A stretch of 59,639 nt of DNA, from positions 1-59,639 of the forward strand of contig JACPLI010000021.1 of the NCBI GenBank assembly GCA_016186635.1, given 5' to 3'. How positions within the stretch are numbered: the stretch's first letter is position 1; each line of letters opens with the position of its first letter. Shown in pieces: positions 1-59,639 of this stretch. The notes beneath the pieces were generated by a model. That model saw only the letters and a list, made by a program, of their open reading frames with translations. It had not been told where the DNA came from and did not search any database. Position numbers and translations under genes: made by a program. Source of the DNA: Candidatus Liptonbacteria bacterium. Lineage in GTDB: Bacteria; Patescibacteriota; Minisyncoccia; UBA6257; 2-01-FULL-56-20.

Positions 1-58
1 CGTGCAATAGCCCGTCCCGAGTATTCCCGTGCATGGAGATATGCAATCTCCACCCGCT

Positions 59-91
59 CCGCAGCCGAAAGATGGCTGCGGTTCTTTTTTT
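59..91 (+). terminator. intrinsic terminator of an off-window upstream unit
   Basis: 8-bp stem ccgcagcc/ggctgcgg (59-66/74-81), 7-nt loop, then ttcttttttt. Confidence 0.6.
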
Positions 92-299
92 CTCATGCTC
101 TCACGATACCAAAGTGTCCGGATTCAAAAGGGAATCTACGCTCGTTGAAAAATAAGTGCGTACTTGAAAGTAGCTTTTTGGATGTATGAATGTTCAAAAA
201 GCTGCTCTCAAGTAAGAGCGTCAGTTTAACTTGTCTACTGTGTCCAATGGCAAAAAGGCAAGCGGAACGCGCTCCCGCAGAGGCGCATTTTAAATAAAA

Positions 300-815
300 A
301 TGAATAGAATAGTTGAACCGTCGGCCGTGTTATACTACGGCAGTATCACGCGGAAGAACGGGGGGTACGGGTTACTCCCTCGCGAACAGCGCCCAGTTAA
401 AAACTGGACAGTCCAGTGCTGGGTGGCAAAGGTCTGTGTCCGGTTGGACGTGCCATTGCACAGCAATGGTCTCCCGCTTGGGGGTGACCCTGAAAGCGGG
501 GCCATCCGAGAAATGGCTGAACTGCTAGGAGGACTAGCCACAAAGAAGATCCACCAGGAGAACGGGTTCGAGACGGGAAATTACCTCTGGCTTGGGGGTG
601 TTTCTGTAAGGGACACCGGAACCTGTACCTATGTGGGAGACGCCGAGGTCAAAAGGGACTTGACTGTCCCTGTGGCTTTTGAGGAGGGGTGGTACAGGTG
701 CCTTGGGGATGGCGATCCCACCTCGACACATGGTTCGGACTGGAAACCGGAAAGGGTGCGAGAGTGGCTCCTCGCGCCATCTTTCCCTCTCCTGCCCGTT
801 CCCGCAAACGGGTAG
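300..815 (+). CDS. hypothetical protein, 171 aa, no recognisable domain
   Basis: Longest ORF here. ATG follows an AT-rich spacer (taaataaaaATG). It ends exactly where the PIN similarity of the convergent gene stops. Coding status uncertain. Confidence 0.3.
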   Translation: MNRIVEPSAVLYYGSITRKNGGYGLLPREQRPVKNWTVQCWVAKVCVRLDVPLHSNGLPLGGDPESGAIREMAELLGGLATKKIHQENGFETGNYLWLGGVSVRDTGTCTYVGDAEVKRDLTVPVAFEEGWYRCLGDGDPTSTHGSDWKPERVREWLLAPSFPLLPVPANG

Positions 816-820
816 AAACC

Positions 821-1096
821 GATGAGGGCATCAGGAAGCGTAAGGTGATACGTGCGCGTGAGGGTCGCGGCGTGTTCCGCAATGATTCCGTCCACCGGGA
901 CCAGCGCGAACGAGGAAAGAAACCCCCGAATGCGCTCTTGTTCTGATGCGGTGATTCTCGGATGTGCCAATACCTCGGTAACGGTGATTGCCGATATGAA
1001 AAGCAACCGACGCTCTTGTTGGAGGCGGGAGAGAATATGTACTACCGCGAGTTCGCCGTTCAGACACGCAATCAGGATATTCGTGTCGCAGAGCAT
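821..1096 (-). pseudogene. PIN-domain VapC-like toxin, C-terminal third missing
   Basis: MLCDTNILIA...TVTEVL...LPDALI carries the first three PIN acidic positions. After ~92 aa the ORF (629..1123) runs into unrelated read-through sequence. Confidence 0.5.
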
Positions 1097-1103
1097 CGCG
1101 GCG

Positions 1104-1304
1104 CTAGCTGCTTTTCCGCGCAAGCTCCACCTGTTTCCTCAAGCGTTTCTCCCACTCCCCGCGGATTTTTTTTTGGTATGCAAGCCCGTCAATCCGCTTG
1201 CCCTTGAGTATGCCGATTGCTTGCCACCAGCTTTTTGGCAGTTCTCGTTTCGTGATGCCGAGCTCAGCGAGTACATCTTGTTTGTTTTGTGTAGTTGTTG
1301 CCAT
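1104..1304 (-). CDS. VapB-like antitoxin (66 aa)
   Basis: Small basic ORF ending 7 nt before the PIN start. Shares the AIGILKG motif with the paralogue at 1408-1573. Confidence 0.5.
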   Translation of the reverse strand: MATTTQNKQDVLAELGITKRELPKSWWQAIGILKGKRIDGLAYQKKIRGEWEKRLRKQVELARKSS

Positions 1305-1573
1305 GGTTTCAATATAACAGCAGGAACGCTTTCAATCAAGCACACATTTCCTACCCGGGATACGCAAAGCAGGCGATAAGGATATTCGAATCGAGCAACA
1401 TTCAAGAGCGCCGGCGGGCAAGCATTCTTTGCCTTTTTTCCCCGCTTGTCCCACTCGCGGCGCATCTTTTGGAGCTCTTTTCGCATTTCGTCCCCTCTGC
1501 CTTTAAGGATGCCGATGGCGTCCAAAAGCCGCCGGGAAGGAGGAATGGGAGCCAAGCGCAGCCGCTTGGTCAT
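1305..1573 (-). pseudogene. decayed duplicate TA pair (VapB paralogue plus a PIN N-terminus containing stop codons)
   Basis: MTKRLRL...DAIGILKGRGDEMRKEL resembles the 1104 antitoxin. MLLDSNILIACF is readable in another frame at ~1340-1400 but is interrupted by stops. Confidence 0.35.
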
Positions 1574-1768
1574 TGGTGTTTCGATGTCGTATGCCACGGT
1601 GCGAGTATACCACCGGAACATGAAAGTTCAATGGAGGAGGTTCTCATAACCGGATGAGCGTGCGGACTTATCCCCGCCGTCGCTGAAGCTATGGCGGGCA
1701 AGCAACAAAAATTTGAAGCGCGTTTTCCGAAAAGGAGGCGCGCTTCTTACATTTCAATACAATCCTCA

Positions 1769-1831
1769 AAGGTTCGACCTTTTTGCGGATTCCCCGTAAA
1801 GCTTCGCACGGGGCAGGCAAGGTCGAACCTT
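1769..1831. repeat. hairpin element with 13-nt arms aaggttcgacctt/aaggtcgaacctt
   Basis: Arms at 1769-1781 and 1819-1831, with an inner hairpin ccccgt..acgggg (1792-1813). A related copy is at 2589-2624. Confidence 0.7.
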
Positions 1832-1842
1832 CTCTCACGGGC

Positions 1843-1890
1843 TTGACATTGTTTTCCCGACACATACAATGTAATTGGTTTCAATTACAT
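1843..1890 (+). promoter_or_regulatory. sigma70-like promoter with an overlapping palindromic operator
   Basis: TTGACA (1843-1848), 16-nt spacer, TACAAT (1865-1870). A 9-bp inverted repeat atgtaattg-N4-caattacat (1869-1890) sits just upstream of the RHH gene. Confidence 0.6.
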
Positions 1891-1898
1891 TCAACGCC

Positions 1899-2138
1899 AT
1901 GATGGAGACGGTTCAAATTCGTTTGCCGAAAGATAAGGTGCGGCTCATTGACCGCGAGGTGAAGGCGGGGCGTTTTGCAAGCCGCTCCGATGCCGTGCGC
2001 GCCTACATTGACCAAGCGCATCTCCAGTCGGTGGTGAATGAATTTCAGCGCATTGCCGAGTCTGACAATCTTTCGCAAGATGAGGTTCGCCGCGCCGCAA
2101 AAAGCGCGCGCGCCGCGTTCTACAAGAGGTACCTCTAG
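1899..2138 (+). CDS. ribbon-helix-helix (CopG-like) antitoxin
   Basis: METVQIRLPKDKVRLIDREVKAGRFASRSDAVRAYI is a typical RHH N-terminus. Located 8 nt upstream of the PIN gene. Confidence 0.7.
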   Translation: MMETVQIRLPKDKVRLIDREVKAGRFASRSDAVRAYIDQAHLQSVVNEFQRIAESDNLSQDEVRRAAKSARAAFYKRYL

Positions 2139-2146
2139 ATATTTTC

Positions 2147-2578
2147 TTGATGTATGTTGTGCTTGATACCAGTGTCCTTTTCTCAGCGCTCGCGTTTGAC
2201 GGAAATGAACGGCTGGTGCTCGAAAGAGTATGGCTTCGGCACACGCTTGTGGTAACGGACATGATTGAGGCGGAAATGCGCGCAGTGATGCGGAAGAAAC
2301 TTTCTCCGCACAAATGCCGCGATGCGGAGCAGTTGTTTGATGCATTGCTCGCTTCCCGTGCGCACCTATACTATAAAACAAAAAACAACTACGCGGATTT
2401 CCTGAACGATGCCCTCGCGCGAATCGCGAAAAAAGACGCGCCCATTCTCGCGGCAGGATTGCAGCCGGAAGTGCATGCGCTCGTGACAGGAGACGCCGAT
2501 TTCCTTGAAAACCGGAATCTCGCCTCTCTCTGGACACGAAAAATTTTCACGTCTCGGGAAATTCTGCCGTTGCTTTAG
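2147..2578 (+). CDS. PIN-domain toxin
   Basis: VVLDTSVLFSAL...VTDMIEAEM...APILAAGL...LVTGDADF follows the PIN acidic-residue pattern. Paired with the RHH gene. Confidence 0.7.
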   Translation: MMYVVLDTSVLFSALAFDGNERLVLERVWLRHTLVVTDMIEAEMRAVMRKKLSPHKCRDAEQLFDALLASRAHLYYKTKNNYADFLNDALARIAKKDAPILAAGLQPEVHALVTGDADFLENRNLASLWTRKIFTSREILPLL

Positions 2579-2588
2579 ACAATTCATT

Positions 2589-2624
2589 AAGGTTCGACCT
2601 TTGGCAATCTCAAGATCGAACCTT
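2589..2624. repeat. hairpin element, second copy of the aaggttcgacctt family
   Basis: Arms at 2589-2601 and 2612-2624 (aagatcgaacctt), on the other flank of the RHH-PIN cassette. Confidence 0.7.
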
Positions 2625-2658
2625 GGGAATTTTCGGAGGTTGCGGTACTATACACCCA

Positions 2659-3984
2659 ATGCTCGACATAAAACTTCTTCGGGAGGAATCCGAACGCGTG
2701 AAAAAGGCGATTGCGGCGAAGAATGCCGACCCGAAGCTCGTGGATGAGTTCGGGAAACTCGATGCCGAGTGGCGCGCGCTTACGGCGGAACTCGACGGGC
2801 TGCGGGCGGAGCAGAAGAAGATAAGCAAGGAAAGGAACAAGGAACAAGGAACAAGGAACAAGGAAGAGATTAAAAAACTAGAGGGAGAGCTTCGTGCGTT
2901 GGAAGAAAAGCGAGATGCGGTATGGCAGAAAATCCCGAACCTGCCGAGCGAGGACACTCCGGTAGGGAAGGACGAAACCACGAATAAAGTAATCCGCGTG
3001 GTGGGGGAGCCGAGAGATTTCTCCGCCAAAGGCGGATCCGCCTCGGGCGGAAAGCCGAAGAACCACTTCGAGCTTGGCGAAGCGCTGGGGCTTATAGACA
3101 TCGAGACCGCCGCGAAGGTTTCCGGCGCGCGGTTTGCGTACTTGAAAGGCGGGGCGGTGGAGCTTGGACTTGCACTCGTGCACTATGCGTTTGCGATACT
3201 CACAAATCCGAACGTCGTCCGCTCGAGCGCGGAAGGAACCGTGCCGGGGTATAATGGCAAGCCCTTTGTGCCGGTCGCGCCGCCGCTTATGATGCGCGCG
3301 GAGGTCATGCAGAAGATGGCGCGGCTTGAGCCGAAGGAAGAGCGGTATCATATTCCCTCGGATGACCTCTATCTCATCGGGAGCGCCGAGCACACGCTGG
3401 GGCCGCTTCACATGGACGAGACAATCCCCGAGAAGGATTTGCCGCTCCGCTATGTGGCCTTCACGCCAAGCTTCCGGCGCGAGGCGGGTTCCTACGGCAA
3501 AGACACCCGCGGGATTCTCCGGCTCCATCAGTTCGACAAAATCGAGATGGAGAGTTTCACGACTCCGGAGCAGGGAGAGACCGAGCAAAACTTTTTTGTG
3601 GCGATGCAGGAGTACCTCATGTGGTCACTCGAACTTCCGTACCGCGTCGTGATTTGCTCGACAGGAGACCAAGGGGACCCCGATGCGCGGCATTTGGACC
3701 TCGAAACATGGTTCCCGGGAGAAAGTAAATATCGCGAGACGCACTCGGCGGACTATATGACCGATTACCAGGCCCGGCGTTTGAACACTAAGGTAAAGAG
3801 GAGTAAAACCTCCGCCAAAGGCGGATCCGCCTCGGGCGGAGAATTCATCCACATGAACGACGCGACAGTATTCGCCATCGGGCGCACGGTTGCCGCCATT
3901 TTCGAAAACTATCAGACGAAGGAAGGGAAAATCGAGGTGCCGAGGGTACTGCAGAGGTATGTAGGTAAAAAAGTTATAGAGTGA
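2659..3984 (+). CDS. serS: seryl-tRNA synthetase
   Basis: MLDIKLLREE start, coiled-coil arm and class-II motifs (FRREAGS, GDQGDP..). ORF 2623..3984 trimmed to the conserved Met. Confidence 0.95.
   Translation: MLDIKLLREESERVKKAIAAKNADPKLVDEFGKLDAEWRALTAELDGLRAEQKKISKERNKEQGTRNKEEIKKLEGELRALEEKRDAVWQKIPNLPSEDTPVGKDETTNKVIRVVGEPRDFSAKGGSASGGKPKNHFELGEALGLIDIETAAKVSGARFAYLKGGAVELGLALVHYAFAILTNPNVVRSSAEGTVPGYNGKPFVPVAPPLMMRAEVMQKMARLEPKEERYHIPSDDLYLIGSAEHTLGPLHMDETIPEKDLPLRYVAFTPSFRREAGSYGKDTRGILRLHQFDKIEMESFTTPEQGETEQNFFVAMQEYLMWSLELPYRVVICSTGDQGDPDARHLDLETWFPGESKYRETHSADYMTDYQARRLNTKVKRSKTSAKGGSASGGEFIHMNDATVFAIGRTVAAIFENYQTKEGKIEVPRVLQRYVGKKVIE
2827..2868 (+). repeat. (ggaacaa)n heptamer microsatellite inside serS
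   Basis: Four perfect units at 2834-2861 plus partial flanking units. Translated as KEQGTRNKE. Confidence 0.9.
3022..3051. repeat. 30-nt double-hairpin element tccgccaaaggcgga+tccgcctcgggcgga, in frame in serS
   Basis: Identical copy at 3811-3840 and reverse-complement copy at 45793-45822. Translated as SAKGGSASGG. Confidence 0.9.
3811..3840. repeat. second in-frame copy of the 30-nt double-hairpin element in serS
   Basis: 30/30 identical to 3022-3051. Confidence 0.9.
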
Positions 3985-3985
3985 T

Positions 3986-4080
3986 TCACGATGCCAATAT
4001 ACGAATGCGTACTAATAATACGAATAAGATGCGGTTAGTATAATTAGTATCAATTTGTATATTAGCATCGGTATATTCGT
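3986..4080. repeat. AT-rich spacer hairpin (gatgccaatatacgaat subfamily)
   Basis: Fills the serS-alr spacer. Shares gatgccaatatac / gtatattggcatc arms with 6305-6407, 47685-47809 and 50471-50563. Confidence 0.7.
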
Positions 4081-5211
4081 ATGAAAATTCAAGATGGTCT
4101 CCGCACCTGGATCGAGATCGACAAAAGCGCGGCACGGCATAATTATCAGACGTTCCGGAAATTGATAGAGCCGCGCGTAAAGCTCTGGGCGGTGGTGAAG
4201 TCGAACGCCTACGGGCACGGGCTGGTGCTGTTCTCAAAACTCGCGGACACGCTCGGCGCGGATGGTTTTTGTGTGGACTCCATTGTTGAGGGCAATCGCT
4301 TGCGGCGGGAGGGAATCACGAAGCCAATTCTCATTTTGGGTCCCACGCTCCCCGCGCGATTACGGGATGCGGCCCAACATGATATTACTGTGAGTGTCTC
4401 GAATTTCGAGGCCTTGAACGCGCTCGTGCGGAGCAAGAACCCTCCCGCGTTCCATATCAAAGTTGATACCGGTTTCCACCGCCAAGGGTTTTACGTGGAA
4501 GAATTACCAAAGGTAATTCGTGCAATCGCCAATTGCAAATTACCAATTACTAAAAAACTCTCTGGAGTTTTTACGCATTTCGCCGCGGCGAAGGACATCA
4601 CGTATCCTTACTATACCGAAATGCAGGTGAAAAAATTTCGGGAAGCCCTGCGCCTTTTCTCCCGCGCGGGATTCAAGCGCCTCACCGCGCATGCGGCGGC
4701 GACGGGAGCCACAAGTATCAGTCCGAAGTATCACTTTGATGCAGTGCGAATTGGAATGGGACTCTATGGTTTTCATGCGTCGCCGGAACTCGAGATGCAA
4801 ATCCCCAATATAAAACTTTCACCGGTATTGGGCTGGAAAACGGTGATAAGCGAAGTCAAGAAGTTCAAAGCGGGGGATTATATCGGCTACGACATCACCG
4901 AGCGCATGCCGCACGCGGGGACACTCGCGATTCTTCCCATCGGCTATTGGCACGGGTTCCCGCGGGCGCTCTCGAGCGTGGGTGAGGTGCTCATAAAAGG
5001 AAAACGCGCGCGGGTGCTTGGGCGCGTGTCGATGGATTTAACGGCGGTGGATGTGACTCATATTCCCTGTACGCCGGGCGCGGTGGTTACGCTCCTCGGA
5101 AAAGACGGGAAAGAAGAATTGCACGCACAGGAAGTTGCCCGCACGGTCGGGACGACGCAGTACGAACTTCTCGCGCGGCTGAACCCGCTGATGGAGAGGA
5201 TACTTATATAA
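4081..5211 (+). CDS. alr: alanine racemase
   Basis: VVKSNAYGHG PLP-lysine motif and C-terminal RVSMD..; 376 aa. Confidence 0.9.
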   Translation: MKIQDGLRTWIEIDKSAARHNYQTFRKLIEPRVKLWAVVKSNAYGHGLVLFSKLADTLGADGFCVDSIVEGNRLRREGITKPILILGPTLPARLRDAAQHDITVSVSNFEALNALVRSKNPPAFHIKVDTGFHRQGFYVEELPKVIRAIANCKLPITKKLSGVFTHFAAAKDITYPYYTEMQVKKFREALRLFSRAGFKRLTAHAAATGATSISPKYHFDAVRIGMGLYGFHASPELEMQIPNIKLSPVLGWKTVISEVKKFKAGDYIGYDITERMPHAGTLAILPIGYWHGFPRALSSVGEVLIKGKRARVLGRVSMDLTAVDVTHIPCTPGAVVTLLGKDGKEELHAQEVARTVGTTQYELLARLNPLMERILI

Positions 5212-5237
5212 AAGATACCAATATAGATCATGGCCCC

Positions 5238-5371
5238 AATTTCTAATTACTAATTGCTAATTTCTAAACAATGACGAAATCACAATTATCAAATTCCAAA
5301 TGGCTCGTTTGGGATTTGAATATTGGGGGATTGGGATTTATTTAGAAATTCGATATTAGAAATTAGGAATT
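5238..5371. repeat. 134-nt spacer element (aatttctaa family), copy A
   Basis: The reverse complement matches 12490-12623 almost base for base (the first ~92 nt are identical). Confidence 0.85.
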
Positions 5372-5377
5372 CATCAC

Positions 5378-6304
5378 ATGAAGGTTTCCTCCTATCTCTC
5401 CGATTCTGACCGCCTGCGGCAGAGGGGACGGCGGCGCCTTCTCTATACGTACGGGTTTGGCGTGCTTGGCTTGCTCCTTATCGGCGCGGCGTGGGCGGTG
5501 CGCTACGCCCCCATCTTCGATATTAAAAGTATCGTGGTGGAGGGAAACAGGCGCGCGAGCGCGGACGAGGTGCTCACGGTTGTGCGGGGGATGGCGCTCG
5601 AAGGCGCGCTCGCGAGATTTATCGGCATCGAGCGGCTTTTTGCGTGGCCAGAGAAAAGCGAGCGGAACCTCGCGCTTCTGCCGGCAGTTGCGGAACTCAC
5701 GATATCGAAAAGTTTTCGCAGTCGAGAAGTGCGCATCGCAGTCGCAGAGCGCGAACCGGTGGGGATATGGTGTTTCTTCCAGACGCGGATAGACGCCGAT
5801 ATAACGCAGATGGACGCGGATGAAACAAATCCAATCAGCGACAATCCGCGTGACTATCCGCGACAATCCGCGTCCTCGTGCTGGTGGTTTGACAAGAGCG
5901 GCGTGCTCTTTGCGAGGGCGCCGGGCGGAGAAGGGGGACTCCTCAAGACCGTGCATGATTACTCCGGCAGACACTTGGGTGCGGGGTCGACGGCGCTTCC
6001 GCCGCCGCTCATGGAGCGGCTCCTCATGATATTCGACGCGCTCCGCGAGAGCGGTGCGGTTGCGGGGGAGCTGCGGTTCGAGGACGTCGCGCGCGAAGAG
6101 GTGGAAGTGGCGACTCTGAACGGTCCCCGCCTGTATTTCAGTTTGCGGTTCCCGCTTGCCGCCGCCACCGATGCGCTCCGGCAGATTTTCTCCGCGTCGG
6201 GTCCGCCAGCTGGCGCCCGCCTGCCGGACGGGCAGGGATTCCCGCCGCCGCAGAAACTGCAATATGTGGATTTCAGGGTGGAGAATCGGGTGTATTACAA
6301 ATAA
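5378..6304 (+). CDS. FtsQ-like cell-division protein (TM segment plus POTRA)
   Basis: N-terminal TM segment, then YAPIFDIKSIVVEGNRRASADEVL, a POTRA-type start. Contains a ~95-nt hairpin insert at 5781-5875. Confidence 0.6.
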   Translation: MKVSSYLSDSDRLRQRGRRRLLYTYGFGVLGLLLIGAAWAVRYAPIFDIKSIVVEGNRRASADEVLTVVRGMALEGALARFIGIERLFAWPEKSERNLALLPAVAELTISKSFRSREVRIAVAEREPVGIWCFFQTRIDADITQMDADETNPISDNPRDYPRQSASSCWWFDKSGVLFARAPGGEGGLLKTVHDYSGRHLGAGSTALPPPLMERLLMIFDALRESGAVAGELRFEDVAREEVEVATLNGPRLYFSLRFPLAAATDALRQIFSASGPPAGARLPDGQGFPPPQKLQYVDFRVENRVYYK

Positions 6305-6407
6305 GCACGATGCAAATATACGAATGGCACTAATGCTGCTAATAATACGAGTGAGGAGTGATTAGTACTATTTGTAACATTCGTAGACATTGGTATATTG
6401 GCATCGT
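6305..6407. repeat. AT-rich spacer hairpin (gatgcaaatatacgaat ... gtatattggcatc)
   Basis: Same subfamily as 3986-4080. Confidence 0.65.
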
Positions 6408-8306
6408 TTATAATTTGTACACAAATATCGAAGTGCCCGCCCTAAAATCCGGTTCGGGGACGTTTCCTATCCCGGGCATGGGTTTTCGTAATTGCGTGAG
6501 CCATCGGTATTCATCCTCCGGTTTTCGAGTAAATCCTTTTGCCGTGGGCTGGATTGCTCCTTGCAGGGTGTTAATGGAGACCGCCAGCCAGCGGATGCCT
6601 TCTGCGGCGGGATTTCCCTTCGCGGAATTCCACTCAACCGCGCGATTGCCGAGATAGTAGCGCACACTCCCGCCGCCGAAGTAGTCCACCGCAATTTTCC
6701 CCACGTTATTGTTATCGTCATGGTCATTGTTGCGCTGCTCCACCCATTCTTTCAGACGGAGCAAGTCCTGCCCCCAGTCGTAGTTCGAGTCCGTGACGTA
6801 GCGGTAGCCGTTTTGCGTCCCGCCGCCGAGTTGGTTGAAATATGAGAGGAAGTGCGGCGCGGCAACCGCCACCTCCGTGAGAAACCAGAACGCGAGAAGT
6901 ATCGCAAGCATCCATTGAAGTGTTGCGGACGCCGCACGCGCGAAGGACGTGAGACGTTCGCGCGCCCGCGCAAGCGCGCGTGCGAGCTGATGTTTCCATG
7001 CGAGCGCGGCAAGCATGTATATGAAGGGAAGCGTGGGAATAATGTGGCGAACGCCGATGTTCAAGTTACTCCGTATGCTCCATGCCCAGTACAATGCAAT
7101 GAAGGCGCCAAGCGCCCACGTGTCAAAATTCTTTCCAATGGCTTCCGGGATGGCGCGGCTCCGCCGCGGTATGGCGCGGAGGAACACCGCGAGTCCGATG
7201 CAGCATGCGCCGAGGATGAAGAGGAGCGCGGGAAGGGTTTCTTTGAGCGCGTAGACCACGGGGAAATATGCGGGAGAACCGGCTGCGGAAACCTCGCCGA
7301 GGAAGTAGCTTGTGTTCCCGCTGCTTGCCCGCTGGAGCACCATGAGCACGCCCAAGGAATACTCCGCGAGCGGACGCGTGAGAGGGTTTTCTGTCGCGGC
7401 GATGGTAAGGTCAGCAAGGCAGCGGAGGGGGCGGCACCGTTCCCCGGCAGGGGTGGGGCCGCCCGCGAACGACGCGAGGAGCGCCGCGGTGTCGGATGTC
7501 TGGCGGGCGGGCGGGTAGCGAAGGGTGAAGAGTGCGTACGCGGGGTAGACCACAAACGCGTACGCGGCGAAAATGATAAGCGCCGTTTTAAGGAGAAGGC
7601 GCCGCGCTTCGCGGAGGAATGCCGCGGGCGCCGCGGTCCATGCCTTGAGGAGCGCGAGGAGAAAGAAGTAGGGGATGAGGAGCACCACGGAAAATTTAGT
7701 GAGCTCCGCGATGCCGAGCGCGATCCCTGCGGTGAAGAGATGGTGCGGTGACGGTATGCGCAGGAATCGGAGAAAAAAGTAGGCGGCGATGAGAACTCCG
7801 AACGCCGCGCCGACGTCGGTCGTCACGTAGTGCCCGTGGGCAAGGACGATGGGGGAGAGCGCGAAGAGCGCCGCAGGGAGAAGCGCCCACCATGCTCCCA
7901 TCAATTCCCGCGCCCATCCGTAGAGGAAGAGTATCGCGAGCAGGGTAATGAGGATGGGCCCGATGCGCGCGGCGCGGGTGAGAAAATTTGCGTCATTGCC
8001 GGACTCGTAGAGGAATGCGGTTCCGAGCGCCCACTGCCCATTCACATCACTCTGCCACGCCGGATGGGACTCCGGGAATGCGGGGCTCCACGCGGGAAGG
8101 GGGAATCCTGCGAGCGCCTTCACGAGCGGGGGATGCTCGGGGTTCAGCCGGTAGTCGAGCGCGGAGACGTAACTATACCCTGCGGGAATGTGCGCGAGTT
8201 CGTCCATGATGGGGGCGTCCGTGTACGCGCCCCACGCAAGAAGCGCCGCGGCAAGGGCGATGATGGAGGCGCATATGAAGGCGGGAAAAACGCGGCGTAT
8301 GCGCAT
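6408..8306 (-). CDS. GT39/ArnT-like lipid-carrier-dependent glycosyltransferase
   Basis: 632 aa, many TM segments, N-terminal DELAHIPAGYSY loop motif. Confidence 0.8.
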   Translation of the reverse strand: MRIRRVFPAFICASIIALAAALLAWGAYTDAPIMDELAHIPAGYSYVSALDYRLNPEHPPLVKALAGFPLPAWSPAFPESHPAWQSDVNGQWALGTAFLYESGNDANFLTRAARIGPILITLLAILFLYGWARELMGAWWALLPAALFALSPIVLAHGHYVTTDVGAAFGVLIAAYFFLRFLRIPSPHHLFTAGIALGIAELTKFSVVLLIPYFFLLALLKAWTAAPAAFLREARRLLLKTALIIFAAYAFVVYPAYALFTLRYPPARQTSDTAALLASFAGGPTPAGERCRPLRCLADLTIAATENPLTRPLAEYSLGVLMVLQRASSGNTSYFLGEVSAAGSPAYFPVVYALKETLPALLFILGACCIGLAVFLRAIPRRSRAIPEAIGKNFDTWALGAFIALYWAWSIRSNLNIGVRHIIPTLPFIYMLAALAWKHQLARALARARERLTSFARAASATLQWMLAILLAFWFLTEVAVAAPHFLSYFNQLGGGTQNGYRYVTDSNYDWGQDLLRLKEWVEQRNNDHDDNNNVGKIAVDYFGGGSVRYYLGNRAVEWNSAKGNPAAEGIRWLAVSINTLQGAIQPTAKGFTRKPEDEYRWLTQLRKPMPGIGNVPEPDFRAGTSIFVYKL

Positions 8307-8336
8307 ACCTTCATTATAGAGGTATTATGGTGAGGT

Positions 8337-10340
8337 ATGCACCAGCTCGATGAACAGCCGCAGGCGCACGCGGATGTGCGCGCCGCGCCGCCGTCCCGCA
8401 TTGCCTCGACGCTTCGGGCGTTGCCGAAGCGCTCTGCGCCGGGCGGTGCGGGGCCGCGGCGCCCGAATGTAGCGCGTGCCGCGCTCGTGTTTGTGGCGGC
8501 GGCAGTTGCCGCGGGAGGCATATTCATTATCGGTGCGGCGAGAGAGATTCCCCGTGCGGCTGAGCGGGGCGCCGCGAGCATCAGCGAGGGCGTGCGCGGC
8601 CTTCAGGCGCTCGATACCTCCGCCGCCCGCGAGCACTTCGGGCGCGCGCGCGGCGCCGCGGATGGATTTTCGGAAAACCCCCTGAGCGCTGCCGAAGGTT
8701 TTTTCGCGGGGGCGCCTGAGCTGTTCCGCGGAATGTCGGCGCTTGCGGGCGCGGGCATATCCGTGGCGGGAGATGCGGATTACGTCGCCGTGCATGCGGT
8801 TGACGCGTTTCTTGGGACGGAGGGAGATGCGGTACTCGCGCGGCTTCATCGCATCGCGCAGTCGCTTGAAGAAATCCGCGACGCAAGCCAGTCGCTCGCG
8901 TCCCACGCGGAGCGCGCGGGAGTGGGTGCATCATTTCCGGAACTGGTGATTCCGTTTGCGTTTGATGCTGATGGCGCCGCCCGGTTCATCCGCGCCGGGC
9001 TCTCGTGGGCGGGGGTCCCGGAGGGGCGCCGCATCGCCGTTCTTTTCCAGAATCCCCTCGAAATGCGCCCTTCGGGAGGATTCCTCGGCAGTTTTGCGGA
9101 GGTGTATGTGCGCGGCGGCGTCATCGTTTCTTCCACCGTGCGCGATATCCTTGAGGCGGACCGTACGTTTGCGCCGAATATCATCCCGCCGCAACCGCTT
9201 CAGGGAGTGGTGCGCCGGTGGAAGGCTGCGGATGCGAACTGGTTCTTCGATTTTCCGTCCTCCGCCGCGCAGGTTATGCGGTTTCTCGAGAGTTCCGATT
9301 TCTACCGCCGCGCGGCGGTCATGTTCGACGGCGCGATTGCCGTTTCTCCCCGCGTCGCGGCTGACCTCCTCGCGCGCACGGGACCCATTTCCGTCGCGGG
9401 TGTCGGCACGCTCAATGCAGACAATGTCCTTACCAAGCTCCAGGACGACGTGGAACGGCGCCAGGCGGCGGGGGAGCGGTTCCCCAAGCAGGCACTCCCC
9501 GCGCTCGTCGAGAGCGTGCGCGCCCGCCTTGCCGCGCTCGATGCCCCCGCAAAGCAGGAGATCGCGGGACGCATTGCGGAGTGGCTTGCCCGCCGGGACG
9601 TGATGCTCTACGTCAAAGACCGCGCGCTCCAGGGGATGATTGAGCAGTACGGCATGGGCGGCGAGGTATTTCGGCTCCCCGAGGACTTTGAGGGCGATTA
9701 CCTTGCGATTGCAGATGCAAATGTGGGCGGGGGGAAGACCGACGGCGTGATTGCCCAGCGCGTCACATGGGAGAGCCAGCTCAATGCGGATGGCGCGGTG
9801 ACAAATCACCTTGTTCTTGCCCGCAGGCATAACGGCGGCGCGAGCCCGTATGCGTGGAGCCGGCTTCCGAACGACGGCTACCTTCAAATCTTCGTTCCGG
9901 AGCGGGCGGAGCTTGAAAATTTCTCCGGGGGGAAGAAGGTGGCGCCGCCGGCGCGCCCGGAGTACCGGCGCTTTGCCGCTGACCCACTCCTTGCGGAGCT
10001 TGAGCTCGGCACAGAAGCGTCCGCGGCATTCCCCCACGTTACGACCCGTCTTGAAGCGAGCAGGCGGGTGTTCGCCACGCGCCTCACGGTCGCTCCGGGG
10101 GAGGAAGCGAAGGTTATCATGGACTACTCCCACCGCCTTTTTGTGCGCCCGCGGGACGGCACGCGGTACCGTTTCGTGTTTGAGCGGCAGGCGGGGAGCG
10201 TGCGGGAGTACCGCTTTACCGTGAGCGCGCCGGTGGGGTTCCGCTTTCAGGAAAACCAGCTGCCAGTGTGGACGTTCGCCACCAATGACCCTCCGGGAAG
10301 GATGATTGTTGACTTGACGCTTGAGCGCATCAGCGAATAG
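8337..10340 (+). CDS. DUF4012 domain protein
   Basis: FQNPLEMRPSGGFLGSFAEV signature and an N-terminal TM segment. Confidence 0.7.
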   Translation: MHQLDEQPQAHADVRAAPPSRIASTLRALPKRSAPGGAGPRRPNVARAALVFVAAAVAAGGIFIIGAAREIPRAAERGAASISEGVRGLQALDTSAAREHFGRARGAADGFSENPLSAAEGFFAGAPELFRGMSALAGAGISVAGDADYVAVHAVDAFLGTEGDAVLARLHRIAQSLEEIRDASQSLASHAERAGVGASFPELVIPFAFDADGAARFIRAGLSWAGVPEGRRIAVLFQNPLEMRPSGGFLGSFAEVYVRGGVIVSSTVRDILEADRTFAPNIIPPQPLQGVVRRWKAADANWFFDFPSSAAQVMRFLESSDFYRRAAVMFDGAIAVSPRVAADLLARTGPISVAGVGTLNADNVLTKLQDDVERRQAAGERFPKQALPALVESVRARLAALDAPAKQEIAGRIAEWLARRDVMLYVKDRALQGMIEQYGMGGEVFRLPEDFEGDYLAIADANVGGGKTDGVIAQRVTWESQLNADGAVTNHLVLARRHNGGASPYAWSRLPNDGYLQIFVPERAELENFSGGKKVAPPARPEYRRFAADPLLAELELGTEASAAFPHVTTRLEASRRVFATRLTVAPGEEAKVIMDYSHRLFVRPRDGTRYRFVFERQAGSVREYRFTVSAPVGFRFQENQLPVWTFATNDPPGRMIVDLTLERISE

Positions 10341-10405
10341 CGAATTCGCAACGAATTTACGAATTCGAAAATTCGTATTACCATTCGATATTCGTTGATG
10401 CACAC

Positions 10406-10447
10406 ATGCACCACATCCGCAACTTCGTCATTATCGCCCACATTGAT
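10406..10447 (+). pseudogene. orphan duplicate of the lepA 5' end
   Basis: ATG CAC CAC ATC CGC AAC TTC GTC ATT ATC GCC CAC ATT GAT encodes MHHIRNFVIIAHID. It matches 10598-10632 apart from three synonymous changes. Confidence 0.7.
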
Positions 10448-10589
10448 TGTCGCCCCGCCGCGGGACTCCCACGAACCCAGCGGTTCGTGTACTCTGCCAC
10501 GGGGAAACTCTCCTTCGACCCCGAGCTCAGGACCGAGGGGCCGTTTCCCCGACCCCTTTCCCAAATCAATATGGGCGAGGGAGATTAAT

Positions 10590-12491
10590 ATGGGTAACAT
10601 CCGCAACTTTGTGATTATCGCCCATATTGATTCCGGCAAGTCCACGCTTGCGGACCGTCTTTTGGAGCTCACCGGCACGGTGGAGGCGCGCTCAATGCGC
10701 CCGCAGTATCTTGACCAGCTTGATTTGGAGCGCGAGCGCGGCATCACCATAAAGATGGCACCCGTGAGAATGGAATATGGAATAAGGAATATAGAATATG
10801 GCGGAAAAGGAGACCAAAATTCCAAATTCCAAATTCCAAATTCCTCAGATTCAAGATATATCTTGAATCTGATAGACACCCCCGGCCATTCCGATTTCTC
10901 CTACGAGGTTTCCCGCGCCTTGGCCGCGGTTGAAGGGGCAATTCTCCTTGTGGATGGCACGAAAGGCATCCAGGCGCAGACCTTGGCGAATCTGAGAGCC
11001 GCCCGAAAAGCGAATCTTACCGTGATCGGCGCCGTGAATAAGATAGACCTCTTTGAGGCGCGGATTGACGCGGATGGTACTATTGAACAGCGCGTGCGCG
11101 AGTTGGCGGAGCTTTTGAGTTGCGCGCCGGGGAACATCCTGCGTGTTTCGGGAAAAACAGGGAAGGGAGTGCCAGAGTTGCTCGAAGCAGTCATTGGAAA
11201 AGTTCCGCCGCCGTACATCCGCGAAAATCAGCGTCTTGATCCGCGATTGTCCGCGGTGGGCGCGAGAGCGCTTATATTTGATTCTCTCTATGACGACCAC
11301 AAGGGAATCGTGGCGTATGTGCGGGTGGTGGAGGGTGCGCTTCGGGCGGGGGAGGAAGTGGAGCTCCTCGCGAGCGGGGCAGCGATGCGCATAAAAGAAG
11401 TGGGATACTTCGCGCCAAAGTTTCGCACGAGTGAAATCCTTAACGAAGGAGAAATCGGCTATATCGCCACGGGGCTTAAAGAACCCGCCAAGGTGAAAAT
11501 CGGCGATACTATTGTAGGGCTCTCAAATTACCAGTTACCAATTACCAATTTACAAACGCTTGCGTTGCCCGGCTACCGCGACCCCCAGCCGGTGGTATTC
11601 CTTTCTTTTTATCCGGACGGAGACACCGAGTTTGAGGATTTGGAGCGGGCGCTTGCGCGCCTCAAGCTCAACGACCCCGCGCTCCGCTTTGAGCCCGATG
11701 CGAACGAGGCGCTCGGCAGGGGATTCAAGGTGGGTTTTTTGGGCCAGCTTCACTTCGAAATCGCGGCGAGCCGCCTCACGCGCGAGTTCAATCTTTCCTT
11801 TCTCACCAGTTTCCCGTCGGTGGCGTATCGGGTGGAGGAGCGAGGGGTTTCACGGGTGATTACGCAGCCGCAGGACTTTCCCGATGCGCCCGATGCGGTG
11901 TGGGAGCCAATGATCGCGCTCGAGGTGGTTGTGCCGCCGGAATATCTGAATCAAGTGCTGACCTTGCAGCACACATTCGAGTTTCAGGTTGGCGCTATCC
12001 ACAACTTTGGCGCGCATCTCGCGCTTGAGGCGCGCATGCCGCTTCGGGAGCTCATACGGGACTTCGACGACCGGTTGAAGTCGGCGTCCGCCGGTTTTGC
12101 TTCCTTCAGTTACGAGATTGCGGGCGAGGCGCGCGGCGATGTGCAGAAGCTCGAAGTGCTGCTCGCGGGCGAGATTGTTGCCGCGCTCACCCGCATTGTG
12201 CCCGCGGCGAGCGTTGCCCATGAAGCCCGGCAGACTGTGGAGCGTTTGAAGGGGCTCTTGCCGAAACAGCAGTTTCCGCAGGCGATTCAGGCGCGCGTGG
12301 GAGGGCGCATTCTTGCGCGCGAGACAATCCCCGCGCTCAAAAAACTTTTGGGCAATTTCGGGAAGACGGGAGGCGACCGGACGCGGAAGATGAAGCTGTG
12401 GAAGAAACAGCAGGAGGGGAAGAAAAAGCTTCTTCAAATGGCGCGCGTGAAGCTCTCGCCGGAGGTGTTTCGGGAGATACTGAAAAAGTAA
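10590..12491 (+). CDS. lepA: elongation factor 4 (LepA)
   Basis: MGNIRNFVIIAHIDSGKSTLADRLL, DTPGH, NKID and the LepA C-terminal domain. ORF 10395.. trimmed to the conserved start. Confidence 0.95.
   Translation: MGNIRNFVIIAHIDSGKSTLADRLLELTGTVEARSMRPQYLDQLDLERERGITIKMAPVRMEYGIRNIEYGGKGDQNSKFQIPNSSDSRYILNLIDTPGHSDFSYEVSRALAAVEGAILLVDGTKGIQAQTLANLRAARKANLTVIGAVNKIDLFEARIDADGTIEQRVRELAELLSCAPGNILRVSGKTGKGVPELLEAVIGKVPPPYIRENQRLDPRLSAVGARALIFDSLYDDHKGIVAYVRVVEGALRAGEEVELLASGAAMRIKEVGYFAPKFRTSEILNEGEIGYIATGLKEPAKVKIGDTIVGLSNYQLPITNLQTLALPGYRDPQPVVFLSFYPDGDTEFEDLERALARLKLNDPALRFEPDANEALGRGFKVGFLGQLHFEIAASRLTREFNLSFLTSFPSVAYRVEERGVSRVITQPQDFPDAPDAVWEPMIALEVVVPPEYLNQVLTLQHTFEFQVGAIHNFGAHLALEARMPLRELIRDFDDRLKSASAGFASFSYEIAGEARGDVQKLEVLLAGEIVAALTRIVPAASVAHEARQTVERLKGLLPKQQFPQAIQARVGGRILARETIPALKKLLGNFGKTGGDRTRKMKLWKKQQEGKKKLLQMARVKLSPEVFREILKK
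10768..10872. repeat. AT-rich composite repeat in frame in the lepA G domain
   Basis: (aaattcc)x4 at 10817-10844 and a 22-nt palindrome gattcaagatatatcttgaatc at 10848-10869, inside GC-rich coding sequence. Confidence 0.85.
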
Positions 12492-12623
12492 TTCCTAATT
12501 TCTAATATCGAATTTCTAAATAAATCCCAATCCCCCAATATTCAAATCCCAAACGAGCCATTTGGAATTTGATAATTGTGACTTCGATATTGTTTAGAAA
12601 TTAGTAATTAGATATTAGAAATT
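12490..12623. repeat. 134-nt spacer element, copy B (inverted relative to copy A)
   Basis: Starts inside the lepA stop codon. Reverse complement of 5238-5371. Confidence 0.85.
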
Positions 12624-12636
12624 GTAAGCTACAAGC

Positions 12637-12942
12637 ATGCGTATCGCTGCCCTTCTCGCGCTTGCCTTGGTGCTCGTCGTGCTCGGAATTGAAGTCCGGC
12701 GGTTTTGGGCAGAGGGGAACGGCGCCGAGCAAACCATGGGGCGTATCGAGGAAAAGCTTCGGCGCGCGGAGAGCGAATCGGCGGAGCTTGACGCGACCAT
12801 TCAGTACTACCGGGAGCCGGAGAACCTTGAGAAAGAGATGCGCGCTCGTTTCAACTACCGCAGCGCTGGCGAAAAGCTTTTGATTCTTGTGCCGAAAGAG
12901 CCAACGTCCACCGCGAGTTCCGTTCCGGCGGCGTCACCGTAA
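12637..12942 (+). CDS. FtsB/DivIC-like septum formation initiator
   Basis: 101 aa with a TM segment, a coiled coil and ..YYREPENLEKEMRARFNY... Confidence 0.6.
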   Translation: MRIAALLALALVLVVLGIEVRRFWAEGNGAEQTMGRIEEKLRRAESESAELDATIQYYREPENLEKEMRARFNYRSAGEKLLILVPKEPTSTASSVPAASP

Positions 12943-12954
12943 CTATTTTGCCAC

Positions 12955-13509
12955 ATGCGGCGCTACACCATATTCTTTTCCATAATCGCGGCCACGGTGA
13001 CGGCGGTGTTTGCGGTGCGGGCGGGGTACTATCCGCTGGCGCTCGTCGGCGGCGACATACTGCTTGCGCGGGATTTTCGAAACCAGTATCGGGCGGCGCG
13101 CACCTATTATGAGAACGTGCGGGCGATGTATGGCGCAGCGAGCACGCTGCCCGCCGCGGACATGGAACGCGCGGTGTTCACCGCGATGATTGAGGGGGCG
13201 CTGGTCCATGCGGCGGTGCGGGAGGAGATTGGCACGGAAACGGCGCGCATGGTCGCCGCGCGCGTGGATGCGTTCTTGGAAGACGCCGACCTTCTGCGCG
13301 CCGCGGACGCTGCCTACGGCGTGGGCGCGGGAGAGTTTCGCGCCATGGTGCTCGTGCCCCAGGCGGAGCGCGAGATTCTCACGGGACAGCTTTTCCTGCG
13401 CGGGGAGAAGTTCGAAGACTGGCTTGCCAAGGCGAAGCGCAGTGAACGGGTGGTGGTGCTCGCGCCGGGGCTTCACTGGGACGGCGCCGAGGTGCAGAGC
13501 GGCAGATGA
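12955..13509 (+). CDS. membrane-anchored hypothetical protein (possibly SurA-N-like)
   Basis: N-terminal TM segment. No firm motif. Confidence 0.5.
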   Translation: MRRYTIFFSIIAATVTAVFAVRAGYYPLALVGGDILLARDFRNQYRAARTYYENVRAMYGAASTLPAADMERAVFTAMIEGALVHAAVREEIGTETARMVAARVDAFLEDADLLRAADAAYGVGAGEFRAMVLVPQAEREILTGQLFLRGEKFEDWLAKAKRSERVVVLAPGLHWDGAEVQSGR

Positions 13510-13572
13510 GAAGGGCGTGAAGGCGGGATTGACGCCGTCGCGGGGGAGGCGCAGGATAGAAAGGTTGCTCCC

Positions 13573-14241
13573 ATGACAAAGGAAGATTTGATTCAGGAGC
13601 TTCGGGCATACCGGGTACTCAAGTCTCCTTCTCTCATCCGCGCGTTTTATACGGTGGACCGGCGCGGGTTCGTGCCGCCTGAATATGCGGAAGAGGCGTA
13701 CGGGGATTATCCCATTTCCATTGGGTTCGGGCAGACCATTTCCCAGCCCTTGACTGTGGCGTTCATGCTTGAGCTTCTCCTGCCGCGGCCGGGGGATTCA
13801 GTGCTTGAGATTGGCGCCGGCTCCGGCTGGCAAGCGGCGCTCTTGGGGTATGTGGTGAGCGGGGGCGGCACGGTGTCGGGGAAACGCCGCCAGTGCGCTC
13901 CGGTGGTGACTATGGAGCGCGTTCTGCCGCTCTGCGACATGGCGAGCGCGAACATCCGCGGGTGCCCGGTTATCCGGAAGGGGGTGGTCGAGGTGGTGGC
14001 GGGGGATGGCTCGCGCGGGCACGCGCGGTGCGCGCCGTATGACCGTATCATCGCGGCGGCGACCACCGGTTCCATCCCGGTCGCGTGGAAGGAGCAACTG
14101 CGGGTGGGAGGGAGGATTGTGGCGCCCGTCGAGGACACGATTGAGGTGCACGACAAGCTCTCTACGGGGGACTACAACATCCGCGTGTATCACGGGTTCC
14201 GGTTTGTGCCGCTCGTGACCGATGAACGGGAAGGGGGTTGA
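13573..14241 (+). CDS. pcm: protein-L-isoaspartate O-methyltransferase, copy 1
   Basis: GQTISQPLTVAFMLELL and VLEIGAGSGWQAALL SAM motif. Confidence 0.85.
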   Translation: MTKEDLIQELRAYRVLKSPSLIRAFYTVDRRGFVPPEYAEEAYGDYPISIGFGQTISQPLTVAFMLELLLPRPGDSVLEIGAGSGWQAALLGYVVSGGGTVSGKRRQCAPVVTMERVLPLCDMASANIRGCPVIRKGVVEVVAGDGSRGHARCAPYDRIIAAATTGSIPVAWKEQLRVGGRIVAPVEDTIEVHDKLSTGDYNIRVYHGFRFVPLVTDEREGG

Positions 14242-14281
14242 CGAGACGCGCCCAGAAGTGCATTATGAGAAGGTTGTTCCC

Positions 14282-14944
14282 ATGACGAAAGAAGATGTAC
14301 TGGAAGAGCTGGTAACGCATAAAATTCTTCAATCCCCCTCGCTCACACGGGCTTTTCATAAGGTGGACCGGCGCGATTTTGTGGCGTCTCACCTTGCGGC
14401 GGAGGCGTACGCCGACTATCCGCTCCCGCTCGGGTTTGAGCAGACCATGCCGGTGCCGCTCGCGGTGGCGTTCATGCTTGAGCTTCTCCTGCCGCGTCCG
14501 GGTGAGCGCGTGCTTGAAATCGGCACGGGCTCCGGCTGGCAAGCGGCGCTCTTGGGGTATGCGCTCTCTGAGGGGGTGCCTCCGGAGCGATACGCCCGGA
14601 GCCCTGCGGTAGTGACCGTGGAGCGCATTCTGCCCTTAAGCGAAATTGCAAAGGAGAATCTCCGCAAGTGCGCGGCGCTTCCCAAAGGCGTGGTGCACGT
14701 GGTTGCGGGCGACGGCATGCGCGGCTACGCGAAGTACGCCCCCTACGACAGGATTATCTCAACTATTGTGACAAGCTCCGTTCCTGCCGCGTGGAAGGAG
14801 CAGCTGCGGATAGGGGGGAGAATCGTTTCCCCCAACGAGGACGTCATCGAGGTGCACGACAAGCTTTCTGCGATTGACTACAATACCCGGGCGTACCACG
14901 GGCTGGGATTCATATCGCTTGAAGGGGAGGGGGACGCGTCGTAG
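14282..14944 (+). CDS. pcm: protein-L-isoaspartate O-methyltransferase, copy 2
   Basis: MTKEDVLEEL start parallels copy 1. EQTMPVPLAVAFMLELL, VLEIGTGSGWQAALL. Confidence 0.85.
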   Translation: MTKEDVLEELVTHKILQSPSLTRAFHKVDRRDFVASHLAAEAYADYPLPLGFEQTMPVPLAVAFMLELLLPRPGERVLEIGTGSGWQAALLGYALSEGVPPERYARSPAVVTVERILPLSEIAKENLRKCAALPKGVVHVVAGDGMRGYAKYAPYDRIISTIVTSSVPAAWKEQLRIGGRIVSPNEDVIEVHDKLSAIDYNTRAYHGLGFISLEGEGDAS

Positions 14945-14969
14945 AATTGGGGCGTAGTGCGGGATGAAT

Positions 14970-15040
14970 GCGGGATTAGTACAGTGGCAGTACGCGACCT
15001 TCCCAAGGTTGAGACGAGGGTTCGATTCCCTTATCCCGCT
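14970..15040 (+). tRNA. tRNA-Gly (anticodon CCC)
   Basis: Hand-folded cloverleaf: gcgggat/atcccgc acceptor, gtac D stem, cgacc-ttCCCaa-ggttg anticodon arm, gaggg-ttcgatt-ccctt T arm. No encoded CCA. Confidence 0.85.
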
Positions 15041-15044
15041 CGTG

Positions 15045-15085
15045 CAAGCAAAAAGAACACTTATGAATAGTGTTCTTTTTGCTTG
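15045..15085 (+). terminator. 16-bp perfect hairpin after tRNA-Gly
   Basis: caagcaaaaagaacac / gtgttctttttgcttg with a 9-nt loop, followed by ttgt. Confidence 0.55.
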
Positions 15086-15114
15086 TTGTATGGTAAGGGA
15101 ATCGAACGGCGGAG

Positions 15115-15198
15115 GGGGTCGGGGAACCGCGCTCGGTTCCCCGTGTCGGAAATCATTCAAAACCGAGGGTTGTGAAAAGCGATCCGCCAACCGGCGGA
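15115..15198. repeat. three-hairpin element, copy X
   Basis: Shares ggggtcggggaa..ttccccgtgtNggaa..tcaaaaccgagggttNtga.. and a terminal GC hairpin with 32961-33068. Confidence 0.6.
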
Positions 15199-15208
15199 GA
15201 GCGCGTGA

Positions 15209-15226
15209 GATTCCCTTATCCCGCTC
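15209..15226 (+). repeat. 18-nt direct repeat of the tRNA-Gly 3' end
   Basis: gattcccttatcccgctc is identical to 15024-15041. Confidence 0.9.
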
Positions 15227-15295
15227 TACTGTAAAAACGGCCGGATTTTTGCGGTCGTTTTTACATCAGAGGGAAGGGAATCGGGAATGTAACAA

Positions 15296-15312
15296 GCGCC
15301 GAGTTATCCACA
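15296..15312 (+). promoter_or_regulatory. gcgccgagTTATCCACA motif (perfect DnaA-box nonamer)
   Basis: 17-nt direct repeat also at 15427-15443. A related copy is at 24081-24097. Confidence 0.4.
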
Positions 15313-15426
15313 AGTATCCCCTTATTACATACGTATCGGTTGTCATTCCCGCGGAAGCGGGAATCTAGGGCCTGGATCCCCCCGCGTGGGCGGGGATGAC
15401 AGAAGCATTATGTGATGAAGGGAGAG

Positions 15427-15443
15427 GCGCCGAGTTATCCACA
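15427..15443 (+). promoter_or_regulatory. gcgccgagTTATCCACA motif, second copy
   Basis: 17/17 identical to 15296-15312. Lies 58 nt upstream of the ATG at 15501. Confidence 0.4.
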
Positions 15444-15500
15444 GCCCTCGGCTTTCCGAAGTTGTATAATGAGCCAAAGTCGCATTTTCATAAAAAATTC

Positions 15501-17021
15501 ATGACAGAAGGCACGAAGAAGAGATGGGCGCGGTTTGTGGTGTCCGCGCTTGGTTCGTTTTGGTTTGTGTTTGCAGTGTTCGGAACGTCGGTCGCGTTCG
15601 CGGCACTCACGTTCAGCAACGCGTTAATCTCCGGCGACTCCTCGTCGCGGGTTGATTCGCTGAGTACGCTGAGTGTAGGAACCGCCTCGGCGACCGCGGT
15701 GATTATCGGGTCGAGCACGATACAAGGGAACTCCACCTTGGCGGGGCCGGCAGTATTTCAGAATACAATTACCCAATCGGGCGGGGTAGTGGCGCTCGCC
15801 TCAACGACGATTACCGGCAGCGCGACTACGACAGGGATTGCGGTGTTCCAGAGCACGTTCACGCAATCGGGCGGTCTGGTCTCGCTCGCCTCGACCACCA
15901 TCCACGGCATTGCCTCGACGACGGAGCTCCGTACGCCGAGTTCGACGATTACAACCGGGACGGTTACGAATGCGTCCTCGACGCGGCTTGATGTGTCTGG
16001 TGCCTCAACGTTCGCTTCTACCTTTACCCAATCGGGCGGGGTTGTATCGCTCGCCTCGACCACGATTACCGGCAGCGCGACCACGACAGGGATTGCGGTG
16101 TTCCAGAGCACGCTCACGCAATCGGGCGGTCTCGTGTCTTTGGCTTCGACCACCATCAACGGCATTGCCTCGACGACGGAGCTCCGTACGCCGAGTTCGA
16201 CGATTACGCGCGGGGCCATCACCAACGTGTCGTCAACGCGTCTTGACGTGTCGGGGAGTTCAACGATTGTTGACCTCACCGTGTCCGGCATTTTCTCTCC
16301 GGCGATTACTTCTCTTACGGGCGGACTCGTGGTGTCGGGCGGGGTGGTGAATCTTGCTTCTACGACCGCCACGGGGACGCTCAACGTGACCGGTGCGGTG
16401 AATGCGTCTTCGACGCTCACGGTGCAAGATGCAACCGCACTGCGGGGCGCGCTCACGCAGACGGGCGGGGTAGTGGCGCTCGCCTCGACGACGATTACCG
16501 GCAGCGCGACCACGACAGGAATTGCGGTCTTCCAGAGCACGTTCACGCAATCCGGCGGTGTGGTATCGCTCGCCTCGACCACCATAACAGGCAGCGCGAC
16601 CACGACGGGGATTGCGGTGTTCCAGAGCACGCTCACCCAATCGGGCGGGATAGTGGCACTCGCCTCGACCACGATTACGGGTCATGCGACGACAACCTCG
16701 CTCACCATCGGGGTTGCGCCGACCATTCTTTCCGGCTATGCGTGCAACACCATGACGTGGGACCCGCCAAGCTTGGCGACGAGCGGCGCGGCGTATACAG
16801 CAGGGACGGCAGATGTTTCGTCAACGAACCTCACCGTGGGAGGAGCGGCTGCGGGCGACTTGTGCTTGGCGTCGCTTACGACGATAACCGCAACTACTAC
16901 GATGCTTCTAACGTGTGACGTGACCTCTGCGAGCACGACAAGCGTGTCGCTTAAGAACATCCACCCGACGAGTACGATTGACCTTGGCTCGGGTACGCTC
17001 AAGGCCTGCTTCATCAAATAG
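15501..17021 (+). CDS. secreted repeat protein (Thr/Ser/Gly-rich ~30-aa repeats)
   Basis: Signal-like N-terminus (FVVSALGSFWFVFAVFGTSVAFA). The unit QSGGVVSLASTTITGSATTTGIAVFQSTxT occurs at least 7 times. Confidence 0.7.
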   Translation: MTEGTKKRWARFVVSALGSFWFVFAVFGTSVAFAALTFSNALISGDSSSRVDSLSTLSVGTASATAVIIGSSTIQGNSTLAGPAVFQNTITQSGGVVALASTTITGSATTTGIAVFQSTFTQSGGLVSLASTTIHGIASTTELRTPSSTITTGTVTNASSTRLDVSGASTFASTFTQSGGVVSLASTTITGSATTTGIAVFQSTLTQSGGLVSLASTTINGIASTTELRTPSSTITRGAITNVSSTRLDVSGSSTIVDLTVSGIFSPAITSLTGGLVVSGGVVNLASTTATGTLNVTGAVNASSTLTVQDATALRGALTQTGGVVALASTTITGSATTTGIAVFQSTFTQSGGVVSLASTTITGSATTTGIAVFQSTLTQSGGIVALASTTITGHATTTSLTIGVAPTILSGYACNTMTWDPPSLATSGAAYTAGTADVSSTNLTVGGAAAGDLCLASLTTITATTTMLLTCDVTSASTTSVSLKNIHPTSTIDLGSGTLKACFIK

Positions 17022-17110
17022 TAAACCCGTCGCCTATCCTTCCCGCGTTCTGCTTTCATGGGTATAACAGGGGACGCGGGGAAGGGTAATAAATTACCAC
17101 ACCAACTAAC

Positions 17111-18139
17111 GTGAAATCATTTCTTGTGCGTAGGTGTCTGCACGTGGCGGTGGTGGGGGCGGGCGCGTTCCTTCTTGGAACGGTGCATGCGCAGGCAGCT
17201 CCTTTGACGTACAGCGTCGCGGCGCCCATTTCGCTTTCTTCTCCCACCACCACGCTCACCGTCGTGACGAGTTCGGTCGCCGATGCGGTGACGGTGGATG
17301 GTTCGTCGGTCGTCGTTACCATGCAGTCCGCAACGGGCGGCTCCTTTAGCATTACGTCTCCGGACTATGATTTGAACATTGCCGAGCAGGGTTCCGGCGG
17401 TACGGTGACGAAGAGTTGTACGAGCGGAGTTGCGTCAACGACGATTGTCCAGAGCGCGGGCGGTTCCATCTTTACCATTTCCCCCACTGCGTCGCAGTGC
17501 ACCACGGGAAGTTCTGCGAATGTGGGCTCGGGCGGCGCCGTCACTGTCGGCGGCGGCGGCGGCGGCGGAGGCGGCGGCGGAGGTGGTGGTGGCTCATACA
17601 CGCCTCCCGTAACGCCCACCACGCCGACGACCCCCACTACACCAACTACACCAACACCAGCCACGCCAAAAGCCCCTGCGGTTACTCCTCCCGCCTCGCA
17701 GGCGCAGGCAAGCGCGGCGATTCAGGCGGTCCGCATCCAGCTCTTAAACACGCTCATCGCCCAGCTTAAGGCGCTTATTGTGAAAGCCCAGCAACAGGGC
17801 GTAACTCTGCCGCCGGGAGCCCTTGCGATGCTGAATGCGGGGCCGGCAAGCTCTGCCGCTCCCGTCGTGGCGGGCGCGTCAGGCGGAGTGCCGCCGTCGG
17901 GAAGGTATTCTAAGCCGCTTGATGTGGGTTCTCAGGGAGGTGACGTGAGTGCGCTCCAGCGGCTCTTGACTTCGCAGGGCGTCTACCAAGGGCCGGTCAC
18001 CGGATACTTTGGTCCGCTCACGCGCGCCGCGGTGGGCAAGTTTCAGGAGAAGAACGGCGTGGCGAAGCCCGGCGACGCGGGGTACGGGAGTGTGGGACCG
18101 AAAACGCGCGCGAAGCTGAACGCAGTGCTGGGATTGTAG
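17111..18139 (+). CDS. secreted protein with a poly-Gly/TP linker and a C-terminal peptidoglycan-binding domain
   Basis: Signal peptide, G18 run, (TPT)n, and a C-terminal GGDVSALQRLL..YQGPVTGYFGPLTRAAVGKFQ PG_binding_1-like motif. Confidence 0.7.
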   Translation: MKSFLVRRCLHVAVVGAGAFLLGTVHAQAAPLTYSVAAPISLSSPTTTLTVVTSSVADAVTVDGSSVVVTMQSATGGSFSITSPDYDLNIAEQGSGGTVTKSCTSGVASTTIVQSAGGSIFTISPTASQCTTGSSANVGSGGAVTVGGGGGGGGGGGGGGGSYTPPVTPTTPTTPTTPTTPTPATPKAPAVTPPASQAQASAAIQAVRIQLLNTLIAQLKALIVKAQQQGVTLPPGALAMLNAGPASSAAPVVAGASGGVPPSGRYSKPLDVGSQGGDVSALQRLLTSQGVYQGPVTGYFGPLTRAAVGKFQEKNGVAKPGDAGYGSVGPKTRAKLNAVLGL

Positions 18140-18333
18140 CGAAGCAGTTTCTCCTTTTCACTTGTGAGGAGGGAGACTCCCGCCCCGCCTGTCCATGGAC
18201 AGGCGGGGCTTCTGCGTTTGTACGCGTCTTCGCGCGCACTACGACATTGGTCGGAGCATATGTTTCGCGCAAGGTGTCCGCGCTTGTCCGCGTCTTGCCG
18301 CAGGCAAGAGAAAGGGCGTACAATACGGGAACT

Positions 18334-20106
18334 ATGGCGGGGAGCCCCACACCAGTTGCCTTAATCAAGGAAAAGCTCGATATTGTGGAGTTCCTGCGGG
18401 GGCATCTTACGCTTCATCCCGCGGGCAAGAACTTCAAGGCGCTTTGCCCGTTTCACAAGGAAAAGACGCCCTCGTTCATGGTGTCGCCCGACCGGCAGTC
18501 ATGGCACTGCTTCGGGTGCGCGTTGGGCGGTGATGTATTCAGTTTCGTGATGCAATACGAGAATATTGAGTTTGGCGAGGCGCTCCGCGTCCTCGCCGAG
18601 AAGGCGGGCGTGGAGCTCCGGCGCCTAAACCCTTCCGAGTACAAGCTCACGGGCGCGCTCTATGACCTCAATGCGAAAGCGAGAGACTTTTTCCGCGAGC
18701 AGCTGAAGGCGTTCGCTTCTGCACAGCAGTATCTCTCCAGCCGACGCCTTCACCGGGAGACCATTGATGAATTTGAACTGGGTTTTGCTCCTCCGGGTCC
18801 CGAGGCCTTGACGCTCCATCTGCTCCACAGTGGCTCGAGCCCCGATGAGATTATCCAGGCGGGGCTTGCGCTTCGCACGGAGCGGGGGCTTGTCATCGAC
18901 CGCTTCCGCGGGCGAGTCATGTTTCCTATCTATAATCATTTCGGGAAGGTGGCGGGGTTTACGGGTCGAGTGTTACCACACGAAGATCCCGAGCGGAGCG
19001 AGGGAACGGGGGCGAACCCTTCGACGAGCTCAGGGTTGGCTATCGCCAAATACATCAACACCCCCGAGACGCCGGTGTTCCAGAAATCAAAAATTCTCTA
19101 TGGATTTTCAAAAACGAAGAACGCCATCCGCGACGCGAAGTGCGCGTTCCTTGTGGAGGGGCAGATGGATTGCGTGATGAGCGTGCAGGCGGGCATCCCG
19201 AACGCCGTGGCGGCGTCCGGCACCGCCCTTACCGTGGACCACTTGAAAACACTCCGGCGCGTGGCGGAGACGCTTGTCTTCTCCTTCGACAACGATGAGG
19301 CGGGCTGGGCGGCGGGGGAGCGGGCGATTGACTTGGCGCACGCGGAGGACTTCGAGGTGAAGGTGGTGACGTTCAAGGACGTGAAGGACCCGGGCGAGGC
19401 GGCGGCGGAAAACCCCGAGGGGTTGCGGAAGGCGGTGGCGGAGGCGAAGCCCGCGGCGCTTTTCTACTTCGAGAAGTATTTAACGGACACGGCAGATTTT
19501 GGAAGCCGCGAGGGGCTCTCGCGCCTGCGCGCGGTGCTCCGGAAAGTTCAGGGGATTCAAAGCGCGGTGACGCGGGATTTTTGGTTCAAGGAGCTGTCGC
19601 GCCGAACCGCGGTTGGCGAAAACGTCTTGCGTGAGGAGGCGGAAAAGATTGGCGACCGTGCCAGTCCCCTTACCCCAGCTCCCGCGGCGAACTTGCCTGC
19701 CGGAGTTTCAGCGGAGGCGGGGGTGGGGCGCGGCGCGCGCACCCGCCTTGACCTCTTAAGCGAGCGTATGCTGGCATACGCGGCGGCGCGCGGGGACTTC
19801 AGCGCCGCGGCAACATGCGTGGAGTACTTTCCTCCGCTCTACCTGCGGGGGTTTGAGCTGCTGCGCGAGGGGAAAAAGGCGAGCGGCGACCCCGAGCTTG
19901 ACGCGGTACTTCACGCCGTCTTTCTCCGCGAGGAGCTGGTGAAGGAAGAAGCGTGGGAACTCTTGCGGGAGGAGCTCACAAAAGAGTACTTCCGGAAACG
20001 GCGGGAAGCATTGACCCGCGCGGTGCGGCTCGCGGAGTCCCGCGGGGACGAAGCAGGAGTGCGCTCCGCACTTGATGAACTGCGAAAGATTCCGCATAAT
20101 GCGTAA
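18334..20106 (+). CDS. dnaG: DNA primase
   Basis: Zn-ribbon CPFHKEKTPSFMVSPDRQSWHCFGC and TOPRIM (FLVEGQMDC..DND). Confidence 0.9.
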   Translation: MAGSPTPVALIKEKLDIVEFLRGHLTLHPAGKNFKALCPFHKEKTPSFMVSPDRQSWHCFGCALGGDVFSFVMQYENIEFGEALRVLAEKAGVELRRLNPSEYKLTGALYDLNAKARDFFREQLKAFASAQQYLSSRRLHRETIDEFELGFAPPGPEALTLHLLHSGSSPDEIIQAGLALRTERGLVIDRFRGRVMFPIYNHFGKVAGFTGRVLPHEDPERSEGTGANPSTSSGLAIAKYINTPETPVFQKSKILYGFSKTKNAIRDAKCAFLVEGQMDCVMSVQAGIPNAVAASGTALTVDHLKTLRRVAETLVFSFDNDEAGWAAGERAIDLAHAEDFEVKVVTFKDVKDPGEAAAENPEGLRKAVAEAKPAALFYFEKYLTDTADFGSREGLSRLRAVLRKVQGIQSAVTRDFWFKELSRRTAVGENVLREEAEKIGDRASPLTPAPAANLPAGVSAEAGVGRGARTRLDLLSERMLAYAAARGDFSAAATCVEYFPPLYLRGFELLREGKKASGDPELDAVLHAVFLREELVKEEAWELLREELTKEYFRKRREALTRAVRLAESRGDEAGVRSALDELRKIPHNA

Positions 20107-20109
20107 ATC

Positions 20110-20186
20110 GCCGCGGGTTCTCTTAGTGTATGCGTCGGAATTCGTATATTCGTAGCAATTCGTAAATTCGTGCGATACCTAATAGG
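20110..20186. repeat. spacer element, right-arm half of the ttcgta family
   Basis: attcgtatattcgtagcaattcgtaaattcgtgcgata ends 9 nt before the rpoD ATG. Confidence 0.7.
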
Positions 20187-21387
<1,201 letters not shown>

Positions 21388-21395
<8 letters not shown>

Positions 21396-21606
21396 GCACC
21401 TGCCAGCAACCCTCTCTTTTTCTAGAATTGAGAATCTTAAGAAATTCGTTGCACCGCATTTTTACTATATCTTCGCATTCTTTTCGGGGAGTTTTATCTA
21501 TTTTAGGGTGAGGAAAAAAATAATCACCGCCCGAACCATAAAAATAACTGCCGAAGGCGCTCCTGATTTCTTTTGAGCTATAGAATTTTTTGCGGTTGAT
21601 TATCAT
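21388..21606 (-). CDS. small hypothetical protein (72 aa) in the low-GC island
   Basis: Its ATG overlaps the HNH stop codon as ATGA (21603-21606). AT-rich. Its 3' end overlaps the rpoD stop by 8 nt. Confidence 0.4.
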
Positions 21607-22091
21607 TTTTCCCAAGTGATATGTCCGTTTATATCGTACTTTTCGTAAGTTTCCAAAACATCAGCGCAAAACTTCATCAGCTCATCGTTCTTTTCACTCT
21701 TGGCTAATTCGTAGAGACGAATAAACATTTTCTTTCCTGTTTCGGTTTGGTTGAGCATTTTCTTTTGATAATTGTGCTGACCACATAAAACTTGCCCATT
21801 TTCTATCGTGGCTTCGCCACCTCTATCTTTCGGCTTAATATGATCAACGTGCAATTCCACGCCGTCTTTAATCCCTCTACCACACACAACGCATTTATAT
21901 CCGTCTCTTTCCAAAATTGCTTTCTTTTGTGCGGCAGTAAAATCGTAAAGTTCGCGTTTATGCACTGTTTCAGGATCATATCTATAAACTCCTTTTGCGA
22001 CTTTTATTAAAAATCCGCTTTGTGCTAAATGACGAATAGCGCGGTCAGGGTCACGAAAAACACCTCCTGTTCGTTTTTTATACGCTGACAC
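21603..22091 (-). CDS. HNH endonuclease with an N-terminal wHTH-like region
   Basis: CVVCGRG...LHVDHIKPKDRGGEATIENGQVLCGQHNYQKK. The listed start is GTG. The frame stays open upstream to a single TGA at 22149-22151. Confidence 0.8.
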   Translation of the reverse strand: MSAYKKRTGGVFRDPDRAIRHLAQSGFLIKVAKGVYRYDPETVHKRELYDFTAAQKKAILERDGYKCVVCGRGIKDGVELHVDHIKPKDRGGEATIENGQVLCGQHNYQKKMLNQTETGKKMFIRLYELAKSEKNDELMKFCADVLETYEKYDINGHITWEK

Positions 22092-22148
22092 TACCCAATC
22101 AACAACTTCGGGATGTTTAATATCTCGGTTTGGATTTTTCTTAAAGAA

Positions 22149-22352
22149 TCATAGGTACAATTTCTTCAGTGCAAAGTAATTTTTTCTCAAAAAACTCGAC
22201 TTGTATGCAGAAGTTGCTCGTTCAATTTTACTCAATAAAATCTGCAAAGCAAACAGTAACTCTCTTCTAAGCAAATTTGTCTTGCTTGGTTTCTCTCGAT
22301 GGGTTTCGGCAATTATGAAATCCCATTCTTGATCAAGATTGATGGTGTTCAT
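22149..22352 (-). CDS. small ORF (67 aa) in frame with the HNH gene across one TGA
   Basis: ATG at 22350-22352, 4 nt after the stop of the upstream gene. Ends in TGA, followed in the same frame by FFKKNPNRDIKHPEVVDWV-VSAYKK. Confidence 0.45.
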   Translation of the reverse strand: MNTINLDQEWDFIIAETHREKPSKTNLLRRELLFALQILLSKIERATSAYKSSFLRKNYFALKKLYL

Positions 22353-22356
22353 ATTT

Positions 22357-23424
22357 TTATTTTTTGTTAGTTGATAAGCTTTCAATCATCTCGATGCTCT
22401 TGTGCAGTTGGAGCATCAAAATAAATCTAAATCCAGCGGGCGTTATTACGACCTGTTGCCCGACCTTACCAAGCAGTTCCAGATCAATCGCAAAATTAAG
22501 AAATGTGTAAGTGGCCGTACTTAAAGATTTTTTCGCCTGCCACTCATTTACTTTTCCCGACACTCTTTTGAACATATCTCGCAAATCCGATAATTCAAGC
22601 GGGTACGAATTTCGCGACAACAAAAATGCGCTTTCAACGATAGAATACACGCCGAATACCGTTGAAGAATAAAATGGGTCGCTGGCTACGAATTGTTTGA
22701 GTATTTCGATCTGCTTTTCGCTCAACTTATCTACGAGGACATCGCTGTTGCACCATTGAACATATTGGTCGCCAATATCGGTGAGAAAATAATGTTTATC
22801 TCGCTCGCGGGCTAAACCGAACTCTTGAGCAACTTTCAAATGATTGTGGATACTCTGTTTAGATAAGTTGGTTTGAATAGCAATTTTTTCTTGATTGGTT
22901 TCACCAGTCCCAAGACGAATTAACGCCCTATTGATAAGTCCCAAATTGAAAACACCGTAATCATTAGGTTTAATTTTCAAGAATGGCGCAACGGCTGAAA
23001 GGTTGTTAAAGTAATCTTTAAGGGTATCCAGTGGGTCATAGACAATCAATTCAACATCACTTTGCTTTGCTAGTTCAAAATCTTTGCCTTTTGCTTCTGT
23101 CACCAACAAAAAAGAAAGTATGTCGCCAGCAACCAATTCGCTAGCATTTTGTAAATTCACAAGTTCATCTCGGTAAGAAAGTATCTGTTTCAGCCAATCT
23201 TCGGAAAAGCCTACTACTTTTAGCTCGACAAGGCACAAGTTTTTACCGCTCGACAAAAGCAAATCAATCCGCTCCTCGCCCGATTTCAACCTTAATTGCC
23301 GCGCGATCAGCTTAATATCAGGCGGAAGTTTCAATGTTTTTGAAAGAAAAACCAAATTGGCGACAAGCGCGTCCTCAATTTGGCTTTCGCTTATATTTTT
23401 CTCTTTTTTGCCTTGCGTAGCCAT
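22357..23424 (-). CDS. NucS-like PD-(D/E)xK nuclease domain plus wHTH protein (355 aa)
   Basis: ESQIEDALVANL..RQLRLKSGEERIDLLLSSGKNLCLVELKVVG..QILSYRDEL fits the D...E-x-K pattern. A central HTH (NQEKIAIQTNLSKQSIHNHLKVAQEFGL) follows. Confidence 0.6.
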   Translation of the reverse strand: MATQGKKEKNISESQIEDALVANLVFLSKTLKLPPDIKLIARQLRLKSGEERIDLLLSSGKNLCLVELKVVGFSEDWLKQILSYRDELVNLQNASELVAGDILSFLLVTEAKGKDFELAKQSDVELIVYDPLDTLKDYFNNLSAVAPFLKIKPNDYGVFNLGLINRALIRLGTGETNQEKIAIQTNLSKQSIHNHLKVAQEFGLARERDKHYFLTDIGDQYVQWCNSDVLVDKLSEKQIEILKQFVASDPFYSSTVFGVYSIVESAFLLSRNSYPLELSDLRDMFKRVSGKVNEWQAKKSLSTATYTFLNFAIDLELLGKVGQQVVITPAGFRFILMLQLHKSIEMIESLSTNKK

Positions 23425-24047
23425 AATGGATATATTTTAGCATTATTTATGCCAATATCTCGAATAATATCAAGCACTATTCCTTGAATAGAAACATCTC
23501 TTCCATTTCGGAAAATAAGCGGCTCCATATTCTTATTTGCCGGTTGTAGCCGAATATACCCACGCTCTTTATAAAATTTCTTTAACGTTGCTTCGTGATT
23601 ATCAATAAGGGCTACCACTTTCTGCCCGTTTTCGGCGGTATCCTGTTGCTGGACTAACACGATATCGCCGTCGTTGATGTTCTCGTCAACCATGCTGTCC
23701 CCGACGACGCGGAGCGCATAGACCTCTGACGAAGAAGGAATTTTGCTTTTCGGAACCGCAATCGTTTCCTTTTCTTGAATCGCCTCAATCGGTTGCCCTG
23801 CGGCGATGCGCCCGAGCAGGGGAACGCGGACGAGTTCCATCTCCGGGTCCGTAACCGTAACTGCGCGGGCGCGTCTCGGGGCTTTCTGAAGATAGCCCTT
23901 TCCGCGCAATGTTTCCAAATGTTCATGGGCGGTGGAGGCCGAGATGCGAAAGTGTTTCGCAATCTCGCGCTCCGATGGCGCAACGTCGTTTTTTTCGATG
24001 GTTTTCTTCACAAAATCGCTTATTTGTTTTTGGCGCGGGGTAAGCAT
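23391..24047 (-). CDS. lexA: LexA repressor
   Basis: wHTH N-terminus, AAG|Q cleavage site, GDSM and TLKKF catalytic Ser/Lys motifs. The C-terminus is ~25 aa longer than expected and AT-rich. Confidence 0.9.
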   Translation of the reverse strand: MLTPRQKQISDFVKKTIEKNDVAPSEREIAKHFRISASTAHEHLETLRGKGYLQKAPRRARAVTVTDPEMELVRVPLLGRIAAGQPIEAIQEKETIAVPKSKIPSSSEVYALRVVGDSMVDENINDGDIVLVQQQDTAENGQKVVALIDNHEATLKKFYKERGYIRLQPANKNMEPLIFRNGRDVSIQGIVLDIIRDIGINNAKIYPLWLRKAKKRKI

Positions 24048-24088
24048 ACATATAGTATAGCATGACGACCCGAGCAAAAACCGAGCAG

Positions 24089-24097
24089 TTATCCACA
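24089..24097 (+). promoter_or_regulatory. TTATCCACA nonamer in the lexA / membrane-protein divergent region
   Basis: Context ccgagcagTTATCCACAg resembles the 15296 and 15427 copies. Confidence 0.35.
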
Positions 24098-24142
24098 GCT
24101 TTGCATCTGGCAGACGTTGATATAACATATAAACAAACTTTA

Positions 24143-24682
24143 ATGGAACCGATTGCATGGTTTCTCAAGCTTATCCATCGGGGATTCTTTTCTTCTGAAC
24201 TCAAAGAGGAAGAAAAAGCGTTTATACAAGACAACATCCGGAAACATCGGATTGTGCTTTGGATAAACGTCGTGGCCGCCATTTTCATCTACGAAAGTCT
24301 TCGCCGCACGCCGCTTGAGTCGGTGGGGACGGTGATCGCCTCGCTCATCGCTCCGGTCATGGTATTGGGCACTGCATGGTTCGCCATCAGCTTCGGGGGC
24401 GTGCCACAGCGGCTCATCAACATCGCGATGAGCGTGAGTTTTTGGATGTTCACCGCGTTCGTCACCTCGCTCTCCGCGATGTTTATCGCAGTGGCCTTTG
24501 TCACTTCGCCCTACCTCTGGCCGGTGCTTGTTCTTATCTATCTCGGTGCGCTCATCAGTTGTATCCAGTATGATACCGCAGACGGACTCAAAGCGGGACT
24601 CGACGAAGCGGTCTTGCGCCATTCGCGCGCCGCGCTTTCGTACTATCACAGGCAGGGGATTAAGGAGGAGGAGGAGGAGTGA
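24143..24682 (+). CDS. multi-pass membrane protein, hypothetical
   Basis: Four to five hydrophobic segments. Start chosen at the MEPIAWF Met (the ORF opens at 24062). Confidence 0.5.
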   Translation: MEPIAWFLKLIHRGFFSSELKEEEKAFIQDNIRKHRIVLWINVVAAIFIYESLRRTPLESVGTVIASLIAPVMVLGTAWFAISFGGVPQRLINIAMSVSFWMFTAFVTSLSAMFIAVAFVTSPYLWPVLVLIYLGALISCIQYDTADGLKAGLDEAVLRHSRAALSYYHRQGIKEEEEE

Positions 24683-24737
24683 CAACCTCCCCGGACGGCA
24701 TCGGCGCCGCTTTCACGAGTGGCGCCTTTGATTTTGG

Positions 24738-24778
24738 CAACATTCCAACATTCTATAGAATGTTGGAATGTTGTTTTG
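24738..24778 (+). terminator. 36-nt perfect palindrome plus T-run
   Basis: caacattccaacattcta|tagaatgttggaatgttg followed by ttttg. Confidence 0.6.
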
Positions 24779-24906
24779 CGACAACCCTTTACTTTTACAA
24801 GAGTATGAGAACAGTCGCTTTTTATTTTAGATTTTGCGTGGTAATTTGTGTATGAGTTATTCATTCGCATTATTTGCTTAAATTTGCATTATTCGCGATT
24901 ACTCCT

Positions 24907-26733
24907 ATGACTTCCTTCGAGATACGGCAAAAGTTTCTTAAATTTTTTCAAGATCGCGGGCACGCGGTTATTCCTTCGGCGCCCTTGGTGCCGGAGAACG
25001 ACCCCACCACGCTTTTCACGGGGAGCGGGATGCAGCCGCTTATCCCATATCTTTTGGGGCAATCGCATCCGTTGGGGAAGCGGCTCGTAAACTCGCAAAA
25101 ATGTTTCCGTGCAGAGGACATTGAAGAAGTGGGAGATAACCGCCACACGACGTTTTTTGAGATGCTTGGCAACTGGTCATTCGGGGATTATTGGAAGGAG
25201 GAGCAGCTTTCATGGTTTCTTGAGTTTCTTACCGACGAGGTGCACATAAAGAAAGAAGGGCTCGCGGTGTCGTGTTTCGAGGGCGACCCCTCGCTCAATC
25301 TTCCGCCCGACAACGAGTCGGCGGAAATTTGGAAGAAGCTCGGCATCCCGAAAGAGAGGATTTACTTTTATGGCGCTAAGAAAAATTGGTGGAGCCGTTC
25401 GGGCGTGCCCGCGAACATGCCCGCCGGAGAGCCGGGCGGTCCCGACAGCGAAGTGTTTTTTGAATTCACCTTGGTCCCGCACGACAAAAAATACGGCGAC
25501 GCATGCCACCCGAACTGCGATTGCGGGCGGTTTATGGAAATCGGGAATTCGGTGTTTATGGAATATAAGAAGAATGAGGATGGCACGTTTGAAAAGTTAA
25601 AGCAGAGAAACGTGGACTTCGGCGGGGGATTGGAGCGTATCACGGCGGCGGCGAACGATGACCCGGATGTGTTTCGCATTGATGTGTTTGCAAAAATGAA
25701 GTCTGCTTTAACAGAACCAGATAAAAATAACCCTCGAAAGTTGCGCATTATCCTTGACCACCTGCGTGCTTCGGTATTCCTCATTGCAGATGAAGTGCGG
25801 CCATCAAATAAAGGACAGGGGTATGTGTTGCGGCGGCTCTTGCGGAGGATGGGATTTCACTACTTCGATTTGTTCAGTCATAGAGCAATAGATACTGACC
25901 CGCGCCTCAGCAATGCCATCCTTGCGCTCGGGATTACATATCAAACCGCATACCCCGAAATGTATAAAAGGATTGCGGGTATTCCCACGCATGTTACAGA
26001 TGAGTTGGAAAAGTTCGAATTTTCGCTTGAGGCTGGACTTCGGGAATTCAAAAAGTTGTCGGCCAAGGGAAAAATTTCCGGTCAGGAGGCGTTTGCTTTG
26101 TTTTCCACGCATGGATTTCCTTATGAGATGGCGTTTGAACTTGCAGAGGAGCAGGGAATCGAGATTGATGAAAGCGAGTTTGAGTTGGAGATGAAAAAAC
26201 ACCAGGACCTTTCCCGCACCGCATCCGCCGGGACGTTCAAAGGCGGCCTCGCCGATTCCTCGGAGAAGACAACGCGCCTGCACACCGCGCACCATCTTCT
26301 TCTCAAGGCGCTCCAGCTCGTACTCGGGTCCGGCGTGAAGCAACGGGGGAGCAATATCACGCAGGAGCGGCTTCGCATGGACTTTTCATATGAAGCGAAA
26401 ATGACGGACGAGCAGAAAAAGGAAGCGGAGCGGATTGTGAACGAAAAAATCGCCGAGGACTTGCCGGTCATTCGGAACGAAATGGCGCTTGAGGATGCGG
26501 AGAAGTTGCACGCGGAGCACGAATTCGGGGCAAAGTATCCCGCGCGCGTCTCGGTCTACTCGGTGGGTCCAAAGGGAGCAACGCCCGAAAACCCTCAATT
26601 TGAGAAGGCGTTCTCGATTGAGTTTTGCGGCGGGCCGCATGTGACCCATACAGGGGTAATAGGGAAATTTAGAATCAAAAAGGAAGAAGCGGTAGGAGCG
26701 GGCATACGGAGGGTTCGGGGCGTGGTGAAATAA
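24907..26733 (+). CDS. alaS: alanyl-tRNA synthetase, short form (608 aa)
   Basis: FTGSGMQPL, NRHTTFFEMLGNWSFGDYWK, editing-domain HTAHHLL and CGGPHV. No C-terminal DHHA1/C-Ala region. Confidence 0.9.
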   Translation: MTSFEIRQKFLKFFQDRGHAVIPSAPLVPENDPTTLFTGSGMQPLIPYLLGQSHPLGKRLVNSQKCFRAEDIEEVGDNRHTTFFEMLGNWSFGDYWKEEQLSWFLEFLTDEVHIKKEGLAVSCFEGDPSLNLPPDNESAEIWKKLGIPKERIYFYGAKKNWWSRSGVPANMPAGEPGGPDSEVFFEFTLVPHDKKYGDACHPNCDCGRFMEIGNSVFMEYKKNEDGTFEKLKQRNVDFGGGLERITAAANDDPDVFRIDVFAKMKSALTEPDKNNPRKLRIILDHLRASVFLIADEVRPSNKGQGYVLRRLLRRMGFHYFDLFSHRAIDTDPRLSNAILALGITYQTAYPEMYKRIAGIPTHVTDELEKFEFSLEAGLREFKKLSAKGKISGQEAFALFSTHGFPYEMAFELAEEQGIEIDESEFELEMKKHQDLSRTASAGTFKGGLADSSEKTTRLHTAHHLLLKALQLVLGSGVKQRGSNITQERLRMDFSYEAKMTDEQKKEAERIVNEKIAEDLPVIRNEMALEDAEKLHAEHEFGAKYPARVSVYSVGPKGATPENPQFEKAFSIEFCGGPHVTHTGVIGKFRIKKEEAVGAGIRRVRGVVK

Positions 26734-26793
26734 CGCGACTTATACCCAGTTTTTCTCGCGTCGCGCGGTTCTTCGGGGTACAATGGGTGAGAA

Positions 26794-28401
26794 ATGAGGA
26801 AAATTATCGTTACGAAAACCGAAACGGCGTCCTCGGTGGCGCATAAGGTTTTGGGGATTATGGACCGTGAGGTGGTGCTGGTCATCCCGAAGCAGTCCAA
26901 AGTGGGTTCATCTTTGAATAATTTGCACCTGCTCCATCGGGAGGCGGAGAAGGCGGGAAAGCATCTTATCGTTGAGTCCGTGGACGAGGAGGTGCTTGCC
27001 TTTGCGAAGCTTGCGGGCATCGCTTCGTCACACCCCTTTTTGGGGCGCGCCTCGGGTTTGCAGGACATCGTGCCCCGCGCGCGAAACGCACCCGGGGAGG
27101 AGCCCCCCCGCCACTTCCGCGCCGTGAAATCGAAGGGGGTTTCTCCTTCGGAGGAGGTGTCGCTTGAATCAGAAGAAGAAAATGCGGAGCAGGAAGAAGT
27201 TGCAATCGCCCGCGCCCCCTCGCGCGCGCGCACGGCGGAGGCGCGGGCTCGCGTGCGGCACCGCATGCGCGCGGCTTTTCTTGCGGTGCTCGTGGCAGCC
27301 CTTCTGTTCGCGGGCGTGTGGGCAACGGGCGCATTCTTCGGAACGGCGACGGTCTCCGTGCGCCTTCAGGCGGCCCCGTGGGAATACCAAGGGGTGTTCA
27401 TTGCGGACGCGGCGGCGCCCGCGGCGGACCCCGCGCAGAGGATGCTCCCTGCGGAAATTTTCTCGCTTAACCGCAACCTTACCCAGCAGTTTCCCGCAAC
27501 CGGCACCGCGCGGGTGGAGGAGTACGCCAAGGGAACGGTGGTGATTTATAACTCCTACAGCTCGACGCCGCAGACGCTGGTCGCAACGACGCGGTTTATA
27601 ACGCAGGACGGTAAGGTGTTTCGGCTTGTTGACAGGGTGGTGGTGCCGGGAGCGCTCGTGCGCGGCGGCGCCATCACGCCCGCGACGACAACCGCTGCGG
27701 TTGTGGCGGACAAACCGGGCGCGGAGTATAACCTGGCGTCCATTGCAAAGCTCACCATTCCCGCTTTTCGCGGCAGCCCCAAATTCAACGGCTTCTACGG
27801 AGCCATGCCGGGCGGGACGAGGGGGGGATATGTGGGCGCAAAAAAGGTGGCGACTGCGAAAGACATTGAGGCGGCGAAGGTGAGAATTGCCGAAGTCCTG
27901 AACGCGAGCCTGGATACTCTCTTCGAGGCGACGAAACCGGAAGAGTTCATGATTCCGGACGGCGCGCGCGCCATTGCGGTGAAGAAGGTTGCGGTGAGCG
28001 AAGCCACGGATACCGGCGGCAATTTCAACGTGTTTGGAGAGGCGACGCTCACTGCCCCGGGGTTCCGGCGAGATGACCTCACCCGCATGCTTGTGGGATA
28101 CGCGGAAGCCGACCGCGGGAGCAAGAATCTTATGTTCCGCACGCTTTCACTCGAGGCAAAGATGGAGAAGTTTGACGCTCCTGCGCGGCGCGCGACGGTA
28201 ACCGTGAGCGCGCGCGGCGTAGTCGCCCCCGTGTTTTCGGAGGAGGATTTCAAGGCGTCTATTGCGGGGCTTGACGTGCGCGCCGCCCAAGCCGCGATAG
28301 GGCGCATCCAGGGGCTTGCAGAGGGGAAAATCTCCCTCTGGCCCTTCTGGGTGCAGGATGTCCCTTCGGATGCGGGGCGGATTACGGTAGCCGTAGAGTA
28401 G
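26794..28401 (+). CDS. hypothetical membrane-anchored protein (535 aa)
   Basis: Long ORF with one central TM segment. No motif recognised. Confidence 0.6.
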   Translation: MRKIIVTKTETASSVAHKVLGIMDREVVLVIPKQSKVGSSLNNLHLLHREAEKAGKHLIVESVDEEVLAFAKLAGIASSHPFLGRASGLQDIVPRARNAPGEEPPRHFRAVKSKGVSPSEEVSLESEEENAEQEEVAIARAPSRARTAEARARVRHRMRAAFLAVLVAALLFAGVWATGAFFGTATVSVRLQAAPWEYQGVFIADAAAPAADPAQRMLPAEIFSLNRNLTQQFPATGTARVEEYAKGTVVIYNSYSSTPQTLVATTRFITQDGKVFRLVDRVVVPGALVRGGAITPATTTAAVVADKPGAEYNLASIAKLTIPAFRGSPKFNGFYGAMPGGTRGGYVGAKKVATAKDIEAAKVRIAEVLNASLDTLFEATKPEEFMIPDGARAIAVKKVAVSEATDTGGNFNVFGEATLTAPGFRRDDLTRMLVGYAEADRGSKNLMFRTLSLEAKMEKFDAPARRATVTVSARGVVAPVFSEEDFKASIAGLDVRAAQAAIGRIQGLAEGKISLWPFWVQDVPSDAGRITVAVE

Positions 28402-28527
28402 CGCACTCCTTTCCTCAAGTGAGGGGAGGGTGTGGGTGGGGTGACCCGCGGGTATCTCTCAAGATTTGCATTATTTGCTATAATCCCTTACAATAACCCT
28501 TGCTGCGAAGGCAGCACTTTTTCGTAC

Positions 28528-28734
28528 ATGGAGCAACAGGCAGTTGAGGGAATTGTGAAAGAGGCCTTGCCGGGCCTCACGTTTCGTCTTGAGATGAAAG
28601 AAGGCGGCAAGGAGGTGCTTGGGCATCTCGCCGGCAAGATGAAACTCCACCGTATCCGTGTGCTTCCGGGAGACCGGGTGTTGGTCGAATTGGGTCCCGA
28701 TGGGAGAAGGGGGAGGATTGTGCGCAGATTGTAA
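28528..28734 (+). CDS. infA: translation initiation factor IF-1
   Basis: [46 protein letters not shown]. Confidence 0.9.
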
Positions 28735-28804
28735 GCAAAGAGCCAAGAGCGAATAGCAAATGGAAATTCTATTTGCTCTATGCTATTAGCCATACGCCAT
28801 TATC

Positions 28805-28918
28805 ATGAAAGTCAGAAGTTCAGTCAAAAGAATCTGCAGCAAGTGCAAAGTGGTGAAGCGCCGCGGGAAAATTTATGTCACCTGCGCGAATCCGAAGCAT
28901 AAGCAGAGACAAGGATGA
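28805..28918 (+). CDS. rpmJ: ribosomal protein L36
   Basis: [37 protein letters not shown]. Not in the ORF track (under 60 aa). Confidence 0.9.
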
Positions 28919-28965
28919 ATAGCAAAGCGCATAGCGCAAATCGCGATTAGCGATACGCGATCACC

Positions 28966-29349
28966 ATGAGAATAATTGGCGTCAACATTCCCGACAGTAA
29001 GCGCATTGAAATCGCGCTTACCTACCTGCGCGGCATCGGGCGCTCGGCGAGCCGCCGCATTCTTGCCGAAGTCGGAGTTGACATGAACAAGCGGGCGAAA
29101 GACCTTTCGTCCGAGGAAGCGAATAAAATTCAGACGTTTGCAGAAAAGCATTACGTGCTCGAAGGGGAGTTGCGCCAGCTTGTCCGGCAGAATATCGAGC
29201 GGTTGAAGAATCTCAAAACGTACCGGGGCATCCGCCACATGCGGCGGCTTCCCGTGCGGGGGCAGCGGACGAAAACCAACTCGCGCACGGTGCGCGGCAA
29301 TGTGCGGAAAACGGCGGGGAGCGGCAAGAGGAAAGTGGAACTCAAATAA
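28966..29349 (+). CDS. rpsM: ribosomal protein S13
   Basis: MRIIGVNIPDSKRIEIALTYLRGIG. Confidence 0.95.
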   Translation: MRIIGVNIPDSKRIEIALTYLRGIGRSASRRILAEVGVDMNKRAKDLSSEEANKIQTFAEKHYVLEGELRQLVRQNIERLKNLKTYRGIRHMRRLPVRGQRTKTNSRTVRGNVRKTAGSGKRKVELK

Positions 29350-29452
29350 TTACCACACGAACACGCGAATCGGTACGAAAATACGAATCCTTGAATGTGC
29401 ATATCCGTTCGTATATTCGTAGGAGTTCGTAAATTAGTGCGATATATTTGAA
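29350..29452. repeat. ~100-nt spacer hairpin, cacgaa/ttcgta family
   Basis: ccacacgaacacgcgaatcggtacgaaaatacgaat ... ttcgtatattcgtaggagttcgtaaattagtgcgata. Ends 8 nt before the rpsK ATG. Confidence 0.8.
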
Positions 29453-29920
29453 ATGGGTAAAACCAAAGTTGATACAAAGCCAGCAGTTCCCGAAGAGGCG
29501 ACAAAGCCCGTCATGGCGCAAGCTCCCGTCGCGGCCGAGGCGGCGCTCGCGAAGCCAGAGAAGAAAGTGAAGGGGCTTGAGCGCGGCAGGGTGTACATTA
29601 ACGCGTCCTATAACAACACGACGGTTACCGTGACCGATGGCGCGGGAAATGTCATCGCATGGGCTTCCGCGGGAGCGCTTGGGTTTGCGGGTCCCAAGAA
29701 AGCGACGCCGTTTGCGTCTTCAAAGGTGATTGCCGCGATTGGAGAAAAACTCAAATCTTCCTGGCCTGCGTCGCTTGAGGTTATTGTGAAGGGTGTCGGC
29801 TCCGGACGGGATTCCGCGGTGCGGTCGCTCATCAACCACGGATGCAACATTGTTTCCATGAAAGACGTGACACCGATTCCGCACAACGGCCCGAGGCCGC
29901 CAAAGGTGCGAAGAGTATAA
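29453..29920 (+). CDS. rpsK: ribosomal protein S11 (N-terminally extended)
   Basis: GRVYINASYNNTTVTVTD...GPKKATPFA. Confidence 0.95.
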   Translation: MGKTKVDTKPAVPEEATKPVMAQAPVAAEAALAKPEKKVKGLERGRVYINASYNNTTVTVTDGAGNVIAWASAGALGFAGPKKATPFASSKVIAAIGEKLKSSWPASLEVIVKGVGSGRDSAVRSLINHGCNIVSMKDVTPIPHNGPRPPKVRRV

Positions 29921-30038
29921 ATCACAAGCAACAAGTACCAAATCACAAACAATATCCAATGACCAAAATTCGAATTTCAGAAGTTGGGATTTTGAATTTG
30001 TTTGTAATTTGTAATTTGTAATTTGGAATTTTCACATC
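29921..30038. repeat. AT-rich spacer hairpin containing (gtaattt)n
   Basis: caaatcacaaacaa ... ttgtttgtaatttgtaatttgtaatttgg. The arms are complementary. Confidence 0.6.
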
Positions 30039-30659
30039 ATGCAGGGTCCCAAAGAAAAAAGAGAGCGAGCGCTGGGAGAGCATCTCCAGCTCAAAGCTCA
30101 CCGCTGCGCGTCGCCGAAGTGCGCCTTGGTGCGGAAGCCGTATCGTCCGGGCGCCCACGGTCCCTCGCGGCGTTCTCCCCGCGGGTTGTCGGAATTCGGG
30201 CTCCAGCTCCGCGAAAAACAGAAGTTCAAGTTGAGCTACGGGCTTGACGAGCGCAACTTGCGGGCGCTCTTCGAGTCGGCGCGCCAGGCGCGCGGCTCGA
30301 CCGCCCAGAAGATTCTTGAGCTACTCGAGCGCCGGCTCGACAACGTGCTCTTCCGCGCGGGCATTGCGCAGTCACGGATTATGGGGCGGCAGATGCTCGT
30401 GCACGGGCACATCACGGTGGCGGGGAGAATCGTGCGGTCGCCGGGGTTCCTTGTGCACGCGGGCGATGTGGTTGCGGTGAAGGAAGCGTCGAGAGCCCGT
30501 GCGCTGTTCCGGCACGTGCGCGACCCGCAGTGGCATTACGAAGTTCCTGCGTGGATTGCGCTCGATAAGGAGAAACTGGAAGCGAAGGTGCTTTCGATTC
30601 CGCAGGACATCGAGCCGCCGTTTGAGGTGAAGCTGCTCGTGGAGGCGTTCAGCAAGTAA
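30039..30659 (+). CDS. rpsD: ribosomal protein S4
   Basis: LRLDNVLFRAG..SR..ARQ-type S4 domain, 206 aa. Confidence 0.95.
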   Translation: MQGPKEKRERALGEHLQLKAHRCASPKCALVRKPYRPGAHGPSRRSPRGLSEFGLQLREKQKFKLSYGLDERNLRALFESARQARGSTAQKILELLERRLDNVLFRAGIAQSRIMGRQMLVHGHITVAGRIVRSPGFLVHAGDVVAVKEASRARALFRHVRDPQWHYEVPAWIALDKEKLEAKVLSIPQDIEPPFEVKLLVEAFSK

Positions 30660-30661
30660 TC

Positions 30662-30782
30662 TGACGATAACGATGACTATGGCGATAACCGCAGGAAAAA
30701 GTGACAAAACCACAAAAATAGTATATTCTCGTACCTTAATGGCGAAAGGGTCATCGTCATTGTTATAGTCATTGTAATTGCC
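30662..30782. repeat. spacer hairpin of the gtcat/atgac family
   Basis: The gacgataacgatgactatggcgataac arm pairs with gtcatcgtcattgttatagtcattgtaattgcc. Ends at the rpoA ATG. Confidence 0.75.
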
Positions 30783-31559
30783 ATGGATACATTACAGTTG
30801 CATGGAGCGATAGTGGTAAAAACCGTTTCCGAGGAGGCGAAACGGGGTGTGTTCGAGATTGAGGGCTTGTTTGCGGGGTACGGTGTCACGGTGGGGAATG
30901 CGCTCCGGCGTACGCTTCTTTCGTCCTTGCAGGGCGCGGCGATCACCGAGTTCAAGGTGAAAAACGCGCCGCACGAGTTCTCCACACTGCCGGGCATGAA
31001 GGAAGACCTTGTGGAACTCCTTTTGAATTTCAAGCGGCTCCGTTTCCGCATGCACACCGACGAGCCGCACGTGCTTGCGCTCAAAGCGAAAGGGGAGAAA
31101 ATCGTAACCGCAGCGGATGTCCAAGCGGATGCGGAGGTGGAGCTTATGAACCCAGAAGAAATCATCGCGCACCTTACCGCAAAGAACGCGGAACTCGACA
31201 TTGAGCTCAAGGTGGAGCGGGGGCTGGGGTACTCTTCGGTTGAATCGCGCAAGGCACAGGGGCGGCTTCCCATCGGCACCATTGCGGTGGACGCGATTTT
31301 TACGCCGGCGCTGCGCGTGAATTACACGGTGGACAACATGCGGGTGGGGGAGCGTACGGACTACAACCGGCTTCGGCTTGAGATTGACACCGACGGCTCC
31401 ATCAGCCCTTCGCATGCGCTTGCCCAGTCCGTGCAGATTATGAAGGACCATTTCGAAAAAGTGTTGGGGCTGGCCGCAGTGCAGGCGTTCGAAGCGCCGG
31501 CGGCGGAGGCACCGAAGGAAAAACCCGCGAAGAAGAAGAAGTCGAAGAAAGAAGAGTAA
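30783..31559 (+). CDS. rpoA: RNA polymerase alpha subunit, N-terminal domain only (258 aa)
   Basis: GYGVTVGNALRRTLLSS.. alpha-NTD. Ends in a Lys-rich tail (PKEKPAKKKKSKKEE) with no recognisable alpha-CTD. Confidence 0.9.
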   Translation: MDTLQLHGAIVVKTVSEEAKRGVFEIEGLFAGYGVTVGNALRRTLLSSLQGAAITEFKVKNAPHEFSTLPGMKEDLVELLLNFKRLRFRMHTDEPHVLALKAKGEKIVTAADVQADAEVELMNPEEIIAHLTAKNAELDIELKVERGLGYSSVESRKAQGRLPIGTIAVDAIFTPALRVNYTVDNMRVGERTDYNRLRLEIDTDGSISPSHALAQSVQIMKDHFEKVLGLAAVQAFEAPAAEAPKEKPAKKKKSKKEE

Positions 31560-31659
31560 CTATCACACGAATACGCGAATCACCGCCAGCTGGCGGTACG
31601 AAAATACGAACAGATTCGTATGTTCGTAAATAGTTCGTAAGTTCGTGTGATATGAAGCA
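31560..31659. repeat. ~100-nt spacer hairpin, cacgaa/ttcgta family
   Basis: Homologous to 29350-29452, with an extra 12-nt palindrome cgccagctggcg. Ends 7 nt before the rplQ ATG. Confidence 0.8.
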
Positions 31660-32013
31660 ATGCGCCACTTAAAGAAGGGCAAAAAGTTCCATCTCCTCCG
31701 CGGGCGGCGGCAGTCGTTTCTGCGGCTCTTAGCGAACAACCTGATTCGCGCGGGGAAGATTGAGACTACGGAGGTGCGTGCGAAGGCAATTCGCCCGGTG
31801 GTGGAGAAGCTGGTGACGATTGCGAAGGCGGGAGACCTTGCGGCGCGGCGGCTGCTCCTCCGGCGCGTGCATGAGCGCGCGATTGTGCAGAAGCTCTGCG
31901 GCGAGCTCGGGACGAAATACAAAGCGCGCAACGGAGGGTATCTTCGCATTACGAAACTCGCAAAAAGCCGCAAACGCGATGGTTCGCGCCTCGCCGCGAT
32001 TGAATTTGTATAA
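31660..32013 (+). CDS. rplQ: ribosomal protein L17
   Basis: MRHLKKGKKFHLLRGRRQSFLRLLANNLI. Confidence 0.9.
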   Translation: MRHLKKGKKFHLLRGRRQSFLRLLANNLIRAGKIETTEVRAKAIRPVVEKLVTIAKAGDLAARRLLLRRVHERAIVQKLCGELGTKYKARNGGYLRITKLAKSRKRDGSRLAAIEFV

Positions 32014-32115
32014 TCACCACACGAATACACGAATCTGTACGAAAATACGAATTCTTGAATGTGCTTGTTCGTTCGTATGTTCGTAATAATTTGTACATTC
32101 GTGCGATATATTTAA
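32014..32115. repeat. ~100-nt spacer hairpin, cacgaa/ttcgta family
   Basis: Near-colinear with 29350-29452. Ends 7 nt before the rplM ATG. Confidence 0.8.
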
Positions 32116-32457
32116 ATGGATTACCACATTGACGCGAAAAACCAGCGGTTGGGGCGCATGGCGTCCCGCATCGCGACGCTCCTCCAGGGGAAAGAGAGTC
32201 CTTCATACGCGCGGAATCAAGTGTCTGCGGTGAAGGTCATTGTAAAAAACGTGAAGGAGCTTGACCTTACGCCAAAGAAGCTCGAGCAAAAAATCTATTA
32301 CCGCCACACGGGCTATATGGGGCATTTGAAGGAGCTTACGCTTGAACAGATGTGGGCGAAAGACCCGAAGCGCGTGGTGCGCGAAGCGGTCAGGAAAATG
32401 CTCCCGAGGAATTTTCTCACGTCGCGGCGGTTAAAGAATCTTATTTTTGTGGACTAA
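32116..32457 (+). CDS. rplM: ribosomal protein L13 (short)
   Basis: GRMASRIATLLQGK...YYRHTGYMGHLKE. Confidence 0.9.
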   Translation: MDYHIDAKNQRLGRMASRIATLLQGKESPSYARNQVSAVKVIVKNVKELDLTPKKLEQKIYYRHTGYMGHLKELTLEQMWAKDPKRVVREAVRKMLPRNFLTSRRLKNLIFVD

Positions 32458-32461
32458 TATC

Positions 32462-32902
32462 ATGGCAGAAACCAAGACAAAGAAAATAATTGCGAAGGCC
32501 GAGCCGGTGAAAATAGCCCATTATGTGGAAGCGGTAGGGCGGCGGAAAACCGCGGTGGCGCGCGTGCGTCTCACGAAGGGGAAGGGCGAGGTGACGGTAA
32601 ACGGGCGGGCGCTCGAGGCATATTTCCCGCTCCCGCGATGGCGCTCGTTCCTGCTTGCGCCGCTTGAGCGCTTGAAAATGCGTGATGCGGTGAATGTGAG
32701 TGCCAAAGTGCAGGGAGGGGGTCCTTCGGGGCAGGCGGAGGCGGTGCGGCACGGCATCGCCCGCGCGATTGTGCTCCAATCCCCGGAGATGAAAGTTCAG
32801 CTCCGCGCGTTCGGATTCCTCACCCGCGACCCGAGGATGGTGGAGCGGAAGAAGTACGGCCTGAAGAAGGCGAGAAGGGCTCCCCAGTGGGCCAAGCGTT
32901 AG
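32462..32902 (+). CDS. rpsI: ribosomal protein S9
   Basis: GRRKTAVARVRL..GGGPSGQAEAVRHGIARA..RDPRMVERKKYGLKKARRAPQWAKR. Confidence 0.95.
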   Translation: MAETKTKKIIAKAEPVKIAHYVEAVGRRKTAVARVRLTKGKGEVTVNGRALEAYFPLPRWRSFLLAPLERLKMRDAVNVSAKVQGGGPSGQAEAVRHGIARAIVLQSPEMKVQLRAFGFLTRDPRMVERKKYGLKKARRAPQWAKR

Positions 32903-32907
32903 AGAGG

Positions 32908-32940
32908 AAGTTCCCACCATACGGCGGGAACTTTTATTTT
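32908..32940 (+). terminator. intrinsic terminator after rpsI
   Basis: aagttccc ... gggaactt stem followed by ttatttttg. Confidence 0.65.
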
Positions 32941-32960
32941 TGCCCGTTGAGGAGGGGATA

Positions 32961-33068
32961 GGGGTCGGGGAAGGGCGGGAAATGAGTCCTTCCCCGTGTA
33001 GGAATGAGCGGAGCGGACTCAAAACCGAGGGTTTTGAGGGAGTCCCGCCCCCGGCGCAATGGCGGGAC
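32961..33068. repeat. three-hairpin element, copy Y
   Basis: Colinear with 15115-15198. Stem 1 differs by paired changes (ggggaaGG..CCttcccc versus ggggaaCC..GGttcccc). Confidence 0.6.
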
Positions 33069-33141
33069 GACGCCTCAGTGGCCAAGAGATAGTGAGAGTT
33101 TCCCATGCGCGATGGGAATTCTTTGCGCATACGTTATCACA

Positions 33142-33167
33142 GTTTACTTTAGTGTACTAAAGTAAAC
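33142..33167. promoter_or_regulatory. 26-bp palindrome gtttactttagt-gt-actaaagtaaac (candidate TrpR-like operator, copy 1)
   Basis: Perfect 12-bp arms. Copies at 35672-35697 and 36009-36034. Confidence 0.55.
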
Positions 33168-33274
33168 CCCGCAACTATGTCCTTGCAGGCATAGCGTTGA
33201 GGTGCTGCTCTTTACGGTTTCGGTAAGTTACCTCCTGCCTTCACAAGCGGGATTTCCGCGTGAACGGGGTACAC

Positions 33275-33316
33275 CAAAAAGGAGCCCCGACGGGATGATT
33301 CCCGCCGGGGCTTTTG
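33275..33316. terminator. bidirectional intrinsic terminator
   Basis: 12-bp stem agccccgacggg/cccgccggggct (one mismatch), flanked by aaaaagg on the left and ttttga on the right. Confidence 0.65.
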
Positions 33317-33351
33317 ATATCGTATTTTAGAGGGTTGGAATGAGTGCTTTA

Positions 33352-34743
33352 TCAGTCGACGTATGCGACATTCGGATGTATCAGCTCAATGGCATCGCGG
33401 AAGCGGATATCCTCAATGAATTTCAAGAATTTCTCTGGTTCCTTGAAATCCTTCACAAAGTTCGCGGCGACCTCCTTGCTGGTGCGGAGCGTGGAGAAGG
33501 AAACCGTGGCTGCCTTTTTCTCTAACGTTCCGCAGGGTTCCGCGCCGAAGACGGACGCATAACTCTCAAGCACGGCTGACCGTTGTTTGAGCCATGAGAG
33601 GGCGTGCCATCGTGCGTTCGGAAACTTCTCTGCGTTCACCGCGCGCACCGCATTCATGGTTGCTCCGGAGCAGATAACATCGTCAACGACGATGACGTTT
33701 GCGATGTCCGGGCATATCGCCGCGTCAATTTTTTCCACTTCCGCTCTTGGTGCGCTTCCCGGCGTCCAGTGGCGCTTCGCGTGGAGGTATATTCGCCGCC
33801 CGAGCCAATTTCCGTAGAACTCCTTATAGAGATTATCTTCCACCCGTGGAGTTCCGAGCAGTCGCCCTTTCCCATCTGCACAGAAGAGAAACTGGTCTAT
33901 GAGGCGGGCTCCCGCGCCGGGGAAGATAATCAATGAGGTGGATGAGTTGAACCTTGTCCATCCTCTCCAGTGCAGGAGGTGGAGCGTGAGCGATGTCGCA
34001 TCTGCCACGCGCAACCCCCAGTCCTCCGTTATGCATCGAAATTCCTCCACGTCAAAGCTACGAGCACTTTCATCAAGGAGAATCACCCTTTCTTTTTCCT
34101 TTGCCGCGTCGCCGCCTGCTTCAATTTTCTGGAGTATTTGCGAGAAGTTTGGCTGCCCTTTCACCTTTATCGTCCGCCACCCCATCTGCGCGGGAACCGC
34201 GACGTCGTCCTCGCTGTCGCCGACCATGAGGAAAGAGCGTGCCGGCACGCCGGGAAAAAGATCCATGACGTTTTTCCATGCGTGCGGTTGGGGTTTGATG
34301 ATGTGTGTCTCGCAGGAGAGCAGGGCATGGTGGAAGAAGGGAGATATTTTGAGTTTTTTGTCCACCCATCCCATCCATGTAGTGTTGGTGAGAAGCACAA
34401 GGAAGTATTCCTTCTCGCGCAGTTCGCGGAGCGCTGCCTGTGCCCCCCGAAACCACATCGCGCTTTTATTGTCTTCGCGCCATAACCGTTTCGCTTCCTC
34501 AATCTCATTGCTGTACTTTGCAGGGTTTTCTGTAAAGTCCTTGAAGAAATGGTCAAACATCTTTTTCACCATTTCGTCGTAGGTAACGTTTTCGCCTGTC
34601 ATGCAACGTCGTCGAACCCACGGATAAATTTCCTCGCGTTTCACGCCGAGCCGCACCAGTACCGACTCATACCCGCCTGTGTTCTTTGTAGTTCTGATGA
34701 GCGTGTTCCACAAATCAAAACAGATTACTTTCACTTCGTTCAT
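33352..34743 (-). CDS. HAD-hydrolase / phosphoribosyltransferase fusion protein
   Basis: N-terminal VICFDLWNTL, LTNTTW and MVGDSEDD HAD motifs. C-terminal VIVVDDVICSGATMNA PRPP-binding motif. Confidence 0.6.
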   Translation of the reverse strand: MNEVKVICFDLWNTLIRTTKNTGGYESVLVRLGVKREEIYPWVRRRCMTGENVTYDEMVKKMFDHFFKDFTENPAKYSNEIEEAKRLWREDNKSAMWFRGAQAALRELREKEYFLVLLTNTTWMGWVDKKLKISPFFHHALLSCETHIIKPQPHAWKNVMDLFPGVPARSFLMVGDSEDDVAVPAQMGWRTIKVKGQPNFSQILQKIEAGGDAAKEKERVILLDESARSFDVEEFRCITEDWGLRVADATSLTLHLLHWRGWTRFNSSTSLIIFPGAGARLIDQFLFCADGKGRLLGTPRVEDNLYKEFYGNWLGRRIYLHAKRHWTPGSAPRAEVEKIDAAICPDIANVIVVDDVICSGATMNAVRAVNAEKFPNARWHALSWLKQRSAVLESYASVFGAEPCGTLEKKAATVSFSTLRTSKEVAANFVKDFKEPEKFLKFIEDIRFRDAIELIHPNVAYVD

Positions 34744-34792
34744 AACTATTCGCCGCCTTTCGTTGTTGAGTTGTTAATTCTGCTGTTCTTTC

Positions 34793-34826
34793 CGGAAAAA
34801 GAAAAAATCCCTTCCAGAAAGGGATT
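34793..34826 (-). terminator. intrinsic terminator after the nucleoside phosphorylase gene
   Basis: Minus-strand aatccctt-tctgg-aagggatt followed by ttttttcttttt. Confidence 0.6.
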
Positions 34827-34857
34827 GAGGTATGCGTCGAATACAGCCAATCCCTTT

Positions 34858-35658
34858 CTATAAGGGGCTGGCGTGATGGCTCTGTTTTGCCAAGAGCGCA
34901 ATCGCGCGAAGCGCTACGGCAATCATGTCCTCAACCACGCGGGCGCTCACTTTTGGGTCTGACTCTGTGGTGACGCGTTGTTGCATGCCCCGCACGCGAG
35001 CGCGGAGCGGCTCGGGGTTCGCGTTCACCGCGAGAATCGCCCCCGCGCGTGCGCCCCAGAGGGACGCAACTATGAAGAGCGCGGCGGATTCCATCTCGGA
35101 GGAGAGGATTGGCGTCTCTTGCGTGTTCCATCTCTGGTCGCGGAGATATGCACCCCACTTCACTATTGAGGATTGGTTCCCGTAAAACGCGTCGTGCGTG
35201 CGGTTAATCCCAATAGCGTATTTCTTTTTCGATTCCTTCGCTGCTCCTTCGAGCGCATTAACGACAGCAAAGTCCGCTACGGCGGGGAAGCCCTCGGGGA
35301 TGTATTCCCGTGTGGTACCCTCGTCCCGGATTGAGGCGATGGGAATCACCAAGCTCCCCGCGGGAACATCCGCGCGCCATGCGCCGCCGCATGTTCCTAC
35401 ACGGATAAGGACTTTTGCGCCTGCGGCAATGAGTTCTTCCGCGGCAATGGCGGTTGAGGGGCACCCGATGCCCGTGGAGCACACCGTAACCGGTATTCCT
35501 CGGTACAATCCGTTGCCGGTCTTAAACTCCCGGTTGTTTCCTATGATGCGGAAGCTGGTGAGTGCGCGGCCAATCGTATCCACGCGCGCAGGGTCGCCTG
35601 GCAAAAGCACGTACGGTGCCACAAGAGAGGATTTTATTTTGAGGTGTGAGAGAAGCAT
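34858..35658 (-). CDS. PNP/UDP-family nucleoside phosphorylase
   Basis: LLPGDPARVD, CSTGIGCPSTAIAAEELI, RVGTCGG, SEMESAALF. Confidence 0.8.
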   Translation of the reverse strand: MLLSHLKIKSSLVAPYVLLPGDPARVDTIGRALTSFRIIGNNREFKTGNGLYRGIPVTVCSTGIGCPSTAIAAEELIAAGAKVLIRVGTCGGAWRADVPAGSLVIPIASIRDEGTTREYIPEGFPAVADFAVVNALEGAAKESKKKYAIGINRTHDAFYGNQSSIVKWGAYLRDQRWNTQETPILSSEMESAALFIVASLWGARAGAILAVNANPEPLRARVRGMQQRVTTESDPKVSARVVEDMIAVALRAIALLAKQSHHASPL

Positions 35659-35671
35659 GGCGGTAGTTATA

Positions 35672-35697
35672 GTTTACTTTAGTTAACTAAAGTAAAT
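35672..35697. promoter_or_regulatory. 26-bp palindrome gtttactttagt-ta-actaaagtaaat (operator copy 2) inside a putative promoter
   Basis: 14 nt upstream of the phosphorylase ATG. Minus-strand TTGCCA-N15-TAAAGT overlaps it. The core TAGTTAACTA matches the E. coli trp operator core. Confidence 0.55.
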
Positions 35698-35717
35698 GGC
35701 AAAAAAATAAATGGGTA

Positions 35718-36005
35718 CTATGAAGATTCTTTGAGTCTTGCGAGTATAGTGCGGTAGCCGCCTTCTTTGCCACGGAGCCACTTCGCCACGCGGGCGACGG
35801 TGGTGGAACTCAATCCGGTGGCTTTTTGCACGGTTGTGTAGGACTTTCCCGCAGCAAGCATCTCCGCGGCAGCAAGGCGATTGGCGAATTCCTCAATCTC
35901 GGATTTCGTGAGCAAATCGCGCAGAAAACGCGCCGCTTCATCCTCGGTTTTGAGCGCCAACATCGCCTGCAGGAGCCGCTGTTTTTCTGGTTTATTCCAA
36001 TCCAT
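35718..36005 (-). CDS. TrpR-related YerC/YecD-family DNA-binding protein
   Basis: FLRDLLTKSEIEEFANRLAAAEML..GKSYTTVQKATGLSSTTVARVAKWL. Confidence 0.75.
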   Translation of the reverse strand: MDWNKPEKQRLLQAMLALKTEDEAARFLRDLLTKSEIEEFANRLAAAEMLAAGKSYTTVQKATGLSSTTVARVAKWLRGKEGGYRTILARLKESS

Positions 36006-36008
36006 AGC

Positions 36009-36041
36009 GTTTACTTTAGTTTACTAAAGTACACTTGTCAA
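36009..36041 (-). promoter_or_regulatory. operator copy 3 overlapping a TTGACA-N17-TAAAGT promoter; likely leaderless
   Basis: Palindrome gtttactttagt-tt-actaaagtacac (36009-36034). -35 at 36036-36041 and -10 at 36013-36018 on the minus strand. ATG at 36003-36005. Confidence 0.55.
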
Positions 36042-36051
36042 CCCCCTTACT

Positions 36052-37104
36052 TCACCTTGGAAACTCCAGCGCCTTGATGGTTTCTCCTTCGCGGTAATAG
36101 AGCGTGTTCGCTTCGGCGTCATAGGCAACCTTGCTTGTCGGTACAACCTCGATGATGTTCTCAAGGTCCGCATCCTCAAAATCGAGGAATGCGGTTTTCG
36201 AGGGGTAGACGATGAAGAGATGCTCGCCGTCGCGGTACCAGATGAGCCGCAGGGCGCCGCCGATGCCGGGGATGTTCAGGCGGCGGTACCCGCTCTCGTC
36301 CTCAAGGTCGAATATCTCAAGCGAGCGGGGTTCGAGCGCGGCGATTCTCCTCCCGTCGGCATTCCACGCGAAGTGCGTCACGCCGTCCGCAATGGCGCGC
36401 GTCCCGCCCGACGCAGGATTGTGCACGAGGAGCGCGCCGTCGCGCGTAAGGACGCCGAGGACATCGTTCCGGTTCCATGCGAGCGCGGCTGCAGGGGAGT
36501 CAAGCGTGAGCGTGGAGGACGCGGCGTTCGAGGTGCTATTCCGCATGTCGAGGAAGAGAACGGTGCTCGATGCGCGGGCGTCGCGGGCGCGCGCTTGCCC
36601 GCCGCCGTTGCGCTCAGGCGTAAGCAGGCGGGCGCTCCAGCGGGTGGTGGTAGCGATGCGGAGAGGAGCAGGAGAGAAATCGAGAGGAGCGGTGTTTGGC
36701 GCATATGCCCCTGCGCTTGCGGCGTGTGGCACCAGCACCGCGTTCGAAACTTCGGAAACAAGCGAGGGTGCGACGGTGATGCGGCGCCGCCACGGAAGAA
36801 ATCCCTCTTTGTGGAGCGTGAGCGTATAGGTTCTCGGGAAAAGGTTGTTGATGAACGTGCCGCTTTGGAGGAACCACGCGGTATTGCGCACCGAGGCGCC
36901 GTCAAGCGCTATCGCGGCGTCCCGCGGGCGGCTCTGCACGAATATGCCGCCTACTTTCGCCGTGCGCCATGTGCCGAAGTCGAACCGCCACCCCTGGGCG
37001 TAGAGCACGGTACCTGTGCCGAGTATAAGAAAGGCAAGGCAGAAGGCGTAGAAAAGGTTGCGGCGGGTTCTGAGTTGCATCGCGATTATGGCACACTGTA
37101 CCAT
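36052..37104 (-). CDS. PEGA-domain membrane protein with a beta-propeller-like C-terminus
   Basis: TM segment, then IFVQSRPRDAAIALDG....YTLTLHKEGFLPWRRRITV (PEGA). Confidence 0.6.
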   Translation of the reverse strand: MVQCAIIAMQLRTRRNLFYAFCLAFLILGTGTVLYAQGWRFDFGTWRTAKVGGIFVQSRPRDAAIALDGASVRNTAWFLQSGTFINNLFPRTYTLTLHKEGFLPWRRRITVAPSLVSEVSNAVLVPHAASAGAYAPNTAPLDFSPAPLRIATTTRWSARLLTPERNGGGQARARDARASSTVLFLDMRNSTSNAASSTLTLDSPAAALAWNRNDVLGVLTRDGALLVHNPASGGTRAIADGVTHFAWNADGRRIAALEPRSLEIFDLEDESGYRRLNIPGIGGALRLIWYRDGEHLFIVYPSKTAFLDFEDADLENIIEVVPTSKVAYDAEANTLYYREGETIKALEFPR

Positions 37105-37346
37105 TCTGCACGGGAACGCGCCACCCTCTTAGAGCATGTCCGGAAACCCGCTTCGCGCCGGGAATGGGGTTCGCGGACACACTTCACGTTTGCGCTTCAT
37201 GTGCGATGGGGTATAGTGAAAATGTCCCGCTTTCGATGCTCGACCAAAGCAATTCGATAGGGAGGGGCGATTGCGATGGTGTCCGTGGACATCTATCTTA
37301 GCTCCACCACCTGGTGTAATGCCGGGCCATCGTCGGGCGGGACGCT

Positions 37347-37374
37347 AAAAATCTGAGCGCACGCTCAGATTTTT
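37347..37374. terminator. A-run / hairpin / T-run bidirectional terminator
   Basis: aaaaatctgagcg-ca-cgctcagattttt. Confidence 0.55.
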
Positions 37375-37482
37375 GTGTGACGCGAACCCTACGAATTTCC
37401 CGACGAATGCTGCGAATGAAATCCTATTCGTGGTATTCCTGCCTGCCGGTAGGCAGGCGTTCCGTGATTCGCAGTATTCGCA

Positions 37483-37803
37483 TTATAATTTGTTTATTTT
37501 TGCCGCCACAATAAAATCGTTTTCCGAAAGCCCGCCGATGGCGTGGGTGGTGAGGGAGAGCACCACTTTGTTCCACGAGACTGAAATGTCTGGATGGTGC
37601 CCCTCGGATTCGGCACGTTCCGCCACGCGGTTCACAAACTGCATCGCCTCGGCGAAGTCTTTGAAAACGAACGTGCGCGAAAGCTTTTTATTTTCGCTCA
37701 CCGTCCACTCCGGAACCTCCGCGTGATAGCGTTCCACCTGCCGCTCGTTTAAGGGCGGCACGCCGCCCTCGCAGGCGACGCAGCGTTTTTCGGAGAGATG
37801 CAT
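37483..37803 (-). CDS. pterin-4-alpha-carbinolamine dehydratase
   Basis: EGHHPDISVSWNKVVLSLTTHAIGGLSENDF. Confidence 0.85.
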   Translation of the reverse strand: MHLSEKRCVACEGGVPPLNERQVERYHAEVPEWTVSENKKLSRTFVFKDFAEAMQFVNRVAERAESEGHHPDISVSWNKVVLSLTTHAIGGLSENDFIVAAKINKL

Positions 37804-37930
37804 GGAATTAATGTAGCATGCGGGGTGCATGTACCACAACGCCTATTGCTCTGCGCTAGTGTCGCAGACATTGAGCGAGCGGAGCTTCGACGAACTCAGC
37901 TCATTTCTCCTTGTTCCGCGAGTCGAAATG

Positions 37931-38001
37931 TCGGGCCGCCGGGAATCGAACCCGGTCTAAACGCACCCCATGCGCTCGTACTACCGGTATACTACGGCCC
38001 G
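37931..38001 (-). tRNA. tRNA-Pro (anticodon GGG)
   Basis: Hand-folded: cgggccg/cggcccg acceptor, agcgc-atGGGgt-gcgtt anticodon arm, ccggg-ttcgatt-cccgg T arm. Confidence 0.85.
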
Positions 38002-38141
38002 CTTTGTCTCGCCGGAGCGAATAAGTTCGCGTAGGCGGACAAGCGTTTCGATTCTACCACTACTCACAGAAAAAAAGAAACCCCCTTTAGTGGGGAGGTT
38101 CTAGGTTATAGCTTGATTCACTTAAAGCTTATCGCTTATAG

Positions 38142-38327
38142 CTATTTCTGTTTTTTGTGGAGGGTTTTTAAACAACCCACGCAAATCTTGACGCGCTTTC
38201 CCTTAACCACTGCCCATTGGAGGTTGGGGTACTTCCGCGCGCGGGAAACGGGGTTATAGTGGCCGCGGAGAAGACGCCGCTTGCCGCGGATGACGGAACC
38301 CTTGCCGCATTGGGCGCATTGACGCAT
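38142..38327 (-). CDS. rpmB: ribosomal protein L28
   Basis: MRQCAQCGKGSVIRGKRRLLRGHYNPVSRARKYPNLQ. Confidence 0.85.
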   Translation of the reverse strand: MRQCAQCGKGSVIRGKRRLLRGHYNPVSRARKYPNLQWAVVKGKRVKICVGCLKTLHKKQK

Positions 38328-38337
38328 GGGAAAATAA

Positions 38338-38424
38338 GGACGATGACGGTAACAATGACCTATGACTTATACCCCATAATTGACGATCTCGCAAGGTCAT
38401 CGTCATAGTTATAGTCATAGTATA
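38338..38424. repeat. spacer hairpin of the gtcat/atgac family
   Basis: aggacgatgacggtaacaatgacctatgac ... gtcatcgtcatagttatagtcatagtata. Confidence 0.75.
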
Positions 38425-38426
38425 AG

Positions 38427-38897
38427 TTACTCCGCTTTGATTTTCAGCTTCTTCGATTTTCTGCGTACGAGTTTCGGCAAGCGGATGGAGAGAATGCCGT
38501 TCTTAAACGAAACTTCCGCGTCTTCAGGATTGATTTCCTGAGGGAGGATGACGGAGCGGGAGAAACGCCCCCAGTAGCACTCGCGGTAGAAGTAGTCTTC
38601 ATCTTTCACTTCCTTCTCGCGCTTCCGCGCGCCGCGGATGGTGACGGAGTCGTTCGTGACGTCAATGTCGAGGTCCTCCGGATTTACTCCTGCGATGGTG
38701 GATTCGATGACAATTTCGCTCGGGGTTTGGTATACGTCAATCGTGAGCTGCCCCTCCGGTTCGTCGTCTTGCGAGGCCCGCTCCTTCGCCGCTCGCGTGG
38801 CGACCGCCGCGCCGGCTTTTGTGAGTTCAACTTTGACCTCTGGCGCCGCGGCGACTTCGGCATCGGCGCCCTCCTCGATTTTGTTTTCGTCAGCCAT
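38427..38897 (-). CDS. Hsp20/alpha-crystallin small heat-shock protein
   Basis: GQLTIDVYQT...V.IRGARK...FSRSVILPQEI..E.A.VSFKNGILSIRLPK. Confidence 0.9.
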   Translation of the reverse strand: MADENKIEEGADAEVAAAPEVKVELTKAGAAVATRAAKERASQDDEPEGQLTIDVYQTPSEIVIESTIAGVNPEDLDIDVTNDSVTIRGARKREKEVKDEDYFYRECYWGRFSRSVILPQEINPEDAEVSFKNGILSIRLPKLVRRKSKKLKIKAE

Positions 38898-39008
38898 ATG
38901 GAGTATTCGCGAATAATGCGAATTTGGATTAAATAATGCGAATCCCTTTTTTCGTGTTCGTTTCCATTTGCGTTATTTGCCTGTAATTCGCGTTATTCGC
39001 GATTACTC
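38898..39008. repeat. spacer hairpin, attcgcgaataatgcgaat family
   Basis: ggagtattcgcgaataatgcgaat ... gcgttattcgcgattactcc. Related copies at 24855-24906 and 46170-46260. Confidence 0.8.
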
Positions 39009-39686
39009 CTATAGGGTTTTCTTATTCAACCTTTCAAAATCGTTGAGCACGAAGAACCCCACCGCAAGCACGAAGAGCACCGGATACGCAAAGCTGTCAT
39101 AGAGAAGTATAAGGTAGTTAAATACCATGTGCAAGAGTGTCGCAACGACTAGCCCCTCAATGACGAACCGCCGCGAATTGAAGTCGCGGATACTCACCGC
39201 CCAGAAGTAGCCGACGAGCGCGGAAGTAAGCGTGTGGAGAAGCGTGGCGCCCACGAAGCGGAGGGAAAGCGTCTCGAATATATCTCCGAGGAACGCAACA
39301 TTAGCGGGTGTTGCGCCGTAGAGCGCGCCGATGTTCTCCACTGTGGCGAATCCAAGCGCCGCGACCACCATGTAAATCATCGCATCCACCGGTTCGTCGA
39401 ATTCGGGGTTGTTGTGGATTGCCGCGTACGCCGCCGCAAACTTAACGCATTCTTCTATGGCGGCGAGGACGAGAAGCGCAACGAGAGAGAGCGGTTCAAT
39501 GCCGATTGCCGGCAGAAGCCCGTTGAATCCGAGCTGGAGCGCAAGCGCGAACATCGAGAATCCCGCTCCCGCGAGAAAGGTGAGGAAGAGGAGCCGTTTC
39601 GGCTCGGGGTGGAGGTCTTCCTTAAGGTAGAAGAGAAGCCAGGCGAAACCGGGGAGGAAACCCACGATGATGGCGAGAATACTCAT
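39009..39686 (-). CDS. prsW: PrsW-family intramembrane protease
   Basis: AAIEECVKFAA and GFATVENIGA motifs. Start moved to MSILAIIVGF because the first 11 listed codons lie inside repeat C. Confidence 0.75.
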   Translation of the reverse strand: MSILAIIVGFLPGFAWLLFYLKEDLHPEPKRLLFLTFLAGAGFSMFALALQLGFNGLLPAIGIEPLSLVALLVLAAIEECVKFAAAYAAIHNNPEFDEPVDAMIYMVVAALGFATVENIGALYGATPANVAFLGDIFETLSLRFVGATLLHTLTSALVGYFWAVSIRDFNSRRFVIEGLVVATLLHMVFNYLILLYDSFAYPVLFVLAVGFFVLNDFERLNKKTL

Positions 39687-39687
39687 A

Positions 39688-39788
39688 GAGTAATCGCTAA
39701 TATCGCGAATGAGGGGCAAACCTGCTTGCCGGCAGGCAGGTAACGCAAATGGTTCGATGCACTCACCACAAGTGGGATTCGCGTTATT
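39688..39788. repeat. 101-nt spacer element, copy C
   Basis: The reverse complement matches 45822-45923 with 3 mismatches. Contains the 20-nt palindrome cctgcttgccggcaggcagg (39721-39740). Confidence 0.9.
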
Positions 39789-39813
39789 GAATCCATATTA
39801 GCGTTATCCGCGA

Positions 39814-42798
39814 TTACTCTCTCCATGGTTTTACCATCAGCATTTCCTCCGGTTTCAGCTTTTTATAAATCGCTTCCGTGACGAACGGCATGAAGGGATG
39901 GAGCATGGTGAGGGAGTTGGCAAGGATGTTTTCGAGGGTGTATGATGCGGCCGCCTGCCGCTCGAGCGTGCGCTTGGTTTGCTTCCGCTTTTCCCCTTCT
40001 TTCGGCCAGCGGTCCTTATAGTGCTCGACTACTTTGTCTGCGAACGTGTGCCAGATGTAGTGGTACGCTTTCTCTGCCGCCAAGTGGAATTCGAATCTCT
40101 CGATATGCCGCCCCACCTCGGTCTTTATTTTCTTTGTCTCCACGAGGAATTTCTTATCGGTGGCGGTCAGTTTCGGTGTGTAATTGGTAATTGGTGATTG
40201 GTAATTGGTACTTCCCGTTTTGTGCATGAGCACAAAACGGGCGATATTCCACACCTTTGTCGCAAAGTTTCGATAACCACGAATCTTATCTTCGGAGACG
40301 ATGGTGTCGTTCCCCGCGGTGTTCCCGGCAACAAGCGCCATGCGCACGGCGTCGGTGCCGTATTCTTCCGCGACGCCTAAGGGGTCAATGACGTTGTCTT
40401 TGGACTTCGACATTTTCTGCCGGTCTTTGTCGCGCACAAGACCGTGGAGATACACGTTACGGAAAGGAATTTCACCAGTGCGGTAAAGCCCAAACATCAC
40501 CATCCGCGCCACCCAGAAGAAAAGAATATCACCCGCGGTTTCCAGCACATCGGTGGGATAGAAGGTTTGAAAATCGTTCGACGATCGGGGTGGGATGTTC
40601 GAACCTCGAACTTCCAGCTTCGAACTTCCACGCTTCTCGCGTCCCGCGAGAAGCGTCGCATACGGCCACTGCCCCGACGAGAACCACGTATCGAAGACGT
40701 CCGGGTCCTGCTCATAGAGGTCGTTCTTGCATTTCGGGCACGGGTCTAAAATATCAAACTCGGTAAAGCCGGCTTTCTCGGTTTGATGCGCAATCATTTG
40801 TTTCATATCCCAATTTTTCGTGCGCTTCAAAATTGCGTGGATGGTCTCGATGTGCGTCACGACAGCGACGTTTTTGTGGCGATACAGAGCGTGGTGCTGG
40901 CGGAACGCGTTCCAGACCCGCTCCTCAAAATCTTTGAAGCTTTCTCCGCCCGGTGGCGCATCTTCGTATGATTGGAAAATGTCGCCATAGAGCCGGCGCC
41001 GCTCGCGGTGGTGCATGCCTTGCGCGATGCCGATGTGCCGCCCGCGGAGACCTTTCGAGACGATAAGTTCAGCGCCCGTCGCGCGCGCGACGATTTCTGC
41101 GGTCTCGCGTGCCCGGCTTAAGTCCGAGGTGAGTATGATGCCGATGTGCCGCTCCTTGAGGCGCGCGGCGAGGCTTTCTGCATAAGCCCGCCCCTCATTG
41201 TTGAGCGGCGGGTCGGCATGCCCGTGCGCTCGCTCTTCCTTGTTCCACTCTGTCTCGCCGTGGCGCACGAGGAGCCATTTCGTCCCGTTAGAAGTCGCCG
41301 CGCCGCGGTCCCCCGGACTTGTCCCGTCGGCGGCGGGATAAGCGCGACTTCTAACGGGATTCGCGGTCAGGGGATTCATCACTCTTACTTCACCGCAACT
41401 CGCGCAGAACCACGCCGGGATACGGATGCCCCAGACGATTTGCCGCGAGATGTTCCAGTCGCGGAGGTTCCTAAGCCAGTGGAGGAAGACCTTCTTCGCA
41501 TGCTCCGGGTAGAACTTGATTTTCCGCTCCTTTACCGCGCGAACCGCCATTTCCGCAAGTGATTGACTAGCTCTTTGCTTTTTCTTGCCCGCCATAGCTT
41601 GAGCGGCGGCGGGACTCTTTGCTATTTGCTTATTCATTCTCACGAACCATTGGCTTTTGATTTGCGGCTCGATGAGCGTGCCGCACTTGTAGCAGGCGCG
41701 GACGACGTGCCGGTACGCCTCATCAACCTTGTCCACGAGTCCCTTGCTTTGAAGCTTCTCCACGATTTTCGGCCGCGCTTCCGTGATTTTCATTCCCTCG
41801 AATTCGCCCGCGATGGAAAGAAGCCGCCCTCGCTCATCGATGATTTGCTCCTTGTCGAGGTTGCGGCGTTTCGCGAGCTCGAAGTCCACGGGGTCGTGCC
41901 ACGGCGTAATCGTCATCACGCCGCTCCCGAAATCCTTGTCCACCGCCTTGTCTTTGAGGATAGTCGCGGTGAGGGGGCCGTTTATCCACTCCAAATGAAA
42001 CTGCTCGCCGTCCTTGTATTCTTTGTAGCGGGCGTCGTCGGGGTGCATGACGACATACTTGTCGCCGAACTTCGTTTCGGGGCGCGCGGTGCCAATCGTG
42101 AATGGTCCGTAGCGGAGGTAGTAGAAGGGGTCCGCGCGCTCCTCATCCTTGATTTCGAGGTCGGAGAGGGAGGTTTGATGTTTCGGGCACCAGTTCACGA
42201 GTCCCGCATCCCGCTCGATGAGCCCGTCCTTGTAGAGCCGCCCGAACGTGTCGTAGACGATTCTCACAATATCGGGGTCAAGCGTGAACTTCTCGCGGCT
42301 CCAGTCGCATGAAGCGCCAAGCTTGCGGAGCTGTTGCTCCATCAGTTTTTTGTTCGCCTGCGTGAAGTTCCAGATTTCGCGATAGAGTTCCTCGCGGTTC
42401 ATAGAGAACCAACTCCGCCCTTCTTTCTCGAGTTTTTTGTTGAAGACGACCTGCGTCTCGAATCCCGCATGGTCCGCGCCCGGGAGCCACAGGGTTTTAT
42501 TGCCCTTCATGCGGTGATAGCGCGCCATGATGTCTTGGAGCGTGACGAAGACCGCGTGCCCCAAGTGGAGCGAGCCGTTCGCGTTCGGGGGAGGCATGAT
42601 GATGGAGAAGGGGCGAGTTTCGAGTGGCGAGTTTCGAGTGGCGAGTTTCGAGCGACGCAAAGATTTCTTCTTACTCACCACTCGCCCCTCATCACTCACC
42701 ACTCTATCGGGGTTGAAATACCCCGACTCCTCCCATTTTTTATAAATGGAGTGCTCAATCGCCTTATGGTCGTAGCGGGAGTCGAGTTCGTGGGGCAT
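39814..42798 (-). CDS. valS: valyl-tRNA synthetase with an embedded histidine-phosphatase domain
   Basis: PPPNANGSLHLGH (HIGH), KMSKS, WNISRQIVWGIRIPAW, DVFDTWFSSG. 994 aa with several repeat-encoded inserts. Confidence 0.95.
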   Translation of the reverse strand: MPHELDSRYDHKAIEHSIYKKWEESGYFNPDRVVSDEGRVVSKKKSLRRSKLATRNSPLETRPFSIIMPPPNANGSLHLGHAVFVTLQDIMARYHRMKGNKTLWLPGADHAGFETQVVFNKKLEKEGRSWFSMNREELYREIWNFTQANKKLMEQQLRKLGASCDWSREKFTLDPDIVRIVYDTFGRLYKDGLIERDAGLVNWCPKHQTSLSDLEIKDEERADPFYYLRYGPFTIGTARPETKFGDKYVVMHPDDARYKEYKDGEQFHLEWINGPLTATILKDKAVDKDFGSGVMTITPWHDPVDFELAKRRNLDKEQIIDERGRLLSIAGEFEGMKITEARPKIVEKLQSKGLVDKVDEAYRHVVRACYKCGTLIEPQIKSQWFVRMNKQIAKSPAAAQAMAGKKKQRASQSLAEMAVRAVKERKIKFYPEHAKKVFLHWLRNLRDWNISRQIVWGIRIPAWFCASCGEVRVMNPLTANPVRSRAYPAADGTSPGDRGAATSNGTKWLLVRHGETEWNKEERAHGHADPPLNNEGRAYAESLAARLKERHIGIILTSDLSRARETAEIVARATGAELIVSKGLRGRHIGIAQGMHHRERRRLYGDIFQSYEDAPPGGESFKDFEERVWNAFRQHHALYRHKNVAVVTHIETIHAILKRTKNWDMKQMIAHQTEKAGFTEFDILDPCPKCKNDLYEQDPDVFDTWFSSGQWPYATLLAGREKRGSSKLEVRGSNIPPRSSNDFQTFYPTDVLETAGDILFFWVARMVMFGLYRTGEIPFRNVYLHGLVRDKDRQKMSKSKDNVIDPLGVAEEYGTDAVRMALVAGNTAGNDTIVSEDKIRGYRNFATKVWNIARFVLMHKTGSTNYQSPITNYTPKLTATDKKFLVETKKIKTEVGRHIERFEFHLAAEKAYHYIWHTFADKVVEHYKDRWPKEGEKRKQTKRTLERQAAASYTLENILANSLTMLHPFMPFVTEAIYKKLKPEEMLMVKPWRE
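40741..41376 (-). other. in-frame histidine phosphatase (PGAM/SixA superfamily) domain insert, ValRS residues ~475-686
   Basis: WLLVRHGETEWN, SDLSRARETAEIV, VAVVTHIETIHAIL. Lies between CASCGEVRVM and CPKCKND. Confidence 0.75.
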
Positions 42799-43062
42799 AT
42801 AACGTCAATTTTACCATAGTGAAGAGATGCGTAGCGCACATACACTCCGCCACTTTTGAAAATTTTGATAAGTTTCGCGAGAAGTGTTATCTTGTGTGCA
42901 ATTGAGCTTAGGGATTTTGGGAAGCTCAAGGCGGCAGCTCGTTAACAAATTGAACAGCTGTTTTGCCAAAACCAAACTTTATTGCGAAGACGCTCTTCAC
43001 ACCGTGTGGTGTGGAGGAGTATCAAGGATGTTTTTGCGATAAAGAAGTAAGAGGTAATACTA

Positions 43063-43661
43063 TGAGAGTATATCTGGTGAATCCATGGGGAGCGTGGGGT
43101 GCGCTGCCCACCATCCTAAAAGAAGAAGGGCGTTTCGCCTTCCGTCATGGAAACGGGAATCGTTCCCGCTCCTGGGAGTACTGTCTGCGGTTAAGCAAGC
43201 GGGACTTCCCGATGGGGCAAGAACACAATTGGGGGAATACTCATTTCGTCCTGTTGCCAGACAGTGCCGGGCAGAAGGATGAGTTGGGGAATCCGTTCTA
43301 TTTCTTGAAGAAGGGCGAACCCTCACAAGAATGCCTCGTGTTTCTCGACATGCAACCGTGCAAGGAGGGGCTGGGGATTCTTCATGCGAGGAATGAGGGG
43401 GTGCGCGTCTTGGGTTATGGGCTCGAAATACGGAATGGCGGCAAGGGATCGAGGAAAACCCACGAAGTTGAGTACCCGGTGCTTATCTGCGCTCCCGGGG
43501 CGGAGTTTTCTTGGGAGCGGAGCGGACGGAAATACTTCGGCAAAGAACGGAGCTACAAAGCGCAATGGGACGGGACACGTCTCTCCGTGAGAGCAGAAAT
43601 TCCGCTTCTGCCTCGCTATGCAGAGGAACACCTCGCAACCAGGGGATGGTTGCGAATCTGA
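43063..43661 (+). CDS. hypothetical protein (199 aa), orphan
   Basis: ATG preceded by aagaggtaatact, one of the few clear SD-like sites in this window. No motif recognised. Confidence 0.5.
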
Positions 43662-43703
43662 AGGGGGAGGGCAAAACAACTCAATATTAAGTTTTCGAAA
43701 TTG

Positions 43704-43742
43704 AAGCGGCTTGGACCATGTCCGAGCCGCTTTGATTTTTTT
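43704..43742 (+). terminator. intrinsic terminator
   Basis: 12-bp stem aagcggcttgga/tccgagccgctt followed by tgattttttt. Confidence 0.7.
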
Positions 43743-43753
43743 CTGCGTTCACT

Positions 43754-43793
43754 TTTCCTACTTATAAAAGCCATGGCTTTTATAAGTAGGAAA
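43754..43793. promoter_or_regulatory. perfect 40-nt palindrome tttcctacttataaaagcc|atggcttttataagtaggaaa
   Basis: All 20 pairs checked by hand. Immediately followed by TGgTAAAAT (extended -10) upstream of the gene at 43838. Confidence 0.6.
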
Positions 43794-43837
43794 TTGTGGT
43801 AAAATAAAATAAAGATGAGCAAACTAAGAGGAGATAT

Positions 43838-44392
43838 ATGCCGAAGGGTCTTGGAAAAACTCAAAAAAGAATTTTACTCCTTCTTCAAGGAGGGATAGGA
43901 CTGGTGTTCGCGGGAACGCCTGGCCGGCAAATGCGACTGCTCAAGGAGATGGATAAAGAGTGGAAAAAGATTGAACGCGAAGCGCTTTCCCGCTCTATCC
44001 GTTCGCTGTACCGGAGCCAGCTGATTCAGTTTCAGGAGCGGGGCGGCGGGAGAGTTGAGATGGAACTTACAAAAGAGGGTAAGAAGAAAACGCTGGATTT
44101 CGATATCGATAATCTCTCGGTGAAAAAGCAGCCGCGGTGGGATGGAAAGTGGAGAATTGTGTCATTCGATATTCCAAAAGATGAGAAGAAAGCGAGAGAA
44201 GCGTTTCGCGCGCATTTGCGCCGCATGGGATTCTCTATGCTCCACAAGAGCGTGTTTGTGATTCCATATCCTTGTGGAGATGAGATTGATTTCCTCATCG
44301 AGTGTTTTGAGTTAAGGCAGTATGTGCGGCAAATTCTCGCGCAGGATATAGATAACGCACTGCATCTCAAGCAGCATTTCCAGCTACTATAA
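43838..44392 (+). CDS. PaaX-like regulator (wHTH plus Cas2/VapD-like C-terminal domain)
   Basis: KTQKRILLLLQ.. wHTH. WDGKWRIVSFDIPKDEKKAREAFRAHLRRMGFSMLHKSVFV resembles the Cas2-type ferredoxin fold motif. Strong SD (aagaggag). Confidence 0.6.
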   Translation: MPKGLGKTQKRILLLLQGGIGLVFAGTPGRQMRLLKEMDKEWKKIEREALSRSIRSLYRSQLIQFQERGGGRVEMELTKEGKKKTLDFDIDNLSVKKQPRWDGKWRIVSFDIPKDEKKAREAFRAHLRRMGFSMLHKSVFVIPYPCGDEIDFLIECFELRQYVRQILAQDIDNALHLKQHFQLL

Positions 44393-44399
44393 GGGAAGG

Positions 44400-44445
44400 A
44401 TATTTCCTACTTATATCCGCCATGGCGGATATAAGTAGGAAATAT
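44400..44445. promoter_or_regulatory. perfect 46-nt palindrome aatatttcctacttatatccgcc|atggcggatataagtaggaaatatt
   Basis: All 23 pairs checked by hand. Shares the outer arm tttcctacttata and the ccatgg centre with 43754-43793. Confidence 0.6.
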
Positions 44446-44489
44446 TAAGGAGTTAAGGAGTTTACAGGAGTTAAGGAGTTTAAGAGAGT

Positions 44490-45647
44490 TTAAAGAGAGA
44501 GACATCCGTCTGCTTTAAGTTTAAGTCCCCCTTTTTTAAGTTCCCTTTTATGGAGGAACGCCATATACCCCGCGGCGGCAATCATCGCGGCGTTGTCGGT
44601 GCGGTACTCCGCCTCCGGCGCGATAAACGTACCGCCGATTTTTTTCGCTTCGCGCCGGAGCGTGGCGCGAAGCGCTTTGTTTGCGGCGACGCCGCCGGAG
44701 AGTATCACCGATTTCGCGCTATATTCCCGCGCGGCGCGGATGGTCTTTTGAACGAGCACGTCGAGCGCAGCTTGCTGAAAACTTGCAGCGGTATCCGCCA
44801 ACACCCCTCCTTTCCCTCCCCTCATGTGAGGGGAGGAGCGGTGGGGTGGTCTGCACGAGTCCCGCAGATAGTACAAAACGCTTGTCTTTAATCCCGAAAA
44901 ACTGAAGTCATAATTCTTCTGGGTTGCCATCGGGCGGGGGAAGGCTACCGCATCGGGATTCCCTTTACGCGCGAGTCTCTCAATCTCGGGTCCGCCGGGG
45001 TAGGGGAGTTCTAAAAGCCGCGCCACTTTGTCGAACGCTTCTCCCACCGCATCATCCCGCGTTTCGCCGAGTTTTTTCCATTCGCGGAGATTTTTCATGT
45101 GGACGAGGATGGTGTGTCCTCCACTGACGAGAAGCTGGATGGCAGGAAAAAGTTTGGTAATTGGTAATTGGTAATTGGTAATTTCAGTTTTCTTTTGCGG
45201 AGGCAAAAGAAAACTGTAGAGGTGCCCCTCGAGATGATTGGCGCCGACAAGTGGTTTCTTGAGGTCCTTCGCGAGCGCCTTTGCAAATTCAATTCCGGTC
45301 CAAAGCGCGGGTTCGAGTCCGGGACCGACGGTGACCGCAATCATGTCTATTTTTGGAATTTTTGATTTGGACTTTTGAGTTCGTTTGGAAATTGGAAATT
45401 GGAAATTGGAAATTCCAAGAATCTTCCGCAGGAGTATCGGAAGATTCTTGGTGTGCTCCCTCTTTGCGAGATTCGGCACCACGCCGCCGAAGGGCGCGTG
45501 GGTTTTAATCTGCGAGGAGACGAGGTTCTTGAGCACACGGAAACGCGGTAACGACCCTTCGACAAGCTCAGGGTGGTTTCCGTGTTCTACGGAAACCAGC
45601 GCGAGCGAGGTGTCGTCGCAGCTGGTCTCTATTCCTAGTATAAGCAT
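44490..45647 (-). CDS. tsaD: tRNA N6-adenosine threonylcarbamoyltransferase
   Basis: MLILGIETSCDDTS, GANHLEGHL, LLVSGGHT, GGVAAN. Four repeat-encoded inserts. Confidence 0.9.
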   Translation of the reverse strand: MLILGIETSCDDTSLALVSVEHGNHPELVEGSLPRFRVLKNLVSSQIKTHAPFGGVVPNLAKREHTKNLPILLRKILGISNFQFPISKRTQKSKSKIPKIDMIAVTVGPGLEPALWTGIEFAKALAKDLKKPLVGANHLEGHLYSFLLPPQKKTEITNYQLPITKLFPAIQLLVSGGHTILVHMKNLREWKKLGETRDDAVGEAFDKVARLLELPYPGGPEIERLARKGNPDAVAFPRPMATQKNYDFSFSGLKTSVLYYLRDSCRPPHRSSPHMRGGKGGVLADTAASFQQAALDVLVQKTIRAAREYSAKSVILSGGVAANKALRATLRREAKKIGGTFIAPEAEYRTDNAAMIAAAGYMAFLHKRELKKGGLKLKADGCLSL

Positions 45648-45792
45648 GTGTGCTGGTAAAAACTTGGCAGATGCAATGGCAAGAATTTAGCACTTCTCGC
45701 CCCGTGGTCCCGCTTAAGCGGGACTTTACGGGGTTTCGATGCCTAAGATAAGCATGAGAGTATTCGCAAATAACGCTAATTAAGGTTGATTC

Positions 45793-45822
45793 TCCGCCCG
45801 AGGCGGATCCGCCTTTGGCGGA
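45793..45822. repeat. intergenic copy (reverse orientation) of the serS 30-nt double hairpin
   Basis: tccgcccgaggcggatccgcctttggcgga is the reverse complement of 3022-3051. Confidence 0.9.
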
Positions 45823-45923
45823 AATAACGCGAATCCCACTTGTGGTGAGTGCATCGAACCATTCGCGTTACCTGCCTGCCGGCAGGCAGGTTTGCCCCTC
45901 ATTTGCGATATTAGCGATTACTC
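45822..45923. repeat. 101-nt spacer element, copy D (inverted relative to C)
   Basis: See 39688-39788. Contains cctgcctgccggcaggcagg (45871-45890) and supplies the atpC stop codon. Confidence 0.9.
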
Positions 45924-46169
45924 CCGTGGCTCGTCCGCCAATATCCTCGCCGTGTTTTCCGCAGTGACCTCGAGGAACCCCTTTCCCGTCGGGATAAAAT
46001 GGTCTTTGCCACCTGCGTCCTTAATTGTGAGTGTGCCGGGTTTCAAGGTCGCAATGAGCGGCTCATGCCGGTCGAGGATAGTCACCTCGCCGCCTTCGGT
46101 CGTGCAATTCACCGATGTGGCATCGCCCTCGAAGAGAATATTTTTTAGAGAATAGACGCTAAGTTTCAT
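45918..46169 (-). CDS. atpC: ATP synthase epsilon subunit, beta-sandwich domain only (83 aa)
   Basis: MKLSVYSLKNILFEGDATSV..GEVTILDRHEPLIATL. Start trimmed out of repeat sequence. Confidence 0.8.
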   Translation of the reverse strand: MKLSVYSLKNILFEGDATSVNCTTEGGEVTILDRHEPLIATLKPGTLTIKDAGGKDHFIPTGKGFLEVTAENTARILADEPRE

Positions 46170-46224
46170 AGGAGTATTCGCGAATAATGCGAATTTTGAT
46201 TTCAATAATGCGAATACATTCGCA

Positions 46225-47809
<1,585 letters not shown>

Positions 47810-47812
47810 TAT

Positions 47813-48781
47813 TTATTGGCGCAATGCCTCGGCGCCCGCGGTGATTTCCGTAATCTCCTTCGTAATCGCCGCCTGACGCAACTTGTTATACGTGAGGGTG
47901 AGCGTTTCCACAAGCTCTCCCGCGTTTTCGGATGCATTCTTCATCGCCATGCGCCGCGCGGCGTGCTCGGAGGCATTCGCTTCCATAAAGAGGTGGTAGA
48001 GCTCCATATGGAGGAGATGCGACGCAATCGCGTTGAGTACTTCTGCGGGCGACGGTTCGATGAGCGGGCTCGCGTGGCGTTTAGCGCTAAGCGCGTGGCG
48101 TTCGCTTCGCAGCTCTGCGAAGCGGCCATGTTCCGGCACAATCTCGTTGATGGTGCGGGTGAGAGACGCGGCGCTTATGGGGAGGAGTTCCCGCGCGAGC
48201 GTTTCCTGGGCGAGCGCGGTGCGGAAGTGCGTGGAAAAGGCGACGGCGCGGTCGATTTTCTTTTCCGCATAGAGCGCCTCAAGAAGCGCGGCAACGGGAC
48301 GCACTTCCTCGGGAGCGGTAAAGTCTCCGGTGCGGGTGAACGATTGAAGGAGTGTGTAGCCCTGCTTTTCAAGGTATGACTGCGCCTTTTTGCCGACGGC
48401 GATGAACACGAAACGGGATGCCCAATCTGGGGAAGTCCGACTTCCCGGGGAAGTCGGACTTCCGGGGAGCCCATTGAGGTGTTGTTCGAATTTCTTAATC
48501 ACGTTGCTGTTGAATGAGCCGGCGAGCCCTTTGTCGGAGGTAATGAGGAGGATGAGGGTATGCACCACGGGGCGCGCCGCGAGAAGCGGGGGAGTCTGGT
48601 CGCTTTTCTCGAGCGCCGCGAGCGTGCGGAGAAGGTCGAGCGCGCCATACGCGTAGGGCCGCGAGTGGAGCGCAATTTCCTGGCTCTTCCGCATCTTCGT
48701 CGCCGCCACAAGCTCCATCGCTTTCGTGATTTGCGAGATATTCTGGACTCCTTTAATGCGTTGTTTGACGAACTGAAACAT
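47813..48781 (-). CDS. atpG: ATP synthase gamma subunit
   Basis: IKGVQNISQITKAMELVAATKMRK, and C-terminal ITKEITEI..GAEAL. Confidence 0.9.
   Translation of the reverse strand: MFQFVKQRIKGVQNISQITKAMELVAATKMRKSQEIALHSRPYAYGALDLLRTLAALEKSDQTPPLLAARPVVHTLILLITSDKGLAGSFNSNVIKKFEQHLNGLPGSPTSPGSRTSPDWASRFVFIAVGKKAQSYLEKQGYTLLQSFTRTGDFTAPEEVRPVAALLEALYAEKKIDRAVAFSTHFRTALAQETLARELLPISAASLTRTINEIVPEHGRFAELRSERHALSAKRHASPLIEPSPAEVLNAIASHLLHMELYHLFMEANASEHAARRMAMKNASENAGELVETLTLTYNKLRQAAITKEITEITAGAEALRQ
48429..48467. repeat. gaagtccgacttc double palindrome, in frame in atpG
   Basis: ggggaagtccgacttcccggggaagtcggacttccgggg, translated as PGSPTSPGSRTSP. Relatives at 57683-57713 and 57867-57910. Confidence 0.85.
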
Positions 48782-48784
48782 GAT

Positions 48785-48887
48785 GAAAAATTTTTAATTA
48801 TCAATTCCCAATTTTCAATGAAGACATAATTTGCGAATTCTGAAATTGAGTCATTGATTGAAAATTGAACATTGAAAATTGTAAATT
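48785..48887. repeat. AT-rich spacer hairpin (caattttcaat family)
   Basis: ttatcaattcccaattttcaatgaag ... tcattgattgaaaattgaacattgaaaattg. Confidence 0.6.
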
Positions 48888-50465
48888 CTACTTCTCTGTC
48901 TTTGGAATAAAACCCTCTATCACCTTCCTAATCCGTTCCTCCACCTCCGGCTTTATATCACTCGTTTCCCTGATTGGCTTCAAAATATCCTCCTCATGGA
49001 GCCGCCCCACTGTTTCCATGAACGACGCCTTTGCAGCGCCAACCGCGGCAACTTCGAGGTGGTCGAACGTGCCTTTCAAGGCCGCGTAGAGGAGCACCAC
49101 TTGTTTTTCAAAGGGAAGGGGGGCTTGGTCCTCCTGTTTCAAGACCTCGGTGATGACTTGACCGCGATGGATTTTCGTGCGGGTCGCTTCGTCCACATCC
49201 GAGGCGAACTGCACGAATGCCTGGAGTTCCCTGAACTGCGAGAGCGCGAGTTTGAGTCCGCTCACCGCTTTCTTCATGGCTTTGGTCTGCGCGGCGCTTC
49301 CCACGCGGGAGACGGAAAGCCCCACGTTCACCGCGGGGCGCACCCCTTGGTAGAAAAGGTTTGACTCGAGGTAAATCTGCCCGTCGGTAATGGAGATGAC
49401 GTTCGTGGGGATGTAGGCGGTGATGTCGCCGAGCTGGGTTTCGATGATGGGGAGCGCGGTCAAAGACCCACCTCCTTTTTCTTTTGAGAGCCGCGCGGCG
49501 CGCTCGAGAAGGCGGGAGTGGAGGTAGAACACGTCGCCCGGGTATGCCTCGCGCCCCGGGGGGCGGCGGAGGAGGAGCGAAACCTGCCGATAACCCCACG
49601 CGTGCTTCGAGAGGTCATCGTAGATGACGAGCGCATCCTGCCCGCGGTCGCGGAAGTACTCGCCCACGGCGCATCCGGCGAAGGGCGCAAGGTACCACGA
49701 CGAGGCGGGGGAGGAGCCGGGCGCGGCAACGACGACGGAATATTTCATTGCGCCCGCTTTTTCGAGGAGCGAGACAATGCGCGCGATTTTCGCTTCCTTT
49801 TGCCCGATAGCGACGTAGACGCAAATTACGGGCTTGTCGCTTGTCGCCCGCCCGCCCGCCGAAGCTTTAGCGGAGGAGGGTCGCGTGTCGCTCAACTGGT
49901 TCAAAATCGCATCCAGTGCCACCGCGGTTTTCCCCGTCTGCCGGTCGCCGATGATGAGTTCCCGCTGTCCGCGCCCGATGGGAATCATAGAGTCCACCGC
50001 GAGAAGCCCCGTGTGGAGCGGCGTATCCACCGGCTCCCGTTCGAGGACGCCCGGCGCGCGATTCTCGAGAAGGTAGCGCGAGCGTTCGGCGCCTTGGGGG
50101 AATAGTGGTCCCTTTCCGTCGAGCGGCGCGCCAAGGGGGTCAATCACGCGCCCCACCAAAGCGGGTCCCGCTTCGATGGAGAGCACTTCGCCTGTGCCTT
50201 TCACCGTGTCGCCGGTTTTGACCGCGCCCGCGTCGTCCAAAAGAAGCGCGCCCACCGTTTCTTCCTCAAGGTTTAACGCCACCGCGCGCCGCGGACCTGA
50301 GGCGGTTTCAATCGTGAGGAGTTCCTGGCTCATCGCGGTCCGGAGTCCGGTGAACTTCACGATGCCGTCGCCCACTTCGGTAATCTGCCCGACGGATTCC
50401 CACTCCGGCTTGTCTTTGAAGCCGCCGATTTCCTTTTTGAGTTTTTCTATTATTTCGTGGCTCAT
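48888..50465 (-). CDS. atpA: ATP synthase alpha subunit
   Basis: IIGDRQTGKTAVA Walker A, and ITDGQIYLES. Confidence 0.95.
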   Translation of the reverse strand: MSHEIIEKLKKEIGGFKDKPEWESVGQITEVGDGIVKFTGLRTAMSQELLTIETASGPRRAVALNLEEETVGALLLDDAGAVKTGDTVKGTGEVLSIEAGPALVGRVIDPLGAPLDGKGPLFPQGAERSRYLLENRAPGVLEREPVDTPLHTGLLAVDSMIPIGRGQRELIIGDRQTGKTAVALDAILNQLSDTRPSSAKASAGGRATSDKPVICVYVAIGQKEAKIARIVSLLEKAGAMKYSVVVAAPGSSPASSWYLAPFAGCAVGEYFRDRGQDALVIYDDLSKHAWGYRQVSLLLRRPPGREAYPGDVFYLHSRLLERAARLSKEKGGGSLTALPIIETQLGDITAYIPTNVISITDGQIYLESNLFYQGVRPAVNVGLSVSRVGSAAQTKAMKKAVSGLKLALSQFRELQAFVQFASDVDEATRTKIHRGQVITEVLKQEDQAPLPFEKQVVLLYAALKGTFDHLEVAAVGAAKASFMETVGRLHEEDILKPIRETSDIKPEVEERIRKVIEGFIPKTEK

Positions 50466-50470
50466 AAAAA

Positions 50471-50563
50471 TATAAGCGATGCCAATATACTAATGCGTAC
50501 TAATTATACGAATTGGGTTCTCATTGGTATCATTAGCATGAATTCGTATATTCGCATCGCGTA
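50471..50563. repeat. spacer element R2
   Basis: tataagcgatgccaatatactaatgcgtactaattatacgaatt...cattagcatgaattcgtatattcgcatcgcgtat. Overlaps the last ~10 codons of atpH. Confidence 0.9.
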
Positions 50564-50937
50564 TAGTCGAAAAGTTTATCCATTTTCCGCTTAAGCGACC
50601 CGTCAAACTGCTCTTCTTCGTTCACTACAATTTTCACTCCCCCAATGAGCGAGGGGTCAACCTTTTCCTCAACCGTGTCGTGTGCGCCGATAAGCTTGCG
50701 GAATGCGGTGCGCAGCGATTGTTCAGGGGGTCTCGCGGTGACGAGAGTTACTTTCTTTGCCCCGCTCGCGGCACGGACGAGCTTTTCGGTTGCGGCAAGG
50801 ATTTTCGGCGCATGACGCGCGTCGCCATTTCTCTCGATGAGACGGGCAAAGTTCGCCGCGAATTTCTCGCCGCTTTTAGGGTGTTCAGCGAGCGCGGCGG
50901 CAAAGGCCTTGGCATAGTGAAGAGGAGTGTATTTCAT
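50533..50937 (-). CDS. atpH: ATP synthase delta (OSCP) subunit, short
   Basis: Position between atpF and atpA, and IGGVKIVVNEEEQFDGSLKRKMDKL. Confidence 0.8.
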   Translation of the reverse strand: MKYTPLHYAKAFAAALAEHPKSGEKFAANFARLIERNGDARHAPKILAATEKLVRAASGAKKVTLVTARPPEQSLRTAFRKLIGAHDTVEEKVDPSLIGGVKIVVNEEEQFDGSLKRKMDKLFDYTRCEYTNSC

Positions 50938-50986
50938 GTGTTTAACCTGCGAAATTACGAATTATTACGAACGTACGATGGATGGA

Positions 50987-51514
50987 TTATTTTTTCGTAT
51001 TTTCGTACGACCTCGTACCTTCGTAGATGTGAGTGACTGCTTTCGCAATCAGCGCCTCGTCCACCGCTTTCGGGTTGAGCTCAACCGTTTTTATGAGCGC
51101 TTCTTTCACCAGTGCCGCGGCTTCCCGCCGCGTTTCGCGTCTTGTCTCTTCCCGCTCGGCTTCGGCGAGCCGTTTTGCCTGTGCGAGCGCTTCCGCCTCT
51201 TTCTGTTTCGCCGCCTCAAGGAGCTTGGCTTCGTGCGTCTTTGCGCGTGCTTCCGCTTGGCGAAGCACGGTGAGCGCTTCCGCCTCGGCCTCCTTGAGTT
51301 TTTGGACTTTGAGCGTCTGCGCATCTTTCAAATGCGCGTCCGCCTCCTCTGCCTTTGTGAGCCCCTCTTTGATTCTTTTCTCCCGTTCTTTCATGAGCTG
51401 AAGGAGCGGCTTGTAGAGGAAAAACGAGAGGATGGCAAGAAGCAGTCCGAAATTCACCGCCTGTGAGAGGAGGAGCCGCCAGTCAATGCCTAATTGTTGC
51501 AAAAGCTCTGACAT
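50987..51514 (-). CDS. atpF: ATP synthase b subunit
   Basis: TM segment plus a long charged helix. The last ~15 codons (THIYEGTRSYENTKK) are tacgaa-family repeat sequence. Confidence 0.85.
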   Translation of the reverse strand: MSELLQQLGIDWRLLLSQAVNFGLLLAILSFFLYKPLLQLMKEREKRIKEGLTKAEEADAHLKDAQTLKVQKLKEAEAEALTVLRQAEARAKTHEAKLLEAAKQKEAEALAQAKRLAEAEREETRRETRREAAALVKEALIKTVELNPKAVDEALIAKAVTHIYEGTRSYENTKK

Positions 51515-51629
51515 GGAGTATTCACGAGCAAACCAGTGAACTTACCGCACGAATTTACGAACTATTACGAAAATACGAATTCGTATATTCGGCAGTTATT
51601 CGTGCGTTCGTGCGATAATAAACGGTTGC
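51515..51629. repeat. ~100-nt spacer hairpin, cacgaa/ttcgta family (minus-strand polarity)
   Basis: Read on the minus strand: tcgcacgaacgcacgaata...attcgtattttcgtaatagttcgtaaattcgtgcgg. Confidence 0.8.
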
Positions 51630-52017
<388 letters not shown>

Positions 52018-52758
52018 TTACGAGTGCTGATGTTCCTGCACCGCCATTCCCGTGAAGACCAGCGCAAGCATCGCGAAGATGAACGCCTGAATGAATCCCA
52101 CAAAGACTTCGAGGAAGAAGAACGGCACGGGGACGACATAAGGGAGAAGAAAAGAAACCACGGTGAGGAGCACCTCACCCGCGAAAATGTTCCCGAACAA
52201 CCGGAACGAGAACGAGATTATTCTCGCACATTCCGAGATAAATTCAAGGATGCCGGTGAAGAAGGCGAGGGGGGAACGGAAGTTGAGGAATTTTTTGATG
52301 TGCGAGCCCGCGCCGATGGCGACGACGCCCAAAATGTTTACGGTGATGACGGTAATGAGCGCCAGGGCGAGCGTGAAGTTTAAATCGCTCGACGGTGCGC
52401 GGAAAAGAGGGGACGTTTCCTCTCCGTGGAAAACTATCGAGCCCACGCCGGGGAGAAGCCCGAACCAGTTTGAGAAGAGCACGATGAGGAATAGGGTGGC
52501 GATGAGCGGGAGGTACCGCTCGGATTGGTACCGGGAGCCGAGGATGCCGTCCATGATGGAGAGAATCCCTTCAAGCACCCACTCTGCGAGGTTCTGGAGC
52601 ATGCCGGGGATGAGCGCGAGCTTCCTCCGGAGAAGGAGCGCGCCGCCGCCGAGGAGGAGAAGGATGAGAAAGGAGAGAAGCACGCCGTTCGTCACGGGAA
52701 ATCCCCCGATGTGAAAGAGCTCCTCGGCTTTAATCGAAATATGAATCCCCGTTTCCAT
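52018..52758 (-). CDS. atpB: ATP synthase a subunit
   Basis: FSFRLFGNIFAGE signature with the essential Arg. Confidence 0.9.
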   Translation of the reverse strand: METGIHISIKAEELFHIGGFPVTNGVLLSFLILLLLGGGALLLRRKLALIPGMLQNLAEWVLEGILSIMDGILGSRYQSERYLPLIATLFLIVLFSNWFGLLPGVGSIVFHGEETSPLFRAPSSDLNFTLALALITVITVNILGVVAIGAGSHIKKFLNFRSPLAFFTGILEFISECARIISFSFRLFGNIFAGEVLLTVVSFLLPYVVPVPFFFLEVFVGFIQAFIFAMLALVFTGMAVQEHQHS

Positions 52759-52828
52759 AATTGCGTGAAAGTGCAATTATTATAAGGGTTTATGCGCGGA
52801 TTCACAACATGAGTCTCACCCAATGTGT

Positions 52829-52866
52829 GGAGGTTTAACCTCTATACTGCAGGAGGTTAAACCTCC
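52829..52866 (-). other. 14-bp perfect hairpin 3' of tRNA-Glu
   Basis: ggaggtttaacctc / gaggttaaacctcc with a 10-nt loop. No T-run. Confidence 0.5.
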
Positions 52867-52876
52867 CAAGATTGAG

Positions 52877-52951
52877 TAGCCCCGACGGGATTCGGACCCG
52901 TGTTTCTGCCGTGAAAGGGCAGCGTCCTGGACCGGGCTAGACGACAGGGCC
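52877..52951 (-). tRNA. tRNA-Glu (anticodon UUC)
   Basis: Colinear with the E. coli tRNA-Glu layout: ggccctg acceptor (two G-U pairs), ctgcc-ctTTCac-ggcag. The T loop reads tccgaat. Confidence 0.8.
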
Positions 52952-53144
52952 TGCTGTCGTTCACATTTATACCGTTTTGGCGGGGTTTTCGCAAACGAAC
53001 ACTTGCCTGATTACGGCAAGGGGAGTACGCTTCGCTTCATACGGGTGCGAATGTGTGTATCGGAAGAGCTTTAAGGTTTAAGCGTTAAGCTTTTAGTCGG
53101 CTTATTCCTTAAAGCTAAAAGCTCGAAGCTAAAACCTATCTATC

Positions 53145-53552
53145 ATGTTTCCTCTCTTATCCATCTGGAGCGACTGGGGGATTCTCATCCTCCGCGTGGT
53201 GTTCGGCATGGTGTGTGTGGTGCACGGGTGGCCGAAGATTCGGAATTGGGCGGAAACGGCGCGAAATTTTGAGGCGATGGGGTTCCGTCCGGGGAAACTG
53301 CTTGGACCGCTTGTCGCAATCGTGGAATTTTTCGGGGGCGTAGGGCTTATCATAGGGTTCGGGACGCAACTTATCGCCGCGGCGCTCCTCATCCAATTTG
53401 CAGTTATCGTACTCTGGAAACTGAAGAACAGAGAAAAATTCGCGGGCGGGTGGGAATTTGACATCGTGCTTCTCGCGATTGCGGCGCTTTTCATCGTGCT
53501 CGGCGGCGGCGCGTTTGCGCTTGACCACACGCTCACGTTTGGAGGATTGTAG
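53145..53552 (+). CDS. DoxX-family membrane protein
   Basis: GILILRVVFGMVCVVHGWPKI ... EFFGGVGLIIG. Confidence 0.8.
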   Translation: MFPLLSIWSDWGILILRVVFGMVCVVHGWPKIRNWAETARNFEAMGFRPGKLLGPLVAIVEFFGGVGLIIGFGTQLIAAALLIQFAVIVLWKLKNREKFAGGWEFDIVLLAIAALFIVLGGGAFALDHTLTFGGL

Positions 53553-53554
53553 AA

Positions 53555-53715
53555 GAGTAGGCAGTAAGAAGAGCAGGTAGTAAGTAGAAAGTAGTATGTA
53601 GTAGTAGGAGGAGGGAAGGAAAAAGGATTCCACTCCAAGCGTTCCTTGGATGGTTGGTTTTTTTGTGCGCTTGCCGATTCGACACTACTTACTGCATACT
53701 ACGTACTACTTACTC
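53555..53715. repeat. long imperfect hairpin (gtagtaagtag / ctacttactac family)
   Basis: gcaggtagtaagtagaaagtagtatgtagtagtagg pairs with cactacttactgcatactacgtactacttactcg. Confidence 0.7.
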
Positions 53716-53719
53716 GTTT

Positions 53720-55387
53720 ATGCTTCGTTTCTTCGAAATGCTCCCCGGGCTCCTCGCGTGGGGGACTGTTGCGGGGCTCCTTGCGGGCGCCTACCTTTTC
53801 CCGCGCGCGGTGGGAATTTTCGCGGTACTTTTCGACGTGTACTGGCTTCTCAAATCCGTGTACCTCGCGATTCACATGCGCGCGGCGTTCGCGCGGATGA
53901 GAGAGAATATGAAGACTGACTGGCTCGCGAAGCTCGGGGAGCTTCGCTCCTACAATGACCATGACCATGGCAATGACAAGAAGCAGTCATCGTTATTGTC
54001 ATCGTGGCGAGATATTCGCCACCTCGTCATCTTCCCCATGTACCGCGAGCCGGAGAACTTGGTGCGGGAGAGCTTCCGCTCGCTCGCGCGCACGACGTAC
54101 CCGAAGGAAAACATACTCGTGGTGCTTGCGACGGAAGCGCACGTCGGAGAGGGGACACCGCGCATCGCGCGGCGGATTCAGGATGAATTCGGCAGCTCCT
54201 TCGGCGGATTTCTCGTGACCACGCATCCCGAGCACCTCCCGGGCGAGATTCCCGGGAAGGGCTCGAACATTGCGTGGGCGGCCCAGCGCGCGGAAGAGGA
54301 GCTGCTTCGCGCGCACGATAACCATGACAATAACGATGACGGTCATTGTCATAGTCATGGTCATAGTGAACGTTGCTACTGCAACGTGTTGGTATCCGCC
54401 TTCGACATTGACACCCAAGCCCCGCCCGATTACTTTGCGCGCCTCACGCACGCCTATCTCACTGCGCCGAATCCCCTTCGCGCGATTTACCAGCCCATCC
54501 CGCTCTTTACGAACAACATTTATGAGGCGCCGCTTCTCGCGCGCATCGTGGCGTTCTCGGCAACATTCTGGCAGCTCATGCAGCAGGCGCGCCCCGAGCG
54601 GCTCACTGCGTTCTCCTCGCAGTCCATTCCGCTCCCTGTGCTCCTCGACGTGGGATTCTGGCAGAGGGATGTGGTCTCCGAGGATTCGCGCATTTTCTGG
54701 CAGGCGTACCTCAGGTACGGGGGGGATTTCCGCGTGGAGCCGCTCCACTTTCCGGTCTCGATGGACGCGAACGTGGCGCCCGCGTTCTGGCGGACGATGC
54801 GGAACGTGTATCTCCAGCAGCGCCGGTGGGGGTGGGGTGTGGAGAATGTGCCGTATGTCCTGAATGGTTTTTTCAATCTATCGAAGTTAAACTTCGATAG
54901 GGGAATTGAAGTTAAACTTCCCGAAATTCCGCAGGGAAAAAGATGGTATTGGACGTTCAATATACTTGAGGGGTTTCACTCGTGGGCAACGAACGTGCTT
55001 ATTATCTTCTTTCTGGGATGGCTCCCTACCCTTATCGGCGGCAAAATATTTCAGACAACCCTCTTGTCGTATAGCATTCCGGGCGTCACGCGGGCGCTCA
55101 TGCTTGCGGCAATGCTTGGCGTGGTAACCGCGGCGGCGCTGAGCATCGCGCTTCTCCCGCCCCGTCCGGCATGGTTCCATCGGCGGCATGCGGCGGTGCT
55201 GGCGCTGGAGTGGCTTCTCATGCCCATCACACTCGTAGTCTTCGGCGCCATCCCGGCGTTAGAAGCACAGACGCGGCTGATGCTGGGTGGGCGTTTTCGG
55301 CTCGGATTCTGGCCGACGCCGAAAACTAGAAATAGAGAAAGTAGAAAATACCCGCCTTCCGGTAGGCAGGAAAGTAGAAGAGGATAA
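53720..55387 (+). CDS. family-2 glycosyltransferase (membrane, cellulose-synthase-like)
   Basis: IFPMYREPENLV..SLARTTYPKENILVVLATE, the QRRWGWG-type motif (QQRRWGWG), and C-terminal TM segments. Confidence 0.75.
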   Translation: MLRFFEMLPGLLAWGTVAGLLAGAYLFPRAVGIFAVLFDVYWLLKSVYLAIHMRAAFARMRENMKTDWLAKLGELRSYNDHDHGNDKKQSSLLSSWRDIRHLVIFPMYREPENLVRESFRSLARTTYPKENILVVLATEAHVGEGTPRIARRIQDEFGSSFGGFLVTTHPEHLPGEIPGKGSNIAWAAQRAEEELLRAHDNHDNNDDGHCHSHGHSERCYCNVLVSAFDIDTQAPPDYFARLTHAYLTAPNPLRAIYQPIPLFTNNIYEAPLLARIVAFSATFWQLMQQARPERLTAFSSQSIPLPVLLDVGFWQRDVVSEDSRIFWQAYLRYGGDFRVEPLHFPVSMDANVAPAFWRTMRNVYLQQRRWGWGVENVPYVLNGFFNLSKLNFDRGIEVKLPEIPQGKRWYWTFNILEGFHSWATNVLIIFFLGWLPTLIGGKIFQTTLLSYSIPGVTRALMLAAMLGVVTAAALSIALLPPRPAWFHRRHAAVLALEWLLMPITLVVFGAIPALEAQTRLMLGGRFRLGFWPTPKTRNRESRKYPPSGRQESRRG

Positions 55388-55401
55388 GGTATAATACTAA
55401 G

Positions 55402-56268
55402 GTGAATCCGCGTTCCGTTCTATTTTCTATTTTCTATTTTCTATTTTCTCGCCGCGCCAAGGCGCGCGCGGGCTTCACCATCTTCGAGCTCATCGTCTTC
55501 GCGGGAATCTTGACGCTCATCATAGTCGCGTTCATCACGATTTTGGTCTCCGTCACGCGCGTGCACGTGCGGCAATCCGCGGCGGCGGAGGTGAACCAGC
55601 AGAGCCAGTTTGTGCTTCAGACCATCCAGTACCGCGTCGAGCAGGCGAGCGTGATTGAACTCGACGAGAATGCGGCGACGAGCACCTTGAAGCTCCGCAT
55701 GGCGGCAAGCTCCTCGGACCCGACCTACATTTACCTCTCGGCGAACGTCATTTACCTTAGGGAGACGGACGGCGGCGCGGCACAGCCCCTCACCTCAAAC
55801 AAAGTGACTGTGACGGACCTTACGTTCACGAAGCGCGCGCACCAGCGCGCGCCGGACTCGGTGAGCGTCGGGTTCACCATCCAGTACAACAGCCAGACGG
55901 TGGGAGAGCGGTTCTCGCAGACCATCGCCACCGCAGTCGCGCGCGTGAATGCGGCGACGTTTGATTCGAACCTCGTGCCGTCCACAACCGCGACCTACGA
56001 CGTGGGGGTAACCTCTCAAGTTTGGAAATCGGTGAATAACATCCTCTACTTCAGCGGCTCGAACGTGGGCATCGGTGTTTTGAGTCCCGGGCAGACGCTT
56101 GAGGTGAACGGGGGAGTGCGCTTGAACACCACGGACTCAAAGCCCACCTGCAGCGCGAGCCAGCGGGGCACGCTGTGGGTGGTGCAGAGCGGCGCGGGCG
56201 TGGCGGACACCGTGCAGGCGTGCGTGAAAAGCGCCGCGGACAGCTACGCCTGGCAGAATCTCTATTAG
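55402..56268 (+). CDS. type IV pilin-like protein (prepilin-type N-terminal motif)
   Basis: RAG|FTIFELIVFAGILTLIIVAF. GTG start; the N-terminal leader overlaps (ttctatt)n repeat sequence, so the start is uncertain. Confidence 0.6.
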   Translation: MNPRSVLFSIFYFLFSRRAKARAGFTIFELIVFAGILTLIIVAFITILVSVTRVHVRQSAAAEVNQQSQFVLQTIQYRVEQASVIELDENAATSTLKLRMAASSSDPTYIYLSANVIYLRETDGGAAQPLTSNKVTVTDLTFTKRAHQRAPDSVSVGFTIQYNSQTVGERFSQTIATAVARVNAATFDSNLVPSTTATYDVGVTSQVWKSVNNILYFSGSNVGIGVLSPGQTLEVNGGVRLNTTDSKPTCSASQRGTLWVVQSGAGVADTVQACVKSAADSYAWQNLY

Positions 56269-56323
56269 GTGTGGATAAGTAACTTTTTGCATAGGGGGGC
56301 GGCGCGTTTTATACTTTCATCAT

Positions 56324-56881
56324 ATGAAGCATAAAAATTCTCTCATCATCGCGCTCGTGGGCGTGCTTGTAATCGTGGTGCTTGTGGTCGTCGCGGTGGT
56401 GCTTCGGAAACGCGGCGCGGTGCCGCAGGAGGAAAAGAGTCCGGCTCCGGCGGTGCGCGCGACGACGACGGGGGAAATTGTGACGCGGGCGGCGGTGCCG
56501 GTGAATGTCACGGTGCCGGGTGAAAAAGCGGTGAATGTGCCCGCGAATGTTGCGGTTCCGGTAAGCACGGCGCCGTCGAGCCCCATTTACAACTCCACGC
56601 ACCGCACGTTTGAGTTCAAAGTGGAGGGAGGGAAGTTCGCGCCCGACACGCTCATCGTAAACAAGGGAGACGTGCTTAGGGTAAAAATCACCGCGGTCGA
56701 CCGCGACTACGACTTCACCCAGCCCGACTACGGCATTGCCCTGCCGCTCAAAAAAGGCGCGGCGGTGAGTTCCGAGTTCGGAGTGAGTGCGGAAGGCAAT
56801 TTCCTCTTTTACTGCAAATCGTGCGGCGGTCCCGAGAGCGGCCCCGCCGGCCACCTTATCGTCGTGCCGAAGAAACCATAA
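56324..56881 (+). CDS. membrane-anchored cupredoxin-like protein
   Basis: TM segment, then FEFKVEGGKFAPDTLIVNKGDVLRVKI...FYCKSCGGPESGPAGHLIV. Confidence 0.5.
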   Translation: MKHKNSLIIALVGVLVIVVLVVVAVVLRKRGAVPQEEKSPAPAVRATTTGEIVTRAAVPVNVTVPGEKAVNVPANVAVPVSTAPSSPIYNSTHRTFEFKVEGGKFAPDTLIVNKGDVLRVKITAVDRDYDFTQPDYGIALPLKKGAAVSSEFGVSAEGNFLFYCKSCGGPESGPAGHLIVVPKKP

Positions 56882-57149
56882 TGCGCAGAAAATTATTCTA
56901 ATTGACCTAATTGCTCTAATTGACCTAAAAAATATCCATTAACTCAATGCTCGTGTTGAGCCATTTACTCATTGGGATTTCTTTAAAATAACTAGAGTAA
57001 TTAGAAATTTTTTGTGAATGCCCCGCTCCAGATTTCCTCAATCACAAAACGTCGAACCGAACCGCCCCGCCCGCTCCCTCCCCTCGGACGAGGGGAGGGC
57101 GGGGGAGGGGTGGAATAATCAATCATCATTCACTGATAACCATTCTTCC

Positions 57150-57599
57150 ATGTCCAAGCGTTTCGCCGTCATTGTCATAGTCATAGTCATTGTGCTTGTG
57201 CTTGCAGGCGTGTGGGTCGGCTCGCTTATCGCGGGCGGGAAGCGGGGCGCCTCGGGGTACACCGCGGTGTTTCTCGTGACGGGGGATGTGTATTTCGGGA
57301 AACTTTCGTGGTTCCCGTCGCCAAAGCTCTCGAGCGCCTGGTTTCTCCAGCGCGGCGTGGACCAGCAAAACCAGCCCCAGCTGGGGCTTGCGCCCTTCAC
57401 CTCGGTCTTTTGGGGTCCCGCGGGGGATGTGTACCTGAACCCGAAGCAAATTCTCTTCTGGGCGCCGATTAAGCCCGAGAGCCAGGTGGCGCAGGCAATC
57501 GCGAATCCGCAGTCGGTCCAGCAGGCCGCTCCTCCAGCGGGCGGGCAGAGTCAGCAGGTTTTGCCGCCTCAGCCGCCGAGCGAGGAAAAGAAGAAATAG
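57150..57599 (+). CDS. membrane-anchored hypothetical protein
   Basis: MSKRFAVIVIVIVIVLVLAG TM segment (encoded by a gtcat-family repeat) and a Gln/Pro-rich tail. Confidence 0.55.
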   Translation: MSKRFAVIVIVIVIVLVLAGVWVGSLIAGGKRGASGYTAVFLVTGDVYFGKLSWFPSPKLSSAWFLQRGVDQQNQPQLGLAPFTSVFWGPAGDVYLNPKQILFWAPIKPESQVAQAIANPQSVQQAAPPAGGQSQQVLPPQPPSEEKKK

Positions 57600-57682
57600 T
57601 CGGTGGGTTGGCTTGCATCATTCCCCTGTAATCCCTCCTCGTCATCAAATGAAGGGGGGAGCGAGGGAGGGGTGGGGTGCGT

Positions 57683-57713
57683 GAAGTCCGACTTCCCAAG
57701 GAAGTCGGACTTC
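57683..57713. repeat. gaagtccgacttc double palindrome, intergenic copy
   Basis: gaagtccgacttcccaaggaagtcggacttc. Confidence 0.85.
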
Positions 57714-57780
57714 GGCATATTGAGGGAGGAAGGAGTGCGCGGGTCTTGTCCACAGCATGGGTTTATGCTGGTTTGTTAAA

Positions 57781-59639
57781 ATGAGACATAACTCCGTGGC
57801 AACTTTTTTGACGGCAACGGGCAGGTTTGGTGCAGGGACACGGGATTTTTTGTGCCCGCGCATCAATGTGGGGAAGTCGGACTTCCTTAAGGAAGTCCGA
57901 CTTCCCCACATTGGAATCTTGTTTGCCCTGCTCATTGCTCTTGGTTTTTTGCTTTTTGCCGCCGCTCCGCGGCAGGCGCACGCCCAGTACCAAGGTCCCC
58001 CCACGGGGTGCACGCCAGGGACCTGCTCGGGCAACTTGGGATTCGGCGCGGGCGGGCGGTTTGCGGTGGGAACCTCCACTCCCTTCAGCGATGCGCGGTT
58101 TGTGATTGTCACCTCTTCTTCTTTGTGGACGAGCTCCTCCACTCCCCAAAGCGAGTTTGCACTCAAAGTGGTGAACTACCCCTGTCCGAACGGTCAGCAG
58201 TACTGCCCGCCTATTTTTGCCATCCGGAACGACGGCTCGGTTGTAATCGGCGGCGGTCAGGGAGGGGGAGGTTCGTCGTACTACAACCCGCCAAACTCAA
58301 GCTACTACCAAGGGCTCACCGTCTGGGGGCCGACGTTCGTGAATGGGCCGCTCTCCGCGGGGGATTTTGTGAGCACGGTGAACGCGCAGAAAATCAGCCC
58401 GAATGTGTTTAACAACGGCACGTCGGGGAATTATGCCTTTCCCCCGGGGAAGCTCGGCGTGAACACCTCGACGAACGTGAGCATCCCGCAGGAGCTCTCG
58501 GTCTACGGTGGCGGGTACTTCAGCGGCAACGTCGGCATCGGGACGACGGCGCCGCAAAACAAACTGGTGGTGCAAGGCGCCGCCAACACCGCGCCGTTTG
58601 TCATTGACCAGCCCGACGCCAATACGACAAGCTCTGTGGAAATTCGGCTGTATGGAGACGCGCATACGGCGGCAAACAGATATGCGGCAATTCGTGAGGT
58701 AAATAATGGGGGCGCTAACGTCAACGAGCTTGCTTTTTTGACCGCCAATCAGGGTACACCTACGGAAAAAGTTAGAATAGATTATCTCGGCAGAGTCGGC
58801 ATCGGGACGACGGCACCGGATTCTAAATTGCACGTGGTGACGAGTAACGCGAGCGGAGCCCCTTACGGGAGTTCATGGACAGACAGGTTCTTAGTGGTTG
58901 GTGCGGCGGGCATCGGAGGTGGAATTGGTATTGGTTGGGATTCCACTTTGCCCGCAGGAATCATCCAATCCGCGATTCCAAATACCGGATACAGAAATCT
59001 CGCGCTGAATCCAAACGGCGGCTCTGTTGGCATCGGCACCACCCAGCCGTCGTCCACGCTCCACGTGATTGGGAACGTGCAGACATCGGGTAACTTCATC
59101 GGCGGGCTTTCGGGCACGGTCTCCGCGCAGAACGTTACGCCGAACGTCTTCAACAACGGCACGGCGGGAAACTATAGTTTCCCAAGCTCGGTGGGCATCG
59201 CGACCTCGACGAACGTGAGCATCCCGCAGGAGCTCTCCGTGTACGGGGACCAGTACGTGAGCGGCAACGTCGGCATCGGGACGACGAGTCCGACCGAAAA
59301 ATTAGTGGTGGGGACCGATTTGGGCGATGTCGCAAGCGACGTTGGGCTTGTGGTAGGCGGCACGACGTATGCGCAGACCGTGCTGGGAAATGCCGGCAAC
59401 AACCGCGCCATTCTTACCTGGCTAGCCAGCGCGCCCTATTTCAGCATTGGCACGATCCAAGGCGGCACGAATTACTTCGATACCTTGACAGTGAAAAGCG
59501 GCAACGTCGGCATCGGGACGAGCACGCCGCAGGAAATTTTGGATGTGAATGACGCGATTGTCTCTCGCGGGGCGCGCGGGACGGGAATCAATAACTATAG
59601 TAGCCAGACTGTAGCACTAATGAATACTGATGATGGTAC
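57781..59639 (+). CDS. large secreted surface protein, partial (runs off the window)
   Basis: Frame 1 is open from the ATG at 57781 to the window end (hand-translated). Signal-like ILFALLIALGFLLFAAAPRQAHA. SGNVGIGTT.P..KLVV motif recurs at least 5 times. Confidence 0.7.
   Translation, partial: MRHNSVATFLTATGRFGAGTRDFLCPRINVGKSDFLKEVRLPHIGILFALLIALGFLLFAAAPRQAHAQYQGPPTGCTPGTCSGNLGFGAGGRFAVGTSTPFSDARFVIVTSSSLWTSSSTPQSEFALKVVNYPCPNGQQYCPPIFAIRNDGSVVIGGGQGGGGSSYYNPPNSSYYQGLTVWGPTFVNGPLSAGDFVSTVNAQKISPNVFNNGTSGNYAFPPGKLGVNTSTNVSIPQELSVYGGGYFSGNVGIGTTAPQNKLVVQGAANTAPFVIDQPDANTTSSVEIRLYGDAHTAANRYAAIREVNNGGANVNELAFLTANQGTPTEKVRIDYLGRVGIGTTAPDSKLHVVTSNASGAPYGSSWTDRFLVVGAAGIGGGIGIGWDSTLPAGIIQSAIPNTGYRNLALNPNGGSVGIGTTQPSSTLHVIGNVQTSGNFIGGLSGTVSAQNVTPNVFNNGTAGNYSFPSSVGIATSTNVSIPQELSVYGDQYVSGNVGIGTTSPTEKLVVGTDLGDVASDVGLVVGGTTYAQTVLGNAGNNRAILTWLASAPYFSIGTIQGGTNYFDTLTVKSGNVGIGTSTPQEILDVNDAIVSRGARGTGINNYSSQTVALMNTDDG
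57867..57910. repeat. perfect 44-nt palindrome of the gaagtccgacttc family
   Basis: tgtggggaagtcggacttcc-ttaa-ggaagtccgacttccccaca. Lies in the 5' region of the surface-protein ORF (VGKSDFLKEVRLPH). Confidence 0.9.

Follow-up and report, generated by a model that had tools for sequence, protein, structure and literature searches.

Comparison with related loci shows the low-GC island between the convergent rpoD and lexA genes of the analysed window (the whole stretch of 59,639 nt) to be a lexA-linked restriction-modification (R-M) slot, whose ancestral content was a fusion of LexA with the methylase M1, an HNH endonuclease gene and a border gene, p75. In the window this slot is occupied by a cassette made of a leader and the genes p355 and p67 (22149..23449, minus strand), delimited by the homology break against cassette-free LexA-M1-HNH loci. 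Against 8 of these loci, the homology breaks off at 23450, at LexA residue 199, and is picked up again at 22148/22149. By these end points, the leader, p355 and p67 replaced the whole methylase moiety together with the first 19 codons of the HNH gene, a replacement that accounts for the absence of a methylase from the window. In relatives, a truncated methylase still stands upstream of p355. For the function of the cassette we favour, with somewhat less than even confidence, a joint reading in which the R-M slot was taken over by the cassette and p355, as a modification-dependent nuclease, cannot be combined with M1. Whatever p355 and p67 do, the loci document one R-M family repeatedly dismantled from inside.

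The lowest-GC stretch found by scanning all 2255-nt windows of the 59.6 kb was 21396-23650, with a GC of 0.388 against a median of 0.561 and a 5th percentile of 0.484; the neighbouring rpoD and dnaG genes have values of 0.573 and 0.615. The first-pass annotation had rightly reported a low-GC island, which is a foreign block, but had confined it between rpoD and lexA. The drop in fact begins within lexA, codons 1-130 having a host-like GC of 0.55 and codons 131-199 a GC of 0.40. Our ORF calls agreed with the four tightly packed minus-strand ORFs described previously. Downstream of the lexA ORF (23391-24047, minus strand) these are p355 (22357-23424), p67 (22149-22352, with its ATG at 22352, 4 nt past the p355 stop, and its TGA stop at 22149-22151), HNH (from a GTG at 22091 to 21603, in a frame open over 21603-22148) and p75/p72 (21388-21606, with its ATG at 21606). 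The p75/p72 start and the HNH stop share an ATGA overlap, and the end of p75/p72 at 21388 overlaps the stop of the convergent rpoD gene by 8 nt.

LexA proper (residues 1-199; 23451..24047, minus strand) matched NCBIfam TIGR00498 at 1.1e-57 as well as Pfam PF01726 and PF00717. It comprises the wHTH DNA-binding domain, the AAG cleavage site and the S24 domain with the Ser of GDSM and the Lys of TLKK. Behind it the frame continues into a foreign C-terminal tail of 19 aa, INNAKIYPLWLRKAKKRKI and then the stop (23391..23450), encoded by the cassette leader and, out of the p355 frame, by the initial 34 nt of that gene; the LexA proteins of L025 and L026 carry the same tail. The tail stands where the linker and methylase moiety of the LexA-M1 fusion were: the fusion loci, to which the DNA homology of the window lexA spans 23807-23450, run on as ...IRDIG-linker-M1 in one ORF of 460-490 aa. 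In-frame fusion of M1 to LexA is frequent in Parcubacteria. Of 16 loci, 14 have LexA and M1 in a single ORF, and of the 120 best-ranking database clusters about 100 were such fusions. Linkage to lexA, previously taken for a feature of the cassette, is inherited from the LexA-methylase fusion operon and not made by the cassette. A literature search returned no description of a LexA-methylase fusion. These clusters, about 100 in Parcubacteria, tie R-M to the SOS repressor in minimal genomes, and in annotating these phyla, a 'LexA' of 460-490 aa or an orphan 'HNH endonuclease' beside lexA should be taken as an R-M component.

The HNH gene of the window encodes a genuine HNH nuclease (PF01844 at 4e-10, motif intact) and is 94% identical to its counterpart in L030, where the gene starts MKKDNGKKNNHVQKDLIVEFF... 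Native homologues begin 38 codons upstream of the GTG at 22091. The last 19 of these codons survive in the window, in frame right behind the TGA of p67, and this GTG is the first canonical start. What is missing is the native ATG, the RBS and 19 initial codons, among them those for part of a predicted N-terminal winged helix. The gene previously listed as the third member has its motif intact but is truncated at the 5' end. PADLOC-DB returned generic PtuB/REase_II HNH-domain matches for it. Among 80 loci sampled by HNH homology, 70 are plain M1-HNH pairs with M1 directly upstream and no p355. The HNH protein is the restriction enzyme in a type II system of the classical kind, where its partner is the beta-class N4/N6 methylase M1, and the window holds a remnant of such a system. 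It has neither an adjacent cognate methylase nor a complete restriction enzyme gene with its own start, and tblastn detected no M1 or M2 (a second methylase type) homologue in the 59.6 kb besides a marginal match (E 0.015) at the cut end, 59308-59439. The argument that a locus with no methyltransferase is not R-M is not supported here, the HNH belonging to a methylase-plus-HNH family whose methylase was replaced.

These observations bear on the model of the first-pass annotation, in which p355, p67, HNH and p75 form one SOS-induced two-nuclease module for defence or DNA processing. The genes indeed follow lexA closely on a single strand with no intervening terminator, the HNH frame remains open with the p67 stop in the same phase, the dN/dS of HNH in cassette loci is low (0.03-0.09), and p355, p67 and HNH occur together in about 9 loci. 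We nevertheless consider the model improbable. The regular partner of HNH is M1, HNH genes in cassette loci always lack their 5' end and native start with no conserved alternative start, at least 10 p355 loci have no HNH or only a fragment of it, and the HNH and p355 phylogenies are discordant. Cassette-bearing HNHs are polyphyletic in the HNH tree, where they adjoin cassette-free HNHs of 92-94% identity. The fourth gene also travels with other restriction enzymes. p75/p72 is small, but it is a real and conserved gene, and 3 homologues in the database share 66-81% identity with it. It is no companion of the cassette: the more than 100 loci with a cassette or an M1-HNH pair yielded no homologue. 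PADLOC-DB gave no match. One homologue (L110-L113) follows a MutH-like restriction enzyme, itself behind a LexA-methylase fusion, another (L114) a Bpu10I-like restriction enzyme, and the third (P0124) an unannotated 100-aa ORF. p75 belongs to neither the cassette nor the M1-HNH unit and marks the downstream border of a lexA-linked slot holding varied restriction systems.

The N-terminal domain of p355 (residues ~8-145) is a NucS-type PD-(D/E)xK nuclease. Its best Foldseek match was NucS/EndoMS 2vld (E 6.5e-5, 121 columns, rmsd 2.8), and the NucS structures 2vld and 5gke together gave E-values of 6.5e-5 to 3.5e-4 and rmsd of 2.8-3.1 over 121 columns, with 16% identity. The D-ExK catalytic motif is intact, D54, E67 and K69 being invariant among 33 homologues; E13, E17, Q80 and Y84 are likewise invariant. 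The earlier proposal of a NucS-like PD-(D/E)xK nuclease with a wHTH is thereby upheld. Its homologues are linked to HNH or LexA genes as had been expected, although the cause appears to be inheritance of the R-M slot and not a joint module. The wHTH is followed not by an unassigned domain but by a second winged helix: the C-terminal part comprises wHTH-1 (~160-215), wHTH-2 (~254-327) and a long C-terminal helix, and residues 303-347 are nearly invariant. In NucS the nuclease domain is C-terminal, behind a dimeric mismatch- and ssDNA-binding domain, whereas p355 has wHTH modules in place of that domain. The p355 family is small and has a single fixed architecture. Its dN/dS was 0.03-0.13 at dS above 0.5-1.7, with synonymous divergence even along the gene. 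Taken together, the invariant D/E/K residues, the NucS fold and the dN/dS values predict an active nuclease under long-term purifying selection at the protein level.

Sequence searches with p355 gave no Pfam NucS/DUF91 match and no PDB match. DpnI was absent from the top 50 Foldseek matches, which comprised NucS, Bax1 and wHTH regulators, and a single Mrr-domain protein matched p355 among viral models (E 9e-3). The PADLOC-DB matches of p355 were weak and confined to its nuclease domain, with the candidate defence families PDC-S18 (the best, 2.9e-6 over 64 residues), PDC-S11 and PDC-S02. None of the four island proteins matched a PADLOC-DB system significantly, in agreement with the previous remark that the cassette is no named defence system.

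The second gene, p67, encodes a small three-helix protein of 62-89 aa in its variants, always located directly downstream of p355 and carrying the conserved motif (K/R)RE(L/I)LFxLQxLL...Y..K..Y. Its dN/dS was 0.13-0.30, and searches for a family or fold, as well as PADLOC-DB, gave no match. It would be an obligate partner of p355, acting as an inhibitor, establishment factor or subunit. The invariant two-gene architecture with a faster-evolving small partner, like the weak PDC-S18, PDC-S11 and PDC-S02 matches, would suit a toxin-antitoxin or abortive-infection pair, a nuclease toxin with a small antitoxin hitch-hiking in a recombination hot spot. A toxin of this kind would not typically be encoded ahead of its small partner, carry two DNA-reading domains or be as extremely conserved as p355, however, and the near-exclusive M1|HNH location with obligatory truncation of both neighbours would be left unexplained. 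We find this explanation very hard to credit.

The p355-p67 pair was identified in 26 loci from at least 12 phyla, archaea included. Its position is nearly always the methylase-restriction enzyme (M|R) junction, with both neighbours truncated, and remnants of M1, HNH or a lexA fusion were recognised in 23 of the 26 loci. M1 is always truncated at its C-terminus, at 9 or more different points, and an intact M1 was never seen beside p355. The deletion end points cluster at the p355 start. The HNH tree and the mosaic flanks indicate at least five independent entries of the cassette into HNH lineages. Comparison of L001 with L008 revealed a high-identity core within divergent distal M1 and HNH parts, and this pattern, like the GC break within the window's lexA, shows a cassette moving between R-M alleles, with recombination taking place in the flanking genes, in their outer parts.

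Such a distribution resembles that of free-standing homing endonucleases, nucleases that lie between conserved genes, are polymorphic in presence and have co-converted flanks. Intronless homing, as of the phage T4 seg/mob genes, spreads by recombination with co-conversion of flanks. By this account p355 would cut the intact M1|HNH junction, and repair from a cassette copy would install p355-p67 and destroy the target, with p67 as a helper that, for example, neutralises residual HNH. Presence or absence at one defined position of a widespread gene pair, the five or more entries, the flanks resembling co-conversion and the end points gathered at the cassette border all fit. The region absent from every cassette locus would hold the target and so give self-immunity, and a nuclease with two wHTH domains plus a dimerisation helix would be able to recognise a long site. 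Yet the segment missing from all cassette loci is poorly conserved in DNA between the invaded R-M subtypes (L030 versus L107 type), although the recognition domain of p355 is nearly invariant, and no conserved empty target site could be defined in the lost M1-HNH segments. Both neighbours lose parts on insertion, at junctions that differ between lineages, whereas donor-templated repair should not make new lineage-specific deletions. p355 has an obligatory second gene and stays under long-term purifying selection, intact where no target remains, and the cassette was present in only 2 of the 80 sampled HNH loci, which argues against efficient drive. We therefore rate a homing-type selfish element as unlikely.

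Another possibility is raised by M2 (MT227 type, PF01555), which accompanies the cassette in 7 of its 26 loci and is absent from all 78 loci that lack the cassette. p355, p67 and M2 could be the restriction enzyme, controller and methylase of a conventional R-M system that ousted M1-HNH and lost M2 from the window copy. The overlapping p354-p83-M2 operon directly behind lexA in L027 speaks for it, as does the confinement of M2 to cassette loci. Against it, L026, with nothing but fragments of M2, has the identical p354 protein in intact form, the placement of M2 is variable (before or after HNH), and 19 cassette loci, the window among them, have no M2. An unprotected restriction enzyme should be lethal. 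We judge this origin to be very unlikely.

We return to the modification-dependent reading of p355. By analogy with the 'dam-replacing gene' (drg) of Neisseria, the cassette is probably a methylation-directed nuclease. drg is inserted in dam and truncates it, has a GC below that of the genome, cuts only methylated GATC (PMC4269198), sometimes has a DpnII-type restriction enzyme gene still downstream and lies in a recombination hot spot by a housekeeping gene (PMC4269198). The window is similar in its replaced methylase, its GC of 0.39 versus 0.56, the adjoining lexA and the HNH restriction enzyme remnant downstream. The two differ in that Drg (NmeBII) is a DpnI homologue and p355 has no detectable similarity to it, in that p355 always comes with p67, and in that the displaced methylase was a LexA-fused R-M part and not a solitary Dam. 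Methylation dependence of p355 is also inferred only.

Pneumococcal DpnI/DpnII cassettes are swapped by homologous recombination of their flanks. The likeness lies in alternative cassettes in one slot, either methylase(s) with a restriction enzyme or a methylase-less nuclease with a second gene, such as dpnC and dpnD at the Streptococcus pneumoniae dpnC/dpnD locus (PMC3573125). A difference is that here the R-M genes supply the homology arms with their own outer halves, which is why truncated remnants of the displaced system are left behind. In R.DpnI a PD-(D/E)xK domain at the N-terminus is joined to a winged helix at the C-terminus, and the methylated site is read by both (PMC3424567, PMC4117772). 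The order of domains is the same in p355, and p67 parallels dpnD, but p355 has two winged helices, is 100 aa longer and shares no sequence homology.

If p355 acts on modified DNA, its two winged helices would read the DNA mark or site of M1, its endonuclease could not coexist with an active M1, and it would stand to M1 as Drg or DpnI stands to Dam/DpnII. Cells in which p355-p67 takes the place of M1-HNH would in that case restrict phage and DNA from M1-methylating neighbours. p355 does combine a nuclease with DNA-reading domains and occurs in methylase-free loci. In favour of modification dependence, it needs no methylase, being intact in loci without any (the window, L007, L025 and L028), and the invariance of wHTH-2 has a counterpart in the high conservation of the M1 target-recognition region. 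Several points weigh on the other side. p355 matches neither the sequence nor the fold of DpnI, Drg, Mrr or other such enzymes; M1 in L015, L016 and L024 is short of only about 12-25 C-terminal residues and could still act beside p355; the M2 linkage is not predicted by the hypothesis; an M1-methylated cell gaining p355 should die unless p67 or hemimethylation buffers the effect; and local M|R insertion with end points at the p355 start might mean nuclease-driven mobility. Were p355 modification-dependent, it would represent a new, highly conserved nuclease family reaching from CPR bacteria to archaea and a possible source of reagents for m4C/m6A detection. The loci would offer a natural, many-times-replicated replacement of a methylase by an enzyme attacking its mark, generalising drg and DpnI/DpnII.

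The regulator at the N-terminus of M1 would place the R-M operon under an autoregulated promoter, as in HTH-autoregulated methylases and C-protein control. In L010 and L017 this regulator is an excisionase-like HTH, recognised by inspection and not by family search, and in Parcubacteria it is a whole LexA, which differs from the known cases in being a complete SOS repressor with a self-cleaving S24 domain. On one speculative reading, since LexA is fused to the methylase, RecA-triggered self-cleavage would shift M1 stability and operon expression together, and the fusion would be a restriction switch triggered by damage or infection. The same reading sees p355-p67 as a domain-crossing mobile 'R-M killer' that would enter the M|R junction by its own nuclease, disable both genes and seize the LexA-controlled slot. 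Such a previously unrecognised, SOS-wired arena of epigenetic conflict seems to us rather doubtful.

As the first-pass annotation had noted, p355 overlaps the lexA 3' end by 34 nt and no terminator-like site was found between lexA and the cassette on the minus strand. The overlap, conserved in 4 loci, recurs in 3 independent assemblies (L025, L026 and L027), and both features make co-transcription with lexA plausible. Presumably coupled to lexA in translation by this overlap, the cassette probably follows LexA autoregulation and SOS induction, a wiring that it would have inherited and not evolved. Independent transcription is also possible, the AT-rich leader of 25 nt (23425-23449) holding TGCTAAAAT at 23434-23442, an extended -10-like motif that may act as a cassette-internal -10. 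The search for a LexA box upstream of lexA (24048-24142) yielded a candidate operator in the control region (24070..24097, minus strand): a 7-nt direct repeat, TGCTCGG-N4-TGCTCGG, at 24070-24087, unique in the window and upstream of lexA only. Related loci have 7-nt direct repeats with an identical 11-nt period. Next to it lies a perfect DnaA box (24089-24097), kept upstream of lexA in most related loci.

The low GC content that the first-pass annotation had reported between lexA and rpoD was borne out: the GC content of 0.388 at 21396-23650 is the minimum of all 2255-nt stretches of the window (window median 0.561), with rpoD and dnaG, which flank the island, at 0.57-0.62. The drop starts within lexA (23391-24047, minus strand), a detail absent from that annotation, with a GC content of 0.55 for codons 1-130 and 0.40 for codons 131-199. 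The four packed ORFs on the lexA strand and the 34-nt overlap were likewise recovered from the ORF coordinates. All on the minus strand, they encode a 355-aa protein (p355, 22357-23424, its first 34 nt overlapping lexA), a 67-aa protein (p67, 22352-22149, starting 4 nt past the p355 stop), an HNH endonuclease (GTG 22091 to 21603) and a protein of 72-75 aa (p75/p72, 21606-21388). The latter ORF is joined to the HNH stop by an ATGA overlap and itself overlaps the convergent rpoD stop by 8 nt. No terminator-like site was found on the minus strand between lexA and the p355-p67 cassette. An assembly chimera behind the GC break is unlikely, the identical lexA-p355 junction being present in three other assemblies. 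The exact p72 protein of the window is on record on two contigs (the longest of 2,164 nt), possibly not independent of the window.

A search of metagenome contigs with the HNH protein yielded 397 relatives, the best 80 of which were examined (69-94% identity). In 70 of these 80 loci the gene belongs to a plain two-gene unit made of a full-length beta-class N6_N4 methylase, M1, followed by HNH, which is a predicted classical type II restriction-modification (R-M) system; p355/p67-family genes occur in only 2 of the 80. The absence of a methyltransferase had been taken to set a classical R-M system aside. Searching the rest of the window by tblastn with M1 and with M2, a second methylase type, indeed gave nothing convincing, but the HNH gene itself belongs to the classical M1-HNH system. 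One marginal tblastn match, with E 0.015 and 35% over 48 aa, lies at the very end of the window (59308-59439) and aligns with a C-terminal portion of the M1 remnant; it may reflect an unrelated methylase of the N6_N4 type that is interrupted where the window stops.

At least 17 of the 80 loci have lexA immediately upstream. In 14 of 16 tested loci, lexA and M1 form one ORF of 460-490 aa (...GIVLDVIRDIG-linker-M1) with the domains LexA_DNA_bind, Peptidase_S24 and N6_N4_Mtase (L030 923-2356; also L033-L037, L057, L060, L063, L070, L080, L084 and L095). With one fusion as query, LexA-methylase fusions made up about 100 of the 120 top-ranking database clusters; NCBI labels them 'transcriptional repressor LexA' in Candidatus Vogelbacteria, Portnoybacteria, Jorgensenbacteria and Paceibacterota. 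By sequence inspection, M1 in two other loci (L010 4304-4978, L017 4091-4990) carries an N-terminal excisionase/MerR-like HTH (…YTTKEAA.YLG.SP.TIYRMEK.GL…) in place of LexA, suggesting that fusion to a DNA-binding regulator is the rule for M1. In locus L091 (59-4486), dnaG, rpoD, M1 and HNH all lie on one strand, the R-M unit immediately following rpoD; the window rpoD converges with the island.

When the window was compared with the LexA-M1-HNH loci, DNA homology covered lexA to 23450 (LexA residue 199, '...RDIG') and restarted exactly where the p67 stop codon ends, at 22148/22149, continuing to the HNH stop. The native HNH start lies 38 codons upstream of the window GTG (L030: MKKDNGKKNNHVQKDLIVEFFRKNPNRDIKHPEVVDWV|VSAY...). 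The window HNH retains the last 19 of these 38 codons, in frame right behind the p67 TGA, and lacks the native ATG and the first 19 codons. From this homology break and lost start we deduced that window 23449-22149 replaced the methylase moiety of LexA-M1 and the HNH 5' end. The replacing segment consists of a 25-nt AT-rich leader, p355 and p67, and cassette DNA encodes the odd 19-aa tail of LexA (INNAKIYPLWLRKAKKRKI). The same lexA junction, tail and 34-nt overlap are found in L025, L026 and L027. The island holds a nuclease cassette that took the place of a methylase, in a slot where R-M systems are swapped. We found no description of LexA-methylase fusions or of the p355-p67 cassette in the literature searched; both the domain-crossing cassette, which is specialised on one R-M family, and the LexA-methylase fusions of Parcubacteria appear unreported.

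We identified p355 in 17 genome loci and several metagenome contigs, all sequences compared being metagenomic. The hosts are Bacteroidota, Parcubacteria, Planctomycetota, Chloroflexota, Zixibacteria, Omnitrophota, Chlamydiae, Brocadiaceae, a deltaproteobacterium, Woesearchaeota and Methanosarcinales. The usual upstream neighbour is M1 (SPPYN motif) and the usual downstream neighbour of p355-p67 is the HNH gene. M1 beside p355 is never complete, its 3' end being lost at 9 or more different positions, always near the p355 start, and HNH is often a C-terminal fragment or missing. An M2 gene is present in 7 of the 26 cassette loci (L027 1439-2122, L068 299-967, L076 1716-1965 and L022 6749-7516, with remnants in L008, L012 and L026) and in none of the 78 M1-HNH loci that lack the cassette. 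M2, which is small and unrelated to M1, has a motif I DPMCGSGTT ahead of FIDSPY; its gene either separates the small-protein gene from HNH or lies downstream of HNH. The L022 copy additionally includes an Mrr_cat-like part. This linkage could mean that p355 and M2 form an R-M system of their own, which is very unlikely, as p355 is intact where M2 is degraded or absent.

Searches with p355 gave weak matches only: to wHTH families and an SfsA-type nuclease domain in Pfam, to PDC-S18/S11/S02 in PADLOC for the nuclease domain, and to ArsR/Sso10a-type wHTH proteins among PDB sequences. In the AlphaFold model (pLDDT 78), an alpha/beta nuclease domain at the N-terminus is followed by two winged helices, and a long helix ends the chain; with Foldseek, the nuclease domain is nearest to NucS/EndoMS (2vld, E 6.5e-5, rmsd 2.8 over 121 columns). 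'NucS-like nuclease plus wHTH', as the protein had been called, therefore holds as a description of the fold and not as membership of the NucS family, because the mismatch-binding domain is missing. There are 223 database homologues, the best 120 of them 57-94% identical. Searched exhaustively with a profile, 1.84 billion representatives yielded only 164 clusters, about 25 of them full length (337-384 aa), and no alternative architecture among the 164. In an alignment of 33 sequences, E13, E17, D54, E67, K69, Q80 and Y84 are invariant and residues 303-347 almost fully so; the invariant catalytic residues rule out a non-catalytic regulator. The dN/dS ratio is 0.03-0.13. Synonymous divergence is even along the gene, the invariant C-terminus (0.53-0.61) equalling the rest, so that constraint acts on the protein and an embedded RNA/DNA element behind this C-terminus is ruled out.

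A homologous small protein of the p67 family (62-89 aa) always directly follows p355 in the loci examined. The p67 protein has no family in Pfam, NCBIfam, PHROG or PADLOC; its single-sequence AF2 model (pLDDT 69) had no Foldseek match with E below 5. In the window, the p67 TGA (22149-22151) is in frame with the open HNH frame, abutting at 22148 (…KKLYL*FFKKNPNRDIKHPEVVDWV…), and read-through would give a p67-HNH fusion; the shared frame is probably coincidental because the two frames differ in other lineages. That p355 and p67 form a toxin-antitoxin or abortive-infection pair is highly improbable, for such a pair would leave their location unexplained. Judged from these sequences and models, p355 looks like an active nuclease under strong selection, with two DNA-reading modules and an obligate small partner, and it occupies a former methylase position.

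Across a tree built from 83 HNH sequences, those linked to the cassette are interspersed with those lacking it. The window HNH groups with L030-L032 (92-94%) and that of L001 with L059-L061 (93-94%); L022 adjoins L097, L015 and L016 adjoin L107, and L008 and L076 are on long branches. The p355 relationships are discordant with this tree: between the window and L025, p355 is 92% identical and the HNH remnant only 49%. Such discordance, together with the regular partnership of HNH with M1, its truncated start and its frequent decay, speaks against the integrated SOS-coupled module of two nucleases proposed in the first-pass annotation, which we now regard as improbable; its observation stood, and its interpretation in parts, though not about the whole. 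Between L001 and L008, nucleotide identity is 77-90% over a stretch that begins in the proximal M1 remnant, spans p355 and p67 and extends into HNH; it drops to 40-65% in distal M1 and the HNH 3' end. This pattern reads as the signature of a cassette carried into diverged resident M1-HNH loci, with crossovers in the outer gene halves. The left crossover in the window is the GC break inside lexA. An integrative element was rejected, with no meaningful att-type or terminal inverted repeats bounding the island or cassette and no integrase. A prophage or viral origin was also rejected: IMG/VR contains no p355 relative, the PHROGs matches are generic HNH and the BFVD fold matches are uninformative. 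Movement as a homing-type selfish nuclease would fit the site-specific, repeated insertion and the deletion of the putative target in cassette loci; with no conserved empty site between invaded subtypes, long-term selection on p355 and low occupancy of HNH loci, this explanation is unlikely.

p355 is never found beside an intact M1 and appears to need no methylase of its own, being present without any in the window, L007, L025 and L028. It might be a modification-directed nuclease acting against the M1 mark or site, and hence incompatible with M1; the near-invariant second winged helix would then match the conserved specificity region of M1. We advance this reading tentatively, its chances falling a little short of even. 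Its weaknesses are that p355 has no homology to known modification-dependent enzymes, that near-complete M1 genes adjoin p355 in L015, L016 and L024, that the M2-cassette linkage is unexplained by it, and that survival of a methylated cell on acquiring p355 is unaccounted for. Comparable cases are documented. In Neisseria, drg ('dam-replacing gene') is inserted into dam, truncating it, has a GC content below that of the genome, in some strains still precedes a DpnII-type restriction gene, and encodes an enzyme that cuts only methylated GATC (PMC4269198). In the pneumococcus, DpnI and DpnII are encoded by alternative cassettes, of which the one lacking a methylase comprises the nuclease gene dpnC and a second gene, dpnD (PMC3573125). 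R.DpnI has the domain order PD-(D/E)xK then winged helix (PMC3424567, PMC4117772), as does p355. In Pectobacterium, experiments have shown an R-M system and a methylation-dependent nuclease to be in epigenetic conflict (PMC8989522).

By sequence, the window LexA contains the AAG cleavage site and, in its S24 domain, both the Ser (GDSM) and the Lys (TLKK). Upstream of lexA, the generic direct-repeat LexA-box pattern KTTY-N7-KTTYKAT had no match, whereas a window-specific candidate was found: the perfect 7-nt direct repeat TGCTCGG-TTTT-TGCTCGG (24070-24087, minus strand), which is unique in the window and immediately precedes a TATACT box and the lexA ATG. At the lexA promoters of related loci there are AT-rich 7-nt repeats of the same 11-nt period (e.g. 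TTTCTAT-TTTG-TTTCTAT), and TGCTCGG-N4-TGCTCGG is a candidate LexA operator. A -10-like TGCTAAAAT in the cassette leader could drive p355 independently, although promoter-like matches in the region are not above chance. Co-regulation of the cassette with lexA is plausible, in an arrangement that is structurally conserved; the coupling appears to be inherited from the LexA-M1 fusion operon. About 45 nt ahead of lexA there is a perfect DnaA box (24089-24097), which has a counterpart upstream of lexA in most related loci. The window contains 4 such boxes (TTATCCACA) against 0.21 expected by chance, the others being at 15304-15312, 15435-15443 and 56270-56278; those at 15304 and 15435 flank the start of a 541-aa ORF at 15396. 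On the plus strand, a divergent membrane-protein ORF of 206 aa (24062-24682) has its listed ATG 14 nt from the lexA ATG, in the low-GC (0.40) lexA control region; GC climbs near 24250-24300, and the true start is probably further downstream.

Finally, no p75 homologue was found in more than 100 cassette or M1-HNH loci, and the databases contain 3. Two of these have a readable upstream context, both directly after other restriction enzymes: one after a MutH-like enzyme that follows a fusion of LexA with another, DPPY-type methylase (L110 2846-5186; L110-L113), the other after a Bpu10I-type enzyme (L114 2-724). Because p75 homologues follow other restriction enzymes, lexA and p75 would delimit a slot exchanging different R-M systems, p75 being its putative border gene. 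The remaining homologue, P0124, follows an unannotated 100-aa ORF.

Follow-up and report, generated by a model that had tools for sequence, protein, structure and literature searches.

The 59,639-nucleotide stretch of Candidatus Liptonbacteria DNA analyzed here (the window) contains a small gene coding for a TrpR-family protein, followed by genes for a nucleoside phosphorylase and a fusion protein with phosphatase and phosphoribosyltransferase domains, and three copies of a 26-bp palindrome, GTTTACTTTAGT-NN-ACTAAAGTAAAC, lie among them (Table 1). The preliminary description of this DNA gave one perfect copy (copy 1) and two with a single mismatch each (copies 2 and 3) and reported none elsewhere in the window, and all of these positions and counts are borne out, with no additional match in the window at up to three mismatches. 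None is expected by chance, and none was seen in 100 dinucleotide-preserving shuffles of the window, so these are real and specific sites.

Table 1. Genes and predicted control elements around the three palindrome copies
Feature	Coordinates	Strand	Basis or position
Candidate operator copy 1	33142..33167	.	Perfect palindrome; 185 nt past the operon's stop codon
Bidirectional terminator-like hairpin	33275..33316	.	Sequence and fold; ends the phosphorylase/HAD-phosphoribosyltransferase operon
HAD phosphatase and divergent type-I phosphoribosyltransferase fusion, 463 aa	33352..34743	-	PF00702, PF13419, weak PF00156
PNP/UDP-family nucleoside phosphorylase, nearest uridine phosphorylases	34858..35658	-	PF01048
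Operator copy 2 (predicted)	35672..35697	.	In the 59-nt spacer from regulator stop codon to phosphorylase ATG
HisR/YerC-type TrpR-family regulator, 95 aa (P0001)	35718..36005	-	Profile matches
Operator copy 3 (HisR-type box, predicted)	36009..36034	.	Over the -10 and spacer of the promoter of the regulator gene
Sigma-70-type promoter, TTGACA(36041-36036)-N17-TAAAGT(36018-36013)	36013..36041	-	Sequence

A scan of the whole 0.92 Mb genome finds six copies with two mismatches or fewer, the three outside the window being at C27:26821, C27:27614, and C7:20005. The next-best match has seven mismatches, a gap showing that the palindromes form a discrete six-member set, and disposing of the concern, raised in the preliminary description, that they could be a generic high-copy repeat. 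All six contain ACTTTA-N6-TAAAGT, and apart from one 16-nt stretch their flanks are unrelated. The six sites are alike across all 26 bp whereas relatives conserve only 16–20 bp, and this extended likeness could reflect recent copying instead of selection for binding. A metagenome scan for the exact 24-nt pattern was uninformative, yielding five unrelated contigs that encode no relatives of either the regulator or its targets. Other palindromic repeat families are abundant in this genome.

The 95-residue protein belongs to the HisR/YerC branch of the TrpR family. It matches PF01371 with 64 bits and passes the YerC/YecD model TIGR02531 (65.4 bits, cut-off 42.2) but fails the TrpR model TIGR01321 (24.6 bits, cut-off 67.25), and its closest PDB relatives, 3KOR, 3FRW, and 3G1C, are HisR-type structures. 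In the alignment with 3G1C, of the conserved DNA-contact residues of the recognition helix (Tyr and the equivalents of Ala80, Thr81, and Arg84) the Tyr, Thr, and Arg are kept and the Ala is replaced by Thr; a Ser is also replaced by Ala (recognition helix GASTATISRV in 3G1C versus GLSSTTVARV). The presumed effector helix differs in charge, with FFED in the Firmicutes HisR proteins and FLRD here, such that a conserved acidic position has become Arg. This is the only strong copy of such a regulator in the genome. Like B. subtilis YerC, it is a single-domain protein of about 100 residues.

The preliminary description regarded YerC/YecD-type relatives as having no well-established function, but YerC is HisR, a TrpR-family histidine repressor (Ashniev et al. 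2022, BMC Genomics, PMC9413887). The HisR box is a 20-bp palindrome with the consensus cacTTTA-N6-TAAAgtg (cacTTTAnnnnnnTAAAgtg); one such site was bound in a fluorescence-polarisation assay in one species, with histidine improving the binding, and a candidate site precedes the regulator's own gene in about half of the genomes analyzed (PMC9413887). This published box fits the inner 18 bp of our palindrome, ACTTTA-N6-TAAAGT, sharing its TTTA-N6-TAAA core. A relationship to the E. coli trp operator was also considered, because copy 2 contains TAGTTAACTA, the centre of that operator, as noted in the preliminary description. The match at the centre stands but the kinship does not: only TnGTnnACnA is shared with the TrpR operator TGTACTnGTnnACnAGTACA, the outer positions are GTACT in the TrpR operator and ACTTTA here, the centre is not conserved in relatives, and the HisR motif fits instead. 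None of the boxed or neighbouring genes that were inspected is a trp gene.

Copy 3 lies, as first described, over the spacer and -10 hexamer of a TTGACA-N17-TAAAGT promoter on the minus strand, with only 7 nt between TAAAGT and the regulator ATG at 36005. The same TTGACx-N17-TAAAGT-N6/7-ATG layout is present in five other genomes (G014, G060, G001, G047, and G003), and a leaderless-promoter signature is enriched throughout this genome (45 ORFs versus 2 controls). The conserved layout gives good support to the proposal, made in the preliminary description, that the regulator gene is autoregulated and produces a leaderless mRNA, an architecture predicted for orthologues across many genera.

Linkage of site, promoter, and gene extends well beyond these close relatives. 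Each of the 12 family-level orthologue loci has the box immediately before the regulator gene, and of 80 such loci across the Patescibacteria, 76 have it in the regulator's own promoter, its centre most commonly 15–16 nt before the ATG; at least several hundred Patescibacterial genomes conserve the pair. The palindrome thus co-occurs with yerC-like genes in relatives, and the converse finding that the preliminary description had considered, orthologous loci devoid of a similar site, was not obtained. The consensus among relatives is tACTTTAgTtTGcTAAAGT, and in 778 kb of sequence there are 108 exact matches to the core, compared with five for the reversed control. Seventy-eight of these are in the regulator promoter region and 16 in the promoter of an AstE/AspA-like gene, which shares the leaderless layout. 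At many loci, tandem boxes spaced by 18 bp cover the -35 and -10, and just two of the 80 (L045 and L053) have a box shortly after the regulator stop codon, at a distance of up to about 100 nt. The recognition helix is nearly invariant among the 80 loci.

Copy 2 overlaps a weaker minus-strand promoter, TTGCCA-N15-TAAAGT, whose 15-nt spacer is poor and whose -10 hexamer is 17 nt from the phosphorylase ATG at 35658. The promoter described there previously is present, although the palindrome ends 13 nt from the ATG and not 14. A congener (G014) has a matching arrangement before its phosphorylase gene, TTTTTTTGCC followed by the box, 17 nt, and ATG, and another genome (L106) also has a box upstream of a PNP gene, so the association recurs in two genomes besides our own. 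In all three the box accompanies genes for a uridine-phosphorylase-like protein and a HAD-phosphoribosyltransferase; the fusion counterpart in the congener is 82% identical (tblastn), and in L106 the two parts are separate genes. The phosphorylase best matches the uridine phosphorylases 3QPB and 4LNH in the PDB and scores 211 bits against TIGR01718, under the cut-off of 280. The fusion protein has weak matches to pyrimidine 5'-nucleotidase models, and no informative solved relative of its phosphoribosyltransferase domain was found. The enzymatic roles of these targets are putative.

The standing of copy 1 is different. It had been included in the candidate regulon, but there is no clear promoter there, just weak matches on the minus (TTGCGG-N17-TAAAGT) and plus (ATCACA-N16-TAAAGT) strands, and it lies inside approximately 230 nt of DNA missing from the congener. 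The three sites outside the window are likewise missing from the congener, all four being at indel or gene-loss junctions between the genomes, and none of the three overlaps a strong promoter. Whatever functions copy 1 and these three sites have are presumptive. Searched against Rfam, the window and the segment 32880–33360 gave only tRNAs and sub-threshold noise, and copy 1 and its flanks belong to no known RNA family. Small RNAs following copy 1 (149 nt) and C27:27614 (117 nt) were considered, but their fold z-scores of -2.4 and -1.4 are insufficient. The stretch from rpsI to copy 1 has a fold z-score of -2.0 and includes a hairpin repeat that recurs on five further contigs. A 229-codon ORF at 32441–33130 (minus strand), starting 12 nt from copy 1, was rejected as a gene; it runs antisense to rpsI, and no protein family matches it.

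The histidine connection expected of a HisR-type regulator is seen elsewhere in the clade but not at this locus. HisG, HisD, HisH, HisI, and HisA/F were all undetected in this 97.9%-complete genome, and the histidine biosynthesis or uptake regulon that characterizes the HisR family is lacking here and present at some orthologue loci; in six to eight of the 80, scattered through the clade, the orthologue is followed by HisG or, in L077, by an entire his operon. In relatives, the genes that carry a box or are adjacent mostly encode a GNAT/AstE-AspA pair, HisG, or the whole histidine pathway. The nucleoside-salvage regulon anticipated in the preliminary description therefore applies to this and a few other genomes but is not the theme of the family. 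Most likely, the HisR-type sites here govern the gene of the regulator itself and an operon for nucleoside salvage, and not histidine genes.

We consider it probable that the palindromes are operators of the HisR/YerC-type regulator encoded beside them, an assignment already made in outline in the preliminary description and supported by the published motif and by promoter linkage across genomes. Both binding by the regulator and repression, as opposed to activation, we infer from these sequence comparisons. A regulator dimer would read the two ACTTTA/TAAAGT half-sites at the TTTA-N6-TAAA spacing, probably requiring a small-molecule co-repressor by analogy with characterized HisR. At copy 3 the downstream half-site would itself be the -10 hexamer, with transcription starting at or beside the ATG; a bound regulator would keep RNA polymerase off the promoter, making the gene self-repressing. 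At copy 2 the phosphorylase operon may be controlled either by similar occlusion or by a roadblock to read-through from the regulator promoter.

That the palindromes are instead structural or mobile repeats (REP- or MITE-like elements, cruciforms, or terminators) lying near a TrpR-like gene by accident seems highly improbable. Their near-identity over 26 bp, the richness of the genome in palindromic repeat families, and the location of four of the six at lineage-specific junctions are what such elements might show, but just six copies with non-homologous flanks are unlike REP or MITE elements, and a transcript of the palindrome would fold into an AT-rich hairpin with neither a loop nor a T-run, a poor terminator. 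Moreover, the box is fixed in the regulator core promoter across distant genomes, and binding to the motif has experimental demonstration in one species. It is also quite unlikely, though less so, that the regulator has an additional positive or architectural role at distal sites, 80–210 bp upstream or at operon ends, through activation, looping, or roadblocks to read-through or antisense transcription. Transcription units are bracketed at this locus, where copies 3 and 2 enclose the regulator gene and copies 2 and 1 the operon, and on C27, where sites 4 and 5 enclose the NADAR gene, and the tandem boxes of relatives make higher-order binding plausible, but the bracketing sites are missing in the congener and boxes following the stop codon are rare among the orthologue loci. 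The absence of an alpha-CTD from rpoA makes classical upstream activation unlikely, and with it a class I mechanism at the sites located at -80 and -92.

L-histidine is our best guess for the co-repressor, at odds a little under even, and the absence of his genes together with the FLRD effector helix makes another ligand possible. The regulator could have been neofunctionalized as a dedicated salvage regulator responding to a nucleoside, a base, or a ribose-phosphate/PRPP-related metabolite, although we regard this as rather unlikely. Such a change would suit the missing pathway and the charge reversal in the effector helix, as well as the nature of the targets, which in this genome and its nearest relatives are nucleoside or nucleotide enzymes (phosphorylase, HAD, phosphoribosyltransferase, SLOG/LOG, and NADAR), and there is precedent in HisR paralogues re-targeted to tyramine or hut genes (PMC9413887). 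However, orthologues that are 55–62% identical and also carry FLRD head HisG or a complete his operon, and they are scattered with no separate branch, which argues for a single shared histidine-related ligand. The commonest partners, GNAT, AstE/AspA, and ligase-like proteins, are moreover amino-acid-type enzymes.

The regulator family and its box are thus already known, and what is new is the regulon content and the phylum, Patescibacteria being outside the coverage of the HisR study (PMC9413887). As in HisR, there is a site before the regulator's own gene, and some Patescibacterial orthologues have hisG or the his operon as the target. The differences are that the predicted targets here are a uridine-phosphorylase-like gene, the HAD-phosphoribosyltransferase fusion, and possibly the NADAR gene, with the operator placed inside a leaderless promoter where a half-site doubles as the -10, a palindrome extending to 26 bp, and Arg in place of the acidic effector-helix residue. 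E. coli TrpR belongs to the same Pfam family (PF01371) and is, as predicted for this regulator, an autoregulated dimeric helix-turn-helix repressor, with operators (trp, aroH, and trpR) over core promoters and tandem dimers on extended operators. Sites have also moved outside histidine biosynthesis for HisR2 of Enterococcus and Carnobacterium and the hut-linked HisR of Oscillibacter (PMC9413887), but those regulators are additional to a canonical HisR in organisms with histidine metabolism, whereas here the only strong copy of the regulator is in a genome that lacks the pathway.

How transcription is regulated in the candidate phyla radiation is very poorly understood, and a 95-residue protein with a 26-bp site provides a compact and testable regulator-operator pair with a clear predicted mechanism, an operator within the promoter of leaderless mRNAs. 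A known amino-acid repressor family has outlasted the loss of its usual pathway and here fronts nucleoside-salvage genes. It is a possible but doubtful speculation that a HisR-type repressor has been kept in histidine-auxotrophic, host-dependent Patescibacteria as a sensor of external histidine, or with a switched ligand, and rewired to salvage and scavenging enzymes (phosphorylase, HAD-phosphoribosyltransferase, NADAR, GNAT/AstE-type deacylases, and lone HisG), the palindrome spreading at gene-loss and indel events and allowing quick rebuilding of the regulon in a shrinking genome. The retained repressor may offer a clue to what these symbionts perceive of their hosts.

The preliminary description placed three copies of a palindrome, GTTTACTTTAGT-NN-ACTAAAGTAAAC, in the window and saw it nowhere else there, and a mismatch search agrees: there are no matches in the window beyond these copies at up to three mismatches, and none in 100 dinucleotide-preserving shuffles. 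In the whole genome (0.92 Mb, 97.9% complete, 55% G+C), of which the window is contig C17, exactly six sites have two or fewer mismatches, the other three being at C27:26821, C27:27614 and C7:20005 (contig:position), and the next-best match has seven. The six sites form a small and discrete set and their flanks are unrelated except for one 16-nt stretch, so the possibility raised beforehand, that the palindrome is a high-copy generic repeat, is not borne out.

Coordinates of the palindromes and neighboring features in the window
Feature	Coordinates	Strand	Remarks
rpoA	30783-31559		258 aa only; RNA_pol_A_bac and RNA_pol_L domains
rplM-rpsI	end 32902	plus	
Hairpin-forming stretch	32993-33037		between rpsI and copy 1
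Palindrome copy 1	33142-33167		perfect
HAD phosphatase-divergent phosphoribosyltransferase fusion	33352-34743	minus	
PNP/UDP-family phosphorylase	34858-35658	minus	closest to uridine phosphorylases
Palindrome copy 2	35672-35697		1 mismatch
Trp_repressor-family protein, 95 aa	35718-36005	minus	PF01371, 64 bits; TIGR02531 (YerC/YecD), 65.4 bits, cut-off 42.2
Palindrome copy 3	36009-36034		1 mismatch

The 95-aa regulator scores only 24.6 bits against the TrpR equivalog model (cut-off 67), and its nearest solved relatives are the HisR-type structures 3KOR, 3FRW and 3G1C. The earlier view that the function of YerC-type TrpR relatives is not well established is outdated: Ashniev et al. (2022, PMC9413887) equate YerC with HisR, the histidine repressor of the TrpR family, and in a fluorescence-polarisation assay one HisR site was bound by the protein from Ruminococcus gnavus, with 0.75 mM L-histidine improving the binding. 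The published HisR box is found in each of the six sites here as the inner ACTTTA-N6-TAAAGT. The palindrome had been described as trp-operator-like, and it does share the center TnGTnnACnA with the E. coli trp operator; however, the likeness is confined to this center, which is not kept in relatives (consensus tACTTTAgTtTGcTAAAGT), arguing that the sites are HisR boxes rather than trp-operator relatives.

A strong orthologue of the regulator is present in 14 of 61 genomes of the same family, and a cTTTA-N6-TAAAg palindrome lies beside the gene in all 12 family-level orthologue loci retrieved. A scan with one genome per species gave at least 577 related loci, of which the best 80 – essentially all labelled as or grouping with Patescibacteria MAGs, some records having other automatic labels – were kept for analysis. 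A box (a palindrome with a TTTA-N6-TAAA core) is present in 76 of these 80, its commonest center 15-16 nt upstream of the ATG; a check for co-occurrence with yerC-like genes in related MAGs had been proposed at the outset, and for this box it is seen. A second box, placed 18 bp upstream of the first and centered on the TTGAC -35 element, is found at many of the 80 loci. There are 108 exact core matches in 778 kb, compared with five for a reversed control pattern; 78 are within the regulator's promoter region, and 16 are in the promoter of an AstE/AspA-like gene with the layout TTGACx-N17-TAAAGT-N6-ATG, as at the regulator.

In the closest six genera the layout TTGACA-N17-TAAAGT-N6/7-ATG is kept, with the -10 being the operator's downstream half-site, and in more distant genera the -10 is TATACT, supplied by the upstream half-site. 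This conservation supports the proposal that the regulator gene is leaderless and autoregulated. In a crude genome-wide test, a signature of promoters directly before the start codon (TTGnnn-N16-18-TAnnnT-N5-8) was found for 45/776 long ORFs versus 2/776 internal controls, which argues that leaderless starts are a real habit of this genome; an SD-like motif precedes the first start of only 105 of the 776 ORFs. Leaderless mRNAs appear to be common in this organism.

An autoregulated repressor and its operator are classically recognized by a site that stays fixed in the core promoter of the regulator's own gene even between distant genomes. In the best-supported reading, a regulator dimer, probably loaded with a small co-repressor, would occupy the box and, because the box forms the promoter spacer and -10, would exclude RNA polymerase. 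This would provide negative autoregulation at copy 3, and at copy 2 the bound protein would either repress the promoter or block read-through.

The regulator and phosphorylase genes are 59 nt apart, and copy 2 lies in this gap. The congener G014 has the same TTTTTTTGCC-box-17 nt-ATG layout at its phosphorylase gene, and in a distant genome (locus L106) a box is upstream of a PNP gene that has unfused HAD and PRT genes as neighbors; for this lineage the suggested connection with nucleoside salvage is thus upheld, but other partners are commonest across the 80 loci. These include a GNAT acetyltransferase with a Cys-rich insert, co-directional with the regulator (23/80), an AstE/AspA-type deacylase convergent to it (24/80, 16 with their own box), a 295-aa ligase-like protein (8/80), HisG (8/80 in flanks, 6/80 directly downstream), an ATP-grasp-like protein with a HAD (7/80) and SLOG/LOG proteins (5/80). 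The commonest Patescibacterial order is regulator, GNAT (its insert Zn-ribbon-like) and convergent deacylase with its own box (L058, L062, L069, L075, L085, L095 and others), a putative acylation/deacylation pair under a HisR-type box. Only at L077 (Kaiserbacteria) is HisG followed by hisD...hisH; elsewhere it is followed by a HisI-like gene or one that is PRPP-synthetase-like by sequence alone. HisG is directly 3' of the regulator at L076, L093, L102, L063, L100 and L124, alone or with just the HisI-like or the PRPP-synthetase-like gene, the remaining his operon being absent from the flank. In the regulator tree the Patescibacterial proteins form one clade apart from Firmicutes HisR (100/100 support), with HisG-linked members scattered within it. 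The window's protein forms a pair with the regulator at the head of a SLOG-PRT-HAD operon.

Histidine is favored as the ligand by the HisR family assignment and by the HisG or his-operon linkage recurring among close orthologues. Three observations favor something else: the genome lacks the his pathway (no HisG, HisD, HisH, HisI or HisA/F was found), the predicted targets are nucleoside enzymes, and the presumed effector helix has an arginine (FLRD) at a position that is acidic in Firmicutes HisR (FFED). Searches of this genome also found no AstE/AspA-like, GNAT or 295-aa ligase-like genes, and no match to the PRPP synthetase N-terminal domain (PF13793). At least three of its proteins pass a phosphoribosyltransferase model, and a 302-aa open frame on contig C20 may encode a divergent PRPP synthetase.

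Copy 1 and the three sites outside the window overlap no convincing promoter. At copy 1 the minus strand has only TTGCGG-N17-TAAAGT, aimed antisense into rpsI, and the plus strand only ATCACA-N16-TAAAGT, aimed into 115 nt ending at the operon's bidirectional terminator; folds of the stretches adjoining these sites are not compelling, and Rfam scans of the window and of the copy 1 flanks gave nothing beyond tRNAs and sub-threshold hits. Classical upstream activation is unlikely because no alpha-CTD was detected in the rpoA product. All four sites are absent from G014, and each sits at a point of difference between the two genomes: copy 1 within ~230 nt of extra DNA, C27:26821 in place of most of a gene found in G014, and C7:20005, adjoining the tmRNA gene, at a place occupied in G014 by a gene for a HAD phosphatase. 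They may be functional operators of recent origin, sites for a roadblock or for looping, or copies that spread in some other way.

Several further features lie near these sites. The gene that G014 has at the position of C27:26821 is ~390 nt and is cut to its first ~36 nt here (C27:26780-27640 versus G014 C4:22200-23800). A 62-codon peptidase S51 gene remnant lies between the NADAR gene and C27:27614, and a 34-nt near-perfect palindrome (CCCCACACCACGGGTGTACACCCATGGCGTGGGG, C27:27640-27672) directly follows that operator; the entire ~95-nt element, with direct GTAAAC repeats and inverted CCCACACC/GGTGTGGG ends on either side, resembles a small insertion. The C7:20005 operator is between the tmRNA gene (from ~C7:20190; region 19970-20560), which has its own TTGACA-N17-TATTAT promoter, and a divergent gene for a 273-aa Ser/Thr/Ala-rich membrane protein. 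The hairpin-forming stretch before copy 1 (GGACTCAAAACCGAGGGTTTTGAGGGAGTCC) recurs at 84-96% identity on C20, C19, C27, C5 and C26, is also kept after rpsI in G014, and is an intergenic repeat family distinct from the operator.

Publications already cover this family of regulators, the box and the autoregulation. The novelty lies in the phylum, in what the regulon contains when a genome has no histidine genes, in an operator set inside a leaderless promoter (relatives having tandem boxes across the -35 and -10), and in the lineage-specific sites at indel junctions. Testing the regulator-operator pair would take little, a single small protein and a 26-bp site.
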